Shown: positions 1 to 64,000 of the stretch, piece by piece
Layout: each line of letters begins with the position of its first letter
Numbering within the stretch: the stretch's first letter is position 1
DNA from: a virus
Reading direction: 5' to 3' (one strand)
IMG/VR virus record: IMGVR_UViG_3300005613_004097
Location: 44,515-108,514 of that record
Length of the DNA stretch: 64,000 nt
Made by a program: the position numbers and the translations under genes
Notes under the pieces: generated by a model
What the model was told of the DNA's origin: nothing
The model's database searches: none
What the model saw: the letters and a program-made list of their open reading frames with translations, nothing else

Positions 1-596
1 CATCTTTATTGAGTGGTGTTGAATTTTCAAATAAAAAATGGGTAACAGGATTAGATGAGGGTATCCAAATGCTAGAAGACTTTTTTAATGATTTCGAAAA
101 ACAAAGTTATTGGAAAATGAACCAACGAACATCAATTCACATAAATATTGGAATTGACAAAGAAGTAAAATGGAATCTTGTCAAAGGAGTTGTTATGTTA
201 AAGGATTTCAAAGATGATATACCTTTTGTTTTCAAGGGAATTGAATCAAGACAGGAAAGTTCATTCACCAGATCACTTTATGAAATAGTTGAAGAAACTT
301 TAAAAGAAACAGATTTTGAAAAGTTCAATAAAGAAGAGATAGAAGATTATCTTAACGCAAAGTTAAAACAAAGTTTTGAGATACAAGGATCAAAGTCATT
401 TGCTTTCAACTTGGAACAGATAATGAAAAATAATTATTGTGAATTCAGATATGTTGGTGGAAAAGTTAAAAAAGATGTTGTTATTGATAAATTAGTTTAT
501 TTTTGTTATATTGTTTTTCTTATGACATCTGATTGGAAGGAGAAAGATTATATAAAGAAACTTTACAAGATTTATACCCGATCAGGTATGAATTGA
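1..596 (+). CDS. Putative amidoligase-family protein, C-terminal part (probably starts before the window)
   Basis: TSIHINIG and YCEFRYVGG resemble the H-x-N and EFR motifs of phage amidoligase-like proteins; frame is open from the window edge. Confidence 0.5.
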   Translation, partial: SLLSGVEFSNKKWVTGLDEGIQMLEDFFNDFEKQSYWKMNQRTSIHINIGIDKEVKWNLVKGVVMLKDFKDDIPFVFKGIESRQESSFTRSLYEIVEETLKETDFEKFNKEEIEDYLNAKLKQSFEIQGSKSFAFNLEQIMKNNYCEFRYVGGKVKKDVVIDKLVYFCYIVFLMTSDWKEKDYIKKLYKIYTRSGMN

Positions 597-650
597 CTGA
601 ATTTTTGATTTTTATACCCTATCAGGTATATTTTCAATGAATTTTTGTTT
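571..650. repeat. Two imperfect 40-bp tandem units, each containing the palindrome ATACC-N6-GGTAT
   Basis: tttatacccgatcaggtat (571-589) and tttataccctatcaggtat (611-629); tgaatttttg also repeats at 40-bp spacing. Confidence 0.8.
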
Positions 651-681
651 TATTCAACTTTAATCCTTATATTGTTTCACT

Positions 682-1188
682 ATGAGATACATCATCACAC
701 TAATCTTAATAATCACTACTTTTCTATCCTATTCACAGACAAAACTAGATAGTTTAATTCTAAATGAAATCAACGATTACAGATTATCTAAGGGTATTGG
801 AAGAGTTGATTTTGATACAATTGCTTTTAAATGTTCTTCAGTTCAATCAAATACTATGTCAGTGAAAGGATATATTGGTCATAACAACTATGGCGAATTC
901 AAAACACTATCTGATAGATTCAAATTCTTCGGTGGTGACATAAGAAATTATAAAATAGCTGAGGTTTGTAACTTTATTTCTATAAATGCTAAAAACGATA
1001 GTGTGTATCTAAAAAAAATAGCGATAAAAGTTGTAAATTCCTGGGCAAATAGTGAAGAACATAATAAAATATTACTTGATATCAAATATAATTTTGTTGG
1101 AGTGAGTAGTAAAGCTTTCAAGAACAAAACAGGGTTGAAAAACTTCACACACTATCAGGTATATTCTACTGCGGTTTTTGTAAAATAG
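682..1188 (+). CDS. CAP/SCP-domain secreted protein
   Basis: Hydrophobic signal peptide; INDYR, GH, AE, W..SEEH..ILL and VGVS motifs typical of CAP domains. Confidence 0.8.
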   Translation: MRYIITLILIITTFLSYSQTKLDSLILNEINDYRLSKGIGRVDFDTIAFKCSSVQSNTMSVKGYIGHNNYGEFKTLSDRFKFFGGDIRNYKIAEVCNFISINAKNDSVYLKKIAIKVVNSWANSEEHNKILLDIKYNFVGVSSKAFKNKTGLKNFTHYQVYSTAVFVK

Positions 1189-1211
1189 TATGGACTTTTA
1201 ATATATACTTT

Positions 1212-1326
1212 ATGAAGTATTTAAAACGATATCAGGTTCATAACATTAATGAAACTATCATTTCTGAAAAGAATGAGGGATGTGGAAATAGTTTTTGATC
1301 CAAAAGATTACTTGAAAGAATCATAG
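1212..1326 (+). pseudogene. Internally deleted gene remnant
   Basis: Late-type motif taatatata, then MKYLKRYQVHNINE start running out of frame into a plausible C-terminus LSFLKRMRDVEIVFDPKDYLKES*. Confidence 0.5.
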
Positions 1327-1755
1327 ATATCCAACGAATGCCTTGATCTGATTCAAACCACACCTTTCAAGAGCATTTGCACGATGTATTCCATCAATTA
1401 TCGTAAGATCACTGAATCCTTCATCTTCACCGACAACAATGATAGGATAATCATTATGCTGTTTGTAATACTCAACGAAATCTTCTATCTTTCCCTCATC
1501 GAGTGAGTATTCATCAAGATCGATCTTATTGATATTGATCATTTCATATTTGAAATGATCATATTTTTCTATTCTTTCATCAAAATCAGTATCATCATAT
1601 CCTTCATCCCCGAAAATTGATTCGTGAAAACTTGACACCATCTCCATGACCTCATACTTTGGAACGATATCACCTAGCTTTCTCTTTGAATCGTCTTTCA
1701 TCCAATCAAGTTTCCATTTTGCAACCGATTCATTGAAGCTCATTATGTGTTTCAT
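1321..1755 (-). CDS. ParB/Srx-like domain protein with N-terminal MKHIMSFNES tag
   Basis: PIIV...IIDGIHRANAL motif. Confidence 0.7.
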   Translation of the reverse strand: MKHIMSFNESVAKWKLDWMKDDSKRKLGDIVPKYEVMEMVSSFHESIFGDEGYDDTDFDERIEKYDHFKYEMININKIDLDEYSLDEGKIEDFVEYYKQHNDYPIIVVGEDEGFSDLTIIDGIHRANALERCGLNQIKAFVGYL

Positions 1756-2285
1756 ATCTTATTTTTTATTTTTTCTCCATTTGTCTTTGAGTAAACAAAT
1801 TCAGTAGGTTTCACTTGAATTGAAACACCTTTGAGTAGTTCAATGTATTTATCCGAAGTTCCTGGTAAAAGGTAAGCAATTGTGCAGTGTGGGTGGTAAT
1901 CGGGGAAATCAGTTGTGTGTGGTAATTTTCTCAATTTTTCATTTGATTCATATAGCCAATCTGACTTTACATCAAATTTCAGAACATCATACATTTCATT
2001 TGAGAATTTAGATATATTGTGTAGTGTGATCTCTGTGATATCGCTATCAGGTATCTGATTTTCTATAACCTCATCGTCATTTACATCTGAGTGCAATCCG
2101 AAAAGTAGTGTGACATGTGGTTCAGTTTCAAGTCCGTATGTTGGGTCATTCGGATCCTCATAGATATCTTTCTCGTCAATTACTTTGTGTATAACTTCAC
2201 TGAACGGTAGTTCAAAATATATCATGGAACATCCATACTCATTCTTGTGACTTTCATTTATTTCTCGGAACTTCATTATCTTCAT
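1752..2285 (-). CDS. 2H phosphoesterase, T4 gp57B/Acb1-like (candidate anti-CBASS nuclease)
   Basis: Two HxT motifs (EPHVTLLFGLH, YHPHCTIAY) in an Acb1-like context. Confidence 0.75.
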   Translation of the reverse strand: MKIMKFREINESHKNEYGCSMIYFELPFSEVIHKVIDEKDIYEDPNDPTYGLETEPHVTLLFGLHSDVNDDEVIENQIPDSDITEITLHNISKFSNEMYDVLKFDVKSDWLYESNEKLRKLPHTTDFPDYHPHCTIAYLLPGTSDKYIELLKGVSIQVKPTEFVYSKTNGEKIKNKI

Positions 2286-2319
2286 ATCTATTATATATTA
2301 TTTTCATATATTTGTGATC

Positions 2320-2655
2320 ATGAAATTCTTGATTTTCATTTCTGTTGTTATTTTCACACTCATAATCAGAGAAATGGTGATCCAGTTCATTGCACATTAC
2401 AAAGATTATAAAGAACATAAGAAAAAGCTTTCCGATTTCAATCTATTCATCGAGAAATACACGGAATATGCAAAATCCATAAAAGATCCATATACTAGCA
2501 CATTGATGTTACAGGACATGTCACAGTTGATCGTCAAGTTCGATTATGATCAAATAGATGAGATGGCTGAGATATTGGATAAAAAGTATCAGAATTATGT
2601 TCCTGATTTGAAAAAAAATATAAGAAAGAAAAAACTAAATCAGATTTTTCAATAA
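2320..2655 (+). CDS. Hypothetical protein with N-terminal TM helix
   Basis: ATG 5 nt after TATATTTG; C-terminal IRKKKLNQIF motif. Confidence 0.65.
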   Translation: MKFLIFISVVIFTLIIREMVIQFIAHYKDYKEHKKKLSDFNLFIEKYTEYAKSIKDPYTSTLMLQDMSQLIVKFDYDQIDEMAEILDKKYQNYVPDLKKNIRKKKLNQIFQ

Positions 2656-2684
2656 AAATTATATGGGATTATATGTGTTGGTGT

Positions 2685-3152
2685 TCAGATAACCTTTTTC
2701 AATCTTGTTATCAATTTTCTCATTTTAGGTTCCATTTTAGAGTATGCCTGATCAAGAGTGAAGAATTTTGATTTTTCAATTTCTTTTCTATCAAAGTTCT
2801 TTTTCTTGATATTCCATCCATCTAACAGATTTTCAATATCTGATTTCTCAACTCTTATAATGTAAGCTTTAAGATTTTTTTCGAATCCTCCTTTTTTATA
2901 TTTCAATTCAATCAAATCTTTTGGTTCTTTGCTGCTTAGAGTAATGCCGGTCTCTTCTTTGAGCTCTTTAAGAGCTGATCGGTAAGTATCTCCTTCGATG
3001 TGTCCTTTTGGTATTGACCAACGATTTCTGAATTTTCTGAACTTTCTTGGATTCACTAAGAGTATTCTATCCTCACACAGTAGGATGATGCCCGAAAGAT
3101 CATGCACTTTCTTCCTTTTCGATTCAAAATATCTCAAATATCTCATATTCAT
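2685..3152 (-). CDS. NUDIX hydrolase
   Basis: WSIPKGHIEG...ALKELKEETGI Nudix box. Confidence 0.9.
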   Translation of the reverse strand: MNMRYLRYFESKRKKVHDLSGIILLCEDRILLVNPRKFRKFRNRWSIPKGHIEGDTYRSALKELKEETGITLSSKEPKDLIELKYKKGGFEKNLKAYIIRVEKSDIENLLDGWNIKKKNFDRKEIEKSKFFTLDQAYSKMEPKMRKLITRLKKVI

Positions 3153-3180
3153 ATATATTAAAAATAATATATAACATATT

Positions 3181-4623
3181 ATGAAGAAACTTTTAAATTA
3201 TTTCCAATTCATATCTGAGAGAAAATCAGACGATTCAAAGGTCAATTTAGAACAGGATCAGATCGAGGATATATTTCAAATGCTCCAAGATGATGATTAC
3301 GAAGTAAGTTTAGAAGAACATCATATAAGTAAATCAGATGTTGATGAGATAGTCAGGGATGGTGAGTTGGACGCAGATGCTGGTGAAAGAATATTCACTG
3401 ACAGAGATTATTATGATGTATATTCAATAAATATCAGATCAGGCAAATTTGACAATATAGAATCAGACATAACGGATGAATATACCATTGCAATGGATGT
3501 TATCAAGTCGATGGGATTCACTGTACTGGATCCACAAGGTGTGGATAAGGATCCACAATTGGAAATGTTCAAGAATCTGTCAGAAAGATGGTCATACAAA
3601 GATGTGTATCTGATAGATGGAAAGATTCACCTTTTCAAAGCAGTTACCGGAAGATCAATACAAGAAGTTTTGGATTCAGAAGTTGAAAAAGGCGAGATGC
3701 TTGATGCAGATGTTCAGGATATCACTATTTATATTTCTGATATGAAACCTCATAGATGGACATCAAAGGAACTTGCAGAAGAATTCAATTGGCATTATGA
3801 TGGTGTTATCGAGGAGATGCAATATAACGGTAAACCCCTAAAAGATGTGATATATTTCGATATTAACCGGGAAGATCTAAGTGATATTGTAATGAGTAGT
3901 AATTCATGGGGTAAAGAATATCTTGAATGGGATGGTTTGGATAAATTATATGACAATCATCTTGATAATGATTATATGCCGGATATCAGGTCAATGTTCT
4001 TGTATTCTCTTGATGATGAGAATGCAAAAATGTTGGTTAAATGTGTCATAATGGAACATGGTGGTCCAAAAGAATTGATAGAAGAATATGATATTGATAC
4101 TGAAGCTGAGACAATGGATGAGCTAATAGAATTCCTTCTTGGTGAGAGATATTATGAGAATTTAGAATCAATAGATTCTGAGATAATAGATGAGATAGGA
4201 AGAATCATAGAGGGTCACGAGAGGAATGCCCATGTAAATGAAATATATCAAGAAATTGAAAATGAATTTGATAAACTTTTGGATTCACAGGGTGTTGAAT
4301 ATATTAAAAAATTCAGAGCAACTGATACACACATATCTTACACAAGAACCTATGATGGTAAATCAAAAAGACAGGAAATAGAATATGAAACATGGATGTA
4401 TCGGATAATATATGAGGATAGGTATTTTGACGATTCACATAGTAGTATGAAAGATATGGAAGGTTGGTCACTCAGTGAGATATTCAATGAATATTACAGT
4501 GATAATTATCTAAGTGGGGATATATCCATTCGTGATGTTTATGGTGGTGATGTCGATAAAAAGGAAATGAACAGTGTGATCAGAGCTGAGTTAATTTCAT
4601 ATATCGAAAGAAATTCAAAGTGA
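3181..4623 (+). CDS. Acidic hypothetical protein, candidate internal virion protein
   Basis: 480-aa ORF; upstream aatatata; N-terminus MKKLLNYFQFISE. Confidence 0.7.
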   Translation: MKKLLNYFQFISERKSDDSKVNLEQDQIEDIFQMLQDDDYEVSLEEHHISKSDVDEIVRDGELDADAGERIFTDRDYYDVYSINIRSGKFDNIESDITDEYTIAMDVIKSMGFTVLDPQGVDKDPQLEMFKNLSERWSYKDVYLIDGKIHLFKAVTGRSIQEVLDSEVEKGEMLDADVQDITIYISDMKPHRWTSKELAEEFNWHYDGVIEEMQYNGKPLKDVIYFDINREDLSDIVMSSNSWGKEYLEWDGLDKLYDNHLDNDYMPDIRSMFLYSLDDENAKMLVKCVIMEHGGPKELIEEYDIDTEAETMDELIEFLLGERYYENLESIDSEIIDEIGRIIEGHERNAHVNEIYQEIENEFDKLLDSQGVEYIKKFRATDTHISYTRTYDGKSKRQEIEYETWMYRIIYEDRYFDDSHSSMKDMEGWSLSEIFNEYYSDNYLSGDISIRDVYGGDVDKKEMNSVIRAELISYIERNSK

Positions 4624-4797
4624 TAGTCTTGCAGCTTCGTATTGTTTATCGGTTAGAACTTTATAACTTTTGTTTCCAACCGTGACCTTCTCACACCATT
4701 TTGATCTGAGTTGTTTCTGTAAAGAAAGTAAAAACTGGTTGTCACCATCATACTTTCTCAATTGTTTGTTCAGTTCGAGTTTTTCGTTTATTTCCAT
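4615..4797 (-). CDS. Hypothetical protein
   Basis: ORF tightly packed behind the upstream gene. Confidence 0.6.
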   Translation of the reverse strand: MEINEKLELNKQLRKYDGDNQFLLSLQKQLRSKWCEKVTVGNKSYKVLTDKQYEAARLSL

Positions 4798-4799
4798 TT

Positions 4800-5306
4800 T
4801 TAAACCTTTTTAAATCGTAGTGAATAATATTTGAATAGTCTGTCAAAATCTTTATCGATGTACATGTCATATACTGTGGTGTCATCGAATTGCTTTAAAA
4901 GACCAGTGTTATATCCAGTTCTTTCATATCCATTTTCTAGAAATAACTTATAAACAAGGTTCCATGCGACCGAGTCGAATTTTTTCTTTTTAAATTTCAA
5001 CTTATCCTGATCAGTTGTTGGAATTTCTACTTTCCAACTGAGTAAAATGTCATCGAATGCATCATATCCATTATCACGACCATCAAAATATGCTGTATCT
5101 GGTACATTGTTCTCTTTCATGAATGAAACAAGATCCATAGGATTTACATCCATTATACTGATACTCTTTGTGGTTTTTTTGGTTTTTGGAATCTGTCGCT
5201 GAAGTTTTTCGAATCCTAAGTCAAGTGCCTGTTCAATGAGTTCAACCATGTTACTGGGATTATTGTTCTCAGTGATGAAATCATTTATATGTTTGATGTG
5301 CGCCAT
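4800..5306 (-). CDS. Hypothetical protein with N-terminal tag (MAHIKHINDFITE)
   Basis: ORF and tag motif. Confidence 0.7.
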   Translation of the reverse strand: MAHIKHINDFITENNNPSNMVELIEQALDLGFEKLQRQIPKTKKTTKSISIMDVNPMDLVSFMKENNVPDTAYFDGRDNGYDAFDDILLSWKVEIPTTDQDKLKFKKKKFDSVAWNLVYKLFLENGYERTGYNTGLLKQFDDTTVYDMYIDKDFDRLFKYYSLRFKKV

Positions 5307-5331
5307 GTTGATATGATTTTTAAAGTATATA

Positions 5332-5793
5332 CTAAATTTTCATATTGATAACATCTGATAAATATTCACCTTCTTCAAGTTCTATTTTATTGCAATTTTC
5401 CTGTTCTTGTAATTGGTCTATCCACATATTCCAGTTTGTTTCTAACAATTTTACAAATTGCTCGTTGTTTCCTCGATCGACATACCTTTTGATATACTCA
5501 TCCTTTATACTTCTTTTTGGATAAATCAAGGTAAAATCTATATTGTTCTCAACAAGCGCATCTCTTACTTCCTTATGTGAGGATACTAAAATGATATCAA
5601 CCTTACCAACATTCTCCTTTATGTGTTCAATATAATTTCTAGGAAAATCAGATTTGTCAAATTTACTTGAATCTGAATCTAATATCACTTTGTTGCTTTG
5701 GTTTCGATACAGGTGTGATTTACCACATCCAGGAAATGCTGATATTACTAAGGTTTGTTTCATATTATGTTCATTGAATTTCTTTATTTTCAT
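5332..5793 (-). CDS. Small P-loop kinase-like protein
   Basis: Walker A AFPGCGKS followed by DSDSS. Confidence 0.75.
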   Translation of the reverse strand: MKIKKFNEHNMKQTLVISAFPGCGKSHLYRNQSNKVILDSDSSKFDKSDFPRNYIEHIKENVGKVDIILVSSHKEVRDALVENNIDFTLIYPKRSIKDEYIKRYVDRGNNEQFVKLLETNWNMWIDQLQEQENCNKIELEEGEYLSDVINMKI

Positions 5794-6976
5794 TTTTCAG
5801 TATATATTTTCTTGTTCCACAATTCCATGTGTTGTATTGTCCAGATTCAACTATCACAGGTGATGTTGAATCTATCAGACAAGATCCTTCTACCAATCTA
5901 TCATCATACCAATCCAGTTCAATTGTCAGGATATTGTCTTTGATATCAAAATCATCAATATCAATTATATCGTTTACCAGATTGAAAAGTTTTCTTTTAA
6001 TAATGTCCTTTTGTGTGTTCCATTCAAATTCTCTTATCTGTAAGAGTTTGTATCCTTTTTCAAGACACATGTTTGTCTTGTTCAAGTGATAATTCATATC
6101 ATCATTCACTTTTGTGGAATGCCAATAATCACCATTGAATTCAATACATATTTTCATATCAGGTAATACAATGTCGATCTCATATGGGGATATCAACTTT
6201 CTGTCACTTCGATGTATCATACCATCATAAATTGAGCTGATATACTCATAAACTTCCTGCTCTCCCTGTGATCCGATATATTCATTACATAGGTTGCAAG
6301 GTTCTATATTATCCTTTTTTCTATTTGATAAAGTATATTTACTTATTTCGAAAGTGTGATTTGATTTACATTTTATAGTATAATAAAGTCCATTAACAGA
6401 TATTAATTTGTATTTTTCTGGCAAACCTTTCTGGATTTTGATAAATCCTCTTTCAGCATCTGATATTGTTTTTGACCTTATCTTATCCAATGATATAGGT
6501 TCTTTGACGCCCCACTTTTTCAAGTTATTTTTTTGTCTCTTTTCGATGATCTCTTTAGATTTAGTAGAGTTATCCACGCCATATTTTTCCAATAGTGTCT
6601 TTTTCGACTTCTCTTTCATGATATTGGTCTGTGTAATATACTCAACACCATATTTTTTCAAACATGTATCTCTTTTTTTCTTTTCACGAACAACATTCTG
6701 ACACGATTTTGATCCACATGTTGGTCTATATCCATAACAATGATATTTTCGTTTCTTACCGCATACACACTTTGGTATATCCTTGATTCTTTCTTTGAAA
6801 TGGTAGAGTAGTATCATTGGAGTTTCATTTAGTCCTGTTTCAGACTTTAAAAAATCCAATAGATATCCGTTATTCTTAATGTGATACGATATCTGATTGT
6901 TGTTTGAACATTCTTTCAAAAGAATATCAATATCCGAAACAGGATCACCAGTCAATTTAATAGTTGATTTTGCCAT
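5771..6976 (-). CDS. Free-standing homing-type endonuclease (KKYGV repeats, C-terminal Vsr/PD-(D/E)xK-like domain)
   Basis: CxC/CxxC motifs, repeated KKYGVE/EKYGVD/KKWGVK, EIDIVLP...IEFNGDYWHS. Confidence 0.75.
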   Translation of the reverse strand: MAKSTIKLTGDPVSDIDILLKECSNNNQISYHIKNNGYLLDFLKSETGLNETPMILLYHFKERIKDIPKCVCGKKRKYHCYGYRPTCGSKSCQNVVREKKKRDTCLKKYGVEYITQTNIMKEKSKKTLLEKYGVDNSTKSKEIIEKRQKNNLKKWGVKEPISLDKIRSKTISDAERGFIKIQKGLPEKYKLISVNGLYYTIKCKSNHTFEISKYTLSNRKKDNIEPCNLCNEYIGSQGEQEVYEYISSIYDGMIHRSDRKLISPYEIDIVLPDMKICIEFNGDYWHSTKVNDDMNYHLNKTNMCLEKGYKLLQIREFEWNTQKDIIKRKLFNLVNDIIDIDDFDIKDNILTIELDWYDDRLVEGSCLIDSTSPVIVESGQYNTWNCGTRKYILKNENKEIQ

Positions 6977-7024
6977 AAACTATATATTAAAAGATGAAAC
7001 CTCCGTTTCGGATATGAACATTGA

Positions 7025-7630
7025 TTAAGCATACATCTCTTCGAGAACATCAAATTCCTTCTCGGTTTCGGATATTAGCTTCAATCTTCCGTTTCTTATC
7101 TGACTTTTGATAGTGCTGAGATTTTTCCCTAATTTCGATGCAATATCCTTGTATGCCATTCCATTGAGTTCTCTCATAACAATAACTGTTTTGAAAGGTT
7201 CTTTGAGTTGATCGATATGTTTTTTCATGATGCTGGCTTTTTTCTGCCACATTTCATCAAGTAGGATATCATCAGAAATGTCATCTTGTATGAAATCTTT
7301 CATTGTTGTGCCATCTTCATCAACCGTTACATCCATTGATATCGTCTTGTTGTCATTTTTAATATCCTGTAGTGTGAGGTTTCTAGCTATTGTGAATAAC
7401 CATGTAGAGAATTGTGCTTTGTCTTTTTCGTATTTTTCAATCTTATTGAATGCTATCAGGAATGATTCTGTTGCTAGATCCTCAGCTCTTGGTTGGTCAT
7501 TACAAAGTTTTTGAATGTAATATATCAGTTTGGGTAGATATTTATCGTAGTAGAATTGAAAGTTGTTACCTGTTCTTTCGATAAAAAGTTTTTCTTGTTC
7601 GTTGAAATTGATCTTTACTGCTTTTTCCAT
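7025..7630 (-). CDS. RNA polymerase sigma-70 factor, ECF/RpoE-like
   Basis: AEDLATESF, FSTWLFTIARN (region 2); YKDIASKLG...STIKSQIRNGR (region 4 HTH). Confidence 0.92.
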   Translation of the reverse strand: MEKAVKINFNEQEKLFIERTGNNFQFYYDKYLPKLIYYIQKLCNDQPRAEDLATESFLIAFNKIEKYEKDKAQFSTWLFTIARNLTLQDIKNDNKTISMDVTVDEDGTTMKDFIQDDISDDILLDEMWQKKASIMKKHIDQLKEPFKTVIVMRELNGMAYKDIASKLGKNLSTIKSQIRNGRLKLISETEKEFDVLEEMYA

Positions 7631-7743
7631 GCCGTTTAATTATTTTTTTATTGCCTTTTTTGCCGTTTATTGTACCATAATGATACATATATTATATATC
7701 ATATCAGATACTTTGTTTAGTTTATTTAAATAAAAAGTTTAAA

Positions 7744-8037
7744 TTATTTCTGTAACCACTTGTCTATCAACTCATTGCCTTTCATGAGTAGTGTGAAAAG
7801 GTTTGGTTCGCCTGTTACTTCGATATGATCGTAGTATTTGAAATCCTTGAATTTTTCACTGTCTGATACCATCATTTGTATGTACCACTGATCATTTGAT
7901 ATGGATTTTGCTTTGAATATCATTATTTCCTTATTGTTGATAATTCCCTTTATTTTTCTGGATAGATCATATGGTTTCATTCCATGTGGATTGAAGTGAT
8001 CGATGTTGAATATTATATCGAAAAATCTTTTAAACAT
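7744..8037 (-). CDS. Hypothetical protein
   Basis: ORF with upstream tatata motif. Confidence 0.6.
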   Translation of the reverse strand: MFKRFFDIIFNIDHFNPHGMKPYDLSRKIKGIINNKEIMIFKAKSISNDQWYIQMMVSDSEKFKDFKYYDHIEVTGEPNLFTLLMKGNELIDKWLQK

Positions 8038-8068
8038 GTCGTTATATATAAAATGAATCGTGTTCCTC

Positions 8069-8371
8069 TTATTTATCGATCACTTTTCTGATCCAAACCT
8101 CGTTCTTTCTCATTATCTCATTTTCGATATCATCGATCGAAAAACCGAATCTTGATGCAACCAATAAGAGGTTTTGAAAGGTATCTGCCATTTCTTCGAG
8201 TATATTGTCTCTTACTTGGCTTTCAGTTTCGTTATGTGTTTTCATACCGATCGATTTATTGACCTCTCGTGCGAATTCACCCACTTCTTCATGGAATTTA
8301 CACATTGCCTTTTCAAGTGATTTATAATCCATTTGGTCAATTCTTTTAATGTCTTCGAGTGCTTTTTTCAT
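8069..8371 (-). CDS. MazG-like NTP pyrophosphohydrolase
   Basis: EEVGEF...EEMADT acidic motifs. Confidence 0.85.
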   Translation of the reverse strand: MKKALEDIKRIDQMDYKSLEKAMCKFHEEVGEFAREVNKSIGMKTHNETESQVRDNILEEMADTFQNLLLVASRFGFSIDDIENEIMRKNEVWIRKVIDK

Positions 8372-8429
8372 AGTATGTGATTTTTTGTTTATATCTCTGT
8401 TATTGCTTTATAATATTCTTCTATTTTGT

Positions 8430-8657
8430 TCATTTTAATATTTCATTTATTTTTATCCTTCTATTTTCTTTTATCCAATTGTTTCTTTTATCCTCCAATA
8501 ACAGGAAAATATATCGGTCAAATCCTTTGCCATAATGGCCTGAGAATTGATACGATTTATAGACCGCCTCTGATGACCTACATTTTTCCAAAAATCTTAC
8601 ATTAGGGTTTTCAATGTTACCATCATATTCAATTAGTATGTGAACAAACTCATTCAT
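8430..8657 (-). CDS. Hypothetical protein
   Basis: ORF ending NRRIKINEILK. Confidence 0.6.
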   Translation of the reverse strand: MNEFVHILIEYDGNIENPNVRFLEKCRSSEAVYKSYQFSGHYGKGFDRYIFLLLEDKRNNWIKENRRIKINEILK

Positions 8658-9021
8658 GTAATATTTTGTTTAATCTATATCTTCTTATGACATCTTTATT
8701 GTTCGTAAATACTCTATATTTTGATTCTCCAATAATTCTACCATCTTTTAGATTTAAATGTTCATGATTATAAGATCCTCTTATTCCTTTAAGAGGTGTT
8801 ATAACTTGCCATCCTGTGAAAGCATATCCGAATATGGTTCCCTTTCCAACATAGGAATCATATTCATCTATTTGAAATTGATAACCACCACCATTTTTAT
8901 AGTATTCTCCATCGGGTAAGATTATTCTATCAAACTCAACATATCCATTTGATATCAATTCATTTACCAATTCTTCTTCAAACTTTGTCTCTTTCATCAA
9001 TTTTTTGATTTCTTTTTTCAA
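8650..9021 (-). CDS. Hypothetical protein
   Basis: ORF ending IRRYRLNKILHE. Confidence 0.6.
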   Translation of the reverse strand: MKKEIKKLMKETKFEEELVNELISNGYVEFDRIILPDGEYYKNGGGYQFQIDEYDSYVGKGTIFGYAFTGWQVITPLKGIRGSYNHEHLNLKDGRIIGESKYRVFTNNKDVIRRYRLNKILHE

Positions 9022-9106
9022 CGATTCACCAACTTACCATTATAACGTATGGGAACAAGTTTAAACTCTTCAAAATTTTTTAATTGAACTACCTTTGGTT
9101 TATAAC

Positions 9107-10939
9107 TCATTTCAGTAATGTTTCAAGTTCTTCAACGGTCAGAATTTCACATCCAAGTGATATTGCTTTCTTTTCTTTTGCACTTCCACTTCCTTTCACC
9201 TTCATAACAAGATGTGTGGTTGTTTTACTCACAGATGAACCAACCTTACCACCTTTGCTGAGAATAATTTCATTGAGATCATTTCTACGAACTCCAGTGA
9301 ATACAAATACCTTACCATCAAGATCATTACTGACAGATTCTACCTTTTCAGTTCTTTTCCAAGTTATAGGTAGATCTTTCACGAATTGATAGAATTTATC
9401 CCAACCATCAAGATATGATTTTGCAGATGTTTCAGCAAATCCTTCAATTTCAATAATTTGATCAATAGTCGGTTTTTCTTCAAAATGTTCTAAAAGTAGT
9501 AACTTCTTCGATCCAAGTCCTTTAAACAATCCAGTCGCGTGTTGAAGTTTTGAAAGTGTAACATCTTTCATTTTTGACTGAATTGAATTGAATACAATAA
9601 GTGATTTTCTTTTACCGAAGCCTTCCAATTCATTCAATTTATCCGGAGTTGCTTCAAGAATTGATTTGATAGAGTTGTATCCAGCATCCCAAAGTTGTCT
9701 GATAACTCCTTCTGATACATTTTCAACACCAAGAATTTCAAAGAAAGCAACTGTTTGTTTGAATCTTTGCTCATCAGTTTCTGTTAGTGTGATAAGTTCA
9801 ACACCGTTTTCATTCCAATCTATGTTCGGAACATCTGGTATTTGAAACTCAACAGTTTCCAATACATCGTAAATGATGGGAATAACCATTCCTGATCTTT
9901 TGATAACAACTTTTGCACCAACGCCTAATCCCATATCCTTAACGAATCTAGCATTATTACCAGTGACATTTGAAATTGTAACTCCATCAAGTTTTACCGG
10001 ATCAACGTGTAGAGTGGGTTTTAGGTAACCCTGTTTTGAGATATTATAAGAGATTCCAATAATTTCAGTTTCAGCAGTTTGTTCAAAGTTAGGTGATTTG
10101 TATGCTCTTGCCCATACAGGATTATTTGATGAAGTTTCTCTACCCAATTCTTCTTGTTCCTTTAAAAAATCCACCTCGATGATAAGTCCATCTATCTCGA
10201 ATTCTTTTGACCATTCATCGAAAAGAGATTGGAGATGGTCTTCTGTCAATTCATTTATGTTTTTTACTTCAAAGGGAACAGTTGTATCTTGTCCGTTATT
10301 CAGTTCAGTCAATAGTTCACTTTTTGTCATAAATGAATTTTCGAAATCTTTTTTGAATTTAGCTCCATATTTAATGTAGTGAATATCTTTCAATGGCTCT
10401 GTAACTTCTTTTGAGTTGAGAAGTCCAGCTACAAGGTTTCTTGGATTGGCAAAGTCAGCGGCATATTTTTCCAAAAAGGTTGATTTTTTCATCATTACCT
10501 CACCGTATGTGAATTCAAACATAGAATTCTGAGATAGTTTATTACCCATCAGTTGATAATGTTTATCGGATTTTTGTCCGAATTCACCATCACCTCTTGT
10601 GAATGCTTCTCCTGTAATTTCATTCACGCAAAGTGAAAGACCATCATATTTAGGTGTGATAACAACGGTTTGTGATGGATTGATTTCTTTGTTTCTACAC
10701 CAATCGAATATTTCATCGATTGTTTTTACTTTGTTCATTGAAGCCATTTCTATTGGAAGTTTGGCTTTTCTTGATTCGTCTTTTATCTCATGTCCTACTT
10801 TATCAAGTATAGGATTATGGGGATCCAATTCTTGCAGTTCTTCTATCAGAATATCATATTCTGAATCAGAGATTATTGGTTTTCCAAGACGGTAAGCCTT
10901 ATTGGCCTTATCGATTTTTTCTATTAGTTGTTCTATCAT
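9107..10939 (-). CDS. ligA: NAD-dependent DNA ligase
   Basis: PIISDSEYD, KYDG adenylation motif, TRGDG, NPRN, HhH motifs, C-terminal BRCT; start moved to MIEQ at 10939, downstream of TATCTTTG. Confidence 0.95.
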   Translation of the reverse strand: MIEQLIEKIDKANKAYRLGKPIISDSEYDILIEELQELDPHNPILDKVGHEIKDESRKAKLPIEMASMNKVKTIDEIFDWCRNKEINPSQTVVITPKYDGLSLCVNEITGEAFTRGDGEFGQKSDKHYQLMGNKLSQNSMFEFTYGEVMMKKSTFLEKYAADFANPRNLVAGLLNSKEVTEPLKDIHYIKYGAKFKKDFENSFMTKSELLTELNNGQDTTVPFEVKNINELTEDHLQSLFDEWSKEFEIDGLIIEVDFLKEQEELGRETSSNNPVWARAYKSPNFEQTAETEIIGISYNISKQGYLKPTLHVDPVKLDGVTISNVTGNNARFVKDMGLGVGAKVVIKRSGMVIPIIYDVLETVEFQIPDVPNIDWNENGVELITLTETDEQRFKQTVAFFEILGVENVSEGVIRQLWDAGYNSIKSILEATPDKLNELEGFGKRKSLIVFNSIQSKMKDVTLSKLQHATGLFKGLGSKKLLLLEHFEEKPTIDQIIEIEGFAETSAKSYLDGWDKFYQFVKDLPITWKRTEKVESVSNDLDGKVFVFTGVRRNDLNEIILSKGGKVGSSVSKTTTHLVMKVKGSGSAKEKKAISLGCEILTVEELETLLK

Positions 10940-10970
10940 TCGATTGTAATTTTGACAAAGATAATAAAGT

Positions 10971-11278
10971 TCAGTTAATAATACCAAGTTGTTTTAATTT
11001 ATATCTCCTATTTTCTTGTATATCTATTTGAAGATTGCTCGGATGTACTGATCTTGGTTTACCTCTATTGTCAAAGTTACTCACCAATAAACAACTTTCA
11101 AGTGATTTTGAAAGTACTACCACTTCCATTAAATTATTGTGATAGTATGTGCATTTTTTTCATTTTCAGCAAACCTCACCTTTGTTCCAACAGGAAAACA
11201 TTCACTCAGGTATTCATCAACCTCTTTTATATTACAAAGTGATTTATGTATCTCATAATCGTATTTCTTAAAATTCAT
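10971..11278 (-). pseudogene. Hypothetical gene split by a 1-nt frameshift in an A7 run
   Basis: MNFKKYDYE...FAENE joins KCTYYHNN...NRRYKLKQLGIIN* if the T7 run at 11154-11160 had one more base. Confidence 0.6.
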
Positions 11279-11561
11279 CAGGTGACATATAAAGATTCTC
11301 ACTTATCAGTTGTCTATCATCAGGATCAAATGAAGATACACCATAAATAATTTGTCCTTCACGATAAGCTATTTCATAAGCTTCTTTTCTTGAAACAAAC
11401 CTCTTATTCGATGTTAAGAATCCAAAATCTTTTCTATTGGTTGGCATCTCAGATTGGGGAACATTGAAGAATTCTAATGTTTCAATACAATCAGAATGTC
11501 TATAACCGGTGATTATTTTTCCTTTGAAAAGGACTGCTGAACAAAGTATTCTTTCTCTCAT
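11268..11561 (-). CDS. Hypothetical phage protein
   Basis: GYRH..C, GFLTS..RFVSRKEA, LISENLY. Confidence 0.7.
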   Translation of the reverse strand: MRERILCSAVLFKGKIITGYRHSDCIETLEFFNVPQSEMPTNRKDFGFLTSNKRFVSRKEAYEIAYREGQIIYGVSSFDPDDRQLISENLYMSPDEF

Positions 11562-11576
11562 TTTAACTTTTTTGTG

Positions 11577-11650
<74 letters not shown>

Positions 11651-11762
11651 TTTAAATTACATTTAAAACAATCATAAGCTGAATCAACTCCTCCATCACA
11701 GTTACATACTTGATAAGAGAAAATATGATTCAACTTTGATATTATTTTATGTATCCTTTTCA

Positions 11763-12044
11763 TCAAGATTCTGTGACCTGAGAAGAACTCACTTCATCAT
11801 ATGCACAATTCGCAACAATGTAGGCATCGCTGAAAAGTGACCAATCAAGTTTGTTTTCATGGCAGAATTCAACAGAATCCATGTTGTATTTTTTGATGAG
11901 TCTCAGTTCAGGTTCATAATTTTTCAGCTCTTTACGAACTTGATCATCATCGAGAAAATCCGGTGAGTCCATGAATTCGACAATAGACATGTACTTATCT
12001 TCCAAACTGAGCTGTCTTAGGTTTTTAACTTTTTCTAGATTCAT
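11763..12044 (-). CDS. Hypothetical protein
   Basis: ORF downstream of a TATATTTG promoter. Confidence 0.6.
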   Translation of the reverse strand: MNLEKVKNLRQLSLEDKYMSIVEFMDSPDFLDDDQVRKELKNYEPELRLIKKYNMDSVEFCHENKLDWSLFSDAYIVANCAYDEVSSSQVTES

Positions 12045-12207
12045 TTTTTTTTTGTTTTTATTGATTAATTATTAAGAAATACAAATATAAGGAATAATTT
12101 ACATTATACCAAATGATCTGAAACCAGATCTTCAAATTCCTGTGGATGTGATTCCTTTACCTGTTTTTCTGTTAATTTAATTTTCATGTTATTGTTATTG
12201 ATTTATT

Positions 12208-12585
12208 TTAAAATATTTTTTCTAAAAGTTGAGTTGCTTTTTCAATATCAAGTGAATTGTTCCAAAGAAATGCGCCAATATAAGGTACACCGACATAAAC
12301 TATGGACAATGATATGGAGTGTAATAGTATGGATGTGAGAAAGAAAATGATCCAACTTGATTCTTTGATTTTTTGTATGGTCTTGTTATCCCGTATGAAA
12401 TCGTTGGTCAGTATTACTAACATTAAAAATGGGAAAACAAGACCAAGATGTAATGCAACAAAAAAGAAGTATGCAATTCCAATTAAAACGGCAAGTATTT
12501 TCAGTGAAAGTAAGAAATTGAATGCAATGAAAAGTAGTGATGCTATTCCAATAATTGATACGATTGTTTTATCTATTTTTTTCAT
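12208..12585 (-). CDS. Membrane protein
   Basis: Several hydrophobic segments; TACATTTG 4 nt before the ATG. Confidence 0.7.
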   Translation of the reverse strand: MKKIDKTIVSIIGIASLLFIAFNFLLSLKILAVLIGIAYFFFVALHLGLVFPFLMLVILTNDFIRDNKTIQKIKESSWIIFFLTSILLHSISLSIVYVGVPYIGAFLWNNSLDIEKATQLLEKIF

Positions 12586-12609
12586 GCAACAAATGTAAGG
12601 AATTTTTTA

Positions 12610-12789
12610 TCAAAAAAATTGTAGCTCATACATTGAGGCATTGTGAGAGTAGAGTATATGTGGTTCTCTTACTGCAGACCCATATAGATTCCGATCAACA
12701 ACTTCTTTGACTGTCTCATAGGAGATTTGATAAGGCCATTCACTAATGCCCAATTCCCATAATTTAAGTTTTCTAAGTTGTTTTTTCAT
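12610..12789 (-). CDS. Hypothetical protein
   Basis: ATG overlaps the upstream stop (ATGA); begins MKKQLRKLKLWELGI. Confidence 0.5.
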   Translation of the reverse strand: MKKQLRKLKLWELGISEWPYQISYETVKEVVDRNLYGSAVREPHILYSHNASMYELQFF

Positions 12790-13010
12790 ATTCCAAGTTG
12801 TCTGAGCTTTTTTCTTCTCAGTTCTTTTTTTCTTTCTGATGGATTGAGATATTTCATCTTTGTCCTGTAATTTGAGGCACATTTTTTTGAACAGGACAAA
12901 CCCCATCCTCGTTTAAGATTTCTATTATCAGGCTTGAATTTTTGATCACAGAAAATACAATTTCTCATACCATCATCACAATTTTTCAGAGCTTCCTCAA
13001 ATATGTTCAT
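12786..13010 (-). CDS. Small zinc-finger protein
   Basis: CIFC...CSKKC; TATATTTG 4 nt before ATG 13010; ends LRRKKLRQLGI. Confidence 0.65.
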   Translation of the reverse strand: MNIFEEALKNCDDGMRNCIFCDQKFKPDNRNLKRGWGLSCSKKCASNYRTKMKYLNPSERKKELRRKKLRQLGI

Positions 13011-13080
13011 TTTACAAATATAATAAAATAAAGAGAAAATCAAAAATCTTAATATATAACAAAAAACTAATAATAGCATC

Positions 13081-16000
13081 ATGCCAATTCAAAGTTCATT
13101 TGCAACAGTCGCAGAACAGATTCTAGCCTATAACAGCAATATTGTTGAAATACTCACAAAGATAAATTCGCTTTCGACCACGACCGATCCTTCGGTTGAT
13201 GTGAGAATATTCGATGCGACCGGACAACAGAACAGTTATTCATTGCCATCATTTTCATATTTGAAGAGTGAAATAGAAAGATTGAACAATTCGATAAACT
13301 CACTTTATTCGATAGACACGAACGGTGCATTGATACAGACATCAAATCGAAATAAATTCAAGAAAATAATAACAGTGGACCTCAATCGCGAACCCAATCC
13401 GATAGATCAATTGCCACCGGTGACCCAGTTCAGATCATCAAAGAATTGGATATTCGATGGACTTTTGAATCCTTTGTTATCGGTAGAGATTGATCTATCT
13501 GATAAGATCGAGAACAATGTCAGAAAATGTCTTACTAGAAGATACATAGTTGAATTCAATCGCGATTCTGCTGGTGAACTCACCACATTAGGTCAGGCAG
13601 CTTTATCAGAATTCAATCAATTGTTCAGAGGTAGAACAGATATTGATCTTCAGGAATTTGAGAATTGGCACAGAACCACATCTGGTGTTGTATCTCCCTT
13701 GAGCCCGAATTATGATGAGCAGATGTTCGATATAGAACCTAATAATCTACTTTGGGATGGTGTTTTCAATGTATTGGAAATTGAAGAAGATACTGTGAAT
13801 CGAAAATTATGGTATAGGATCAATACACTTGATTATATTGTGAATGATACTTTGGAAGTAAAGCAATTGGTCGTTGGTGATGAGGTGATAATAAATCAGA
13901 CCATCTCAAATACGCGATACAAGATAATTGAAGTTTCAACCACTGAGTCAAATCCAAGGATAAGACTCGAGCGAGTTGAAGGACTTCAACCAGTTCCTGT
14001 CGGTGTTGGCACACTCAAGATATATTCGCCAGTGATATACACGAAAAGATTGAGAGTTTCTATTGGTTACAATGAGAGAAACATAGTTTTTGTCAAGGCA
14101 ATGAATGCAGATAACAACTTAATTGCAAAAAGTTGGTCCAAAGGAATAGGTTTTTATACTGGAGATCTTACATTAAGGTCAAATGATTCATTCAATGGAC
14201 AGACACTTGAACAATATTATGTGAGTCAGGTGTATGACTATGGTAAAGTTCTTTCAGACCTTGTTGCAAAAAAGACACCGAACACATTGGCGGGTAATCC
14301 CAACCCAGTGACATTGAATCCCGACAATTTCAAAGTTGTTCAGATAAACAAACACTTGACCGATACACCTGATGCCAATATCGTTAAGAACAAACACAAT
14401 TATACAGTTTCTTTGAAAAATGAGATCAAACAGGTTCAAGAGGCAATATCTGATAGAAATAAGAAATTGAGAGTGACAAAATTTGCATCACAGGCAGCTA
14501 AAAAGAAGTTTGAGTTGGAAATTGATGAATTGAACAAAAAGAAAGTTTCAAAATCCAAGTTGCTTGCAACCACTGTCAATGAGATCCTTGATCTTACCAG
14601 AAACGACCAGACAAGGGTTGATCCGAAATACAGACTCAGAGGATTCTGGGAAATACCAGATGCAGTTGTTACAAGAGGAACAAAGCCACAGGAGATCATT
14701 CAGTTCAGAGTTCAATACAGATATGTCTCAAAGGATGGAAGAGAGCCGAATGTTGAATCATATAATATCAAAGAGCAGGGTCAGAATAAAACGGCAGCTT
14801 TTTCCAATTGGAATGAGTTCAAATCAGATGTTAGAAAAAGAACTTTCAACAAGGCAACTGGTGAATATCAGTGGCAGATCGAGAATGTTGAAGATGCAGA
14901 TACTCCAAATATCAATCAATTGGATATTCCCATAACTCAGAATGAGCGTGTTGAGATGAGAATAAAATCCATATCAGAGGTCGGTTATCCTGATTCACCG
15001 GTAGAATCTGAGTGGTCAGATATATTGACAGTTGATTTTCCTGATGATCTTAATGATGTTCTCACTGATAATCAATTCATATTACAGGAAGCATCAAAAG
15101 AGGATCTTAAAGTGAGTGTTGAATCTGAATTGAGTGCAAAAGGTCTTGATGAACACCTTGCAGAAACGACCATAATCAATAATAAGACATATTTACACGA
15201 TGCTTCTTCAATATTGAGTGGATTTCAAGATGCGAATGGTGTCTCTTTGGATCTTTTCCAATATTTGAACAGATTGGAAACAAGAATTAGACAGCTCGAA
15301 GAGCAAATAGCTAGAACGCGAGGTGAACTTGAAGTTGTTATTCTAAGGAACAATCAGGAATTTGTCATTGGATACAACTCTGAGACGGTATTCAATGTAG
15401 AGTGTGAAGATTATCTTGACTCTTTCTCAGGAACCGGTATACCATCTGGTAGAGTGTATGCAAATAACATTTATGTCATAAAGGACTTTGCAATTCGTAT
15501 AAAGAACCGTTCGGTTGAGTCCAATTTGGGACTTCTCAGTGATTCGTTATATAACAGTAATTCTGACTTTTACAATACACAGGTTCCTCAAGTTTTCTGG
15601 GTGAACCCACAGGATGAGCTTTTATTCTCAGATGTTTCAGGGGTTTCGAGAACTCAATTGAACAATCAGTTCTTATGGGCAGTGAATTATGAGACGATAA
15701 CATCACAATCCAATATTGTGAGTCGATTATCAGAGAATATCGGAAACAGTTTCGTTGCACAATCAAGTAATTCATTGACTGATTTCCTTTCTTTGGATGA
15801 GTATAATATTGGATACAGTGAGACACAGACATTGAATTTTGTTTCAAATAACTCATCACTTTTGGATAATTCAAAATGGGTTGATGATACTGTTTCAGTT
15901 GGATCCACAACCAAGTTCCTGACAACAATACATCCTGTCATAAATGAATTGGAAGATATTGTTGAAGACAATCAAGATAAGATCAAGACATTGGATGGTG

Positions 16001-16254
16001 GTGAGGAAATAATAATACCATTGAACATTTACTTCAAGATGAATGCTTTGGATAATACACTTACTGGTGCCAATTACGAATATGTTAATTTGAACAATCA
16101 AACAGAAACGGTCAAACATACTAAAAAATTGAAATTCCTATTGGAAGATGAATCTGAGAACAGACCTTTTAAATTCACAATAGTTTTCAATCTGAATAGA
16201 AATAAAGTAACTTTCGCAAGTCCAAGTAAAAATTACACAACAATAGTCAAGTAA
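13081..16254 (+). CDS. Large putative virion structural protein
   Basis: 1057 aa, late-type motif upstream, coiled-coil segments, start of a structural-size cluster. Confidence 0.6.
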   Translation: MPIQSSFATVAEQILAYNSNIVEILTKINSLSTTTDPSVDVRIFDATGQQNSYSLPSFSYLKSEIERLNNSINSLYSIDTNGALIQTSNRNKFKKIITVDLNREPNPIDQLPPVTQFRSSKNWIFDGLLNPLLSVEIDLSDKIENNVRKCLTRRYIVEFNRDSAGELTTLGQAALSEFNQLFRGRTDIDLQEFENWHRTTSGVVSPLSPNYDEQMFDIEPNNLLWDGVFNVLEIEEDTVNRKLWYRINTLDYIVNDTLEVKQLVVGDEVIINQTISNTRYKIIEVSTTESNPRIRLERVEGLQPVPVGVGTLKIYSPVIYTKRLRVSIGYNERNIVFVKAMNADNNLIAKSWSKGIGFYTGDLTLRSNDSFNGQTLEQYYVSQVYDYGKVLSDLVAKKTPNTLAGNPNPVTLNPDNFKVVQINKHLTDTPDANIVKNKHNYTVSLKNEIKQVQEAISDRNKKLRVTKFASQAAKKKFELEIDELNKKKVSKSKLLATTVNEILDLTRNDQTRVDPKYRLRGFWEIPDAVVTRGTKPQEIIQFRVQYRYVSKDGREPNVESYNIKEQGQNKTAAFSNWNEFKSDVRKRTFNKATGEYQWQIENVEDADTPNINQLDIPITQNERVEMRIKSISEVGYPDSPVESEWSDILTVDFPDDLNDVLTDNQFILQEASKEDLKVSVESELSAKGLDEHLAETTIINNKTYLHDASSILSGFQDANGVSLDLFQYLNRLETRIRQLEEQIARTRGELEVVILRNNQEFVIGYNSETVFNVECEDYLDSFSGTGIPSGRVYANNIYVIKDFAIRIKNRSVESNLGLLSDSLYNSNSDFYNTQVPQVFWVNPQDELLFSDVSGVSRTQLNNQFLWAVNYETITSQSNIVSRLSENIGNSFVAQSSNSLTDFLSLDEYNIGYSETQTLNFVSNNSSLLDNSKWVDDTVSVGSTTKFLTTIHPVINELEDIVEDNQDKIKTLDGGEEIIIPLNIYFKMNALDNTLTGANYEYVNLNNQTETVKHTKKLKFLLEDESENRPFKFTIVFNLNRNKVTFASPSKNYTTIVK

Positions 16255-16279
16255 GTTGTAACTTTTCAATATATAACCT

Positions 16280-19200
16280 ATGAAAAGTTTTTCTTTACTT
16301 AGAACAAATGTTGCCTTGACCACCAATGTTAAGTTGTTGGTCGACTCGAAATACAATCTTTATCTTGAATCGATCGAGTCTGCTGATGAATTGGCAGCGA
16401 GTAGATTGAAAAAATATCAATTCAATAAAGATAATTTTTATGATGAATTGGTACCTGATTTCTTCAAAAACTTTCCACCTGATATTGCATTCTCAGTGAA
16501 TTATGACAATGACAATGATAACATGTCAAATGATTATGCAAATCAATATGATGAGACATATGTTGCCGGTGCAAAGAACATAATCGATAATAAGAATTAT
16601 ACTGAAGAGTATGAATACTTTGCCCCGCTTTATGTATTCAAGCACCATTTACCCAAATACTTTGTAATATTCAGAATAGATGGTCCTGGACTTTTGGATC
16701 TGAATAAGGATAATTTCAGAGATGAGTTTCTGAACAATTTCAAGTGTGTCAAGTTGTTCGATATGACAAGAGAGACAGTTCTTGGTGAATTCATAGATAG
16801 GAACTTTAAGAACAATATAAGTTATCCACCCACTGGTCTGGATATTGATTTCAGAGAACTCGAATTCACAAAATGGATCGGTATTGATTACGAGTCAGGT
16901 GGATATACACAAAAGTCGCTTTATTTCGATGAGGAATTGCAAAGAGAATCAACCCTTTTCGATATGGAACAGCTCATAACAGATGGTTACAGGGTCAATA
17001 AGGTGATACATCCGAATATTATAAACTTTACATTCCTTTTTGATGATACACCAGCAACAAAAGATACATTAAGAAAGTGGTCACTGAACAGATATTCGGG
17101 TTTCTATCTAGATGACATGCAAATTTATGATAAGATACACCCTTTCAAACTACCAAGATTGCAAAGTGATGTTGTCATTTTATCGGGTAATGAGATCATA
17201 TCAACTTCAAAGACTGATCCATTTGTCGAAGGATTCAAAGTGGATGATACAATGTGGGTTGAGTATGATGGTGAGTTCTATCGAGTTGAAAGATTCGAGA
17301 AAACGCTTGCAAGAAAGGTGAATCCTGAAAAGCGAGGTGCAAGGAACAAACAGATCACAGTTGATGAGGTTGTTTCACCAAAAGTGACAAGATACAGAAT
17401 AATAAGTGACCGTGACCTTTCAGGACAGCAAGCACTATTGAACAGACAACATTGTTACATCGATGATATGAACAGGATAATCGATGCATCGACAGATTCT
17501 GCTTATGTGATACCCGATTTTGATTATGCAGATGTGAATCTCATATTGATAGATGGTATCTATCATAACATTGTATTTGATTCGGGATTTTATAGATTGA
17601 ATACAGATTATGGATTCACATATTCAGAGGATTATAGATTGACATATTTCACCAACTCAGGCATTGATGGATTTTCAAAGTTCATTGACCTTGATATCAC
17701 AACTTTGAATCAACCTGTGAATTTTCCTATATTCAGATTGAAATTCACCGACATCAAAGATTTTGATACAAGTATAATAGATACTGAATTTTCAAAATTC
17801 GAATATGAGAAAAGAAACGATATCACAAAAACTGAAGAACCAAAACTTTATTTCACAGACCTCAGATCAAATTCGAATCCAGCTCCTTTTGATGATTTCA
17901 CATTCAAAGGCAGAACAGAATTGATACCGGTTGCATCTGAGTACACAGCAAATCTAGAGACATTCAGAGAAGAGAATGGTCAACTCACAGAACTTTGGAG
18001 AAAAAGTCCAAATCATGTTCGTTGGGGATATCAGAATTCACTGTCTGCACATGATCATCAATATCTTTTGAACAATACTGATCTGTTGGGTAATTTCAAT
18101 CAAACAGTTGATACGAGAAATTTCATACCTAACAGATCATCAAGAAACTTGGATTACTTTTATACGATAAACTCTGGAACAACATCATATATACATCATA
18201 CATTGCATGTTGAGAAGAATGTTGCGCCTTTCATACAGGATCAGAATTACAGATTCGAATTGGATAAATATCTGAATTTGGCCACTTACTCCTATTTTGG
18301 TCTTACCTATTCGTATGATTTCAATTATTTTGAACATTTCTTTTCGCCTACCCAATCTTTCATGGATGGTGAGATCGTAAGAAATGTCAAGAAATGGTCC
18401 TATTTTGAAGAAGGTGACCGATCAATACCATCAATGACCGTTTTCAAGGGAATCAAGTTCAAGATATTTGAAGTGGATTCCATCATCAAGAACAATGTGA
18501 GTGTTGAGAATCTGAATCTTTTCACATCGAACAAATTCAATGATTATAAATTCTCAATATTACTTTCATCGAATGATAAGATGGTTGCAAATGATGGAAC
18601 ATTGTATGAACCTTATATCACGGATAGTTTCATTTCAGCAACTGATCTTGGTGGCGGAACAACATCCTTCTTAACTTCGATATCAGCATCACCATCGGTT
18701 GCCGTTGATGATATTATTGAAGTCGAATTTCCTCAATATCAAACGAATTTTGCAACTGTTAATTATGTTGGTGCTGTGACAGGTGGATTCGGATTCAATG
18801 CTGTTACGAATATCATTGGATCACAGAATTTCGGTGGTAATTATAGAATAAAGCTACAATGGAAAAGAATTTTCAATTTTGAACTTGATAGAGAATATAA
18901 GGTCGGTGACATTGTGATATGGAACTATCAGACATATGAATGTGTTTCTGATGTCACTTTGATACAACCAGCTGATAATCCAAGTACAAGTTCATCCTTT
19001 ATTACATTTACCACAACACCATCACAGGTTCATCCATTTTGGAGAGGTACTTCAAATTCATATTCACCAAATGAATGGGTTTATATCTATGGTGAGTATT
19101 ATACACCGGTCATACCGATTAACACAAATATATATATAAATAACTTCTGGGATGATACATTACTATATTCATCAGGTGATATAGTCATTTATAAGAACAG

Positions 19201-21220
19201 ATATTACAGAGTAAATACAGCTAATGTTCCTGTAGGAACACCACCTGTTGTTTCAAATAGAAAGATAAGTGTCAATTTTGATGGTGTCCCATATTGGCAA
19301 GAAATTCCTCAATCACAAGTGACAAACCCTATATGGGAAAGAATCCCGCTGTGGAATGTGAATGAGAATATATCATCACCATTGACCTATCGAGTGCATA
19401 ACAATGTATTATATGTGAATAATAGTCAACCCTTAACGGGTGAGGAAATTCCTGGTGAATCAACGCTTTGGGATAGAGTTTATTCGTTTGAACCGGATAC
19501 TGATTACACTTATGAGTTTTATGATAACCCTATTATCAATATTGATGGTTGGTTTTATTTGAACACATTCAATCCAGGTCAAAACTATAGTGATCCTGAA
19601 ACATACGAGGATGCTGATCTGACACTTGATTCGGGTATAACAATTTATATTCATAAACCGTTCAAGAATGTTTTTGTGAACATTGCAATAAATGACAATA
19701 CGCTTCAAGCCATCGAAGATGTCATCAATGAGACCAAGAACATTGAAAGAGACCAGCTTTATGTCAAACCCAATAAAAGATTGACTGCTGCCAATTTCAT
19801 AAGACAGATAAATGATCTTGATACAAAGTATGGATTTGCAGATTATACATCTTATGTTGTGATAGATGATGACTTTACTGTTTCAAAATATAAATTTGAT
19901 CATCAACTTGAAAGATTACCATACCTTTTGATCGCAGAAGAAGCAGATGAATTGAGTATAGATGAATCATCACTGAGATTTGAAAGACAGGATATTCCAA
20001 AGAATGTTCTGAGATCAAAAAGATATCTCGAAGATGGTAAAATAGACAATTTGGAAAAATTGAACTTTTACAATGAAAATCCAATATCATATCAGATCGA
20101 GCAAGTCAAGGATCAGGTCACTCCTGTTACCAATTACAATTCATTGTCAAACAATATACAGAAATCAATTTTCAGACATTCTGGATATTACATGCCATTG
20201 GTCTATGAGGTTGAACTTTTCAGAAACATCTCATTTTATGATTCTTTAGATTGTTCAGATATATGTCCTGTGATAACTTGGGATTGGAATCATCAAGACG
20301 ATTCAAATTCATTTTATGGAGTAAGTTATTCAACAACACCTATACCTTTGTTTTATATTGGTGAGGATGCAACACAAAGGCCAACATATCAGGGCATTCT
20401 TGTTGCCGCTGGTGGTGAAATAGATATAAATTTAAGTTTCAATTCAGGTTATTGGAATTTGAATTGGAGTTTTGGAACATCTTCATTTGATGTTATGTCA
20501 AGTGAATCTTTATTTGGAACATACTCGTATAATTCTGGAACTTTATTTACACCAGTTGATTTTTATGATTCAAAAATAGTATGTGGTGATTTCAGTGATG
20601 CATATTATGTTAGTCAGAAACAAGGAACATTCTCATATAATTTACCAGCTTATGCAACTCGTAATGAAATCACCAGTAATATTTCATATACTATATTTCC
20701 TGATGTTTACGGATTTGATTGGTCAACACAATCATCTCAATGGGATGTTCGATTGGTGGGACCTTGTACGTTCATTTTACCCGGTACTCAATCTTATCTG
20801 CCAGAAGGCACATTCAGTCAGTGTGGTGGAACAGTTTCGATATCAAAAGGAATTGATCCTAATATTTTCGGAATAAATGCAATTGATCCTTGTATATACA
20901 CAAAGGTTGAAAGATCAGGTAATTGGCTGTTCGACACTGATCTTAGTTTATTCGGTGTGAAGCGACAGCGTGTTATACAGAAAGTGAATTCGATAGATAA
21001 TGTTTTGAAATTAAGGAACAATGAAAGTTTCTCATCAATATATCCAATGCTGGATGAGTTCGGATATATGGTTGTTGATTTTTTCATTTTCAAATCAACA
21101 TGGGATTACCTTTATCATTATAAGACAAATGATCCTAAGATATCATCGGTTCCTTCTCAACAGAATATTTTCAGAACCTTATATCTTCAACAGATAATAA
21201 AAAATTACAATACGATATAA
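16280..21220 (+). CDS. Large putative virion protein with carbohydrate-binding-like repeats
   Basis: 1646 aa; repeats YKVGDIVIW, YSPNEWVYIYG, YSSGDIVIYKNRYY resemble CBM5/12-type modules. Confidence 0.6.
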   Translation: MKSFSLLRTNVALTTNVKLLVDSKYNLYLESIESADELAASRLKKYQFNKDNFYDELVPDFFKNFPPDIAFSVNYDNDNDNMSNDYANQYDETYVAGAKNIIDNKNYTEEYEYFAPLYVFKHHLPKYFVIFRIDGPGLLDLNKDNFRDEFLNNFKCVKLFDMTRETVLGEFIDRNFKNNISYPPTGLDIDFRELEFTKWIGIDYESGGYTQKSLYFDEELQRESTLFDMEQLITDGYRVNKVIHPNIINFTFLFDDTPATKDTLRKWSLNRYSGFYLDDMQIYDKIHPFKLPRLQSDVVILSGNEIISTSKTDPFVEGFKVDDTMWVEYDGEFYRVERFEKTLARKVNPEKRGARNKQITVDEVVSPKVTRYRIISDRDLSGQQALLNRQHCYIDDMNRIIDASTDSAYVIPDFDYADVNLILIDGIYHNIVFDSGFYRLNTDYGFTYSEDYRLTYFTNSGIDGFSKFIDLDITTLNQPVNFPIFRLKFTDIKDFDTSIIDTEFSKFEYEKRNDITKTEEPKLYFTDLRSNSNPAPFDDFTFKGRTELIPVASEYTANLETFREENGQLTELWRKSPNHVRWGYQNSLSAHDHQYLLNNTDLLGNFNQTVDTRNFIPNRSSRNLDYFYTINSGTTSYIHHTLHVEKNVAPFIQDQNYRFELDKYLNLATYSYFGLTYSYDFNYFEHFFSPTQSFMDGEIVRNVKKWSYFEEGDRSIPSMTVFKGIKFKIFEVDSIIKNNVSVENLNLFTSNKFNDYKFSILLSSNDKMVANDGTLYEPYITDSFISATDLGGGTTSFLTSISASPSVAVDDIIEVEFPQYQTNFATVNYVGAVTGGFGFNAVTNIIGSQNFGGNYRIKLQWKRIFNFELDREYKVGDIVIWNYQTYECVSDVTLIQPADNPSTSSSFITFTTTPSQVHPFWRGTSNSYSPNEWVYIYGEYYTPVIPINTNIYINNFWDDTLLYSSGDIVIYKNRYYRVNTANVPVGTPPVVSNRKISVNFDGVPYWQEIPQSQVTNPIWERIPLWNVNENISSPLTYRVHNNVLYVNNSQPLTGEEIPGESTLWDRVYSFEPDTDYTYEFYDNPIINIDGWFYLNTFNPGQNYSDPETYEDADLTLDSGITIYIHKPFKNVFVNIAINDNTLQAIEDVINETKNIERDQLYVKPNKRLTAANFIRQINDLDTKYGFADYTSYVVIDDDFTVSKYKFDHQLERLPYLLIAEEADELSIDESSLRFERQDIPKNVLRSKRYLEDGKIDNLEKLNFYNENPISYQIEQVKDQVTPVTNYNSLSNNIQKSIFRHSGYYMPLVYEVELFRNISFYDSLDCSDICPVITWDWNHQDDSNSFYGVSYSTTPIPLFYIGEDATQRPTYQGILVAAGGEIDINLSFNSGYWNLNWSFGTSSFDVMSSESLFGTYSYNSGTLFTPVDFYDSKIVCGDFSDAYYVSQKQGTFSYNLPAYATRNEITSNISYTIFPDVYGFDWSTQSSQWDVRLVGPCTFILPGTQSYLPEGTFSQCGGTVSISKGIDPNIFGINAIDPCIYTKVERSGNWLFDTDLSLFGVKRQRVIQKVNSIDNVLKLRNNESFSSIYPMLDEFGYMVVDFFIFKSTWDYLYHYKTNDPKISSVPSQQNIFRTLYLQQIIKNYNTI

Positions 21221-21951
21221 TGAGAAGAACTTACATATCACCTGAATTTGATTACACACAAGTTTGGGGAACATACAACATGAAGGAAGAATCCTCATTT
21301 CTATCGAGTAAAATGTTGGAAATTGAGGATCAACTTATCTTAGATGACCAAAGTCTTGTTTATTTTCAGAAGGCAAACAAAGAACAGATCGATCTTTCTA
21401 TTGAACAGTCATTGCCAAGTCAATCTTACTCGACCTCTGACAATAAAAGACAGAATCACACTTTATCGATCGATGAGTCGCAATCACAATTACAGAGAGA
21501 CACAAGGTGTCGATATATTCTGACAATAGACCTTGCAACCATCATCACAGAACATGTTTTTGCTTTATTGAAAAGATACAGAACATTCGAGGGTGTCAGA
21601 AACATTATGACCAGAACGGGTGATGTTGATTTTGCAATCAGAGAGTATGTGCAGAAAAATGTTCTTGATAGATATAGACTGAGAGAGGTAAGATTGTATT
21701 TGAAATACAATCAATTGAACAATCAGGCAATTTTGAAATATAACAATGTTTGGTCAGGATTCACAGATCCGACCACATCAAGAACTGCGATATTGCCTGC
21801 TGATATTGTGCAAGATCAGTTCAGATTGAGGAATGTTGAGACTGAAACAGAATTCGATCAATCAAGAACAACTTTGAAGTTTTCTCAGCAACAGGATGCG
21901 AGAAGTTTCAACTTTGATTATTATTTTATTATTGATATTGAAAAAATTTAA
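21220..21951 (+). CDS. Putative virion structural protein
   Basis: Translationally coupled (TAATG) to the preceding gene. Confidence 0.55.
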   Translation: MRRTYISPEFDYTQVWGTYNMKEESSFLSSKMLEIEDQLILDDQSLVYFQKANKEQIDLSIEQSLPSQSYSTSDNKRQNHTLSIDESQSQLQRDTRCRYILTIDLATIITEHVFALLKRYRTFEGVRNIMTRTGDVDFAIREYVQKNVLDRYRLREVRLYLKYNQLNNQAILKYNNVWSGFTDPTTSRTAILPADIVQDQFRLRNVETETEFDQSRTTLKFSQQQDARSFNFDYYFIIDIEKI

Positions 21952-21954
21952 AAT

Positions 21955-22320
21955 ATGAAAGGTCAGGATCTAGAAAAATTGAAAAGGTTGATATCTGCTT
22001 TTGAAGGCAGACCAAATCATTTGGCAAAATTTCTCTCAGAGAAGAATGCTTTCAATGATGAGTTCATAGATAAATTATCGAAAAGTGAGGTCAATATAGA
22101 TGACATGCCCAATTTCAGAACAATCAAAGAAATGAAAAGATGGTTCAATGACCTTATTGATGATCTTGATCATTTGAAAAAGAAAAAGACGAAAAAACAG
22201 ATAATAAAAGAGTTGAATAAAAAGCTGCAAACTGCAATTGAGATGGAAGATTTCGAAGAGGCGTGTAGGATCCGAGATTATATGATAAAAAATAATTTCA
22301 GATCTAAACCAAACAAGTAA
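21955..22320 (+). CDS. UVR-domain (UvrB/C coiled-coil motif) protein
   Basis: LQTAIEMEDFEEACRIRD. Confidence 0.8.
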   Translation: MKGQDLEKLKRLISAFEGRPNHLAKFLSEKNAFNDEFIDKLSKSEVNIDDMPNFRTIKEMKRWFNDLIDDLDHLKKKKTKKQIIKELNKKLQTAIEMEDFEEACRIRDYMIKNNFRSKPNK

Positions 22321-22361
22321 TGATCGATATAAACATTCGTAACCTTTTAAAAATCAAATAA

Positions 22362-23486
22362 ATGACAGAAGAATTAGTTAAAGCAGAAAAAACAACAACA
22401 AGACAACCTATTTCAGACCAATCATGGTGGGATGAGATCGAGTATGAACAGAAGCGTTCATTGAGAAATGTCAAGCCAGTAACACAACAGGACATCGAAT
22501 TTTACAACATGGTCAAGAACATTCAGGTCATTGATCCAAGACCAGGAGCTGTCGTGAGTGGAAAATACATTGGGATGCAAGGACAGGATTATATTTTTTT
22601 CTTTGAGGGATTCAAAGACCACATTCGTGTAGAGAACAAACCAAATGAGGAAAAGTATATCGAGAACATTCAAAAAGGAGATTCAGTGGATATCCTTATC
22701 TATGATGTTGATAGAAAAAACTTTGAGATCAAAGGATCAATATCACAACTTTTCGAGACAATGGTTCATAAAGAACTGTCTGAGGACTCTGATGTTATTG
22801 TGATGGCCAAAGTGAATTCAATGAATCCAGCAGGATACGACATCACATTGGAGTATAATAATGTTGAGATGAGTGCATTCATGCCCAACACACTTGCAGG
22901 AATCAACAAATTACATGACCCTGAATCGATAGTAGGTCAAAAATTCGAGGTCATGGTCGAGTCCTATTCAGAGAGTGAGGGAACTTATATTGTGTCAAGG
23001 AGAAAGTATCTTAAAACATTGATGCCAAAAGAACTTGATAAACTTATGACCAACACTTTATATCAAGGTCATGTGACCGGTACAACACCGTTCGGAGTCT
23101 TTGTTGAGTTCAACAGATGTCTCACAGGAATGATACACAAGGCCAACATTGTTGAAGAATACAGAGACAAGATACAGGATATCAGACCTGGCCAAAAGAT
23201 CGAATTCTATGTGAAAGAGATCATCAAGAACAATAAGATAATTCTAACTCAGATATTGAGAGAGACGCTTTGGGATAACATTGAAGTCGGTCAATCACTT
23301 TCAGGTATCGTTAAAGATGTGAAGCCTTTCGGAGCATTGGTGGTCTTAGATTCAGAAACTATCGGACTTGTACATTCGTCTGAGATTGAGAAGAACAACT
23401 TGGATCTTTCAAATGGAAGTCAGGTCAGTGTGAAAGTGTTGAGAGTTGATAGAGGAAATAGAAAGATATTCCTCACCGTTGAGTAA
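22362..23486 (+). CDS. Ribosomal protein bS1-like multi-S1-domain protein
   Basis: About four S1 repeats: GHVTGTTPFGVFVEF..GMIH, GIVKDVKPFGALV..GLVHSSEI; IVSRRKYL linker. Confidence 0.85.
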   Translation: MTEELVKAEKTTTRQPISDQSWWDEIEYEQKRSLRNVKPVTQQDIEFYNMVKNIQVIDPRPGAVVSGKYIGMQGQDYIFFFEGFKDHIRVENKPNEEKYIENIQKGDSVDILIYDVDRKNFEIKGSISQLFETMVHKELSEDSDVIVMAKVNSMNPAGYDITLEYNNVEMSAFMPNTLAGINKLHDPESIVGQKFEVMVESYSESEGTYIVSRRKYLKTLMPKELDKLMTNTLYQGHVTGTTPFGVFVEFNRCLTGMIHKANIVEEYRDKIQDIRPGQKIEFYVKEIIKNNKIILTQILRETLWDNIEVGQSLSGIVKDVKPFGALVVLDSETIGLVHSSEIEKNNLDLSNGSQVSVKVLRVDRGNRKIFLTVE

Positions 23487-23496
23487 GTTCATTTAA

Positions 23497-23522
23497 GAAG
23501 GGGATTCTTTTGAATTCCCTTC
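23497..23522. terminator. Stem-loop between the S1 and queF-like genes
   Basis: gaaggggattc-tttt-gaattcccttc inverted repeat; weak U tract. Confidence 0.45.
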
Positions 23523-23548
23523 ATTTAAAAAAATTAAATATTCAGAGA

Positions 23549-23977
23549 ATGATTAAATTGCATGATAAGATAGATAGTAAAATTTTGAAATCTTTACCCA
23601 ATCCAACAAAGGAATCATATGAGGCAAAGATAAAAATTCCAGAATGTACATTCTTAGGTGTGAAAGAACAACCAGACTTTGCAACTATTTATCTTACATT
23701 CTATGCAGGTGACAAGATAATTGAATTGAAATCACTCAAACAATATATCTTCCAATTGAGGGATATTGTTGTATCGTATGAACGTTTGATAAATATTATC
23801 TATGATGATCTTATGAAAGTTTATGATCCTCAAAGATTAAGAATTGTTATGATATGTAATCCAAGAGGTGGTATATCATCAACACTTACGATCGACTCTG
23901 ATTGGTCTGTCAGAGGTGGTAAGGAAGTTTTCAAAGATTGGAATAATTCTGATGATACTTGGAGTGTTACTATGTAA
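23549..23977 (+). CDS. queF: QueF-like T-fold protein (preQ0 reductase family)
   Basis: QPDFATI, ELKSLKQY and PRGGIS motifs; catalytic Cys position appears to be Gly. Confidence 0.8.
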   Translation: MIKLHDKIDSKILKSLPNPTKESYEAKIKIPECTFLGVKEQPDFATIYLTFYAGDKIIELKSLKQYIFQLRDIVVSYERLINIIYDDLMKVYDPQRLRIVMICNPRGGISSTLTIDSDWSVRGGKEVFKDWNNSDDTWSVTM

Positions 23978-24905
23978 AGTAACGCTCCAATATATCACTG
24001 AGTTTCATATTCATTATCTCGTTGAAATCCTCTCTTTTAAGGTCTAGATTCTTTTCAGATTTTTTTATATGAAATATTAAAACACACAGGTCTTTAGCCT
24101 GTGTGATGCAAATATATGAAAAAAAATTAAAAAAGTGATAAAAAAATCAAGAGGGAAGGTGAACGATCTAATATATAGATAAGACAAAAACCAAGTCTTA
24201 AAAAAATTAAACAGTCTGGTCAGGGGACCTGTCAACGGACTTTAAACAAAAACACGGTGAGGCGTTCTCGTTGGAGAAGTCTGTGAAACGTGAAACACAA
24301 AAATCTTTAGTTTTTGTGTAGTTCATTGCCCAATCGATAGGATCATATACATGTCTTTTCTCATTCGTGGTGCTTTTACTGAGAATATCGAACAATTTTT
24401 TATTTTTATTATCAAATTGTTCGATCATTCTTTTTTTGAAATCAACTGTGAAGTTTTCTTTCTTATTGAATATATGAGATATCTTTATCTTTCTGGATTC
24501 CTTCTTACTTAATAATTTGAAGGTTTTATTGTTGTACCAAAGTTCTTTATCATATCCTTCAAGTTTTATCTTGTACAACGGATAGTAAGTGGTTCCACAT
24601 TTCTCTACACTGGATATCCTGTACTTACCACCTTTGATGAAATATCTGTAAGTTTTCACATTACATATTATGATCGAACCAACTTCGGGAAATGCATCTT
24701 TTTGTTCATTCATATAATCTTTTGTTGGATCTAGATCTTTTCCATCCATAAGAACAAACTTGTCTGCATAATACCAACCAAGTCGCTTACCACACTCGGT
24801 CTCAACAAGGTATTGTCTCCAATTGCCACTTCTTTTAACATCTATAAGTGAATAGATGTTTCCTTTTATCAGTACATCGGTATCATCCTTCGCTTTTACT
24901 CTCAT
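23970..24905 (-). pseudogene. Hypothetical gene interrupted by a 258-bp IS-derived insertion
   Basis: 24905-24327 (193 codons, ...PIDWA) and 24068-23970 (IKKSEKNLDL...RYFT*) join in frame once 24069-24326 is removed. Confidence 0.85.
24069..24326 (+). mobile_element. Non-autonomous IS200/IS605-type mini-element with a probable omega/reRNA right end
   Basis: Subterminal hairpins with identical TCTTTAG loops (24083-24105, 24295-24319); right end ...gtgtagttcat; inserted 3' of TTTAT; no transposase or tnpB ORF. Confidence 0.8.
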
Positions 24906-25344
24906 TCAAATATTTTTCATATAGTTTGTCAATTGAATCATCATCGATATCTTTCATAAGTTGAGAAAAATGTTCTTTTATCAAAAGAAACATGTTCTCA
25001 GAATTCAGAATTTGAATATCTTGATATAGTTTTGATGCAACTTCATCAGTTAAAATATCAATTTTTGTTTGATTGGATCCTATTCCGATTGCAACAAGCT
25101 TTTTCATTCTTTGTCTTTTCGTATCATCGATGATGAACTCCCAATCTGTCATTTTTTCGAGGTTCATTCTCAGGTCCGATACACTTTTAACAACCAGAAA
25201 TCCGGAAGATATTTGTTCGAATCTGAATCTGTCACAGAATTCTTTGGCTTCTTTCAAACCAAGATCTGTAGAGAATTTTATTGCCTTTACAAGGCCAAGA
25301 TGTTGGCTACCTCTTTTTCTTAATGTGATCTTTACTAATTCCAT
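24883..25344 (-). CDS. Protein with a ribosomal bL12 C-terminal-domain-like motif
   Basis: LVKAIKFSTDLGLKEAKEFCD matches the L7/L12 GLKEAK signature. Confidence 0.65.
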   Translation of the reverse strand: MELVKITLRKRGSQHLGLVKAIKFSTDLGLKEAKEFCDRFRFEQISSGFLVVKSVSDLRMNLEKMTDWEFIIDDTKRQRMKKLVAIGIGSNQTKIDILTDEVASKLYQDIQILNSENMFLLIKEHFSQLMKDIDDDSIDKLYEKYLNESKSEG

Positions 25345-25394
25345 TCAACAAATGTAAGCAAATTTCCTATAAATTCAAACTAAAACATCTTAAA

Positions 25395-26501
25395 ATGATC
25401 AAGAACATAAAATCACAGACAGAATTATCAGGACTTTACATAATCTATAATGGATCAACCTTACTGGAAAAACCAGGATGGTATGGTATATCACATCTTA
25501 TGGAACACCTTGTGTGTAAATCATTTGATGATCTCAATGATGATTTTGACCGTGATGGAATTTCTTGGAATGCTTATACTGAAACAAACTTGATAAATTT
25601 TCATTTCACAGGGTTGGAAGAGAATTTGAAAAAATATAGAAATAAGATATTCGACAGAATATTCAAATTCGATGTCACTAAAGAACAATTCGAGACAGAA
25701 AGAAATATTGTTCTTTCTGAGTATGAGGATTACTTCAATGATCAAGCTTACGCACATCACATGAATTTGAACAGAAAAATGTTCAATGATTTTGATCCTA
25801 TCGGTCTTAGAAGTGACCTTGAAAAAATGAGATTCATGGATGCCATTGAGTTCTTTGAACTTCAATATATGAGACCATCCATGGTAATAAATGTTTCCAA
25901 AGACTTTGAACTGCGTGATATCCCAGTTGAGTTCAGTGATGTTACAATAGATAGAAATCTTGTCATGGGTGAGAACCAAGTAGAACTTGAGTTGAATAAT
26001 GAATTCAAAGATAAATCATCGATAATATTCACGGCACCGTTGGTCGAATCGGATTTTGCAAAAGTTAATTTCATCACAAAGATGCTTTCAATGGGTCTCC
26101 AATCACCTTTATACAAAGAGATTCGTGAAAAAATGGGTCTTGTTTATTACATAAATTGTTATCAAGGAAGATTCAACAAACAAGGTGTTTTAAGAATTGA
26201 TACACTCACGAACAATAGGAATGTTGATAAGTTGATAAAGGGTGTTGAACAAGTTCTAAAAGATAAAGATAGTGTTCTCAATCAGGCGAGATTCGATGTT
26301 GTAAAGGCAAGTCTGAAAAACAAATACAAGAAACAGGAAATACTAAGGTTTCAGAGTGTTGATAAATTCTTCATACCTGAAGAATTTCAGATCGAGCAAA
26401 TAATTGACACACTCACTCTCGATGATCTTGCTCCGGTTTACGAGAAATATTTTGATTTTTCGAAATATCATATTTCCAATGATAAAAAAGAGTTCAGATG
26501 A
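25395..26501 (+). CDS. M16-family zinc peptidase
   Basis: GISHLMEH (HxxEH), NAYT, SPLYKEIREKMGLVY. Confidence 0.92.
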   Translation: MIKNIKSQTELSGLYIIYNGSTLLEKPGWYGISHLMEHLVCKSFDDLNDDFDRDGISWNAYTETNLINFHFTGLEENLKKYRNKIFDRIFKFDVTKEQFETERNIVLSEYEDYFNDQAYAHHMNLNRKMFNDFDPIGLRSDLEKMRFMDAIEFFELQYMRPSMVINVSKDFELRDIPVEFSDVTIDRNLVMGENQVELELNNEFKDKSSIIFTAPLVESDFAKVNFITKMLSMGLQSPLYKEIREKMGLVYYINCYQGRFNKQGVLRIDTLTNNRNVDKLIKGVEQVLKDKDSVLNQARFDVVKASLKNKYKKQEILRFQSVDKFFIPEEFQIEQIIDTLTLDDLAPVYEKYFDFSKYHISNDKKEFR

Positions 26502-26992
26502 AATATTTTCTCAAAAAACCTATTAAAAAGAAATGTTCGGATGAGATAAGACCTTTACTTGAGGTGATAAATGCTCTTCCGGCAATTGAGATACACTCTT
26601 ATTCTGAAATGGGTAACCATACTATAGTTTTTCTATATGTTGATAATAAACAGGAAAGAGATGACTTTGGTATTCAACAAACACCATTATCACAGGGTCT
26701 TTTCTTTTTGGCCAGGTCAATAGATCGTAGATATTTAAACTATTTTGTAGAGATATCGATAAGTGTAATGGATATTTATGAGGAAAAAGAAAATCTACCA
26801 ACAATCTATGAACTGCACATAATGGGTGATGATCAAGCAGATGTTTCTGGAAAGATCAATGCTATCATAGAGAGTATGGATCAACATCTTCATAATGAGA
26901 ATTTCATCAAATATTATAATATCGATCTTTCGCGGTTCAGTATAATGACCATAAAAGATGACAGGCGAGAAAAAATAAAACAAATACTATGA
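26498..26992 (+). CDS. Hypothetical protein
   Basis: Coupled ORF ending RREKIKQIL. Confidence 0.65.
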   Translation: MKYFLKKPIKKKCSDEIRPLLEVINALPAIEIHSYSEMGNHTIVFLYVDNKQERDDFGIQQTPLSQGLFFLARSIDRRYLNYFVEISISVMDIYEEKENLPTIYELHIMGDDQADVSGKINAIIESMDQHLHNENFIKYYNIDLSRFSIMTIKDDRREKIKQIL

Positions 26993-27171
26993 ACACAAAA
27001 GAATTCAGAGAAGAGATGATGCAAAAGTTGAATGATATTGCTATGAAATATCAATTTGAATTTGATACTCCGGAAATGCGAGATCAAATGCAACATGAAA
27101 TTGACATTGTTACCGGTGAGTATAAAAGAAAAGAAAGAACCAGAAAGATCAAACAGATTCTTGACCTTTGA
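26989..27171 (+). CDS. Hypothetical protein
   Basis: Coupled ORF ending RTRKIKQILDL. Confidence 0.6.
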   Translation: MNTKEFREEMMQKLNDIAMKYQFEFDTPEMRDQMQHEIDIVTGEYKRKERTRKIKQILDL

Positions 27172-27706
27172 TATGGTCGATCAACATTAAAAGGTTTTCT
27201 GAATTATTCGGATACCTGTTCATCATTTTTTCTAAAAACTCGAGTCTGGCTGGTCTGTACATCTCACCAAAAGATTCATATTCCTTTGATATACCATTCT
27301 CCCATTCCAATAATTTTTCATAATCACTTTCAACAATCGACATATCCATCTCACAGAACATTTTAGATAATTGATCCTCTGTTTCGTGTGTCTTGGTGTC
27401 CAATATCATCTGTTTGATGTGCTGAATATCCTCTCTTTTGACATCATAGCAAAGTTCTTCAAAGAACCTCACAGATTGTTCTTCATTGTCAGTTCTTTTC
27501 GGATCATATATGATATCGTGAAACAATGCAGTTATCATCAACTTTTCATATTCTTTTTGTGAAAGTTGATCTTTCCTTTCATTTATCATGTCGATAAGTT
27601 CGAGAAGATGATTCTGATTATGATAATATCTGTGTGATTCATTCCACATATCAAGAAGCATCGTGTAATTGCCTTTGATGCTCCATCTGTCTAAAAGTTC
27701 TTGCAT
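27149..27706 (-). CDS. HD-superfamily phosphohydrolase
   Basis: HRYYHNQNH, ALFHDIIYDP, NEEQS, DTKTH, DMSI. Confidence 0.85.
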   Translation of the reverse strand: MQELLDRWSIKGNYTMLLDMWNESHRYYHNQNHLLELIDMINERKDQLSQKEYEKLMITALFHDIIYDPKRTDNEEQSVRFFEELCYDVKREDIQHIKQMILDTKTHETEDQLSKMFCEMDMSIVESDYEKLLEWENGISKEYESFGEMYRPARLEFLEKMMNRYPNNSENLLMLIDHIKGQESV

Positions 27707-27747
27707 TTGAAAAATAATATTTTATCTATATATTAAAAGTGTTTGCT

Positions 27748-29040
27748 TTAAAAGTCCCAAAAATCATCAGGTGATTCAACTTTTTCAACTTTATTTGGTT
27801 TCGGTTCTTTGAATATCATGTGATTTTTTTTACTTTTCGTGTCTATCAATCGTTTTCTCATGTTCAATTGAAAGAGTAAAAGTTCTTCATTTGTGTATTG
27901 GTCAATTTTATCCAACTTGAAATTGGGATGTTCAAGAACACATATTGCAACATATTTCTTTTCACCTTCATATCTTGATATCAACCTATTCACATAATTG
28001 ATCTGTTCACTTAATTTATATCCTCTCAGATTCGGTATTGTCTGTGGAGCTGTTTGTATGATATCATGTAAAAGTTCTATATCCTCTTTCGATGCATTCA
28101 TGTCGAAATAATCCTTTCTATCAATAACATGTCGCAATTTCGTATATAATCCTTTTTCAATATGTCTGAAATTTCTTACATAACTTTCAAATTCCTCACA
28201 TGTTGTGCAATTGAGACCGTTGAATTCATTATAATCCAGGTCAGGATTGAATTCATCACTTGAAGACATACGAAATATCATATTCTCATTTCTTTCCAAT
28301 TCATTTTTGAATATGAAATTCTTCATACTATCATCCTTTTGGATCATAAAATACTTTTTGAGTATGTTTGCATTTTCTCGGAACATATTTGCATATTTCA
28401 TGGTGAAATATCTTCTGTTGACTCCGATAAAGTTTTTGTGATTCACATAGGCGCATAACTTCAATTCATATTCATCAAGTTCAACATTCAACTCTTTGGC
28501 CTTTTTTGCAATTCTTATGGCAGAGTGTGATGGTGACATGAAATTGACGACATATAATTTACCGGTCTTCAAAAAGTTTATGAAATCATCTGTGTAATAG
28601 AATTTTTCACTTTCAAGACAATATGCGACTTGTGTACAATTTATGTCAAATGAATCCAATACCGTCTGAACATCATTGTCAGTTCCACCAATATCTATTT
28701 TATTTATGATACCATCCTGTTGTGTTGATATGATATAATAGAATTTATCTACATCGGATCTGAATGTGAGCCCAGAATATGTCTCAATATATTTGACATC
28801 TTTTACCTCATAGAAGTTCTTTTTCGGAAGTTGATATTTTCTCAGTTTATGATATTCCTCTTTGCTTGTTTTTTCTTTGAATTCAAAGATATCTACATCA
28901 TTGATGACGGCCTTGTTGCCAGATACGATCTCCCACATGATGTTTGCCAATGATCCACCGGCAAGTATTCCAGTTTTAGGTAGAGTGGTTATTTGTTTTA
29001 TTCGTTCAAGTGCTTCTTGTGATATTTTTTCAATGTTCAT
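27748..29040 (-). CDS. Nucleotidyltransferase, poly(A) polymerase/CCA-head-like
   Basis: LAGGSL...NDVDIF and FDINCTQVAY motifs. Confidence 0.65.
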   Translation of the reverse strand: MNIEKISQEALERIKQITTLPKTGILAGGSLANIMWEIVSGNKAVINDVDIFEFKEKTSKEEYHKLRKYQLPKKNFYEVKDVKYIETYSGLTFRSDVDKFYYIISTQQDGIINKIDIGGTDNDVQTVLDSFDINCTQVAYCLESEKFYYTDDFINFLKTGKLYVVNFMSPSHSAIRIAKKAKELNVELDEYELKLCAYVNHKNFIGVNRRYFTMKYANMFRENANILKKYFMIQKDDSMKNFIFKNELERNENMIFRMSSSDEFNPDLDYNEFNGLNCTTCEEFESYVRNFRHIEKGLYTKLRHVIDRKDYFDMNASKEDIELLHDIIQTAPQTIPNLRGYKLSEQINYVNRLISRYEGEKKYVAICVLEHPNFKLDKIDQYTNEELLLFQLNMRKRLIDTKSKKNHMIFKEPKPNKVEKVESPDDFWDF

Positions 29041-29146
29041 TTAATTATTATTAAAAGGTTCATTGATTATATCCTCTTATTTTTGATTTGTTTACTTCAA
29101 TTTCTGTTTACAAATTTCGTAATAGCTATCATCGTTCTGATAATTT

Positions 29147-29353
29147 TTATTTTGAAACTTTCGTATCAATTTCGACATATGTTTCCAAATACTTTTTACC
29201 GCCGAATTTTGTGTGAAAATATACTCTATTTTTGCCTCCGAATATATCTTTTATGAATTTGATATTCTTTGCGTCTTTAGGTAATTTCACACAGAATTCG
29301 TTGCCATCTTGATCCTCTAATATATGTTTCATTTGATCAATTGATTTCTTCAC
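29147..29353 (-). CDS. Hypothetical protein
   Basis: ORF following the RNA ligase gene. Confidence 0.5.
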   Translation of the reverse strand: MKKSIDQMKHILEDQDGNEFCVKLPKDAKNIKFIKDIFGGKNRVYFHTKFGGKKYLETYVEIDTKVSK

Positions 29354-30425
29354 CCGTCTCTTTGTATTTAGGGTTGATGATCTTCAATCTCAATTTAGTA
29401 CCATCTTTCGCATTCCTGTCAATGTATGGTCTGAGAACAACACCTTCTCTGATGTGTCTTTGTTTACCGGATACTTGTTCCATTCCTTTACAAAGATTCA
29501 CAATGTCTTTTGGAAGACTTAGCACTTTCTTTGTTTTGTGGACACCAATGGTTGGATCAGAGAATATGACAACTTCACTTTCGTCAAGATCGATGTTACC
29601 ATCAAAGATGATAGGAACCCAAAGTTCTTTGAAATCATCTGAAACCTTATCGTAGGGGATTGAAACACCATCATGTCTGATGTCGAACAACCTTACAGTT
29701 GGCTTTGTCTGTCCGTAATCATATCCTTTCTGAACAGGAATTACCTCACCGAATACTTGAACTACACCACTGGTGAAACTATTTCTGATCTTTTCAACGA
29801 GATTGTCATTCTTTGAGGCGATCCAGTAAGTATTATCATCAGATTCTTCCAAGATGAGACCTTTCTTCAACATGCCTTTTGATGAGATGATGGTTTCATC
29901 CTTTTCAATATCATGTCCAAGGATAAACTGAGATCCATGCACCTTCTCGGTGAGTACAACTCTCTCGCCTTGAACAAGTTCATTTGCATATACACCAACA
30001 TGTTCACAATCATGTGATCCGATGTGATCCATCTGAAAGCTCTTCACTTTACCGGCAAGTTGTGTAGGGATTGGTGGTTCGTAGTGTGTGATGCCAAGTT
30101 TTTCAGAAATATCCTCGCCCAACTCATATTGGTCCATATCTTCAACCAAGAATGGTGGAATGATAACACCACTTGAGATTTCACCTCTCAATCTCACTGC
30201 CTTGACACGATCCTTGTTAGGTCCTACGAGATATTTTTCAAACTCGGTTTTGATGAGTCCGCTCAGAACTGATTTTTCAGGAGCGAATATTACCTCATCA
30301 CCATCATTGTACAATCCTTTCTGAACTACAACTTGGTATGATCCAACTTTGCCGATGACAAGTGCATTGGCATCTGGGTGTGTGAATAATTCGATTTTTT
30401 CTTTACTTACTTTCCACTGTGACAT
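29337..30425 (-). CDS. ATP-dependent RNA ligase, DRB0094-like with N-terminal OB domain
   Basis: HPDANAL, VRLRGEISSG, TEKVHGS (motif I), FGE, REGVVLR, LKIINPKY. Confidence 0.9.
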   Translation of the reverse strand: MSQWKVSKEKIELFTHPDANALVIGKVGSYQVVVQKGLYNDGDEVIFAPEKSVLSGLIKTEFEKYLVGPNKDRVKAVRLRGEISSGVIIPPFLVEDMDQYELGEDISEKLGITHYEPPIPTQLAGKVKSFQMDHIGSHDCEHVGVYANELVQGERVVLTEKVHGSQFILGHDIEKDETIISSKGMLKKGLILEESDDNTYWIASKNDNLVEKIRNSFTSGVVQVFGEVIPVQKGYDYGQTKPTVRLFDIRHDGVSIPYDKVSDDFKELWVPIIFDGNIDLDESEVVIFSDPTIGVHKTKKVLSLPKDIVNLCKGMEQVSGKQRHIREGVVLRPYIDRNAKDGTKLRLKIINPKYKETGEEIN

Positions 30426-30461
30426 AATTTATCTTTTTTTAATTTGATACAAATATATGGA

Positions 30462-30929
30462 TTATTTTATCAGTTCCAATAATTTGATCTTTCTTTCTAT
30501 TATTTTCCTGTCGTATTTGGATCTTGATAACCAATCCCCTAAGACAATTGATACACCATTTGAACTTCCTAAAATCTCCACAAACTTATCAAAATTATCA
30601 TAACATTCATCTATCACCTTTTTTTCCTGTGACTCTTCAATTCCATACATTCTCAGTTCGTAATTGACTTCTTTGAATATATCATAGAAAATATCTATTA
30701 TACCAATTATATTTTTGTGTTCAAAAATGTCGTTACTATCGGGTTCAGGATAATCTCTGAGAGAGGTTTTCAACATTTCCCATTGACTTTTTTCGATGTA
30801 TTTGTTGAGATATCGAATTGATTTCTCATTCACATAATCTTCAATATTAACCCAATCAGTGTCATATTTCTTCTTTTTATTAAAGAATATGACTGTGTAA
30901 AAAAATAAAATCCCTATGAATTTGTCCAT
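30462..30929 (-). CDS. Hypothetical protein
   Basis: TATATTTG 4 nt before the ATG; ends ERKIKLLELIK. Confidence 0.65.
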   Translation of the reverse strand: MDKFIGILFFYTVIFFNKKKKYDTDWVNIEDYVNEKSIRYLNKYIEKSQWEMLKTSLRDYPEPDSNDIFEHKNIIGIIDIFYDIFKEVNYELRMYGIEESQEKKVIDECYDNFDKFVEILGSSNGVSIVLGDWLSRSKYDRKIIERKIKLLELIK

Positions 30930-30986
30930 TTCACAAATATAATAAAAAATGCAAGATATAAATCGGACTTTTATATATACCCTGTG

Positions 30987-33900
30987 ATGAAATTACCTAA
31001 CAGGCTAGCCATAAATACAATATACAAGGGTTTGAATGGTCTCAACGATGATCAGTTCAATATTCTTAACGATTCAATATCAGCTTCACCGCAGAATGTG
31101 GTGAAACTTGATACTAAAAAGATACTTAAAGAATCAACAGATAGAACATTCTCAGTTCGTCTTATGAAATGGGTCGAGCCATATAACATAGGAGGTATTG
31201 AATATTCTCTTTTCTACACTGAGGTAGATCACAATTTGAAAGTTGGTGACCGTGTTTTCATCATCGGTGGGTATTATGATTCAGATGACATACTTGAAAA
31301 TTCAACTGATCCTTACTTTGCAGGTGTTGATGGATACCGTGTTCTTTATGTTGATAGAACGAAAATAGTTCTTGATATCGAATATGTTGGAATTGATCCT
31401 ACAAATGAAGAACCAATTGATAATTTCATTAAAGTTTATGTTGCATCAACTCAATATGAATTTGATTACTTTCTACAGGCTCTTTCGATGAGAGATGATA
31501 ACGGTAATATTGAAAGTAAATTTTTACAAGGATATAACAACTTTTTATATCTAAATGGTCAATTCACGATAAATAATCCTGGTGACTATAATGGCCTTTT
31601 AAGTTTTCTTTTAGAGGATTTATCAACACCAAACACTGCTGGTAATGGATTCTTTATAAGAAATAATTCAGAACTTGAAGAGATAACCAGTGATGTTCTT
31701 AGTAACACTAACATAACAGCATATTTGAACACAGGATATAATGATCCACTATCAGGGTTTTTCAATATACTTAAGATCAGAGTCATGAATGGAAGATTTT
31801 TTGCTGGATCAACAGAGTGGAAAAGAGATTTCATCTACTACTACAATGCAACACATCAAAAGTGGATGGTTGATCGTTCATATACACCTACCATACTTAC
31901 AAAATCGAATTTCCGTGGTGGTCTTTTCCACTCAGGTGAATTCAATCAAGGTCTTTATGGTCATTATGATGAGCGTCTTGATTATGATGGTACAGATATA
32001 AAATGGACGCTCGGAACAACTTTGAATGTGAATTGGAAAGCAGGAACACTTGGTTCTGATCATTACTTCAAAGATTCAAATTTCACTGTGTTCGATAGAA
32101 CAGGACTTCCACAGATAAGGGCAAATGCAGAGAATAACGGAGGTGCAGGTTACAATTATGTATTCGATACTGATTTCGAAGGTGGTGATGTGATAAATGG
32201 AAATATCTTTAATCTTTCAACATTCTATGGTACAATGTCATCTGAATCTGCTTTGGATAATTACTACACAGGAACACAGACAACTTATTCTGTTACACTT
32301 TCTGGTGGTGTTTATTACAATTCTGATATTTTATTTGCAGACATCTCAAATGTTACTTTGATAAGTTCATATGTCGTTAACTCTATAATAAGAAACTCAA
32401 AGGCTGTTAACTCAGAGATTGTTGCAACTGCATTTTTGAACTCACTTTATCTTGGTGACAATGTGATAAAGATACAAGCATATGAAGAATCAAACATTCT
32501 TTGGTATGATGTTGATACACCACTCACTCCTGGTGTGAATTATAAAATGTATAAGTTCTATGTGACTGAATCTTCATTCTTGAGACTCAGAGAACTTCAA
32601 TATTTTTACTTCAAGGATATTATTGTGAATCTTCCGAATACAGATCTTTTGAATTTCTTTGATGATAAGTTTCAAATAGGACATTGGACTCAGACATTTG
32701 ATACAATAGGTCAAAAGCAAGGAAGACAGGTTCTTGTTCAATTGTCAACAAAAGAAGAGAATAGGAACTCACCAGGTCAGATCACAACTGAAACCGATCT
32801 ACAACCGAATTTCGATAATACTTTACCATCTATTGATGTTTTCATTGCAGGCGGTGAAGATTTCAATTTTGCTTCAGCTTCAACATATCCAAGACCGTTC
32901 ATTGCTGAAACTGTTGATATCACAAATGCCTACATATTGGAGGGAGATTTTGTATCAGGTCTGTTCAAGGATTCTATTTGGGTGAGTGGAAATTACATCA
33001 ACTATAATAAAGATTATCATTTTGAACAGGACAGTGGTCTTTATCAAGGACAATCATCATTTGGTCCACATGAGATCGACACAACATCAAATCTTTTAAA
33101 GATAAAAACCCCACTTGCGTTCAGACCGAACATAATAGGAACACAATCTTACGAATCGAATATTGTCTATATAAACTCGGTATATTATGATTCAACATTG
33201 AATACATCCGATCCTGGTCAGAATTTGGTAAGAATGCCAGATACATTTAGAATATTGAGCGCCAATGATATTTCACCAACTCAAAGAGATTTTGTTTTAC
33301 AGGATGTATCAACTCAATCAACATTGAGTGGATTCAACTCTGTAACAAATGGTGGTAATTATTTCACTTCAAGACAGGCAAGAAACAGATATAATTATAT
33401 ACATCCGGTCAAGTTTGAGAACTCGCAGATCAGGTCAGGACTTTTCAGAGGTGCTTATTTTGAGAATTGTACATTCACCAACTTTGATTTTGATGTGCTG
33501 GATAAGGACCTTGAAAAGGTGATAGAGAAAAGGAATTTCCTTGTCAGTGATGTCATTTTGGATGATAACTCGAATTCGATAAATTCCGGTATTTTCCAAT
33601 ATTCACATTTCCTTGCTGGGTCTGACCAGTGGAATTCAGCTATTTTCCATAAAGGCATATGGTCAGAATCAACTTTCACATATTCGTTCTCACCAAGCTT
33701 CTCAACAATTTTCACAAGAGAGCCAAGTAAATTCAAAAATGGTGTTTTCAGAGAAAGTGAATGGCAGGACGGTATATTTGAAAATGGCATATTCTATAAG
33801 AACAGATCAAATCAAGCAGGTACTTCACAGGTACTCAGTGGAACAACACCTGTCTATTACGCTGATACACTTGATACTAAATGGTCATGGCAACAAGGAA

Positions 33901-36900
33901 CATTTGAAAATGGTGATTTCGAAAAGTCAAACTTTGAAACTGGAACATTTGAAGATGGTAACTTTTTCAATTCTGATTTCCTCACAGGAGAAGCAACTGG
34001 CGGAAACTTCGGTAAAAAGAACATACCATTTGATCGTTCAAGAGTATGGACAGGAACATTCTCAAATGTGAATGTGATAAATGCTGAGTTCAGAACCGAG
34101 TATCCTGAGGGAACTTACCAAACATCATCGATCGTTTGGAATTCAGGTATATTCAACTCAGGTATATTCGGAGTTCAAATGAATGGATTATCACCTCAAT
34201 ATGTTCCTGCAACATTCCAATTGAGCAATACATGGTATGATGGAACATTCAATGGTGGTGATTTCACAGATGTTGCAGAATGGAAATCGGGGATATTCAA
34301 TGGTGGTAGATTCCGTTCATTCTATTGGTATGAAGGGCAGACACCTTATGAACTAAGTTTGGCAACAGGTGGTTCATTCAGTTGGCAATCGGGTAAATTC
34401 AATAATGGTGAGTTCGGAAGAGCTGATAGAGCAACAAACTCAACATGGTTCTCAGGTGAGTTCAATGGTGGTAAGTTCAATGGAAGATATTGGAGAGATG
34501 GTGTGTTCACACGAGGCAACTTTGAAGGACATGCAGCAAGTTTCTCAACTGATATAGACAATTACAATGATTTCATTGCAAGTTACACGACAGAATATTA
34601 TGGATATTGGCAGACAGGTTGGGTATCAGAGGTCAAGGATAAATTCTTGAAGGATCAAAAGATATGGACAGAAGTTGTAAGAGAATCCACAAAGAAAAGA
34701 AAAAGAAAAACGGTCGAGTTCAAAGACATGTTATGGTATTCTGGAACTTTCTCACATACTGATGGTGATATGATAAATTCTGTATGGCTTGATGGATCAC
34801 ATCAGAAAGGATTGTTCTATGAATCTGTGTTCAATCCATATATAAATCTTGCACTTCCTATTTTTATTGATAGTCAGCCATCTCAAAATTGGGTCATTAC
34901 AGGATCAGTTTCATCTGGACAGAATGGAAGTATTCTTGTTCAGAATATTTCCACACTTGATTTGATTGATGTTCTGCAACCAGGTGTTGAATATACATTC
35001 AATATTTATGTGAATGAGAACACAACAGGATCTGATGTTTTATTGAGTGATGGAACAATATTTGCTCCTGATCTACATCAAGGTTTTTATCAGGGTAATT
35101 TTATATCACAATTTGCAGATTTTGGATTCTCAACAGGACCTGGAACATTCAGTTTTTCTGATCTTGTACTTTATCCTGGAACGGTATCAGGATTCAGAAC
35201 AACAGATTCGTGTATTTGGGAAAATGGAAAAGCTTTTTCATCTGACTTTTATTTCTCTAAATGGAAGCAAGGTAAATTCTCTTCATATGCAAACTCACCA
35301 CAGGGAAATGCATGGGGTCTGATATTTCAGGATGGTATATCTGATTATATGAATGCGTATAATGTGTTCTGGGGTAAAGGTATTTGGAAAAACGGTAACT
35401 GGAATGGGTCACCTTTCAATAAGCGACTTTCACCAATATGTGAGGATGTATTGATAAATGGTGATTTCGAGACAGATGATTCTGGAACTGGAAATGGTGG
35501 TTCAAATTGGCAAGTTACCAATGATCCTGATGTACAAACATTCATACAAAATGGCATCTTAGAGACAACTTTCGGTGCAGCAGGTACATCAACAATTGTT
35601 CAGGATTCTGTGCTTAATTCAGGTACAACATATAATGTCTCTATCACGGTACAAAGCAATTCAAATGTCTCAGTAAATGCAGGTGAAACCGGTAACTGGG
35701 CAATTCAATCATCGGTTGGTCAAACAGGATTCATAACAGGAACATTCACTGCTGGTGGGTCAGATTTTGAGATTTTGTTAGAAACAACTATTACACCAGT
35801 GAGTTGGTTTGATGGTACGATCACAGGACCCAATGGGACTATTCCGGTACCACCTTCTTCTGCTCTATTTAATGGGTATTATGATATAAGTCCATATGAT
35901 CCAGATCCTTCTACAGGCACTTCTTATGGGCAATATGGTTGTCTCACATATAATCCACCACCTGGTCTTGTGATACTCGATCCACAAGATTTTATTTGGT
36001 CAATCGATAATATGACAATTCCTCCGTCAATCGTAAATAACTTTGATGCAAACTCATCACAATATTGTGGTGTTTACCAAAATGTCAACCAAAACTTCTT
36101 ACAAGTTGGATCATACAGAGTGCAATACAACGGTGATGTTTCAGGATCACAGGCAAATATTGTTATTCTTGATGTACAGGTTACTATTTGTAACACAAAT
36201 GATCAACTAGTTTACCCAGGATTCTCATCTGATATTATAAACAATATTGCATCTTACGCAACTCAATCAGAATATCAAGATTGGGAATCAATTCATATGA
36301 ATCACACATTCACACTGAATGTGCCATTAGAGATACTTGATGATCCTGAGCTGGATAATGGATTCGGTTCAGGTGGGTCGGTTACTGCTAGTTTACCACT
36401 GAATTGGATCCCTTCCCCAAACTCAACTCCATATCCTACTTATAATAATTTTCAAAATACTTGGAACGTACTTTCTACTATACCCACAAGTTCGATTTTT
36501 ACAAATTCAACAGACTTTGTGACAATTTTGAATGCCGTTGATGGTCAGTTCATATTCAATGATATTGGACTCTATGAAATAGAGATAGATTACTTTGTTG
36601 TTGTTGGACAAACTATTAATTCTGGTCCTGTGGATGTAAACATACAGATAATAGCAGGTGACACACAAAATAATGGGATTGATCAAACAATTACCGAGAC
36701 AGTCAATCTAAATCAAGAACTAGTTGGATCATTAGTTCCTATAAATAGTTATTATGGTGTGAGTCCACAGAAAACTGCGACCTTCACATACAATTCACTT
36801 CAACCGTTCACTGACGATAGAGCAAAGCTCAGAATCAGAAAACAAACTACAGACCCAAATACATTTTTGTTCATCACAAATATAAGTGTAAAGTCATCTT

Positions 36901-39227
36901 TGAGTGAATATGATGAGCCAACAAACAATGAACTTTGGCAGCCAAGTAACTGGACACCTTCGATCGGTGCTACTATTTCATTGCCAAATACAATATCATA
37001 CCAGACAGGCGCTGCTTTGACCAAATTCGGAAATGGTTCATTCAGATCTGGTATTTGGGAAAATGGAGTTTGGAATGAAGGATGGCGCGATGATCAGACG
37101 GTTTTATATGCAGATGACCTTTTTGTTTTCCCTGGTGGTAAGAATCATGCATTCAGAACTGAACGGTCTGTTTGGACAATAAAATTGAATATATTGCGTG
37201 GTGGTGAAAGTCCAGCTTCAATAGAAGATACACTTTATCCATACCAAGTTGGTGATAGGGTTTCGGTTGGTAATGTGGTTGCAATAGATGTCAATGATAG
37301 GAGAAGATTGATCAGAAATTATATGACCATAACAGCGATAAATATCAATAACATCAATAATACGGCTGATATGACATTGACTTTCGAAACAACATTCCCT
37401 ATAAGAAGAATTGAAAAAGATTCAGAAGAACACATAATTCATATTTCAAAGAATGTTTGGTTGAATGGTGTTTTCTTGAATGGTAAATTCTTGAATGGTG
37501 TTTGGTCAAATGGTCTGTTCCAAGGATTCCCTTATGTCACTGAGATGGAGGATTCTCAATGGATAGATGGTCAGTTCAAAGGTGGGGCTTTCCGTGGATT
37601 CACTGCAAGCTATGTTAATTCACAATCTGATAATATTGAATATCATACTGGTGTGATACAGAAATTCGTGTTCTCAGATGAGAATGTTTCATATCAGCCT
37701 AAAAAATTCAAATTCAATTCATGGATCGATGTGAATTACTTTGAAGACTCTGGTGTGAATATCAATAAGATAAATGAAACATATGCTCAGACACCATTGA
37801 ATTTCACTACTGATTTCATTGAGAATAACTTCTATGGATATCCAACCAAAGATGTACTCGAATCAGTATCAAGTATAAGAAATGGATTTGATCTGAACTC
37901 AAGAACATACAAACTTGGTTGGAAGTTCAAGGAATATCAAGATTGGATACCGTATAGAGAAGACCAAGACCAATTCACAGAGATAAATGATCTGAGATAT
38001 TTCAATAATCCACCAGAATTCCCAGTTCAAGGTCTTACTGATATTAGCTCATATTCTCCAACTTTAGGAGTGGAACCAATCAACAATCAGACATTTAACT
38101 TTCCAAATGGTGTTGTGATAGATTCATATGGTATTGGTAATCTTACAGATAATGGTTGGATATTCAAATATGGTTCAAACTTTTTAACACAATCAGGTAG
38201 CACATCACTATATGGTCAAGGATTCAGTGATGTTGGACTTGGACTTTGGGTGATATTTTATGCACTGACAGGAGGTGTGTTGGATTTCACACAACTTGAC
38301 TTTTTAGTTAATGGCAACTATTTGAATCCGGTCGGTAACCGTATCAGATCAAATTATTTCCCAATTGCACCTCCAACATTGGAAATGGAAAGAAAATTGA
38401 TAATCGGTGGTGGAAAAGCCGAGGTTGGTAGTGGAACTGATGATAAAACGAATTTCACACTTGATTACATAGACAATTCAAATGTAGAGATGGATCGTCT
38501 GAGATACTCTTTCGTTGAAATAACAGGACAACACTACACATTCACACAATCAAGTGTGATATCAAATCCAATTGTATTCTATAATAATTATCCGGCCACA
38601 TACTCAGCGGTTGTTAGTAGTATAAACTTCAATGGGTCTCAGATATCTGTTCCTGTGAATCAGATAAGAAGTGAGACTTTCAACAAACAAAGAGAATACT
38701 TCTTCAATAAGAAAGGACTTGAAATGACAATATTCTCAGGATCGAATCCATCGACAGATGGTAGATATCAATTAGGATTTGATTCAATAAGAGTTGTTGA
38801 GACAGATATGATACCATTCTTCCTTTTTGCAACAGATTGTATCCAAAGAGTAAATTTCACAACTTGGGGAGAAGCTGATATAAATTGGGAGGTTGCTGAG
38901 CTTGATCCACCCGGTGATATTGAATTCTTACCATCATCAGGAATTCCGACTTGGGATAATTTCTATCTGTTCCAATCCAGCACTGCAGATTGTATATCAT
39001 ATGTGAATCAGGATGTTCAGGTTCCTTATATAGGAAAGGCGCCTGATATAGATTTTTCAAATCAGAATTTTGATTATGTGAGTTCTGCAAACATACAGAC
39101 AGTAGAGATACAATCAACTCAATTGTCAGGAACATCGCCGATAGAGATCATAAGTGAATTCTCACAGATCCAGACACCACAGGTCATTGATGATGTTATA
39201 TCAATAAGTTACGCAAGAAGAGTTTAA
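30987..39227 (+). CDS. Giant putative virion/tail protein with W/F-x-x-G-x pentapeptide repeats
   Basis: About 2746 aa; WQDGIFENGIF, WQQGTFENGDFEKSNFETGTFEDGNF, WLNGVFLNGKFLNGVWSNGLF; late-type motif upstream. Confidence 0.65.
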   Translation: MKLPNRLAINTIYKGLNGLNDDQFNILNDSISASPQNVVKLDTKKILKESTDRTFSVRLMKWVEPYNIGGIEYSLFYTEVDHNLKVGDRVFIIGGYYDSDDILENSTDPYFAGVDGYRVLYVDRTKIVLDIEYVGIDPTNEEPIDNFIKVYVASTQYEFDYFLQALSMRDDNGNIESKFLQGYNNFLYLNGQFTINNPGDYNGLLSFLLEDLSTPNTAGNGFFIRNNSELEEITSDVLSNTNITAYLNTGYNDPLSGFFNILKIRVMNGRFFAGSTEWKRDFIYYYNATHQKWMVDRSYTPTILTKSNFRGGLFHSGEFNQGLYGHYDERLDYDGTDIKWTLGTTLNVNWKAGTLGSDHYFKDSNFTVFDRTGLPQIRANAENNGGAGYNYVFDTDFEGGDVINGNIFNLSTFYGTMSSESALDNYYTGTQTTYSVTLSGGVYYNSDILFADISNVTLISSYVVNSIIRNSKAVNSEIVATAFLNSLYLGDNVIKIQAYEESNILWYDVDTPLTPGVNYKMYKFYVTESSFLRLRELQYFYFKDIIVNLPNTDLLNFFDDKFQIGHWTQTFDTIGQKQGRQVLVQLSTKEENRNSPGQITTETDLQPNFDNTLPSIDVFIAGGEDFNFASASTYPRPFIAETVDITNAYILEGDFVSGLFKDSIWVSGNYINYNKDYHFEQDSGLYQGQSSFGPHEIDTTSNLLKIKTPLAFRPNIIGTQSYESNIVYINSVYYDSTLNTSDPGQNLVRMPDTFRILSANDISPTQRDFVLQDVSTQSTLSGFNSVTNGGNYFTSRQARNRYNYIHPVKFENSQIRSGLFRGAYFENCTFTNFDFDVLDKDLEKVIEKRNFLVSDVILDDNSNSINSGIFQYSHFLAGSDQWNSAIFHKGIWSESTFTYSFSPSFSTIFTREPSKFKNGVFRESEWQDGIFENGIFYKNRSNQAGTSQVLSGTTPVYYADTLDTKWSWQQGTFENGDFEKSNFETGTFEDGNFFNSDFLTGEATGGNFGKKNIPFDRSRVWTGTFSNVNVINAEFRTEYPEGTYQTSSIVWNSGIFNSGIFGVQMNGLSPQYVPATFQLSNTWYDGTFNGGDFTDVAEWKSGIFNGGRFRSFYWYEGQTPYELSLATGGSFSWQSGKFNNGEFGRADRATNSTWFSGEFNGGKFNGRYWRDGVFTRGNFEGHAASFSTDIDNYNDFIASYTTEYYGYWQTGWVSEVKDKFLKDQKIWTEVVRESTKKRKRKTVEFKDMLWYSGTFSHTDGDMINSVWLDGSHQKGLFYESVFNPYINLALPIFIDSQPSQNWVITGSVSSGQNGSILVQNISTLDLIDVLQPGVEYTFNIYVNENTTGSDVLLSDGTIFAPDLHQGFYQGNFISQFADFGFSTGPGTFSFSDLVLYPGTVSGFRTTDSCIWENGKAFSSDFYFSKWKQGKFSSYANSPQGNAWGLIFQDGISDYMNAYNVFWGKGIWKNGNWNGSPFNKRLSPICEDVLINGDFETDDSGTGNGGSNWQVTNDPDVQTFIQNGILETTFGAAGTSTIVQDSVLNSGTTYNVSITVQSNSNVSVNAGETGNWAIQSSVGQTGFITGTFTAGGSDFEILLETTITPVSWFDGTITGPNGTIPVPPSSALFNGYYDISPYDPDPSTGTSYGQYGCLTYNPPPGLVILDPQDFIWSIDNMTIPPSIVNNFDANSSQYCGVYQNVNQNFLQVGSYRVQYNGDVSGSQANIVILDVQVTICNTNDQLVYPGFSSDIINNIASYATQSEYQDWESIHMNHTFTLNVPLEILDDPELDNGFGSGGSVTASLPLNWIPSPNSTPYPTYNNFQNTWNVLSTIPTSSIFTNSTDFVTILNAVDGQFIFNDIGLYEIEIDYFVVVGQTINSGPVDVNIQIIAGDTQNNGIDQTITETVNLNQELVGSLVPINSYYGVSPQKTATFTYNSLQPFTDDRAKLRIRKQTTDPNTFLFITNISVKSSLSEYDEPTNNELWQPSNWTPSIGATISLPNTISYQTGAALTKFGNGSFRSGIWENGVWNEGWRDDQTVLYADDLFVFPGGKNHAFRTERSVWTIKLNILRGGESPASIEDTLYPYQVGDRVSVGNVVAIDVNDRRRLIRNYMTITAININNINNTADMTLTFETTFPIRRIEKDSEEHIIHISKNVWLNGVFLNGKFLNGVWSNGLFQGFPYVTEMEDSQWIDGQFKGGAFRGFTASYVNSQSDNIEYHTGVIQKFVFSDENVSYQPKKFKFNSWIDVNYFEDSGVNINKINETYAQTPLNFTTDFIENNFYGYPTKDVLESVSSIRNGFDLNSRTYKLGWKFKEYQDWIPYREDQDQFTEINDLRYFNNPPEFPVQGLTDISSYSPTLGVEPINNQTFNFPNGVVIDSYGIGNLTDNGWIFKYGSNFLTQSGSTSLYGQGFSDVGLGLWVIFYALTGGVLDFTQLDFLVNGNYLNPVGNRIRSNYFPIAPPTLEMERKLIIGGGKAEVGSGTDDKTNFTLDYIDNSNVEMDRLRYSFVEITGQHYTFTQSSVISNPIVFYNNYPATYSAVVSSINFNGSQISVPVNQIRSETFNKQREYFFNKKGLEMTIFSGSNPSTDGRYQLGFDSIRVVETDMIPFFLFATDCIQRVNFTTWGEADINWEVAELDPPGDIEFLPSSGIPTWDNFYLFQSSTADCISYVNQDVQVPYIGKAPDIDFSNQNFDYVSSANIQTVEIQSTQLSGTSPIEIISEFSQIQTPQVIDDVISISYARRV

Positions 39228-39237
39228 TATATATCAT

Positions 39238-40635
39238 ATGGCACTTGACTTGACAAATGAATATATTGCACTGACCTTTCAAAGGCTCTTACAGATAGAT
39301 CCAAATGAGGCGGCAGCAGGGTTCAAACCTTTTTCTCTTTCAAATGCAATAAACTCTGATTCTGCTACTCTTATAAATGGTGTTGGTGAGAAGATAAATG
39401 GTGTTGTGATAGAGCAGTTTGATCAGGCAGGATTGTTTTTAAAGAATACAAGTGATGTATTTCAGATATATTCCGGTGAGGATTTTTATGGAAATCAAGG
39501 TATATCAATATCAAAATACGATCCGACACAACCAGTAACAACTGGTATATTCGTGAAAGATAATGGTGACCTTGTGGTAGGATTTCCATTTCCTCAATCT
39601 TTTTCATATTACTCACTTTATGTTGATAAGGGAATTCATATCATAAGCCAAAATGGAAAATCCATATTGAAAGGTAAAGGATTCACCTCATCAAATCCAT
39701 ATCAAGAATCATCAGAAATAAGATTTTATGCCAAGAATGTGAGAGATTTAAGTTACACATCAACATCTGGAAGTATTGGTCAAGGAATATCAGAGTTAGT
39801 TGCAACGCCTGGTGGTGTTGGGTTGTTATCTGGTCTGAGTTATCAAGATTATCCACTAAGGGTAGAAATAGTTATAGCGGATTTAGTTGCCGGAATGCAA
39901 ATAGATTTTTACTTTCAAATACGAACTTTACCCGATCTTACTAATGCTCTTGAGGTAGTAGATATATTTTATGAAGTTACACTTGCAGATGCACAGAATC
40001 CTGCTACTTTCAAAACAAATTTTGAAACTTTTTTTAACAACGAAGTGAGTAACGCTACAGCAGTAGTTGATATAAATTCAAATGAAATCATCGTTACTTT
40101 AAGTGGTAATAGAGTAATACCAGGACCACCAAGTCCCCCTTATCCACATATTTGGCAATTAATAAATCCTTCACCAACCGGCAATAATCAAAGTGGGGTT
40201 CAAGTAGTTGTTGATCTTGATAAGGATATCATGGACTCAGGAATATTCAAAAGGATTGATACTAATGGTAATGTAAAATGTTCTATGATATGGAGAAGAG
40301 TCGGTAATGTGATTCATGTGACTGGTTATAGACAGCCAATAAGTTATGCTACCGGTGATGTTGATGCAGTTGAGTTATTACCTGTTGTGCCACAAAGTCA
40401 TGTCGATGATGGAAGTGATGTTTATAATTCTTTGTTTGGTAATGGTGTTCTCAGAGATGGAGATGATGCAAGTAATCCAGTTCCTATAATATGTAAGGCA
40501 AACGATCAGAGTGGAACTATTGCAAGTCAAAATTGTGCTGTTCAATTTTTCGAATATGATGATCTATCTAATCCGATAAAGGATGTAGGTGAAGGTGACA
40601 TAAGATTTTCATTTTCTTATGATCTGAAAAATTAA
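39238..40635 (+). CDS. Putative tail-fibre-associated protein, paralog 1
   Basis: Shares GVVIEQ, IWRRVGNVI and terminal RFSFSY motifs with the next two genes. Confidence 0.55.
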   Translation: MALDLTNEYIALTFQRLLQIDPNEAAAGFKPFSLSNAINSDSATLINGVGEKINGVVIEQFDQAGLFLKNTSDVFQIYSGEDFYGNQGISISKYDPTQPVTTGIFVKDNGDLVVGFPFPQSFSYYSLYVDKGIHIISQNGKSILKGKGFTSSNPYQESSEIRFYAKNVRDLSYTSTSGSIGQGISELVATPGGVGLLSGLSYQDYPLRVEIVIADLVAGMQIDFYFQIRTLPDLTNALEVVDIFYEVTLADAQNPATFKTNFETFFNNEVSNATAVVDINSNEIIVTLSGNRVIPGPPSPPYPHIWQLINPSPTGNNQSGVQVVVDLDKDIMDSGIFKRIDTNGNVKCSMIWRRVGNVIHVTGYRQPISYATGDVDAVELLPVVPQSHVDDGSDVYNSLFGNGVLRDGDDASNPVPIICKANDQSGTIASQNCAVQFFEYDDLSNPIKDVGEGDIRFSFSYDLKN

Positions 40636-40645
40636 TATATAACAC

Positions 40646-41590
40646 ATGTCATCAAGCTTTTCAGGGAAATTTGTTCCTAATACATATGTGAATTTACTTC
40701 AAACAGGCCAGAATAACCAAGTGCAAGGTCAGATATCCTTCACTGATCCAAATGGTGATACACACACGGTGGTTGATGCATTCGGTAGAAAAGTTCAAGG
40801 TGTTGTAATAGACCAAGGTAATAATGCTGATGGTGGTCTATTGTTCAAACAATCAACAACAAATTTAAGGGGATTGAATGTTAAAAGTGAAATGGATATT
40901 ACAAATCAAGGACTTAGATTTTTGAAATACACATCAACTGAAAATACAAATTTGTTCTTGGATGAAAAGGGACTTGTTGTTGGACAAGATTATGATCCAA
41001 CAGGTACGTTTCCCAATTTTTCAAATACTTATGAATCTAACATAAAATTATATACAAAGAGAGGTGTATATCTAAGATTCTCAAATCAAGTTGGTAATCT
41101 GAAATCTGATCAGCATTTGGTGATATCAGCAGAGAATGATACTCAAATAAATGACACAGTTAATGTAATAAATTTGCGTGATGAGAATGTGATTTCATCA
41201 GGTGTTCAAATATACGAGAATAATGCGTTTGAAAAATATTTTGTTTGTATATGGTCAAGGTCTGGAAATGTCATAACTTGTGATGTTTGGATTAATCATG
41301 AAAAAACTATTGGTGGAAATCAGATATTACCTTTGCCTGTTTATCTAACAAGCCAAATAACAGACAATCAATTTGGTTCATTTGGATTTATCGGGCACGG
41401 TGTAAACTTCAGTGGAGGCCAAGGTAATAATGGTCAAATTCTTTCACAGGCAGTTGAATTTAAGTCCAGAGCAAATAACAGAGAATTCGAAGTAACAAAT
41501 ACTGGCCACACAAACAGTGGAGCACCGAATTTTAATAATGTTATTTTTCATGGTATAACAAGAGGTAGATTCTCATACAAATTAAATTAA
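40646..41590 (+). CDS. Putative tail-fibre-associated protein, paralog 2
   Basis: GVVIDQ, IWSRSGNVITC, GRFSY. Confidence 0.55.
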   Translation: MSSSFSGKFVPNTYVNLLQTGQNNQVQGQISFTDPNGDTHTVVDAFGRKVQGVVIDQGNNADGGLLFKQSTTNLRGLNVKSEMDITNQGLRFLKYTSTENTNLFLDEKGLVVGQDYDPTGTFPNFSNTYESNIKLYTKRGVYLRFSNQVGNLKSDQHLVISAENDTQINDTVNVINLRDENVISSGVQIYENNAFEKYFVCIWSRSGNVITCDVWINHEKTIGGNQILPLPVYLTSQITDNQFGSFGFIGHGVNFSGGQGNNGQILSQAVEFKSRANNREFEVTNTGHTNSGAPNFNNVIFHGITRGRFSYKLN

Positions 41591-41594
41591 GAAA

Positions 41595-42518
41595 ATGGCA
41601 GATCTAACTGGAAATAACATATCACAAACATTCGAAAAGTTGATTCAGATCGATACATCTGTGCCGATCACTGGTGATTATATATTCAATTTGAATCAGG
41701 CTCGCACAACAGATGAATTTACTTTGTTGAACGGTGAAGGCGATCGACATCTTGGAATAGTAATAGACCAATCAGACAATGATGATGGAGGAATATTTAT
41801 TAAAAATAATGATACAATAGGAATTCAAAATCTTGGTAATGAATTAAAATTCACAAAGAATAATAATCAGATCGCCTTTTTAAGAAATACCGGAACACTA
41901 CATATAACAGATGATCAAAGTGTGCAAGATAATTCTGACTATTTTTTATACATAAAGGGTGGTATGTTATTGAATGGTGATTCTAAATTTATTGTCTCTG
42001 ATGGTTTCACAGAAACAAATATACAAAGATTGAGAATAGATGCAAGAAATCATTTTTTCACAGAGAACCAACCATATGAGTTTGAAGATCAAGATTCTGC
42101 CATGGTTGATAAAAGTCAGGATATATTCATATCTGGTAGGTATGTTGACGAGGGAATAGAAATAATTTGGCAAAGATCTGGTTCTGTTGTTACATGTAAC
42201 GGTAGAATAGACCATGATATTGCTCCGCAAAATGATAGCAATTCAGTTCCTTCAAATAATCCTTCATACAATATAGGATATCCATTACCTTGTCGATCAG
42301 ATCAAACTACTGAACAGTATTATGTGTCTGGTAGTCCAAACCTTGCGCCTGGACTCATTGGTAACGGAACTCATACAGATAAGGGTGAGATAATAGTGAT
42401 ACCTGAACCTCAAGGGGAGGAATTTCAACTGAGATGGTGGAATAGTAGTCAGGAACTTGAAGCTGATCTATTCAGTGGTATATCCTATTTCAGTTTTTCT
42501 TATCGATTTGTTTTTTGA
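41595..42518 (+). CDS. Putative tail-fibre-associated protein, paralog 3
   Basis: GIVIDQ, IWQRSGSVVTC, YFSFSY. Confidence 0.55.
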   Translation: MADLTGNNISQTFEKLIQIDTSVPITGDYIFNLNQARTTDEFTLLNGEGDRHLGIVIDQSDNDDGGIFIKNNDTIGIQNLGNELKFTKNNNQIAFLRNTGTLHITDDQSVQDNSDYFLYIKGGMLLNGDSKFIVSDGFTETNIQRLRIDARNHFFTENQPYEFEDQDSAMVDKSQDIFISGRYVDEGIEIIWQRSGSVVTCNGRIDHDIAPQNDSNSVPSNNPSYNIGYPLPCRSDQTTEQYYVSGSPNLAPGLIGNGTHTDKGEIIVIPEPQGEEFQLRWWNSSQELEADLFSGISYFSFSYRFVF

Positions 42519-43221
42519 TGATAACCAACGAACCACTTCGTGTAGTATCATAATATGAAATATGACCCATTGATTTTATAACGGTTTCTTCACCTTCAAG
42601 TTTTATATCCTTCACACGTTGTTTTCCTAAGATTCTCCTTTCACCATCACATGTTTTACAAGGATTCAATCCAACCTTTCCTTTTCCCTTACAGAAACCA
42701 CATTCATTGCCTCTGAAATCTTTACCAGATCCATCGCAAAAATCACATCCTTCGTCACCATCAAAATATTTAACTTCACCTCGATCGTTCTTGATTGCGA
42801 TCCTTGTTGAGTTATCTTTACCGGTTCCTTGACATTTCTTACACATGACATATCTTGCAAATTCCAATGTTCCATCGAAATTGCCACCATCAACTTCAAT
42901 TATGATATCAAGAACCTCCTTTTCTTTGAACTTCTGATACTTTGATTTTTCAGAGACATGATCAAAATCAATGTCTATATTGAAGAATTCAATGAATTCG
43001 TTGTAATTTGCACCATACCTTGACTTTTTATCATACGCTTCTCTGTCATTTGTGAGTGTCTTATATGCCTGACAGATATCATCGAATACCTTTTCATCAC
43101 CTCCTTTATCAGGATGATGTTTCATGCTGAGTGCATAATATTGTTTCTTTATCTGTTTTGTATCGGCATCCTTTTCTATTTGAAGTATGCCATAGTAGTT
43201 CTTATTGAGATTCATTTTCAA
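42490..43221 (-). CDS. dnaJ: DnaJ-like co-chaperone (J domain plus zinc finger, short C-terminus)
   Basis: NYYGIL, HHPDKGG, four CxxCxGxG-type repeats. Confidence 0.9.
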   Translation of the reverse strand: MKMNLNKNYYGILQIEKDADTKQIKKQYYALSMKHHPDKGGDEKVFDDICQAYKTLTNDREAYDKKSRYGANYNEFIEFFNIDIDFDHVSEKSKYQKFKEKEVLDIIIEVDGGNFDGTLEFARYVMCKKCQGTGKDNSTRIAIKNDRGEVKYFDGDEGCDFCDGSGKDFRGNECGFCKGKGKVGLNPCKTCDGERRILGKQRVKDIKLEGEETVIKSMGHISYYDTTRSGSLVIIKKQIDKKN

Positions 43222-43597
43222 AATAGTTAATTATTGCCTCGATTGATTTCTGTCGTTGTATCTCAAAGTTTCCCATTTCTTCAAGTGTGAGTTCAAATCC
43301 TAATCGATCTTTCACAAAATGTACATCCAACCAATTGGGATCTGTCATAAGTGATATGAGACATTCAGAGAATGAAACAAGTTTATCATATCCATGATGT
43401 TTGTCAGCGCATCCACCATCTTCGAACATTTTTCGTTTTATCTCATCTCTCAGATCTCTTTCATCTGGGTTCATATCCTCGTAAAAGTTTGATGACCAAC
43501 TATCGAATATGAGAGCATCTGCTCTCAGATAGTCATCAATGTTATGAATATTGTCTATGATGTGTTGTTTTGTTATGAATCTTTTATGAAATCCCAT
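43202..43597 (-). CDS. Hypothetical protein
   Basis: Overlapping operon ORF starting MGFHKRFI. Confidence 0.65.
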   Translation of the reverse strand: MGFHKRFITKQHIIDNIHNIDDYLRADALIFDSWSSNFYEDMNPDERDLRDEIKRKMFEDGGCADKHHGYDKLVSFSECLISLMTDPNWLDVHFVKDRLGFELTLEEMGNFEIQRQKSIEAIINYFENESQ

Positions 43598-43781
43598 CGT
43601 TTTTGAATTTTTTCTCTACATGAATTGCATGTCGCTTTTGATTTCTTTTCTTTATAGAAGGCTTTTCAAACTCTTTCCTTTTTCTGAGTTCTTTTTTCAT
43701 ACCTGTTCTATCAAATTTTCGTTTGAGTTCTTTCAAAGCTTTCTCGATACTTCCTGAACTTGTGACATCTATTATTATCAT
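43584..43781 (-). CDS. rpsU: 30S ribosomal protein bS21
   Basis: SIEKALKELKRKFDRTG..KELRKRKEFEKPSIKKR. Confidence 0.92.
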   Translation of the reverse strand: MIIIDVTSSGSIEKALKELKRKFDRTGMKKELRKRKEFEKPSIKKRNQKRHAIHVEKKFKNDGIS

Positions 43782-44092
43782 AGTATTTTCTTTAATTTTA
43801 GTTTTCTCAATACCTTTTTTTTCTCAGCCGCATCCATCGTGCAGAATTTCTCGAAACTCATATCTATACCCATGATCTCAAATGCAAACTCAATATAATC
43901 TTTCATAAGTTCCATATCACTCGATACGGTCCATATTTGATTGTTCCAGTTCGGATTTGTTCCAGTGGTCGTTATAGTACTGGGATATCCCCATATGTTT
44001 GAACATCCATTCGGGTAATTTCCAAGGGTTGAACATGCTCCAAATTGATTGGTATGTGCTGCTTGTTTTGTTGATGTGCTTAAAAGTGACAT
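43778..44092 (-). CDS. Hypothetical protein
   Basis: Ends LRKLKLKKIL. Confidence 0.6.
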   Translation of the reverse strand: MSLLSTSTKQAAHTNQFGACSTLGNYPNGCSNIWGYPSTITTTGTNPNWNNQIWTVSSDMELMKDYIEFAFEIMGIDMSFEKFCTMDAAEKKKVLRKLKLKKIL

Positions 44093-44376
44093 AATAGTTT
44101 CTTTAATTTTTCTGCTCTTTTGAATTTGAGTGTATCAAATTGAAATATTGGCATGCCATCTGCTCTGCTCTTACCTCTGTATCTCAATTTAAGTATATAT
44201 TTATCCAACGATATCATCTCCTGTTTTTTATGTTCTGTTTGGTTCCAACTAACACCATCGAAATCATGTGAAATATCGGGAATCACTCGATCGATTTTAT
44301 CTTTATCAAATCGGATATTATAATACTGGTTTTCGATCCAATCACCTTTTTCTTTATATATGAATGTAATTATCAT
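44080..44376 (-). CDS. Hypothetical protein
   Basis: Ends KRAEKLKKLL. Confidence 0.6.
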   Translation of the reverse strand: MIITFIYKEKGDWIENQYYNIRFDKDKIDRVIPDISHDFDGVSWNQTEHKKQEMISLDKYILKLRYRGKSRADGMPIFQFDTLKFKRAEKLKKLLCHF

Positions 44377-46070
44377 TGTTCAAATTCGATTTCATTTATT
44401 GTTGTGAAAATGTTCTTATCGATCTGTATTATTCTATCGAAGTATTCATTGTTCATAATGGCATGATGCACAACAAAAATATTTATATTGTAATCATTTG
44501 CAAACGATTTCAGTAATATCAGTATCTCCTGTATTCCTCTCAGGTCGATCGATGAGAATATCTCATCAAGGAAAAGAATGTTGATATGTTTTTTTGTTCG
44601 TATCATTTTAAGGTATGCAATGAGTATTGCAATGTTTATTCTTCTTGTTTCACCGGTACTGAGCGTATCAGGTTCAATTTCATTACCAAGTTGTAATATT
44701 TTTGCAGTGAACGAATCATCCAACCTGACCTCAAAATTCAACCCCATTTTCTTGATGTTCTCTTTAATGAAAACATTTATTGGTTTGACTATTGATCTGA
44801 TTATTGACCTTTTAACACCTTCTTCTGAAAAAACATTTGCAAGTTCATTGTAATAAAGTTGCTTTTCTTTTTCCAATGTGATGTGTTCCTGTGATGTTTC
44901 TTTTTTCTCACTGAGTTCCTTTATGGACTCTTTGAACTCTTCAACATCGACCGAGTTTTTTTCATTCAATATCCTTTGTTTTTCAATTTTCTCAATGTCT
45001 ATCTTACACTGTTTAAGAAAATAAGTGACATCATTATAAGCTTTATTTGCTTTCAATGATATTTCATTGAGTTTTCTCTGTTTTTCCTTTACATTATTGA
45101 TATTCGATTCGACCTCATCTTTGAGTTGATTTGTCTTGCTGAGCTTTTCAACCAATGTTTGTCTGAGTGAAATAAAGTGTTCCGAATCAAATGAAGTTGT
45201 GCAAGTAGGACACTTTCCTGAATCATAAAGTGCAATCTCCTTTTCTGTCTTTTTCACATCCTGACCAAGTATGATGTATTGTTTTTTCTCATCATCTATC
45301 TGTTGTTTAAGTTCATTCTCCTTTTGCTTTATCTTTTCCACTTTCGATTTTAGTTCAGTGTATTCGGATTTTTTTTCTTGCATCGATTTTTTTATCTTCT
45401 CGATCTCGTTATCACTGTCAACTATTTTTCTGGCCTTTGATCGTTCTATTGACCTGTTTATCGAATCGATCGAACTTTCAAGTGTGTCCATTTCACTTTG
45501 AAGTGATGCCATTCTCATTTTATTGTTCTTGACAAGCTCTTTCAATATCTTACTCATGATATTGATCACTTCAAGATTGAATAATTTATCAAGTAATAGT
45601 TTTTTCTCTTCAGCGGTCAGTGATATGAAATTTTTAAAGTCATTGATCGACATTGAGATGAATGATTTGAATGTCTCTATATCAAGTCCTACATAATCTT
45701 CGATCACGGTGTTGATATTTGACTTACCAGCTCTATCGTTCAGAACTCCGTTCTCATAAAGTTCCAATTTATTTGGTGATATGCCTCGTTTGATCTCTAC
45801 ATCGGTTGAGTTTGAGATGAATTTTATCCTTGTGAGTAGTTCATTGTTGATCCTGTTGGGTAATGTTGATAATTTTGCCCACTTTTTGACCTTTGCGGAC
45901 TTTACTTTTCCGTAGAGTGTAAATTCAAAAGTTTCAATTAGGGCCGATTTACCATTCCCATTTTCTCCGCTCAGTAGTATTAACTGACCTTTTTCGGTAT
46001 TGAGTTTTAAAGTTTGTTCGTTATTTCCAAAAGATTTGTATCCTTTTATACCTATTTCATTGATAATCAT
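44373..46070 (-). CDS. SbcC/Rad50-like ATPase (T4 gp46-like recombination nuclease subunit)
   Basis: Walker A GENGNGKS, coiled coil with CPTC hook, LSTGE signature, FLDEIFSSID, VVHH. Confidence 0.92.
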   Translation of the reverse strand: MIINEIGIKGYKSFGNNEQTLKLNTEKGQLILLSGENGNGKSALIETFEFTLYGKVKSAKVKKWAKLSTLPNRINNELLTRIKFISNSTDVEIKRGISPNKLELYENGVLNDRAGKSNINTVIEDYVGLDIETFKSFISMSINDFKNFISLTAEEKKLLLDKLFNLEVINIMSKILKELVKNNKMRMASLQSEMDTLESSIDSINRSIERSKARKIVDSDNEIEKIKKSMQEKKSEYTELKSKVEKIKQKENELKQQIDDEKKQYIILGQDVKKTEKEIALYDSGKCPTCTTSFDSEHFISLRQTLVEKLSKTNQLKDEVESNINNVKEKQRKLNEISLKANKAYNDVTYFLKQCKIDIEKIEKQRILNEKNSVDVEEFKESIKELSEKKETSQEHITLEKEKQLYYNELANVFSEEGVKRSIIRSIVKPINVFIKENIKKMGLNFEVRLDDSFTAKILQLGNEIEPDTLSTGETRRINIAILIAYLKMIRTKKHINILFLDEIFSSIDLRGIQEILILLKSFANDYNINIFVVHHAIMNNEYFDRIIQIDKNIFTTINEIEFEQ

Positions 46071-46116
46071 ATAATTAAGATGATTTTTAACTTATATGAT
46101 GTTGGGTAAATTAAGT

Positions 46117-47961
46117 TTAATCAGTTCTGTAAATGTAATAATCCGTTCCGGCATACGTCACTGACCTTTCCTCACCATCATAACCACTCAGTGTATTTCC
46201 TCTACCATCCTCTTCTATAATTACTTCGAACATTCTTTGTTTGTCAATGTGTCCTTCTATGATATCTCCTATGGTTCTTGTTGTCCTGCCCCATTGGTTT
46301 TGAGTTCTGTGTGATGTGTATCCGAGTCCTTTAAGATATTCAACAGGGTCATTGATAACTTCCTGTCTTCTATCGTCATATAACTCTTTTACCTTTTCAT
46401 CAACAAGGTACTCATCGATATCCCAATTGTCTTGATCTTCCAATTCATCTATCCTATCTTGTATATTTTCTATTTCTTCTTCGAGTTCATTCTCTTTATC
46501 AACATCCCAATCATCTGAATCATTGAGTTGATCCAGCTTTTGTTCAAGTTGATATTTTTTCTCTTCCAACTCTTCGAGTTCTGTTCGTTGGTCATCTGTC
46601 ATTGCTTTGACATCATAAAAGTCAGGATCTTCTGTTATCAAATCCCTGAGATAATATTCTTCATCTGCTAAAAGTTCATCTGCAAGACTTTCACCATCAA
46701 TGAATCTTTCAATAAAGCTTGGATTGAATGCCTCTGTACCCAACTCATCCCAGAGATTTTCTTGATACTGATAAGCTGCATCATCACACTCACTATCTGT
46801 TCCAATTGCAAATTGCATCTCTTCTTCTGGAAGATCTATATTGAATTGTTTGAGTCCGTAATGATCATACGATTCAGGAATAAGATCGTAGATATCATAA
46901 GCATCTATCCACATGTTTTCATTTTCTAAATACGACTGTAACGATTCTGCATAAACAACAAGATCTGGATCCTCTTCATAAAGACGCTTTGCTTCCTCTC
47001 TTTTATCATCCCTTATTGATTTTCGTCTTTCTAAGAATTCCTCAGATGTCATTCCTTTCAATTCAAGTTCCTTTATGAAAGTGGGTATATTTTTCATAAG
47101 GTCGCGGTCATTCATATCGTGAATGTTCATTATCCTATCATTTGTTCCTACGGTCACACCGATCATAAAAAGTGGATCGGCCGGTGATAGTGAGTAATTC
47201 CAAACGAAGTATTGATAAGCTTGTTTATTATAAACATAGGATGACCAAGATGTGATACCGGTTGATATACACCAACTTGATGAGCCTAATTTCTTGGATG
47301 CTGCAAAGTTATCTATCCTTGCTGCAATGATACCATTATCTTCTTCAACTTTGAATATGTTTGCACCATCTATCGATTCGATCTCATTAATTTTCTCTTG
47401 AAATGATTTTATATCAAGGTTCTGCTGTACGAATTTTGAAATATAATCTATAAGTTCATCAAAGGTTCTTATCTGTGATATCTTGTCAAAGAAAGGCTTC
47501 TTGTATTTGATATCGAACATCTTTACTGACCATCCATCGAATATCTCTTTTTCATTTTCTGATGCATTTCTATAAATATCTTTCTGTTGTCTTGGTAATT
47601 CATCGATCACCAACTTGATCTTCCTTCTCATGTCGATCTGAATGATCTCATCTTTCAGTTCTTCAAAGAACTTATATTGCATCAGCGGTTTTTTAAGTAA
47701 TTTTGCACCCTTGTTATCATGTAACCATTTTATGAGATCCTTTATCTCATCCTGTGATGTTCCTTGTGTGAATCTATACTTTGTGAGAAGTCCTAAAAAA
47801 TTAAGATTATTGAACTTGTCTTCGAGTAGTTCTGATATTTCCAAGAAATTCTTATCTTTTTTTGAAATGTTCTTCTTTCTCAATATGCTCAGTGCCTGTT
47901 CCTTATTTTCAAGTATAAGTTTAAAATTATTATATTTCTTTAGAAATCTCATTTTGTTCAA
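46117..47961 (-). CDS. Acidic hypothetical protein, candidate internal virion protein
   Basis: MRFLKKYNNFKLILE tag; LGSSSWCIS motif; acidic C-terminus. Confidence 0.7.
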   Translation of the reverse strand: MNKMRFLKKYNNFKLILENKEQALSILRKKNISKKDKNFLEISELLEDKFNNLNFLGLLTKYRFTQGTSQDEIKDLIKWLHDNKGAKLLKKPLMQYKFFEELKDEIIQIDMRRKIKLVIDELPRQQKDIYRNASENEKEIFDGWSVKMFDIKYKKPFFDKISQIRTFDELIDYISKFVQQNLDIKSFQEKINEIESIDGANIFKVEEDNGIIAARIDNFAASKKLGSSSWCISTGITSWSSYVYNKQAYQYFVWNYSLSPADPLFMIGVTVGTNDRIMNIHDMNDRDLMKNIPTFIKELELKGMTSEEFLERRKSIRDDKREEAKRLYEEDPDLVVYAESLQSYLENENMWIDAYDIYDLIPESYDHYGLKQFNIDLPEEEMQFAIGTDSECDDAAYQYQENLWDELGTEAFNPSFIERFIDGESLADELLADEEYYLRDLITEDPDFYDVKAMTDDQRTELEELEEKKYQLEQKLDQLNDSDDWDVDKENELEEEIENIQDRIDELEDQDNWDIDEYLVDEKVKELYDDRRQEVINDPVEYLKGLGYTSHRTQNQWGRTTRTIGDIIEGHIDKQRMFEVIIEEDGRGNTLSGYDGEERSVTYAGTDYYIYRTD

Positions 47962-48000
47962 ATTTATTTGTTGTTCTATATATTAATATATATAATTGAT

Positions 48001-49371
48001 ATGTATCAAGAAATACAGGAAAAGCATAAGGAAAGACTGAAAAAGTTCATTGTTGATAATGATCTTGATTATCAGGTAGTTGAAAATGGTATTTCTCGTT
48101 TTCACATAAGATCATATGATGGTAAGACATTGACCTTCTATGAAAGTCAAGGCAAATTCATACTTGTCGAATATGATAAGGATCTTGATGATGCTGAGAA
48201 GCCGGCTTTCAAATATCATAACTTTCCAACACTCAGTAAAATGATGGAATCACTTTCTCAATATGATCATCAATTGAACAAAGTTTATTGGCAGCCCATA
48301 ATGGATATCACTTTATATGGTATCAAGGATGTTGAGGAAAATTGGTACGAGAATATTGTTGAGGGATCAATATATGATGATCAGTCAAAGACGATAATAT
48401 ATGAGGACAGGAGTTATTCGCCTGTTCTAAGGTCACCATTCAATACTTTACATGAAGTAAGTCCTATCAATACGATGCACTTAGAAAAGTTGAACAAGCT
48501 TTATTTTGAGATACATCCTATAAGTTGTAATGAAGAAAGGTATCTTGCCAGGATATTATGTAACAGTGATGAAAAATTCAAAGAATATATCAATTTTTAT
48601 ATTTGGAGTAAGAAAGGATTGAAAAAATTCGTTGAAAAACTGTTCAATGATATGCAGCAATTCAAAGATGTCGAAAAAATCAATGAGGTATTTTTCAAAG
48701 ACAAAGGTGTGGTCAAGTTTGATAGAGACTATTATGATAAATTGAAAACCGAATACTCTGAAACTTATAATGAAAAGGACCTCGAAAAAGTATGGCATCT
48801 TTTAAAAAAAGATTGCCACAGATTCTTGAAAGAGATAAAAGGAAGTGATCTACTTTTCAGAGGTATGCATAATGAGTTGAAAAATGAGCCAGTGTATGGA
48901 CTTGAAAGAAAAAAGGTTAGGAAATCAAGAGCTCCGAAAGATATGGATATTGATGTACATAAAGAGTTTGATAGACAATTCAAGGAAAAATTAGGTATCA
49001 AGTTGAGAAGTGAAGGTGTTTTTGTAACAAAGGATCCGAAAGATGCTAAAGTATATTCAGGATATGATAATATTAGAAAACGAAGACAGCCATATCTTTT
49101 CTTTCCGATCGGTGATTATCAGTATTTTTATAATCTCGATGTTTATGATCTTTATTGGGAAATAAGAGATCAGGACTGGTATTTGAATTATCTCACAAAT
49201 GATAATATTGAGTTGGATATAGAACAGATAGAAGATCTGGTCAACGGTTACAAAAAAGGCGATTTCAAAGATATCACATATCAGGAGATCACATTCATCT
49301 GTGACGAATATTATCTTGTTGATGATGTGTTCCTGTTCAAGATATTAGAAAAAATCGAAAAAGAAATATAA
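48001..49371 (+). CDS. Hypothetical protein
   Basis: ATG 48001 follows aatatata; LLFRGM...R.PKD...FFPIGDY C-terminal domain. Confidence 0.65.
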   Translation: MYQEIQEKHKERLKKFIVDNDLDYQVVENGISRFHIRSYDGKTLTFYESQGKFILVEYDKDLDDAEKPAFKYHNFPTLSKMMESLSQYDHQLNKVYWQPIMDITLYGIKDVEENWYENIVEGSIYDDQSKTIIYEDRSYSPVLRSPFNTLHEVSPINTMHLEKLNKLYFEIHPISCNEERYLARILCNSDEKFKEYINFYIWSKKGLKKFVEKLFNDMQQFKDVEKINEVFFKDKGVVKFDRDYYDKLKTEYSETYNEKDLEKVWHLLKKDCHRFLKEIKGSDLLFRGMHNELKNEPVYGLERKKVRKSRAPKDMDIDVHKEFDRQFKEKLGIKLRSEGVFVTKDPKDAKVYSGYDNIRKRRQPYLFFPIGDYQYFYNLDVYDLYWEIRDQDWYLNYLTNDNIELDIEQIEDLVNGYKKGDFKDITYQEITFICDEYYLVDDVFLFKILEKIEKEI

Positions 49372-49382
49372 TATATAGTAAT

Positions 49383-49715
49383 ATGAAGATAAAGATATAC
49401 AAAGACAGCACTTATAACATTTTCTTTGAAAAAGGAGATCATGTTAAGATACAAAGTAACGAGAAATATTCAGATCCAACATCGAAAGAAGGAACTTTCG
49501 GTCAGGTTGTGAGTGTATCAGGTGCAAGATTGAATGCAAAAGTAAAGTTCAAAGACAAAGAAGGTGAAACCCACGAGGAATTTGCTTGGAATCTTGTTCC
49601 GGTCGATGAATCTGGTAAAAAGATACCTGAAAACAAATTGTTCAAATTGGTTCCTACAACCGAGAGTTTCATTGCACTTAAATATCAAGAATTCAAGTTC
49701 AAACGAAATTATTGA
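49383..49715 (+). CDS. Hypothetical SH3/KOW-like protein
   Basis: FEKGDHVKI...GTFGQVVSV; late-type motif upstream. Confidence 0.55.
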   Translation: MKIKIYKDSTYNIFFEKGDHVKIQSNEKYSDPTSKEGTFGQVVSVSGARLNAKVKFKDKEGETHEEFAWNLVPVDESGKKIPENKLFKLVPTTESFIALKYQEFKFKRNY

Positions 49716-50302
49716 TCAAATATCTGTTTTATTTTATTTCGTCTGACAACCTGTTTTGGGCCCAAGTAGTCAGGAAATACATGTAACCTATTCAATATTT
49801 CAATATCATATACTCTATCGAATAATATATAACTACCTGCGATATCATTTGATTCATATATCAGTTTGTTCTTATATTGATAATAATATCGATTATTTTC
49901 CTTGTATGTTTTTATCAGATGCAGTTTTGATCTGACTCGACATTTATCAACTCCTATTTCAAAATCACCAGATGCAATGACAACGATATGAGCTATTACA
50001 GATGCTATAAGATATACCGATAATATCACAGAGGGAATACTTGGTGTCCAAACACTGATTGTTTTTTCATCAGCGCTTAACTTATGAAATTCGTCAGCGA
50101 GTGTCATTGTAAGTCCATTCTCACCATTGTAAATAATGTGTCGTTTTCCATTATTCTCGATAATGGACAGAACATCACTTTCAATATATCTGAAATCACC
50201 ACTGAATAAGATGATCGGTATCACAATAAATGGTATCAACCCGAATGTGATCCAAATTTTGTTTTCTTTGAGAAATTCTTTTATGAAATAAAATCCTGTC
50301 AT
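49709..50302 (-). CDS. Membrane protein
   Basis: Two TM segments; ends VRRNKIKQIF. Confidence 0.65.
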   Translation of the reverse strand: MTGFYFIKEFLKENKIWITFGLIPFIVIPIILFSGDFRYIESDVLSIIENNGKRHIIYNGENGLTMTLADEFHKLSADEKTISVWTPSIPSVILSVYLIASVIAHIVVIASGDFEIGVDKCRVRSKLHLIKTYKENNRYYYQYKNKLIYESNDIAGSYILFDRVYDIEILNRLHVFPDYLGPKQVVRRNKIKQIFDQ

Positions 50303-50511
50303 ATTGATTCTGTATCTTGTTTTCTTACTGCAAAGGCATGTGATGTGTGATCATGTTCGATCCTACATACTATGAAAATGTCATCGAACTCATAATTCAC
50401 AATACATATATCCCCTATTTTACCAATAGAGAATTGATATTGATCTGACTCACTTTTTATCCTTATCTTTTTCATCGATGTAATTTTTGATGTCTTGATC
50501 AGTGACCTCAT
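50299..50511 (-). CDS. Hypothetical protein (start uncertain)
   Basis: ORF track; an internal ATG (MKKIRIK) is also plausible. Confidence 0.45.
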   Translation of the reverse strand: MRSLIKTSKITSMKKIRIKSESDQYQFSIGKIGDICIVNYEFDDIFIVCRIEHDHTSHAFAVRKQDTESI

Positions 50512-50600
50512 TGAATGGCTTGTTCAACTTTTCTGCCACTTCTTCTATGATTCTTTTGATTCTGCTCATTTTTATTTCTTTTTACAAATATAATGATAAT

Positions 50601-51203
50601 TTACTTTACGATGGCATTTTCTGACCAGAATTTAACAGATGCTTCATAAGATTTTCTGTCAATTGAAACACCACTTCCACCCTCACTCTCACCGAGTGCA
50701 TTTCTCATCATCGTTATCGGTGTCATGGGTTCTTCATCATCTGACATTTGCGCGAGAATTGCAACAATTCCGAATTCACAATCCTCGGACAACTCGAACT
50801 CACTCTTTTGCTTATTTGGATTTTTAAGCCATTCATTGTAAAGTTGCTCTCTTGTGTAAAGAACAATGTTCAGAAATTTTGCCTTTGGAATGAATTGATA
50901 TGGTATCTCGAACCATCGTGTGAGAACGGCAAGTTCTTCTTTTCTTCTCGATGAATATCCTGTTCTGAGGTAGTTGAAATTCTCTAATGTGATCGGTAAA
51001 GTGCCAGTTTTTGTTTCTGTAAAGTTCTCAACAAAGAAAAGCTTACAAAAATCAGCATATCCATAATTTAACTTTCCCTCAGATAGATTGAACTTTTCAT
51101 TTATCACTTCAACGAATCGGTCCATTGAAACATCAAGTATCTTTGTACCATTGAAACTTTTATTGAAGTGTCTCTCTGCAAATTTTGTAAGTTCTATTTT
51201 CAT
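50601..51203 (-). CDS. DUF3228-like conserved protein
   Basis: GYADFCKL, RRKEELAVLTRWF, LYTREQL, PMTPITMMRNALG..EGGSGV. Confidence 0.75.
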   Translation of the reverse strand: MKIELTKFAERHFNKSFNGTKILDVSMDRFVEVINEKFNLSEGKLNYGYADFCKLFFVENFTETKTGTLPITLENFNYLRTGYSSRRKEELAVLTRWFEIPYQFIPKAKFLNIVLYTREQLYNEWLKNPNKQKSEFELSEDCEFGIVAILAQMSDDEEPMTPITMMRNALGESEGGSGVSIDRKSYEASVKFWSENAIVK

Positions 51204-51511
51204 AAATTGAATTCTATTATTTTTTTGTAATATTCGATATCTTGATCAGTTGTTTCGACAACATCTTCACCTATCATGACCTCTTTGATATCAACTTCGA
51301 CCGAATTTATTGTGAAGTGTGAATCAGGTGGTGTGAAATAATCTCCACTTGATTGATAAACACTTGCATCAACAGTGAGATCAAAAGTGATGGTGTGTTC
51401 TTTATCACCTATCAGAAATGTGATCCATTGGTCAGTTTCTATGAAATAATCTGATTCAAACACCTTCTCTGAGATATCTACAACATCCTGGAGTATTATT
51501 TTTTCGTTCAT
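51200..51511 (-). CDS. Hypothetical protein
   Basis: GDYFTPP motif; coupled ORF. Confidence 0.6.
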   Translation of the reverse strand: MNEKIILQDVVDISEKVFESDYFIETDQWITFLIGDKEHTITFDLTVDASVYQSSGDYFTPPDSHFTINSVEVDIKEVMIGEDVVETTDQDIEYYKKIIEFNL

Positions 51512-51512
51512 T

Positions 51513-51785
51513 TTAAATTAATATGATAGTTAAGAATATGATTCCGATAATGAAAATCGCACTTACCGCACCGGTCCATTTTCCAATTTGATTTATATTG
51601 TAAAGGATTTTTGAGTGGTTCAAAATCTCATCATAATTCATCTTGGTGAAAAGTGATATTATGAATGTCAAAATGGTTATTGCAAGACATCCGTATGCCA
51701 GAATGATAAGAAATGGTAATGATATTATGAATAACCAAATACCAATTCCGATTATCGATTCGATAGTATTTTTGATAGCGTCCAT
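51513..51785 (-). CDS. Small membrane protein
   Basis: Hydrophobic segments. Confidence 0.6.
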   Translation of the reverse strand: MDAIKNTIESIIGIGIWLFIISLPFLIILAYGCLAITILTFIISLFTKMNYDEILNHSKILYNINQIGKWTGAVSAIFIIGIIFLTIILI

Positions 51786-52289
51786 TTAAAGTGTGATTAT
51801 TTTGTCAAATCCCTCTTCGTGTCTGATATCTTGAAATTGTGATATCATTCTTTTTATGACATGATCAGGTATTGATTTCTTTTCTTCGATCAGTCTTTTC
51901 TCATTTCTCCTTTTATATTCATCGTCTGAAAGAATCGGAAAAACAATTGCAACTTTTGTGTGGTTTTTGAAATTGCTCAAATTGGTGCGTCTTCTCTTAC
52001 TTGTCATGTTGGTCATATTGATGATAACATTGTTTTCCGAGTTGGCATTTTCAACTATCATTTCTTTAAGCAGCCTATCAACCTTTTTTTGGTCAGCCAC
52101 TTCGAATGCCATATTATAATCATCTGTTGCGGCAACCTCCATTAGAATATCATCTCTCGATACAACATTGAAAGGAACATCAAGTTTTCGGATCAGCGTA
52201 TCTTTTCCACTCAATGGGGGACCTATGAGAACAGCAACAAAAGGTTTTTTCAAACCTTTCAATATAGTATTTACATGCTTAATGTTCAT
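51786..52289 (-). CDS. P-loop kinase, polynucleotide-kinase/AAA_33-like
   Basis: GPPLSGKDT, SRDDI, NMTNMT..RR, KSIPDHVI, EEGFD. Confidence 0.8.
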   Translation of the reverse strand: MNIKHVNTILKGLKKPFVAVLIGPPLSGKDTLIRKLDVPFNVVSRDDILMEVAATDDYNMAFEVADQKKVDRLLKEMIVENANSENNVIINMTNMTSKRRRTNLSNFKNHTKVAIVFPILSDDEYKRRNEKRLIEEKKSIPDHVIKRMISQFQDIRHEEGFDKIITL

Positions 52290-52818
52290 ATCGTAAATAT
52301 ATGGAAGATTTTTTTACCAACCAATTTATTGCAATTATTGTTTTTGCGTCCATGAAGTTCTCAGATAACATTTCATCATAACTGAATTCAACGATATCAA
52401 TATCTTCATTTTCGGATTCAAGACCACCACCTTGTCCTGTCTTCTTTGATACTTCACAATAGAAAAGTGATATTTTCTCAGAAGAGATTCCCGGTGATAC
52501 GAAAAACTCACTTATCATCTCGATATGATCTGTTTCATACCCGATCTCCTCGAAAATTTCACGGTTGATGGCATCTTCTTTATCCTCATTTGGCTTGTCA
52601 AGCGTTCCAGCAACCACTTCAAGTATGTCACTGTTTGATCCACATCTGAACTGATTTACGAAAATGAATTTCTTTTTGAGTGTGTCATAAACAAGTGCAG
52701 CAACTGCATTTTTAGGTGTCAATACCTCACGCGATACAACATTGCCAGAATCGGTCATGACGAACTGTTCTTCAATTCTGAGATATCCTTGGTATTTAAT
52801 GTTGGTTTTTTCTGTCAT
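52279..52818 (-). CDS. NUDIX hydrolase, ADP-ribose/NDP-sugar pyrophosphatase-like
   Basis: QFR, AGTLD..ED..AINREIFEEIG, SPG, GGGL..ENEDI, DAKT. Confidence 0.88.
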   Translation of the reverse strand: MTEKTNIKYQGYLRIEEQFVMTDSGNVVSREVLTPKNAVAALVYDTLKKKFIFVNQFRCGSNSDILEVVAGTLDKPNEDKEDAINREIFEEIGYETDHIEMISEFFVSPGISSEKISLFYCEVSKKTGQGGGLESENEDIDIVEFSYDEMLSENFMDAKTIIAINWLVKKSSIYLRYEH

Positions 52819-52820
52819 TT

Positions 52821-53534
52821 TTATTTATTTTTTATTTTGAAAACTGTGAATTTGTCGTTTTTATCCAATGCGAATATTCTATGATATCCATCAATGATGT
52901 GATATCCAACTTCGGTCTGTCTTACAATCCCACGAGGAATATCACTTCCATACTTTTTAAGTGAATGAAACCACATTGGATCTGATTTAATATTGTTCAT
53001 GTGATTTTTGTTGATGTTCAACATATCAATATCATTCTGTGTGATGGTGATCATTTCATACTCGGTTTCATCATTTATATGTCTGTCATATCTTTTGTAT
53101 TCTTTCAAAAGACAGAAGTTCAACTTTTCTGTGAGTGTCTGCATTGAAACACACAAATTGATATTATATTCAAGTTCTGACGAGTTGATATAAACTTTAT
53201 CCATCTCATCCCCATAATACCCACCACGCCATTCAAATTCAACATAGTCAATCGCTTTATATGAACTCAATAATCTTGTTATACAATAGATATCAATTGA
53301 AACCCCACCATATAACAGATCAGATAACTTTGCTTTTCTAGTATCTGCGAACATCTCGGCATATATCTTTTCAGCAACCGATCTGTAATCGATTGACTCA
53401 ATGTAAGGAGATTCTATTGTGTAGCATCTGCATATACCCTCATCATTACATCCATGATAGGCACAATCAGTGAATCCATTTTCATTGTAATCCACATGGT
53501 ATTTTATATCTACTTTATCGAGTGTTTTTCTCAT
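52821..53534 (-). CDS. Protein with a Cys cluster and C-terminal ParB-like motif
   Basis: C..HGC..EGICRC; IIDGYHRI. Confidence 0.6.
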   Translation of the reverse strand: MRKTLDKVDIKYHVDYNENGFTDCAYHGCNDEGICRCYTIESPYIESIDYRSVAEKIYAEMFADTRKAKLSDLLYGGVSIDIYCITRLLSSYKAIDYVEFEWRGGYYGDEMDKVYINSSELEYNINLCVSMQTLTEKLNFCLLKEYKRYDRHINDETEYEMITITQNDIDMLNINKNHMNNIKSDPMWFHSLKKYGSDIPRGIVRQTEVGYHIIDGYHRIFALDKNDKFTVFKIKNK

Positions 53535-53566
53535 TTTTTCATTTTTTCATTTTTTGATGACTGAGC

Positions 53567-53752
53567 TTACCCACGATTCTGTTTTAGAATATCATTTATC
53601 TTTGCCTCTACCCGATCATCATTGAAGAACCGACATTCTAGATCTGTTCGAGTTGCTGCTTCGGTGGTAATAGCGAATTTTAAATTCTCCCACCTTAGGT
53701 TCTGCAGTCGTGAAGTTCCTCTGTTACCAGCGATATTCTCTCTTGTCATCAA
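53567..53752 (-). CDS. Hypothetical protein
   Basis: Coupled ORF containing EAKINDIL. Confidence 0.5.
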   Translation of the reverse strand: MMTRENIAGNRGTSRLQNLRWENLKFAITTEAATRTDLECRFFNDDRVEAKINDILKQNRG

Positions 53753-54135
53753 ATAAATTCTCCACCTATATAACCTCTTTGATATCCACTGTATTTTGAT
53801 ACATCCCTATCTTCAACTATTTTCATGTAGTTTATCAACTTCACAATAATGTTCTCTCTACCGGAAGTGTTGTCGGAATGAACATACCAATTCGGAAGTG
53901 AAATGTTTTTATCCATACATACTTCGATAAGATGATTTGCACAATCAAGTCCGGTTCTTTCAAATGCTTCTGAGAAATCTGCAAGGTCATGATCAAATGA
54001 AATGAATTCAATGTTTCGAATGTTCTTATCGATCAATTCACAGAACTCGGCATATGTTCTCACGATCACAAATTCACAGGTATATCCTTTGAAGGACATG
54101 TCTGGAACTCTTTTATCATCTAAGTAAATATTCAT
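53749..54135 (-). CDS. Cyclic-phosphate-processing receiver-like domain protein
   Basis: IYLDDKR, ISFDHDL, TGLDC, VHSDN motifs. Confidence 0.75.
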   Translation of the reverse strand: MNIYLDDKRVPDMSFKGYTCEFVIVRTYAEFCELIDKNIRNIEFISFDHDLADFSEAFERTGLDCANHLIEVCMDKNISLPNWYVHSDNTSGRENIIVKLINYMKIVEDRDVSKYSGYQRGYIGGEFI

Positions 54136-54175
54136 ATCACAAATATAATGAAAAAAATGAAAAGGTTAAAAAATA

Positions 54176-55780
54176 TTAACCTTTCCAACCCGCTTTCAAT
54201 GATACCGTTCTGTTAAGTGATATACCATCCTTATCAAGAACATAATATCCTTTTCTCATCATTTGAACCACTACTCCTTCTTTTAGGTTTTTAATTTCTG
54301 GTTCAAATATTGCATCATTATTTATTGTCAATGAATCTTTGTTTACCTCATTTATAAAATCATCACTTGGTGTTTCAACATCGAAAAGTCTATCATACTC
54401 GTTTACTCTCATTTTGATACCATACTTACAAGAAACCCAATGAATTGTTCCTTTTATCTTTCTATCAAGTTCTTTACCAGATTCAGACTCAGGATCAAAA
54501 GTACAATGTATTTCAGTTATGTTTCCCAATGAATCTTTTAATACTTCATTTGCTTTTATAACAAATGCTCCTTTCAATCTTACCTCTCCACCTAATTTCA
54601 ATCTGTGATATTTACGATTGGCTTCCTCTCTGAAATCTTCTTTTTCAATAAATATCTCTCTTGTGAAAGGAACCAATCTTTTACCTGATTTCTCATTCTC
54701 TGGATTATTCTCAACCTCACACCATTTAACATCATATTCATTCCAATTTGTAATAACAACCTTTACAGGATCAAAAACACCCATCAATCTATTTGATGTT
54801 TTATTCAATTCTGTTCTTAGAATTTCTTCTAAAAGTGTGTAAGAAACAACTGATTCTCTTTTTGTTACTCCAACTCGATCACAGAATTCTCTAATGCCCG
54901 ATGGTGTGAATCCCCTTCTTCTGAGTCCAGCAATTGTTGGTAACCTTGGATCATCAATACCTTTTACTATACCATTATCAATAAGAGCATTGATCTTTCT
55001 TTTTGACATGATAGTTGAATCAATATTCAAACGAGCAAACTCAGTTTCTTCTGGAAGATTTCCTGACAAATTACAACTTCTAAGAATCCAATTATAAAGT
55101 GGTCTATGTACTTCAAATTCCAATGTGCAAAGTGAATCGGTTACTCCTTCTATATAATCACTCAGAGGATGAGCAAAATCATACATAGGATATATCTTCC
55201 AATTATCACCAGTTCTGTGATGTGGTATTTCAATTATTCTGTAAATAACAGGATCTCTTAATATCATATTTGAATGTGACATATCAATTTTGACTCTCAA
55301 AGTCATTGACCCTTCTTTGAATTCACCTGATCTCATTCTTTCGAAAAGATTCAAATTTTCTTCAATGGTTCTATTTCTGAATGGTGAGTTGATACCAGGT
55401 TTGGTTGGAGTTCCTTTCATTTTAGCAATCTCTTCTGATGTTGAATCATCAACATAAGCCATTCCCTTTTTTATTAAAGTGATTGCACATTCATAAATAA
55501 AATCAAAATAATCCGAAGTGAATTTAATATCACTTGGTTTAAATCCAAGCCATTCAACATCTTTAATGATGGATTCAACATATTCTGTTTTTTCAGTTGT
55601 TGGGTTCGTATCATCAAACCTGAGTGTACAAGGAGCATTGTACTTTTCTGCCAATCCAAAATTCAAACAAATTGATTTTGCATGACCAATATGGAGTCCT
55701 GAGTTTGGTTCAGGTGGAAAACGAAGTTTCAATTTATCTAAGTTTCCTTTTTCTAATATTTTTTCTTCTATAAAATTCAT
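54176..55780 (-). CDS. glnS: Glutaminyl-tRNA synthetase
   Basis: RFPPEPN, HIGH, RFDDTNP, IYPMYDFAH, CTLEF, MSKRK, GTIHWVS. Confidence 0.97.
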   Translation of the reverse strand: MNFIEEKILEKGNLDKLKLRFPPEPNSGLHIGHAKSICLNFGLAEKYNAPCTLRFDDTNPTTEKTEYVESIIKDVEWLGFKPSDIKFTSDYFDFIYECAITLIKKGMAYVDDSTSEEIAKMKGTPTKPGINSPFRNRTIEENLNLFERMRSGEFKEGSMTLRVKIDMSHSNMILRDPVIYRIIEIPHHRTGDNWKIYPMYDFAHPLSDYIEGVTDSLCTLEFEVHRPLYNWILRSCNLSGNLPEETEFARLNIDSTIMSKRKINALIDNGIVKGIDDPRLPTIAGLRRRGFTPSGIREFCDRVGVTKRESVVSYTLLEEILRTELNKTSNRLMGVFDPVKVVITNWNEYDVKWCEVENNPENEKSGKRLVPFTREIFIEKEDFREEANRKYHRLKLGGEVRLKGAFVIKANEVLKDSLGNITEIHCTFDPESESGKELDRKIKGTIHWVSCKYGIKMRVNEYDRLFDVETPSDDFINEVNKDSLTINNDAIFEPEIKNLKEGVVVQMMRKGYYVLDKDGISLNRTVSLKAGWKG

Positions 55781-55846
55781 TTTTTTAATATTTTAATTGC
55801 TATTTCTGTTTTTTCTTTATTCAATCCTAATAATATTGTTTTCATT

Positions 55847-56209
55847 TTAAAAATCAAAATCTTTTGTTAGTTTTTTAATTATGTAACTTTTTGCACAATC
55901 AGCCAATATTACCGACTCACTCATTCCTTTATTCATCTTTTTATAATATCCGGTTCCTTTACACACTTCACAGTCAAAATCCGCAGTATCAGAATCATTT
56001 GTATCACATTCCCAACACATTTCATTTGATTCATAAGGTTCCAATCTTGTACAACCCGACATATTAGAGTGGTTGAATGAGATCCAATCTACCACTTCAT
56101 AACTTTTTTCATTCCCATAACTTACGGTTACGGTTCTATACTTATTGATGATAACTAAACCGATATCATCTATCTTAACTATATTTCCTGTGTTGAATCT
56201 TCTTACCAT
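55847..56209 (-). CDS. Hypothetical protein with CxxC...CxxCxGxG
   Basis: ORF between the tRNA-Gln cluster and glnS. Confidence 0.6.
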   Translation of the reverse strand: MVRRFNTGNIVKIDDIGLVIINKYRTVTVSYGNEKSYEVVDWISFNHSNMSGCTRLEPYESNEMCWECDTNDSDTADFDCEVCKGTGYYKKMNKGMSESVILADCAKSYIIKKLTKDFDF

Positions 56210-56445
56210 TTTATTGTGTCATTTTTATAAGCTTCTACAAAATCTTCAAATTTAAACTCTCTTTTTTCGGTTGAACTACCACCCCAATATATATCCTCCC
56301 AAACATATTCAACTGAATCATCATTCACATAAACAATATCTCTTATGCAATTTGCATAATCAACTTCCAAGTAATAATCTCCAATGAATCCTTTTGAGAA
56401 TATTGTATTCTCATCCATCCATTTTATAAATTCTTCTCTTTTCAT
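56203..56445 (-). CDS. Hypothetical protein
   Basis: ORF directly downstream of the tRNA-Gln cluster. Confidence 0.6.
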   Translation of the reverse strand: MKREEFIKWMDENTIFSKGFIGDYYLEVDYANCIRDIVYVNDDSVEYVWEDIYWGGSSTEKREFKFEDFVEAYKNDTIKW

Positions 56446-56462
56446 TTCATTTAGTTTTTTAG

Positions 56463-56530
56463 TTGTCCTGGTAGGATTCGAACCTACATAAACTTCTCGT
56501 CTCCTGATTCAAAGTCAGGGACACAGGACA
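56463..56530 (-). tRNA. D-armless tRNA-Gln(UUG)-like RNA
   Basis: Acceptor TGTCCTG/CAGGACA, anticodon arm CCTGA-CTTTGAA-TCAGG, T arm GTAGG-TTCGAAT-CCTAC; only 4 nt where the D arm should be. Confidence 0.75.
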
Positions 56531-56537
56531 ATTTTAG

Positions 56538-56611
56538 ATGGGATGCTCAGAATCGAACTGAGATAAATGGGACCAAAACCCATTGTAATAAAACCGTTAT
56601 ACGACATCCCA
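56538..56611 (-). tRNA. tRNA-Gln(UUG)
   Basis: TGGGATG/CATCCCA acceptor; ATGGG-TTTTGGT-CCCAT; CTCAG-TTCGATT-CTGAG. Confidence 0.93.
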
Positions 56612-56621
56612 ATATTTTCAG

Positions 56622-56692
56622 TTGCCTTGCCAGGATTCGAACCTGAACTACGAAGGCCAAAACTTCGTGTGCTGCCGTTACACTACAAGGCA
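56622..56692 (-). tRNA. tRNA-Gln(UUG)
   Basis: TGCCTTG/CAAGGCA acceptor; CGAAG-TTTTGGC-CTTCG; TCAGG-TTCGAAT-CCTGG. Confidence 0.95.
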
Positions 56693-56694
56693 AT

Positions 56695-56728
56695 AAAAAA
56701 CCCGTTCAATTTGAGATTGAACGGGTTT
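56695..56728 (-). terminator. Attenuator terminator immediately upstream of the tRNA-Gln cluster
   Basis: AAACCCGTTCAAT-CTCAA-ATTGAACGGG-TTTTTT, ending 2 nt before the tRNA 5' end. Confidence 0.9.
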
Positions 56729-56756
56729 GTATCTTTACTTTTTATCAGACAATACT

Positions 56757-56816
56757 CTACCAGTCAATCTCTCGATCGATTTGCTGTTGTTGGTATTGTT
56801 GAGTAAAAGTTGTCAT
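56757..56816 (-). CDS. Gln-rich attenuator leader peptide MTTFTQQYQQQQIDREIDW
   Basis: Six Gln codons in seven positions (CAA CAA TAC CAA CAA CAG CAA); contains GAGATTGA, complementary to the terminator 5' arm/loop. Confidence 0.88.
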   Translation of the reverse strand: MTTFTQQYQQQQIDREIDW

Positions 56817-56820
56817 TTCT

Positions 56821-56885
56821 TTATATATTATATTTTTATTTCTTTGTTTTACAAATGTAAGGATTATTTTTTAATTGACAAAATA
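56821..56885 (-). promoter_or_regulatory. Dual promoter of the Gln leader (Bacteroidota sigma-A type plus phage late-type motif)
   Basis: TTTG...TACATTTG upstream, then TAATATATA 4 nt before the leader ATG. Confidence 0.65.
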
Positions 56886-56970
56886 ATTAGTGACTTTCCT
56901 AGTAAAATACCCAATAAAATGTGTTTGGACAGGAGAAAGCGTTAGTATTAAAAAGTCCAATTGACTTAAC

Positions 56971-57207
56971 TTAGGGGTAATTTGAGATCCAAAGTTCAAC
57001 TTCCATGTTACCCATCCTTTTAATATTATCGGATGATATGCTCCAGTTGTGCATAGATCCTCCATCACCCCAAAACAAACCAGCATCAAGAACACACCCG
57101 GTTTTATTAAGTCTCTCTAAATATTCGATAGACTCTTCTAAACTTTCGAAATCCGCCATCTTTTCATATTCACTATCATAAACAACTACTGATATATACT
57201 CAATCAT
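56971..57207 (-). CDS. Hypothetical protein
   Basis: ORF downstream of the tRNA-like RNA. Confidence 0.55.
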   Translation of the reverse strand: MIEYISVVVYDSEYEKMADFESLEESIEYLERLNKTGCVLDAGLFWGDGGSMHNWSISSDNIKRMGNMEVELWISNYP

Positions 57208-57221
57208 TTTTTTTGTTTTAG

Positions 57222-57308
57222 TGTGAGTGGGTGGAGTCGAACCACCATTTACCTCACAGGAATCGAACCCATACGGATGCCTCCGTTAGTCACCAAGACT
57301 TCACTCAC
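57222..57308 (-). ncRNA. tRNA-like RNA with two T-loop hairpins and no canonical anticodon loop
   Basis: GTGAGTG/CACTCAC acceptor; AGTC-TTGGT-GACT; ACGGA-GGCA-TCCGT; ATGGG-TTCGATT-CCTGT; GGTGG-TTCGACT-CCACC. Confidence 0.65.
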
Positions 57309-57644
57309 TTTTGTAAAGGTAATTGAAAAAAATTAATTTTTCAAAAAATATATACAATAAAATAAAAATAAAAATTATCATCCTGTATTATATCATCGTT
57401 ATGATAGGTGCAAGCTGGAAAGTAATAAAAAAAGAAATCTAAAATGATACTACTTTCATGTAGGTGTAATGATGACGCACATATCATCAAAATCACTGAA
57501 TGAATAATGTGATAACTATTATCAAAAATAAAAATGAAAATATTCCCAATACAGCTAGAAATGTTCTTAGCGTTGGTCCAGTAAAAAAATTGGCAATTTT
57601 AGATTTAAGTTTATTCATGTATGTATATATTAAAAAATTAAGGA

Positions 57645-58478
57645 TTATTTTTCATATAAATCTATGAAATTCTTACCATACTTATTTTTTACATAATTCA
57701 AAAATGGCTTTATAGTGTCCTTGTAATAAACTTTTATGTGAAATGGAAAATGATTAATTTTCGCATCTGTTAAATCTGAACGGAAGTTCTTAATTTCAAC
57801 AAACTCACCATTCACAATAAAATCTGGATAAAATTTGTGCCTCTCATTCTCATAAACATAATTATAACCTTTCTTATTCCTTATTATGTCTATTTTATTT
57901 TCCAAACAATATATTAAGAAAGCCAACTCATAACTACTATCACACCAAAATCCTTTATACCAACCACATTTTCCTCTTGATGATCCTTTTTGTGGTCCAC
58001 CACATACTTTCATCCAACATTCTTTGTGATATTTTCTGTCCTTTTTATACTTCTTTTCAATTATCTCTTCCCCACACAGTTTACAATTGAATTTCAGAAC
58101 TTTTTTTGATCTTCTATTCTCTGGTATTTCTACTCTACCTTCGTCAATTGCTAACTTAATGGATTTTGAGATTTTTTTCTTAGTATCTTCTGTATGTGTT
58201 TTAGAATTTGCACACTTTCTTGAGCAGTAATTTTTTACTTTATTTCTCCTGATTTCTGATTCAGTTGCCGTTACCTCGAACTCAGTTGAACACTTAGGAC
58301 ATTCTTTCTTTAATGTGATTCTTTCAACTTTTTGAACTCCTTTAAACCTCTCAGAAGCTCTTCGTTTCCTTTCTTCTAATTTTGGATTAAATTCACAACT
58401 CGACACATGAGATGCAAAATGTGGTTGTTTCTCAACCTCTATGATTTCATTACACCATTTACATTCCTTTCTATACAT
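57645..58478 (-). CDS. Free-standing endonuclease (zinc ribbons, NUMOD3-like, C-terminal PD-(D/E)xK)
   Basis: Several CxxC; HTEDTKKKISKS; DSSYELAF...FYPDFIVNGEFVEIK. Confidence 0.75.
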   Translation of the reverse strand: MYRKECKWCNEIIEVEKQPHFASHVSSCEFNPKLEERKRRASERFKGVQKVERITLKKECPKCSTEFEVTATESEIRRNKVKNYCSRKCANSKTHTEDTKKKISKSIKLAIDEGRVEIPENRRSKKVLKFNCKLCGEEIIEKKYKKDRKYHKECWMKVCGGPQKGSSRGKCGWYKGFWCDSSYELAFLIYCLENKIDIIRNKKGYNYVYENERHKFYPDFIVNGEFVEIKNFRSDLTDAKINHFPFHIKVYYKDTIKPFLNYVKNKYGKNFIDLYEK

Positions 58479-58545
58479 AATAAAAACTCTATTTTTAGTA
58501 TATATTAAAAAGTTGGCGGCTCGTTTGAGAATTGAACCTATTATG

Positions 58546-58641
58546 TCAGGGAAGGGGGATTCGAACCCCCGGAAGACGCACCCCTTGCGCCTTCACCAGA
58601 TTCCAAGTCTGGCCGCTTCAACCTAACTCGCGCATTCCCTG
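58546..58641 (-). tRNA. tRNA-Pro(UGG) with an abnormally long variable arm
   Basis: CAGGGAA/TTCCCTG-A (C1:G72, A73); CCAGA-CTTGGAA-TCTGG; variable stem GAAGGCGCA-AGGGG-TGCGTCTTC; GGGGG-TTCGAAT-CCCCC. Confidence 0.85.
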
Positions 58642-58649
58642 ATATTTAG

Positions 58650-58726
58650 CGGTCCTAGTCGGATTCGAACCGACCTGTTATTCTCCTGTGACAGAGGAGT
58701 AGCCACACCAAGCAGCCCCTAGGACC
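58650..58726 (-). tRNA. tRNA-Asp(GUC)
   Basis: GGTCCTA/TAGGACC-G; CTCCT-CTGTCAC-AGGAG; GTCGG-TTCGAAT-CCGAC. Confidence 0.95.
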
Positions 58727-58728
58727 AT

Positions 58729-58764
58729 AAAAAAACCCAGTTAATCTTTTGACTAACTGGGTTT
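58729..58764 (-). terminator. Attenuator terminator immediately upstream of tRNA-Asp
   Basis: AAACCCAGTTAGTC-AAAA-GATTAACTGGG-TTTTTTT, ending 2 nt before the tRNA 5' end. Confidence 0.9.
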
Positions 58765-58789
58765 GTTTCATTGGGTTATATTTTCAATA

Positions 58790-58891
58790 TCAACTCATAA
58801 AAACAAAGCAGTTAGTCACTATACGATCCGGATCGAGATCGTTCAAGCCTTTCGGTTGAGGATTAACTGATATGTTTTTAATTGTTTTCAT
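58790..58891 (-). CDS. Asp/Pro attenuator leader peptide MKTIKNISVNPQPKGLNDLDPDRIVTNCFVFMS
   Basis: 3 Pro (CCT, CCG, CCG) and 3 Asp (GAT) codons within 12 codons, followed by TGACTAACTG, the exact complement of the terminator 5' arm. Confidence 0.8.
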   Translation of the reverse strand: MKTIKNISVNPQPKGLNDLDPDRIVTNCFVFMS

Positions 58892-58897
58892 TATTAC

Positions 58898-58977
58898 TAT
58901 ATATTAAAATATTTTTCTTCCTTTTTTATTTTAGACTACAAAGATACAAAAGTTTTTTAATTGCCAAAATTTATTTT
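58898..58977 (-). promoter_or_regulatory. Dual promoter cassette of the Asp/Pro leader (repeat copy 1)
   Basis: TTTG...TATCTTTG plus TAATATATA; near-identical to 59400-59480. Confidence 0.75.
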
Positions 58978-59033
58978 AGTTAATTCCTAAAATATTTAAT
59001 GCCCTTTCTCTTACGTTAAGTAAGGTTATTATA

Positions 59034-59378
59034 TTATTTCTGATAAGAAACCCGAAGCTCCGCGTTTTTCATTTCTTCTTTTAAAACAGAGTTCATCTCT
59101 TCAACAATGTTAGATTTTGGATCTAAACCACCAGAACGTAGTTTTATAGAATCATCAAATGTTATATAAATACCTATTACGTTTTTCAGTGCACCGGCAA
59201 TCTCAACCTTGGCATCGTGTCCACTTTCGTCCTCTACTTTTATATAATCTTTACCATAATGAAATTTTAAAGCATTAATAGCATCTAAAACATCAACTAA
59301 ATTATCACCTATTAGTTCATATTTACTTTGCAATTCTTCTGATTCGTTAAATCTTTTAAGGTGTTTCAAATTTTTCAT
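59034..59378 (-). CDS. Hypothetical protein with N-terminal tag (MKNLKHLKRFNES)
   Basis: ORF between the duplicated promoter cassettes. Confidence 0.7.
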   Translation of the reverse strand: MKNLKHLKRFNESEELQSKYELIGDNLVDVLDAINALKFHYGKDYIKVEDESGHDAKVEIAGALKNVIGIYITFDDSIKLRSGGLDPKSNIVEEMNSVLKEEMKNAELRVSYQK

Positions 59379-59399
59379 CTTTCTTTAATTATTTTTTAG

Positions 59400-59480
59400 T
59401 ATATATTAAAATATTTTTCTTCCTTTTTTATTTTAGACTACAAAGATACAAAAGTTTTTTTAATTGCCAAAATTTATTTT
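59400..59480 (-). repeat. Direct repeat copy 2 of the 80-bp promoter cassette
   Basis: Same as 58898-58977 except one extra T in a homopolymer. Confidence 0.9.
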
Positions 59481-59556
59481 TTATTATTGAGATATTCTAA
59501 CCCGAACCACAGCAGGAATCTGAAATATGCCAACATTCCGAGTATGAATAGTGTTT

Positions 59557-59844
59557 TCATGATTTTAGGATATTCATTATTTCATCTAAATCTTTATTGA
59601 GAGATGATCTTTTTTCTTCTATCAGTGATTTAAGTTCAACCCATTCATTGTGTTCAAGTTCAACTTGTGTGTTATTATATTTCAATGATTTGGACCATAT
59701 CATTTGGTTCAATTCAAACTTATCAAATTTATAATATGAGTATCCGCCAAAGTATGTGTATCGTGAGTATTCAACGCTTATATCATCATAATTATCGATT
59801 TTTGATAATTTTTTCTTGAATGCTAATATCATTTCTGTTTTCAT
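59557..59844 (-). CDS. Hypothetical protein
   Basis: ORF track. Confidence 0.55.
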   Translation of the reverse strand: MKTEMILAFKKKLSKIDNYDDISVEYSRYTYFGGYSYYKFDKFELNQMIWSKSLKYNNTQVELEHNEWVELKSLIEEKRSSLNKDLDEIMNILKS

Positions 59845-59849
59845 TACTT

Positions 59850-60164
59850 TTATTTTATTGTTACTACCTCATGATGATTGAATCCAACCATTAAACACAT
59901 TTCAGTATTTACTTCACTCTCTTCTCCACTAGGACTAATAAACTTAAAGCTATAATCTACTATTTGACCATCATCCCGATGATCACCGTCCATCGTTAAT
60001 TCAACTCTATATCCAATAAGCTCTTTTAGCATTGGATGCGGATCTTTTCCCCATTTTTTAGTAGTGGCAAAAGATTCAGTTATCACCATCGAATCTCCAT
60101 CATACAAATCATCTGACAAAGATCCCATTATACTATTAATTTGTCCTGGAAGTAAATCAATCAT
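59850..60164 (-). CDS. Hypothetical protein
   Basis: ORF track. Confidence 0.6.
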   Translation of the reverse strand: MIDLLPGQINSIMGSLSDDLYDGDSMVITESFATTKKWGKDPHPMLKELIGYRVELTMDGDHRDDGQIVDYSFKFISPSGEESEVNTEMCLMVGFNHHEVVTIK

Positions 60165-60324
60165 TATTTTTTAGTTTTTAGTTTATTTTAATTATTTTTC
60201 ATTTTCATCATTGTTTTAGTTGCAGCTTCCGAAGAAATTGATCTGATTATATTGGCAATATTATCAAGATTGCCTTCTGCAACTTCATCATCAATGTAAT
60301 CATTGAAGTATTCAACTACTTCTT

Positions 60325-60681
60325 TTATACAATTATCAACCATTCTATGTCTTCTAATACAGATTCATCTTGACAATTGATATTTTCAATGAATCTAACA
60401 GCGTGTGAGTTGTTTTCGTCTCTTAGTGTGGCGATATAATAATATCCCATCCACCAATGGATATTGACAGAATCCATTATAAATACTTTATCATCTTTCA
60501 ATCGTTTGAACTTTTTATTCAACATTGGATGGTTATCGATCTTGCCGTTGTCACCTAACCATTGTTTAGTTGCGAAACAATATTTTCCATTAGGAAACCT
60601 TTTTACATCCCAAATGCCATCTTTTTCATCTTTTCCGGCTTTTCTCCTATATTCTTTGTAAAGTTCTAAGTTGAAGTTCAT
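60325..60681 (-). CDS. Hypothetical protein
   Basis: TATATTTG 4 nt before the ATG. Confidence 0.65.
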   Translation of the reverse strand: MNFNLELYKEYRRKAGKDEKDGIWDVKRFPNGKYCFATKQWLGDNGKIDNHPMLNKKFKRLKDDKVFIMDSVNIHWWMGYYYIATLRDENNSHAVRFIENINCQDESVLEDIEWLIIV

Positions 60682-60699
60682 TTTACAAATATAAGGAAA

Positions 60700-61194
60700 T
60701 CAAATTGATTTTTCAAGAGTTTTAATCATTTTATGAAGTTCATCATCATCATCGGATCCGTAATAAGGTTTGATAGTTAGTATTTTATCATTCGGTTTAG
60801 AATCTATTTGATGTGGCTTATCATCTATCATTATGATGTTCTCTTGTAGTGTGTTGATAGGTTTCAACCATGTTTTTATGTCTGGTCTATATAAACAATC
60901 TGTTCTAGTTTTTAAAAGGAAAATATCTTCTTTTTTAATTTTTATATTTTTCAAAACTTCGTGAGTATATTTTTCTTCGGCTATTGTCCATATACCTACA
61001 TTAAAATTTTCAAAACAAAAAATTAAAAAATCTTCTAAACCTGGTCTTTTTCTTGTTCGATATGAATCAAACATTGAAAAAACTTCTGGATGATCGGGTT
61101 TATAATAGGCATCTGGAAAATCGAATTTATATTGAGCTTCAAGATACATTGAGCAGATAAGCGTATTATCTATGTCAAGAATTAGATTTTTCAA
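60700..61194 (-). CDS. HAD-superfamily phosphatase, NIF/FCP1-like
   Basis: LDIDNTLI, RPGLEDFL, IWT, IDDKP. Confidence 0.85.
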   Translation of the reverse strand: MKNLILDIDNTLICSMYLEAQYKFDFPDAYYKPDHPEVFSMFDSYRTRKRPGLEDFLIFCFENFNVGIWTIAEEKYTHEVLKNIKIKKEDIFLLKTRTDCLYRPDIKTWLKPINTLQENIIMIDDKPHQIDSKPNDKILTIKPYYGSDDDDELHKMIKTLEKSI

Positions 61195-61618
61195 GTTTGA
61201 TTTTGTTTATTTTATTGACTCTTTTTTCGTGTCTTCCTCCTTCAAATTGTGTACTTAAAAAAGTATCAACCATTAATTTTGCCATATCTACTGAGACGAA
61301 TCTTGCTGGAATAGCGATACAATTAGCATCATTATGTAATCTTGCTAGTTCAGATAATTCTTTGTTCCAAGTTATGGCACATCTTATATCTGAATATTTA
61401 TTGGATGTCATTGAAACTCCGTTGGCTGATCCACAGATTAGAATACCGAAATCGAAATCTTTTATTTTTTGGCAAAGTGGATGAACAAAGTCTGGGTAAT
61501 CACAAGAGTCGTCTGTTTTTGGACCAAAGTCTTTTATTTGATGATTCTCTTTGAGATGATCTATAAGAATTTTTCTTAGATTGAATCCGGCGTGATCTGA
61601 TGTTATTGCTATTTTCAT
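61175..61618 (-). CDS. rpiB: Ribose-5-phosphate isomerase B
   Basis: SDHAG, DYPD, ICGSANGVSM, ARLHNDAN, FEGGRH..RV; start MKIAI at 61618. Confidence 0.95.
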   Translation of the reverse strand: MKIAITSDHAGFNLRKILIDHLKENHQIKDFGPKTDDSCDYPDFVHPLCQKIKDFDFGILICGSANGVSMTSNKYSDIRCAITWNKELSELARLHNDANCIAIPARFVSVDMAKLMVDTFLSTQFEGGRHEKRVNKINKIKLEKSNS

Positions 61619-62349
61619 AATTGTATATTTTGTTTTTTTCTTTCTGGAATTACTGATTTCCATTTTTTATTTTTTCTTTTAACTTCATTTAGAAGTTCTT
61701 CGGGTTTAATTTGGAGTCTATTACAAATAAGAAGTAGATTTTGCAATGAGTCTGCTGCTTCTTCTAAAACATTGGCTTTGATTTTTTCTTTTGTTTCTTT
61801 GGTTGTTTTTCTTCCAATAACTTTATTGATTTCGGTTGTAAGTTCTCCGAATTCTTCAACAAATTTACAAACGGCTTCTGATAGGTGGCAGTTATCTTCC
61901 TTATCTAATTGGGTTATTTCATCCCAAACTTCTTCAAATTGTGTCATGAGTAATTTATTTATTTTTTCATCTCTAGTTTCTTTTTTTCTCCAATTATCAT
62001 CAATTAAAAAATAAACTGAGTTATTCGTTATAAAAATATTTGGTGAAAGTATCTCTCTTATTATTGATGTTCTGATTCCGGAACTATGTTTACTTCTGAG
62101 TATTAGTTGATTTCCTAATGATATTTCAGTTAGTATTTCATCTCCTATGTTTATACTTCCTTCTGAATAAGTAAAACTTTTGACTGCTAATGGATTCTTT
62201 TCTATTACTTTGTGTTTATTTAGTAATAAGAATTCATTCCAAAGTTCTTTATATGAAAGTGAAGTATCTGTTGGAAAGATTATTTTTCCAACAGATGTGT
62301 CTTCAACTGTTCCTAGTTTTATTAAAATATATTTATGATCAAATAACAT
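61615..62349 (-). CDS. Hypothetical domain fused to a MazG-like pyrophosphohydrolase
   Basis: C-terminal CKFVEEFGEL...LEEAADSLQNLL, paralogous to 8069-8371. Confidence 0.75.
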   Translation of the reverse strand: MLFDHKYILIKLGTVEDTSVGKIIFPTDTSLSYKELWNEFLLLNKHKVIEKNPLAVKSFTYSEGSINIGDEILTEISLGNQLILRSKHSSGIRTSIIREILSPNIFITNNSVYFLIDDNWRKKETRDEKINKLLMTQFEEVWDEITQLDKEDNCHLSEAVCKFVEEFGELTTEINKVIGRKTTKETKEKIKANVLEEAADSLQNLLLICNRLQIKPEELLNEVKRKNKKWKSVIPERKKQNIQL

Positions 62350-62839
62350 ATTTCTTTATTGCATTATCACCTCCGAATTGGTAAAGTTTTCTTATAGCAG
62401 AAGATGATATATGTTCATATTCTTTATCACAAACAATAAAGATTGTTTTAATTCCTTGTTTAAAATCTGAAATAAATCTTAATTGGTTTACTTCATAATT
62501 GAGATCATCACCATTTCTTAGTCCTCTTATAACAACAGGATCAAATCCTTTTTCTTCTAATTCGGTTACATATTCGTGTAAAAATCCTAAATAATATTTT
62601 ACAGGTGATCCTAATTTTTCTTCTAAGTTTTTAGCTTTTTGTTTAATAGGTTCTAAAAGACGTAAAGCTGGACTTTCTTTATTTTCAAAATTTATATTAT
62701 GTTTATCAGGATTTACTCCAAAACAAACGTGAACATTGCCTTTACCAAATATTTCTTCTGATTTTTGTAAAATGTTAAAATGACCCTTATGAAAAGGGTC
62801 AAATGATCCAACAAAAAGTGCTATTGTATTTTTTTTCAT
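62339..62839 (-). CDS. coaD: Phosphopantetheine adenylyltransferase-like nucleotidyltransferase
   Basis: GSFDPFHKGH, NPDK, IRGLR..D..YE, HISSSAIR. Confidence 0.85.
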   Translation of the reverse strand: MKKNTIALFVGSFDPFHKGHFNILQKSEEIFGKGNVHVCFGVNPDKHNINFENKESPALRLLEPIKQKAKNLEEKLGSPVKYYLGFLHEYVTELEEKGFDPVVIRGLRNGDDLNYEVNQLRFISDFKQGIKTIFIVCDKEYEHISSSAIRKLYQFGGDNAIKKYVI

Positions 62840-64000
62840 TTTGATTTATTTGCTAATCTTTCAAGATCAAATTCTCCGAAAAAGTCCATCATATCCTCTC
62901 TTGTAGCTGAAGTTGATTCTCTATTATCGTCATAATTAACGGTTAGTTTAACACCATCCCAAGAGAATGAAGAATAATCGAGTTCAATATCTTCGAAGAA
63001 TTGACATATTACATCAATTTCCAAAGATCTTCTTTCTGGTGAAATATCAACTGATTTATACCTGTTAGTTGTTCCATCTTTTACGAAGTTACTCACATAG
63101 TTGAATTCTTCATCGTGGAACCACTCTTTCTTATCTTCTCTTTTATATTCTCTTCTTGGATAACCAATCCAATCATCCCAATCTTCATAAGCATAAGATT
63201 TTCTTGTAGATGTCGTGGAAGAACCTGATGTTCCATAACTTCCATATCCCCATGCTCCCCAACGTGAGTCACCCCAATCTTCTTCATTTTTATCTCTTTT
63301 TACTGGAAGTGATTCCCATTTTACTTTTGTACAAGCTTCAGCTAGTTTTTCCAAGTGTGTTATATCTTGTCTTTCTCTGTATGTATGTTCAGAGTAATAA
63401 CCAACAGAGATATTTGTGCACTCAGGGTAAACTCTGATAAATTGTGCTGAGTCAGTATAAACTCCTGTAGGATCCAAATCATATTTGAAAGTATCATTTA
63501 CTAAATTCAATTGATTTGAAAGTTCTTTTGCAAATTCATCAGAACAACATCTACCATTAGATTGATATGTTATAACAGAATCTAATCCTCGTCTATCAAA
63601 AGAAACTACCTTTTGAATTCCTGGAATTGGATCAGTTGTGTGTTTGTTAGCTACTTTCTTAGAACCAACACAACCTACTTCTTCACCAAGGAAAAAGTAA
63701 TAAAGTCCAGGAACTTTCTTTTCGATCATATAAAGCATGATTACAACACCTGCTTTACAATCAGCTCCAAGAATAGATTTACCATCTGTTTTTATCATAT
63801 CAACTCCATTTTCTTTTTCAAAGACATGTTTTACAGGACAATCGGCGGATGTTGCTGTATCAAGATGTGATGTAAACATAACATCAGACTTTCCTATTTG
63901 AAGAAATAAATTACCGAATTCATCGAATTGAAGTTCTTTTGGTAAAAAATCAAAAAGTTTATCCTCAGTTCCATGAGGATAAGTATGTGATGTTAATTGT
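62836..64000 (-). CDS. M20/M28-family zinc peptidase-like protein (N-terminus beyond the window)
   Basis: SHLDT, LGADCKAG, GEEVGCVGS, FDRRG, YTDS, NISVGY..EH; frame stays open to the window end. Confidence 0.8.
   Translation of the reverse strand, partial: QLTSHTYPHGTEDKLFDFLPKELQFDEFGNLFLQIGKSDVMFTSHLDTATSADCPVKHVFEKENGVDMIKTDGKSILGADCKAGVVIMLYMIEKKVPGLYYFFLGEEVGCVGSKKVANKHTTDPIPGIQKVVSFDRRGLDSVITYQSNGRCCSDEFAKELSNQLNLVNDTFKYDLDPTGVYTDSAQFIRVYPECTNISVGYYSEHTYRERQDITHLEKLAEACTKVKWESLPVKRDKNEEDWGDSRWGAWGYGSYGTSGSSTTSTRKSYAYEDWDDWIGYPRREYKREDKKEWFHDEEFNYVSNFVKDGTTNRYKSVDISPERRSLEIDVICQFFEDIELDYSSFSWDGVKLTVNYDDNRESTSATREDMMDFFGEFDLERLANKSK

Follow-up and report, generated by a model that had tools for sequence, protein, structure and literature searches.

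Attenuation of transcription by a translated leader peptide is textbook knowledge for amino-acid operons and for pheST. In the hisL and trpL leaders of E. coli and Salmonella, a short translated ORF carries a run of control codons (seven His codons in hisL), four RNA segments can form the alternative hairpins 1:2, 2:3 and 3:4 with an intrinsic terminator, and the stop codon lies where a ribosome that terminates on it will block segment 2. In E. coli pheM-pheST, a synthetase is attenuated through codons of its own amino acid. T-boxes of aminoacyl-tRNA synthetase genes also sense tRNA charging and switch between terminator and antiterminator ahead of the synthetase. A further point of comparison is the trn operon of Anabaena PCC 7120, an inducible tRNA array (PMC8421152) for which the repressor TrcR has been reported as the controller (PMC10272220). 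Neither 'attenuat' nor 'leader peptide' occurs in the text of these two papers, with 'leader' wholly absent from PMC10272220, and the huge-phage paper of Al-Shayeb et al. 2020 (PMC7162821) makes no mention of leader-peptide attenuation of tRNA genes. A full-text literature search returned no account of leader-peptide attenuation with tRNA genes as its target, and none in a phage.

The window analysed here, a stretch of 64,000 nucleotides from the IMG/VR virus record IMGVR_UViG_3300005613_004097, was found to carry on its minus strand an arrangement that we regard, with considerable confidence and on computational grounds throughout, as a ribosome-mediated leader-peptide transcription attenuator whose direct output is phage tRNA-Gln genes and, further along, glnS. 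Such control probably means that the phage makes tRNA-Gln and glnS only when ribosomes read Gln codons slowly. The region is about 70% identical at the DNA level to the 'uncultured phage' records LR745206.1 (634,780 bp) and LR756502.1 (642,428 bp), and the glnS protein has relatives of 56-71% identity on IMG/VR contigs of up to 519 kb; the window was therefore taken to be a fragment of a huge phage. The parts of the predicted unit, in the order of transcription, are as follows.

56882-56852, minus strand: putative promoter of the Bacteroidota type, TTTG-N19-TAcaTTTG (pattern scan)
About 56833-56825, minus strand: TAATATATA-like box, 5 nt before the leader ATG
56816-56757, minus strand: leader ORF of 19 codons plus TAG, MTTFTQQYQQQQIDREIDW (ORF reading; homologous Gln-run ORFs at related loci)
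56801-56781, minus strand: control codons CAA CAA TAC CAA CAA CAG CAA, six Gln (five CAA, one CAG) in seven
56779-56774, minus strand: segment 1, TCGATC, the anti-antiterminator, pairing with GATTGA of segment 2 in minimum-energy folds when the ribosome is absent
56771-56760, minus strand: segment 2, the antiterminator 5' strand GAGATTGAcTGG, which mimics the terminator 3' arm and would be covered by a ribosome at the stop codon
56728-56698, T-run to 56695, minus strand: segments 3 and 4, predicted intrinsic terminator with a 13-bp stem, a 5-nt loop and six T (no 3'-end data)
56692-56621, minus strand: tRNA-Gln(UUG) no. 1 (ARAGORN; Rfam 59.4 bits)
56611-56537, minus strand: tRNA-Gln(UUG) no. 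2 (ARAGORN; Rfam 53 bits)
56530-56463, minus strand: tRNA-Gln(UUG)-like no. 3, without a D arm (Rfam 39.9 bits, permissive filters only)
56445-55847, minus strand: two small ORFs of 80 and 120 aa, function unknown, between the tRNAs and glnS
55780-54176, minus strand: glnS, glutamine--tRNA ligase, last gene of the predicted unit (TIGR00440, 646 bits; Pfam tRNA-synt_1c)

Among 1,187 short ORFs of the 108.5-kb contig, the leader is the only one with at least five Gln in seven residues, and Gln makes up 3.6% of the codons in the contig's long ORFs. The pattern scan returned nine promoter sites in the window against 2.9 expected, two of which precede the window's two leader ORFs; that the host belongs to the Bacteroidota is an inference from this promoter type. 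A sigma-70-type scan ranked TTGTAA-16-TATAAT at 56854-56827 (minus strand) at the top. Many long ORFs, and both leader ORFs, also have a TATATA box (TTAATATATA) at a distance of 4-7 nt, or in some cases about 20 nt, upstream of their ATG (for example at 56825-56833, 58897-58905 and 57623-57631, all on the minus strand). The box probably serves as a promoter or start motif specific to the phage, from which mRNAs with hardly any leader would arise. Those Gln leaders of relatives that lie directly behind another tRNA cluster were without the box.

Two side observations concern the same stretch. The leader stop is TAG in the window, whereas it is TGA in relatives; reassignment of TAG was considered, but with TAA ending 46, TGA 42 and TAG six of the 94 long ORFs of the contig, the standard code was judged adequate. 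The promoter sequence TTTGGCAATTAAAAAA(A)CTTTTGTATCTTTG is present in two near-identical copies at 58939-58968 and 59441-59471, with a similar one at 56852-56882 (all minus strand), and the junction of 56843 with 58928 in contigs of relatives points to a rearrangement between the promoter repeats.

The terminator 5' arm occupies 56728-56716, and the hairpin folded alone reached -16.6 kcal/mol; the whole leader RNA of the window gave a fold z-score of -6 against shuffles. Within the leader, GAGATTGA (56771-56764) is perfectly complementary to TCAATCTC (56720-56713) in the arm, and the pairing extends to GAGATTGAcTGG, giving 11 pairs with one mismatch and a duplex of -13.4 kcal/mol (z -2.3). The control-codon segment additionally takes part in a long-range helix with GTATTGT at 56755-56749. 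With the T-run ending at 56695 and the first tRNA gene starting at 56692, 2 nt lie between them, and from 56698 onwards no terminator-like site was found until one at 54187-54158, just after glnS.

Downstream of the two complete tRNA-Gln genes, the third retains the UUG anticodon loop and was missed by ARAGORN. A contig of an about 95% identical relative has 14 extra nt, GTGTAATGGCAACA (minus strand), at 56522/56521, the exact position of the D arm, and these restore a normal D arm; the armless gene of the window is therefore a recent D-arm deletion and not an old design. The two small ORFs gave no Pfam match above cut-off. The stretch that holds them is variable, contigs of relatives skipping 56217-56456 or 56259-56531, and as glnS of most relatives starts about 35 nt after the last tRNA-Gln (the gap being 20-35 nt), the two ORFs were interpreted as insertions. 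A contig from an RNA library, from an about 95% identical relative, runs from 56763 across the terminator and the tRNAs to the end of glnS. It was not counted as evidence, as assembled contigs of public runs cannot show transcript ends or levels and DNA carry-over cannot be excluded.

Most of what a preliminary description of this DNA had proposed for the layout was met by these results. The promoter and the 19-residue Gln-rich ORF at 56816-56757 were recovered by pattern scan and sequence reading, the intrinsic terminator at 56728-56695 was seen as a 13-bp stem with six T and a tRNA start 2 nt on, the complementarity between leader and terminator arm proved exact, and the supposed lack of a terminator before glnS held for the interval from 56698 to 54187-54158. 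Of the three tRNA-Gln(UUG) genes proposed, nos. 1 and 2 were borne out by ARAGORN and Rfam, whereas no. 3 has no D arm. The suggestion that glnS is probably controlled as well gained support from its direct coupling in relatives, through the short gap and through one related unit (L006) without a tRNA gene.

Two further observations on tRNAs were made. A tRNA-like element at 57222-57310 (minus strand), in which a 7-bp stem resembles an acceptor and two TTCGA hairpins resemble T-loops, received no ARAGORN call, its only Rfam match being tRNA-Sec at 19 bits. In the clade, normally short tRNAs (Pro, Gln, Asp, Asn) measure 82-98 nt, apparently through long variable arms (window 58545-58642, minus strand; L001, L002, L008, L010 and others).

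A short ORF with a Gln run before a strong terminator was observed at 15 distinct related loci, all on huge-phage or metagenome contigs (the window, labelled WIN, and L001, L002, L003, L005, L007, L008, L010, L012, L013, L014, L040, L122, L133 and L006). The run consists of four to seven consecutive or nearly consecutive Gln codons, for example MTTTQQIQQQQINQTD, MKNLTLQQQQQMIKLD, MVNITINIQQQQQQQT... or MTYFYDIFQQQQQQS..., and in every case shares its frame with an ATG that lies 4-9 codons upstream, indels and differing N-terminal sequences and lengths notwithstanding. The leader stop lies 21-32 nt from the terminator at all Gln loci, and the terminators of related loci range from -14 to -29 kcal/mol. 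At 14 of the 15, the terminator stands 2-13 nt (about 58 nt in L013) before a tRNA-Gln cluster, in most cases with glnS directly behind it; in L006 (377-495), which has no tRNA gene here, the Gln leader and terminator are followed at once by an ORF and glnS. Across 1.14 Mb of fetched loci, 27 of the 34 short ORFs with at least four Gln in six residues were these leaders or related Asp/Pro leaders. The unit is not present at every such synthetase locus, being absent from L009 (glnS with tRNA-Gln) and from L011 (glnS alone).

CAG shifts its position within the run among relatives while the run is always in frame, so that the constraint lies on Gln codons in a reading frame. Apart from the Gln run and the RNA-pairing segment, leader residues vary. 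AGATTGA, by comparison, was kept in all 11 alignable relatives, and is constant as nucleotides despite a different frame: relatives read it as GAT TGA, the window as G ATT GA. Several relatives lack a separate promoter for the Gln leader, which there lies directly behind Asp/Pro tRNAs; two attenuators are thus chained in series, in the order Asp/Pro, Gln, glnS.

To represent the moment of decision, the leaders of 14 loci, including the window, were folded truncated just before the terminator 3' arm. With the mask placed as for a ribosome that stalls at the last Gln codons, the antiterminator was the minimum-energy fold at all 14 loci (P 0.53-0.92), and with the mask moved to the stop codon, the antiterminator pairing was lost at these loci (P 0.01-0.42). 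In the window, the probability of the 5' arm pairing upstream was 0.65 for the stalled ribosome versus 0.14 for the ribosome at the stop. There, a ribosome stalled at codons 10-12 would cover segment 1 while segment 2 stays free. A footprint of +12 nt from the last Gln codon stops short of GAGATTGA, and the leader stop lies within segment 2 or 6 nt after it, falling inside the antiterminator strand in most relatives; the pairings of the window show the full 1:2, 2:3 and 3:4 logic. For the full-length leader at equilibrium, however, the terminator had a P of 0.96 under every ribosome mask. The switch must therefore be kinetic, with the antiterminator forming first, as classical attenuators likewise require. 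A stable anti-antiterminator was predicted in five of the 14 loci (the window, L012, L122, L133 and, weakly, L013) and not in the other nine, and an untranslated leader would consequently give read-through in most relatives.

Cognate duplexes between leader and terminator arm ranged from -9.3 to -15.6 kcal/mol, with z-scores of -1.6 to -4.6 against shuffles. Four loci (L012, L014, L133 and L006) have unrelated terminators, and in each case the locus's own leader fits best. For 13 units that differ in their terminators, the energies of the cognate duplexes add up to -149.5 kcal/mol, compared with a mean of -87.5 (sd 8.3) after re-pairing, and none of 110,084 re-pairings reached the observed sum. 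In the antiterminator region, RNAalifold recovered the 7-bp helix AGATTGA:TCAATCT, a core that is invariant in the main group, with no pair changed on both sides. Its invariance within the main AGATTGA group speaks neither for nor against pairing, and the evidence from matching changes is confined to the four lineages with swapped terminators and to the other amino-acid families. For the terminator hairpins, aligned with MAFFT, RNAalifold returned no base pairs, the arms having been misaligned by indels; per-sequence folds were used for the terminators in place of this alignment, and paired changes in the terminator stems are visible in the raw sequences of related loci.

The proposed mechanism would proceed as follows, leader translation, termination, read-through and the physiological trigger all being inferred. 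Transcription would start either from the 56882-56852 promoter or from the TATATA box immediately upstream of the ATG, and a ribosome would translate the 19-codon leader. When charged tRNA-Gln is plentiful, the ribosome would reach the stop codon and cover segment 2 (GAGATTGACTGG), the terminator at 56728-56698 would form, and the transcript would end 2 nt before the first tRNA. When CAA and CAG are decoded slowly, the ribosome would stall on Gln codons 9-12, covering segment 1 and leaving segment 2 free; the latter could then pair with the terminator 5' arm once this is transcribed, no terminator would form, and RNA polymerase would read into the tRNA-Gln genes, the two small ORFs and glnS. 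If no ribosome were present, segments 1 and 2 would pair, in the version found in the window, and the terminator would form. The net effect would be a negative feedback loop steadying Gln decoding capacity during infection. Such a scheme would need close coupling of transcription and translation in the presumed Bacteroidota host, where the degree of coupling is unknown. Anticodon-nuclease defence or starvation as the trigger is pure inference.

Units of the same kind for other amino acids were sought in the tRNA regions of five huge-phage records, under the rule that a tRNA have a terminator at most 45 nt upstream and that a short ORF end at most 90 nt from this terminator. The following leaders were found.

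Leader KKKKK, then four tRNA-Lys
Leader TSKSSSRSSS, then tRNAs Arg and Ser
Leader NISIAVIGNGAGAI, then tRNAs Ile, Met and Gly
Leader MNLNMNMNLT..., then tRNAs Asn, Arg, Leu, Val, Ile and Thr
Leader NPQPQ..DQDPD, then tRNAs Asp and Pro; also in the window

Serine is encoded by both TCN and AGY codons in the Ser/Arg leaders. In a weaker Phe/Ser unit, the leader is also enriched in residues of the tRNAs behind it. Concordance was assessed over nine units, one representative per family, with derangements as re-pairings; the weak Trp (L012, one Trp codon), Phe/Ser and Met (L019) units were retained, the Met unit of L019 being probably just a neighbouring terminator. The fractions of leader residues served by the downstream tRNAs sum to 2.5, whereas derangements gave a mean of 0.97 (sd 0.17) and a maximum of 1.81, and none of 133,496 re-pairings reached the observed concordance. 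The member of this series in the window lies upstream of the Gln unit and is made up as follows.

58968-58733, minus strand: sister attenuator, from its promoter (58968-58939) to the terminator end, of the same design as the Gln unit
58891-58790, minus strand: Asp/Pro leader ORF of 33 codons, containing NPQPKGLNDLDPDR
58819-58809, minus strand: antiterminator strand GTGACTAACTG, complementing CAGTTAGTC in the terminator arm
58764-58733, minus strand: predicted terminator, abutting tRNA-Asp
58726-58649, minus strand: tRNA-Asp(GUC)
58642-58545, minus strand: tRNA-Pro(UGG)

Homologues of the Asp/Pro unit with an NPQPQ..DQDP(D) core were present in eight relatives. The design is not universal for the tRNAs of this phage, since the tRNA-Arg at 11650-11576 has neither leader nor terminator. 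As a separate observation, an Asp/Pro-type leader in L013 (2259-2413) has kept the GACTAACT strand, which fits the ancestral terminator, while the terminator itself has been replaced by an unrelated hairpin with which the cognate duplex reaches no more than -3.4 kcal/mol, and tRNA-Gln comes first among the tRNAs that follow; this unit looks like one caught in the middle of rewiring.

The preliminary description had likened the locus to attenuation of the trp, his and pheST type, and had named a lack of conservation of the Gln run and the pairing in homologous loci as grounds for rejecting the idea. Run and pairing have been retained over the 15 loci, and the trp-like logic is upheld by the conserved run, by the matching changes of leader and arm, and by the masked folds, which on truncated transcripts yielded the predicted mutually exclusive hairpins at 14 of 14 loci. 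For the other check that it proposed, a search of related phages for short ORFs before tRNA genes with a test of codon-anticodon concordance, no equally good re-pairing was found among the 133,496.

As an alternative, the hairpin might be a terminator that is constitutive and leaky, or might serve in processing or insulation; it could then set a low fixed tRNA level or aid 5' maturation, the ORF being no sensor at all. This would fit the far greater stability of the terminator over the antiterminator at equilibrium, the want of a stable anti-antiterminator in most relatives, and those arrangements in which the Gln leader directly follows Asp/Pro tRNAs and the terminator also closes the upstream transcript. 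A fixed hairpin, however, leaves unexplained why an in-frame Gln run is conserved, why a leader segment tracks the terminator arm, and why leader and tRNA match in seven other families, and we consider it unlikely. The locus might also hold a chance low-complexity Gln repeat beside an ordinary terminator, or a functional Gln-rich micropeptide; although short CAA repeats arise easily in AT-rich DNA (33% G+C), the ORF is the only one of its kind in 108.5 kb, such ORFs always lie beside tRNA-Gln or glnS, and conservation is limited to the Gln run and the RNA-pairing segment, so that this reading is scarcely credible.

A different objection is that the CAA run may be read directly by RNA or protein, either as a T-box-like specifier for uncharged tRNA-Gln or as a binding site for GlnRS or another protein. 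The complementarity of CAA to the UUG anticodon is compatible with this, and aminoacyl-tRNA synthetase genes are often under T-box or autoregulatory control. A T-box covariance model, however, gave no match over 56300-57400 even at E up to 5, nor did any other Rfam family; for the Rfam leader families there was no match at the gathering threshold, the best sub-threshold scores being those of Trp_leader and Thr_leader at about 18 bits (best 18.3, E about 1). Direct reading is further opposed by the constant frame of the run, with a nearby ATG and stop despite indels, by CAA/CAG synonymous variation that shifts within the run, and by the stop codon inside the antiterminator strand in most relatives, while the mixed TCN and AGY serine codons of the Ser/Arg leaders indicate that the constraint is on amino acid and frame and not on an RNA word. 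Recognition without translation was accordingly judged very unlikely, and ribosome-mediated attenuation by the leader peptide remains the preferred explanation.

The Gln unit is thus a real and well-supported variant of leader-peptide attenuation, and its tRNA-gene target seems undescribed, none having been found in the literature. Since amino acids and terminators differ from one instance of the design to the next, it has evidently been rebuilt or retargeted repeatedly in evolution. A wider reading, which we hold to be as likely as not, is that these huge phages monitor decoding codon by codon through a modular system, with each tRNA cassette behind its own codon-sampling leader and the charged tRNA that is sensed being also the product, as direct feedback. 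Under this reading, the phage could replace exactly those host tRNAs that run short, for instance after host tRNA cleavage. If the units work as proposed, huge phages would meter each tRNA set by the real-time speed of decoding and would not simply dump tRNAs, using a simple, portable and codon-specific sensor; the long-standing question of what phage tRNAs are for would become directly testable, as the leaders would spell out the codons that the phage treats as limiting.

Set against the described systems, the phage unit is built like hisL and trpL, with six Gln codons in place of the seven His codons of hisL, but its output is tRNA genes and a synthetase and not enzymes of amino-acid biosynthesis; it is also phage-encoded, has a presumed Bacteroidota host, and shows no sequence or Rfam relationship to them. 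For the glnS half, and for L006 with no tRNA gene in between, the nearest counterpart is E. coli pheM-pheST. Unlike the phage unit, however, pheM controls no tRNA genes, whereas in the phage the tRNAs come first and the molecule sensed is the product. The T-box differs in binding tRNA directly and without translation, where the phage leader is a conserved ORF. The Anabaena trn array resembles the phage unit in that extra tRNA genes stay silent until translation is impaired, but it is bacterial and not a phage system.

Follow-up and report, generated by a model that had tools for sequence, protein, structure and literature searches.

The question raised by this locus is what a short reading frame and an intrinsic terminator are doing between a promoter and two phage tRNA genes. 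The window, by which is meant the whole stretch of DNA analysed (64,000 nt) from a giant uncultured phage, carries all of these elements on its minus strand, and every sequence feature given in the initial annotation was confirmed at its coordinates. Very probably they form a ribosome-mediated leader-peptide transcription attenuator that gates the phage tRNA-Asp and tRNA-Pro genes; the regulation itself is inferred, since no expression data are available. The elements are the following, in the order in which they would be transcribed:

58939-58968, minus strand: promoter of the Bacteroidota sigma-A type, with TTTG (-33) at 58968-58965 and TAnnTTTG (-7) at 58946-58939
58898-58906, minus strand: TAATATATA motif, 6 nt ahead of the leader ATG; the motif also precedes real phage genes
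58790-58891, minus strand: leader ORF of 33 codons with a TGA stop, containing NPQPKGLNDLDPDR
58861-58869, minus strand: region 1, the putative anti-antiterminator arm, predicted to pair with region 2 if not covered by a ribosome
58826-58861, minus strand: regulatory codons 11-22 (Pro CCT, Pro CCG, Asp GAT, Asp GAT, Pro CCG, Asp GAT)
58801-58818, minus strand: region 2, the putative antiterminator 5' arm, made of a 10-nt core (58818-58809) and an extension (58807-58801)
58729-58768, minus strand: regions 3 and 4, the intrinsic terminator, with an A-rich 5' extension (58768-58762) and a terminator-scan match at 58764-58733
58649-58726, minus strand: tRNA-Asp(GUC), 78 nt with an 8-nt variable loop, called by ARAGORN
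58545-58642, minus strand: tRNA-Pro(UGG), 96-98 nt with a 23-nt extra arm, called by ARAGORN and matched by the Rfam tRNA family (51.8 bits)

The genes behind the terminator had been named tRNA-Asp(GUC) and tRNA-Pro(UGG) in the initial annotation, and ARAGORN returned both identities, with support from Rfam for tRNA-Pro. The tRNA-Asp at 58649-58726 was not reported by Rfam, even at E values up to 1. It carries G73, C38, G10 and a G2-C71 pair, with two bases between the D and anticodon stems, and comparison with the related tRNA-Asp of LR756500.1 reveals compensatory changes in the stems, which support its being a real gene. The tRNA-Pro presents the identity set of bacterial ProRS (C1-G72, A73, G35 and G36). 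Both tRNAs are nevertheless structurally unusual and their function is unproven. The odd type of tRNA-Asp (window 58649-58726, minus strand; L041 4003-4080) occurs also in the huge phage LR756500.1, and the 23-nt hairpin in the variable region of tRNA-Pro is unusual in a class I tRNA. In relatives many of the array tRNAs measure 80-98 nt (Lys, Glu, Asn, Ile, Thr, Met, Asp and Pro), and these long versions adjoin normal-sized copies with the same anticodon. The tRNA-Asp of LR756500.1 stands without an attenuator, hence the design is not universal among huge phages.

Transcription of the unit would start from the promoter at 58939-58968, which lies 48 nt upstream of the leader ATG. A scan of the window with the published Bacteroidota promoter consensus (PMC7366714, PMC9723704) gave nine matches against 2.9 expected, a number that was reached in none of 100 shuffles. 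Among these matches are the leader site (58939-58968), the site of a Gln leader (56852-56882) and a further one at 59441-59471. Moreover, the same pair of motifs was found upstream of every homologue of the Asp/Pro unit. There is no space for a second promoter behind the terminator, since the gap between the T-run and tRNA-Asp is only 2 nt. The promoter cassette (58877-58977) is repeated with 92% identity at 59384-59480 (minus strand), before a 114-aa ORF (59378-59034). The TAATATATA motif occurs at 28 sites of the 108.5-kb record, where 11 are expected, and at 17 of the 28 an ATG follows 4-8 nt downstream, including those of ORFs of 314-756 aa. A further example lies at 56822-56830 of the window. 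The motif may be a phage promoter for near-leaderless mRNAs or a translation start signal.

The leader ORF had been described as holding three Pro and three Asp codons within 12, with two CCG codons in an AT-rich genome, and both statements hold. The Pro codons are numbers 11, 13 and 21 (CCT, CCG and CCG) and the Asp codons numbers 18, 20 and 22 (all GAT); the phage is 67% A+T and uses CCG for 12% of its Pro codons. Taken over the whole leader, 6 of 32 residues are Pro or Asp against 3.3 expected (z 1.5), which is modest alone. The significance of the leader thus rests on the clustering of these codons, their conservation and the existence of parallel families, and not on enrichment over the whole leader. 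The Asp and Pro codons themselves form a GATC-rich 7-bp hairpin (58823-58842, minus strand), in place of which relatives have a different palindrome. This can be a pause hairpin, or merely a by-product of GAT-CCN-GAT codons.

Downstream of these codons the transcript can adopt mutually exclusive pairings. The terminator consists of an 11-bp stem (58761-58751 with 58746-58736), an AAAA loop (58750-58747) and a run of seven T (58735-58729). The core of region 2 (58818-58809) matches 58759-58750 in the 5' arm of the terminator as a perfect complement, and the pairing of regions 2 and 3 continues between 58807-58801 and 58768-58762. The 10-mer of this core has two sites where 0.06 are expected and none elsewhere in the 64 kb on either strand. 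The initial annotation had pointed to this extended complement, to a long hairpin enclosing the leader stop codon and to a U-tract ending 2 nt before the first tRNA. All three were recovered: the T-run covers 58735-58729 and tRNA-Asp begins at 58726, and a transcript cut before region 4 (the terminator 3' arm) is predicted to fold as a long 2:3 hairpin with the stop codon inside it.

The minimum free energy fold of the whole leader combines the 1:2 hairpin with the terminator (-48 kcal/mol, z -5.6), and the three hairpins are of similar calculated strength (-15.9 kcal/mol for 1:2, -20.8 for 2:3 and -15.5 for 3:4). When ribosome masks were included, the full transcript folded as the terminator and the truncated one as 2:3, whatever the position of the ribosome. 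Equilibrium folding with such masks was rejected as a model of the switch, and the decision must be kinetic, as is understood for classical attenuators, since the full transcript always ends in the terminator fold. On sequence alone, what is expected of a ribosome-mediated attenuator is met: a leader, regulatory codons, a terminator, antiterminator and anti-antiterminator arms, and a suitable geometry.

In the proposed mechanism, that the leader is translated is an inference, and so are the kinetics and the response, both in its direction and in its size. Transcription would start at the host-type promoter and a ribosome would then translate the 33-codon leader. If Pro and Asp codons were decoded fast the ribosome would reach the stop codon, which lies 15 nt past the region 2 core, directly behind the extension and inside the loop of the would-be 2:3 hairpin. 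With the ribosome having finished there, region 2 would be masked or paired again with region 1, the 3:4 terminator would form, and the RNA polymerase would halt 2 nt before tRNA-Asp. Slow decoding at any of the six Pro or Asp codons would make the ribosome stall over region 1 and the regulatory codons. This would leave region 2, which starts 7 nt after the last Asp codon, free to pair with region 3, so that the terminator would be blocked and both tRNA genes transcribed. There is a caveat in the geometry, as the first 2-3 nt of region 2 would lie under a ribosome that had stalled at the last Asp codon. The phage thus probably makes tRNA-Asp and tRNA-Pro only when ribosomes read Pro or Asp codons slowly, with regulation again being an inference. 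As the switch would yield the same molecule whose lack it senses, this would be a direct negative feedback on tRNA supply. A search of public RNA data gave only two metatranscriptome runs (shares 0.08 and 0.05), with pieces over leader regions in the form of assembled contigs which give no ends, strand or level. Leader-peptide attenuation has been reported as likely in Flavobacteria (PMC9723704).

If the reading frame matters it should be visible in relatives of the unit. The nearest public relative of this phage, the uncultured phage LR745206.1 (634 kb), has an orthologue of about 69% identity in which the promoter, the frame, the Pro and Asp codons and the terminator are all kept. Its leader has 31 codons, with four Pro and two Asp, and is followed by tRNA-Pro, four tRNA-Asp and tRNA-Pro. 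Pattern scans of viral and metagenome contigs yielded 33 distinct homologous units and, beyond these, five further units with diverged terminators; the set was partly ascertained through the terminator sequence. The relatives differ by about 30-40% of nucleotides, yet frame and Pro/Asp codons are conserved. All 141 gap runs inside the ORF of the 33 units are multiples of three, whereas gaps between stop and terminator have arbitrary lengths. Entropy by codon position is 0.47, 0.52 and 0.75, the third being the most variable. The 29 distinct coding sequences all have Pro at one column, with CCG, CCT, CCC and CCA in use, and Asp at two, always as GAT; two more Pro columns are kept in 21 and 26 of them. 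Part of the leader peptide outside the Pro/Asp codons is also conserved. Within region 2 the third codon positions are frozen. The spacing is likewise kept throughout the 33 units: region 2 begins 7 nt behind the last Pro/Asp codon, the stop follows region 2 after 7-16 nt, and 23-35 nt separate the stop from the terminator. This pattern is that of a leader, translated by inference, whose 3' part doubles as an RNA arm. The outcome which according to the initial annotation would have refuted the attenuator, homologues keeping the hairpins and losing the frame or the codons, was not observed.

The covariation of antiterminator and terminator, which had also been suggested as a check, gave a divided answer. 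In 27 homologues the pairing of the region 2 core amounts to 93% and that of the terminator to 99.3%, and the 2:3 and 3:4 helices are too constant for covariation to be seen within the Asp/Pro family. Pair counts within the family are therefore uninformative, given that the helices are almost invariant and that the set was partly ascertained through the terminator pattern; it is the comparison between families that supplies covariation evidence. When cellular genomes were scanned for the terminator, three matches came up, of which two in Acinetobacter have no tRNA gene nearby. The third lies in Spirosoma endophyticum (L148, 978-1001), a member of the Bacteroidota, where the hairpin ends a host tRNA-Ser/tRNA-Pro(UGG) operon and matches the consensus terminator of the phage Asp/Pro cassettes without a difference over 24 nt. 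This may be due to chance (about one match is expected) or be a trace of the origin of the module.

The Asp/Pro unit is not alone. A tRNA search of three related genomes, with inspection of every array, led to seven cassettes of the same layout. Their specificities are His/Lys/Phe/Trp; Ser/Arg; Tyr/Glu; Ile/Gly/Ala; Asn/Leu/Met/Thr/Val/Ile; Pro/Asp(/Gln); and Gln. Each of the seven leaders spells the amino acids of its own array, and some cassettes stand in tandem. The system is modular, with one cassette per tRNA array. A looser terminator pattern gave further families in other phages, for instance a Thr/Tyr/Gln/Pro/Lys/Gly leader before Pro, Lys, Gly, Gln, Tyr arrays. The leader families number at least 11 overall, seven in this phage lineage and the others in other phages, cultured Cellulophaga phage phi4:1 being one of these. 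The solitary tRNA-Arg(UCU) of the window (11576-11650) is without such a cassette. In phi4:1 three codon-matched cassettes were found, at 3376-3500, 4300-4480 and 6082-6236 of L143; on the numbering of NC_021788.1 their T-runs lie at about 87165-87190, 88140-88165 and 89895-89920. One of its leaders, with QRLHLQELEQP, precedes Pro, Glu, Gln, His, Leu, Leu and Arg tRNA genes. Another of its leaders is probably the protein annotated as hypothetical gp075, the start codon of which may be other than ATG.

Permutation gives a measure of these matches. In each of two genomes none of the other assignments of leaders to arrays, out of 5040, does as well as the true one, and with the 11 families none of 200,000 permutations matched leaders to arrays as well as the real order. 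A similar result was obtained for the RNA arms: each family has a segment 15-25 nt before the stop that is complementary to its own terminator rather than to those of others. Permutations as good as the real pairing of region 2 with its own terminator numbered 22 and 5 of 5040 for the seven cassettes (two genomes) and 11 of 200,000 for the 11 families. The Asp/Pro leader of the window ranks its own array first and its region 2 ranks its own terminator first of 11; in other cassettes compensatory differences between genomes were seen. The locus had originally been regarded as an independent second instance of the design, which made coincidence unlikely. It proved to be one of at least seven cassettes in the lineage and at least 11 overall, and permutations exclude chance. 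The parts, their conservation, the coding constraint on the leader, the match of codons to arrays and the exclusive pairings are observations.

It was further claimed that the unit is a two-input sensor, in which shortage of either tRNA turns on both. What this predicts for the sequence is fulfilled in the window, with regulation inferred. In most relatives, however, the sensor would have three inputs (Pro, Asp and Gln), as the Asp/Pro leader reads NPQPQ...DQDPD, with Gln codons. Where the leader of relatives has three consecutive Gln codons the array opens with tRNA-Gln; otherwise the Gln cassette follows the Asp/Pro unit without a promoter of its own. In the window only one Gln codon is left in the Asp/Pro leader, a zinc-finger ORF and other DNA lie between the Asp/Pro and Gln cassettes, and the Gln leader has its own promoter. 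This suggests that leader inputs track the transcription unit, on the evidence of one lineage only.

The target of the module can also be other than tRNA. In two metagenome contigs an Asp/Pro terminator and a region 2 with an Asn-Asp-Asp leader precede a gene for a class II (D/K/N) aminoacyl-tRNA synthetase, which means that the module has been reused for a synthetase:

L123, 1-545, minus strand: synthetase-gating module
L141, 1300-1884, plus strand: synthetase-gating module

What the leaders report on can now be considered. It is proposed tentatively, and with somewhat less than even confidence, that the cassettes constitute a modular, isoacceptor-specific supply controller, in which leaders sense decoding speed and switch on the matching phage tRNAs or, elsewhere, synthetases. 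The same switch could instead answer to host amino-acid starvation (uncharged tRNA) or to a general slowdown of translation, used as a cue or timer and not for tRNA homeostasis. This is rather unlikely, but a stalled ribosome cannot distinguish a missing tRNA from an uncharged one. In addition, charging capacity falls within the regulated set, since an aminoacyl-tRNA synthetase gene is also among the targets of the module and the Gln array is followed by a gene of the GlnRS type. Starvation as the signal would make the feedback futile, because extra tRNA gives no relief from a lack of amino acids, and it does not account for leaders that list exactly the specificities of their arrays. Nor does it account for the way in which codons track anticodons: the Ser/Arg leaders use CGC, which makes up 1% of the Arg codons of the phage, before tRNA-Arg(ACG), the Asn-type leaders use AGA before tRNA-Arg(UCU), and a CGT codon has been gained by one Asp/Pro variant whose array includes tRNA-Arg(ACG). 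As far as can be read from the sequences, the choice of leader codons follows anticodons and not only amino acids. Whether the cue is tRNA abundance or charging is not decidable from sequence, and the anticodon-specific codon choice favours tRNA.

A second alternative denies decoding any role, by supposing a constitutive, partly leaky terminator or processing signal next to an independent micropeptide gene, of which only the product would matter. The ORF is indeed under coding constraint, has a gene-like start context and encodes a peptide that is partly conserved outside its Pro/Asp codons. It would remain unexplained why 11 unrelated leaders spell their own arrays (0 of 200,000 permutations), why each ORF contains, at a fixed distance from its stop, a complement of its own terminator, and why third positions are frozen in the conserved C-terminal codons, which RNA pairing would lead one to expect. 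This explanation is therefore very unlikely. Still less credit can be given to a switch made of RNA only, binding tRNA in the manner of a T-box or else a protein, with the ORF being incidental. Three alternative hairpins and the strong sequence conservation of terminator and antiterminator would suit such an element; on the other hand the indels respect the frame and the Pro codons change synonymously, the leader is only about 130 nt long with no conserved specifier-like loop, neither a T-box nor any other cis-regulatory Rfam family matched even at E values up to 1, and the regulatory residues differ between families exactly as the array codons do. Chance, that is an AT-rich spacer with an ORF that happens to hold some Pro/Asp codons beside an ordinary terminator, can practically be dismissed, for the z of 1.5 of the 6 cognate residues in 32 is its only support and it is excluded by the 33 distinct conserved units, the 10-mer unique in the window and the cross-family permutations.

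The leader-peptide attenuator, which remains the preferred reading, belongs to a known class of mechanism. The attenuators trpL and hisL of enterobacterial amino-acid operons are classical examples, and multivalent ones exist, with Thr and Ile codons in the thr leader and Ile, Leu and Val codons in that of ilvGMEDA. The phage unit shares with these leaders a short translated frame (by inference here) with clustered regulatory codons, an intrinsic terminator, regions 1-4 with mutually exclusive 1:2, 2:3 and 3:4 pairings and a stop codon placed so that a finished ribosome would disfavour the antiterminator; as in thr and ilvGMEDA, one leader would sense several amino acids. Unlike them it would control tRNA genes and not enzymes, so that the output is the sensed molecule. 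Moreover it is phage-borne, has a promoter of the Bacteroidota type, bears no sequence or Rfam relationship to the enterobacterial leaders and comes in modular cassettes, one per tRNA array and sometimes in tandem. The leader of the E. coli pheST operon (pheM) is a leader-peptide attenuator before aminoacyl-tRNA synthetase genes. There too a component of translation supply is controlled by the decoding of cognate codons, and the relatives L123 and L141 have a target of the pheM kind in their class II D/K/N synthetase gene. The unit of the window differs in having tRNA genes as target, in host phylum and sequence, and in its multi-codon input.

T-boxes need no translation: they recognise uncharged tRNA by direct binding, with a specifier codon and the T-box sequence as contacts, and control genes for tRNA charging and amino-acid supply. 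They resemble the phage leader in that a choice between terminator and antiterminator reports on a specific tRNA, and differ from it in that the reading frame of the phage leader is under selection and has no Rfam T-box match. No control of tRNA genes by T-boxes is known. A leader attenuator of tRNA-Phe genes in E. coli, considered as a precedent, had to be discarded, as the region upstream of pheV in K-12 has only a promoter and neither leader ORF nor terminator. Full-text literature searches gave no account of leader-peptide control of tRNA genes, and in Rfam 15 no cis-regulatory family reached threshold, with only chance-level matches overlapping the hairpin at E values up to 1. Within the limits of these literature and Rfam searches, the mechanism class is known, and no prior description of tRNA genes as target, or of the feedback logic, was found.

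The reason why phages carry tRNA genes, and the use made of them, are debated; the tRNAs have been proposed, among other things, to match codon usage, to make up for the shutoff of the host or to allow escape from defences that cleave tRNA. If leaders do sense the decoding speed of codons read by the tRNAs downstream, large phages would regulate their tRNA supply by demand and channel by channel, and classical attenuation would be extended to a new class of targets in which the sensed molecule is the product. If the controller proposed above is real, a giant phage could replace host tRNAs on demand, for example once host tRNA synthesis has stopped or host anticodon nucleases are cutting specific tRNAs. 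One channel of such a controller would be the Asp/Pro unit, with a sensitivity tuned by its preference for CCG and CCT over CCA; the Pro codons of the leader are rich in CCG and poor in CCA when compared with the genes of the phage. The hypothesis is directly testable, since Cellulophaga baltica and phi4:1 or phi17:2 make a cultured pair that carries three cassettes. In Bacteroidota, the leaders might also be put to use as natural reporters of how fast particular codons are translated.

Regarding the source of the DNA, CheckV rated the 108.5-kb viral record that contains the window as 18% complete, from which a genome of roughly 600 kb can be deduced. The promoter type and the cultured phages with the same design point to a Bacteroidota host. 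Metagenome matches come mostly from lake and sea samples, and a Lak megaphage label for the lineage was withdrawn given this mainly lacustrine and marine distribution.

The region downstream of the Asp/Pro array presents some further features. No Pfam family scored above threshold for a Cys-rich ORF of 277 aa (57645-58478, minus strand) that separates the Asp/Pro array from the Gln cassette as an insertion. This ORF is found there also in one relative (L010, from about 1127 onward) and is absent from the corresponding place in LR745206.1. A tRNA-like element at 57221-57308 (minus strand) has a 7-bp acceptor stem and two T-arm-like hairpins and follows immediately on its own promoter-like motif; the sole ARAGORN call for it, an intron-containing tRNA-Ser(CGA), seems forced. 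The Gln cassette (56694-56882, minus strand) is real and conserved, with six Gln codons in 19 in its leader, a terminator and tRNA-Gln genes; the leader stop is TAG in the window and TGA in relatives. Behind the two called tRNA-Gln genes lies a third, tRNA-Gln(UUG)-like gene without a D arm (56463-56530, minus strand), which scores 39.9 bits with Rfam and has no ARAGORN call. Downstream of the Gln array a gene at 54176-55780 (minus strand) encodes a glutaminyl/glutamyl-tRNA synthetase of 534 aa with three class I E/Q domains (best E 6e-96).
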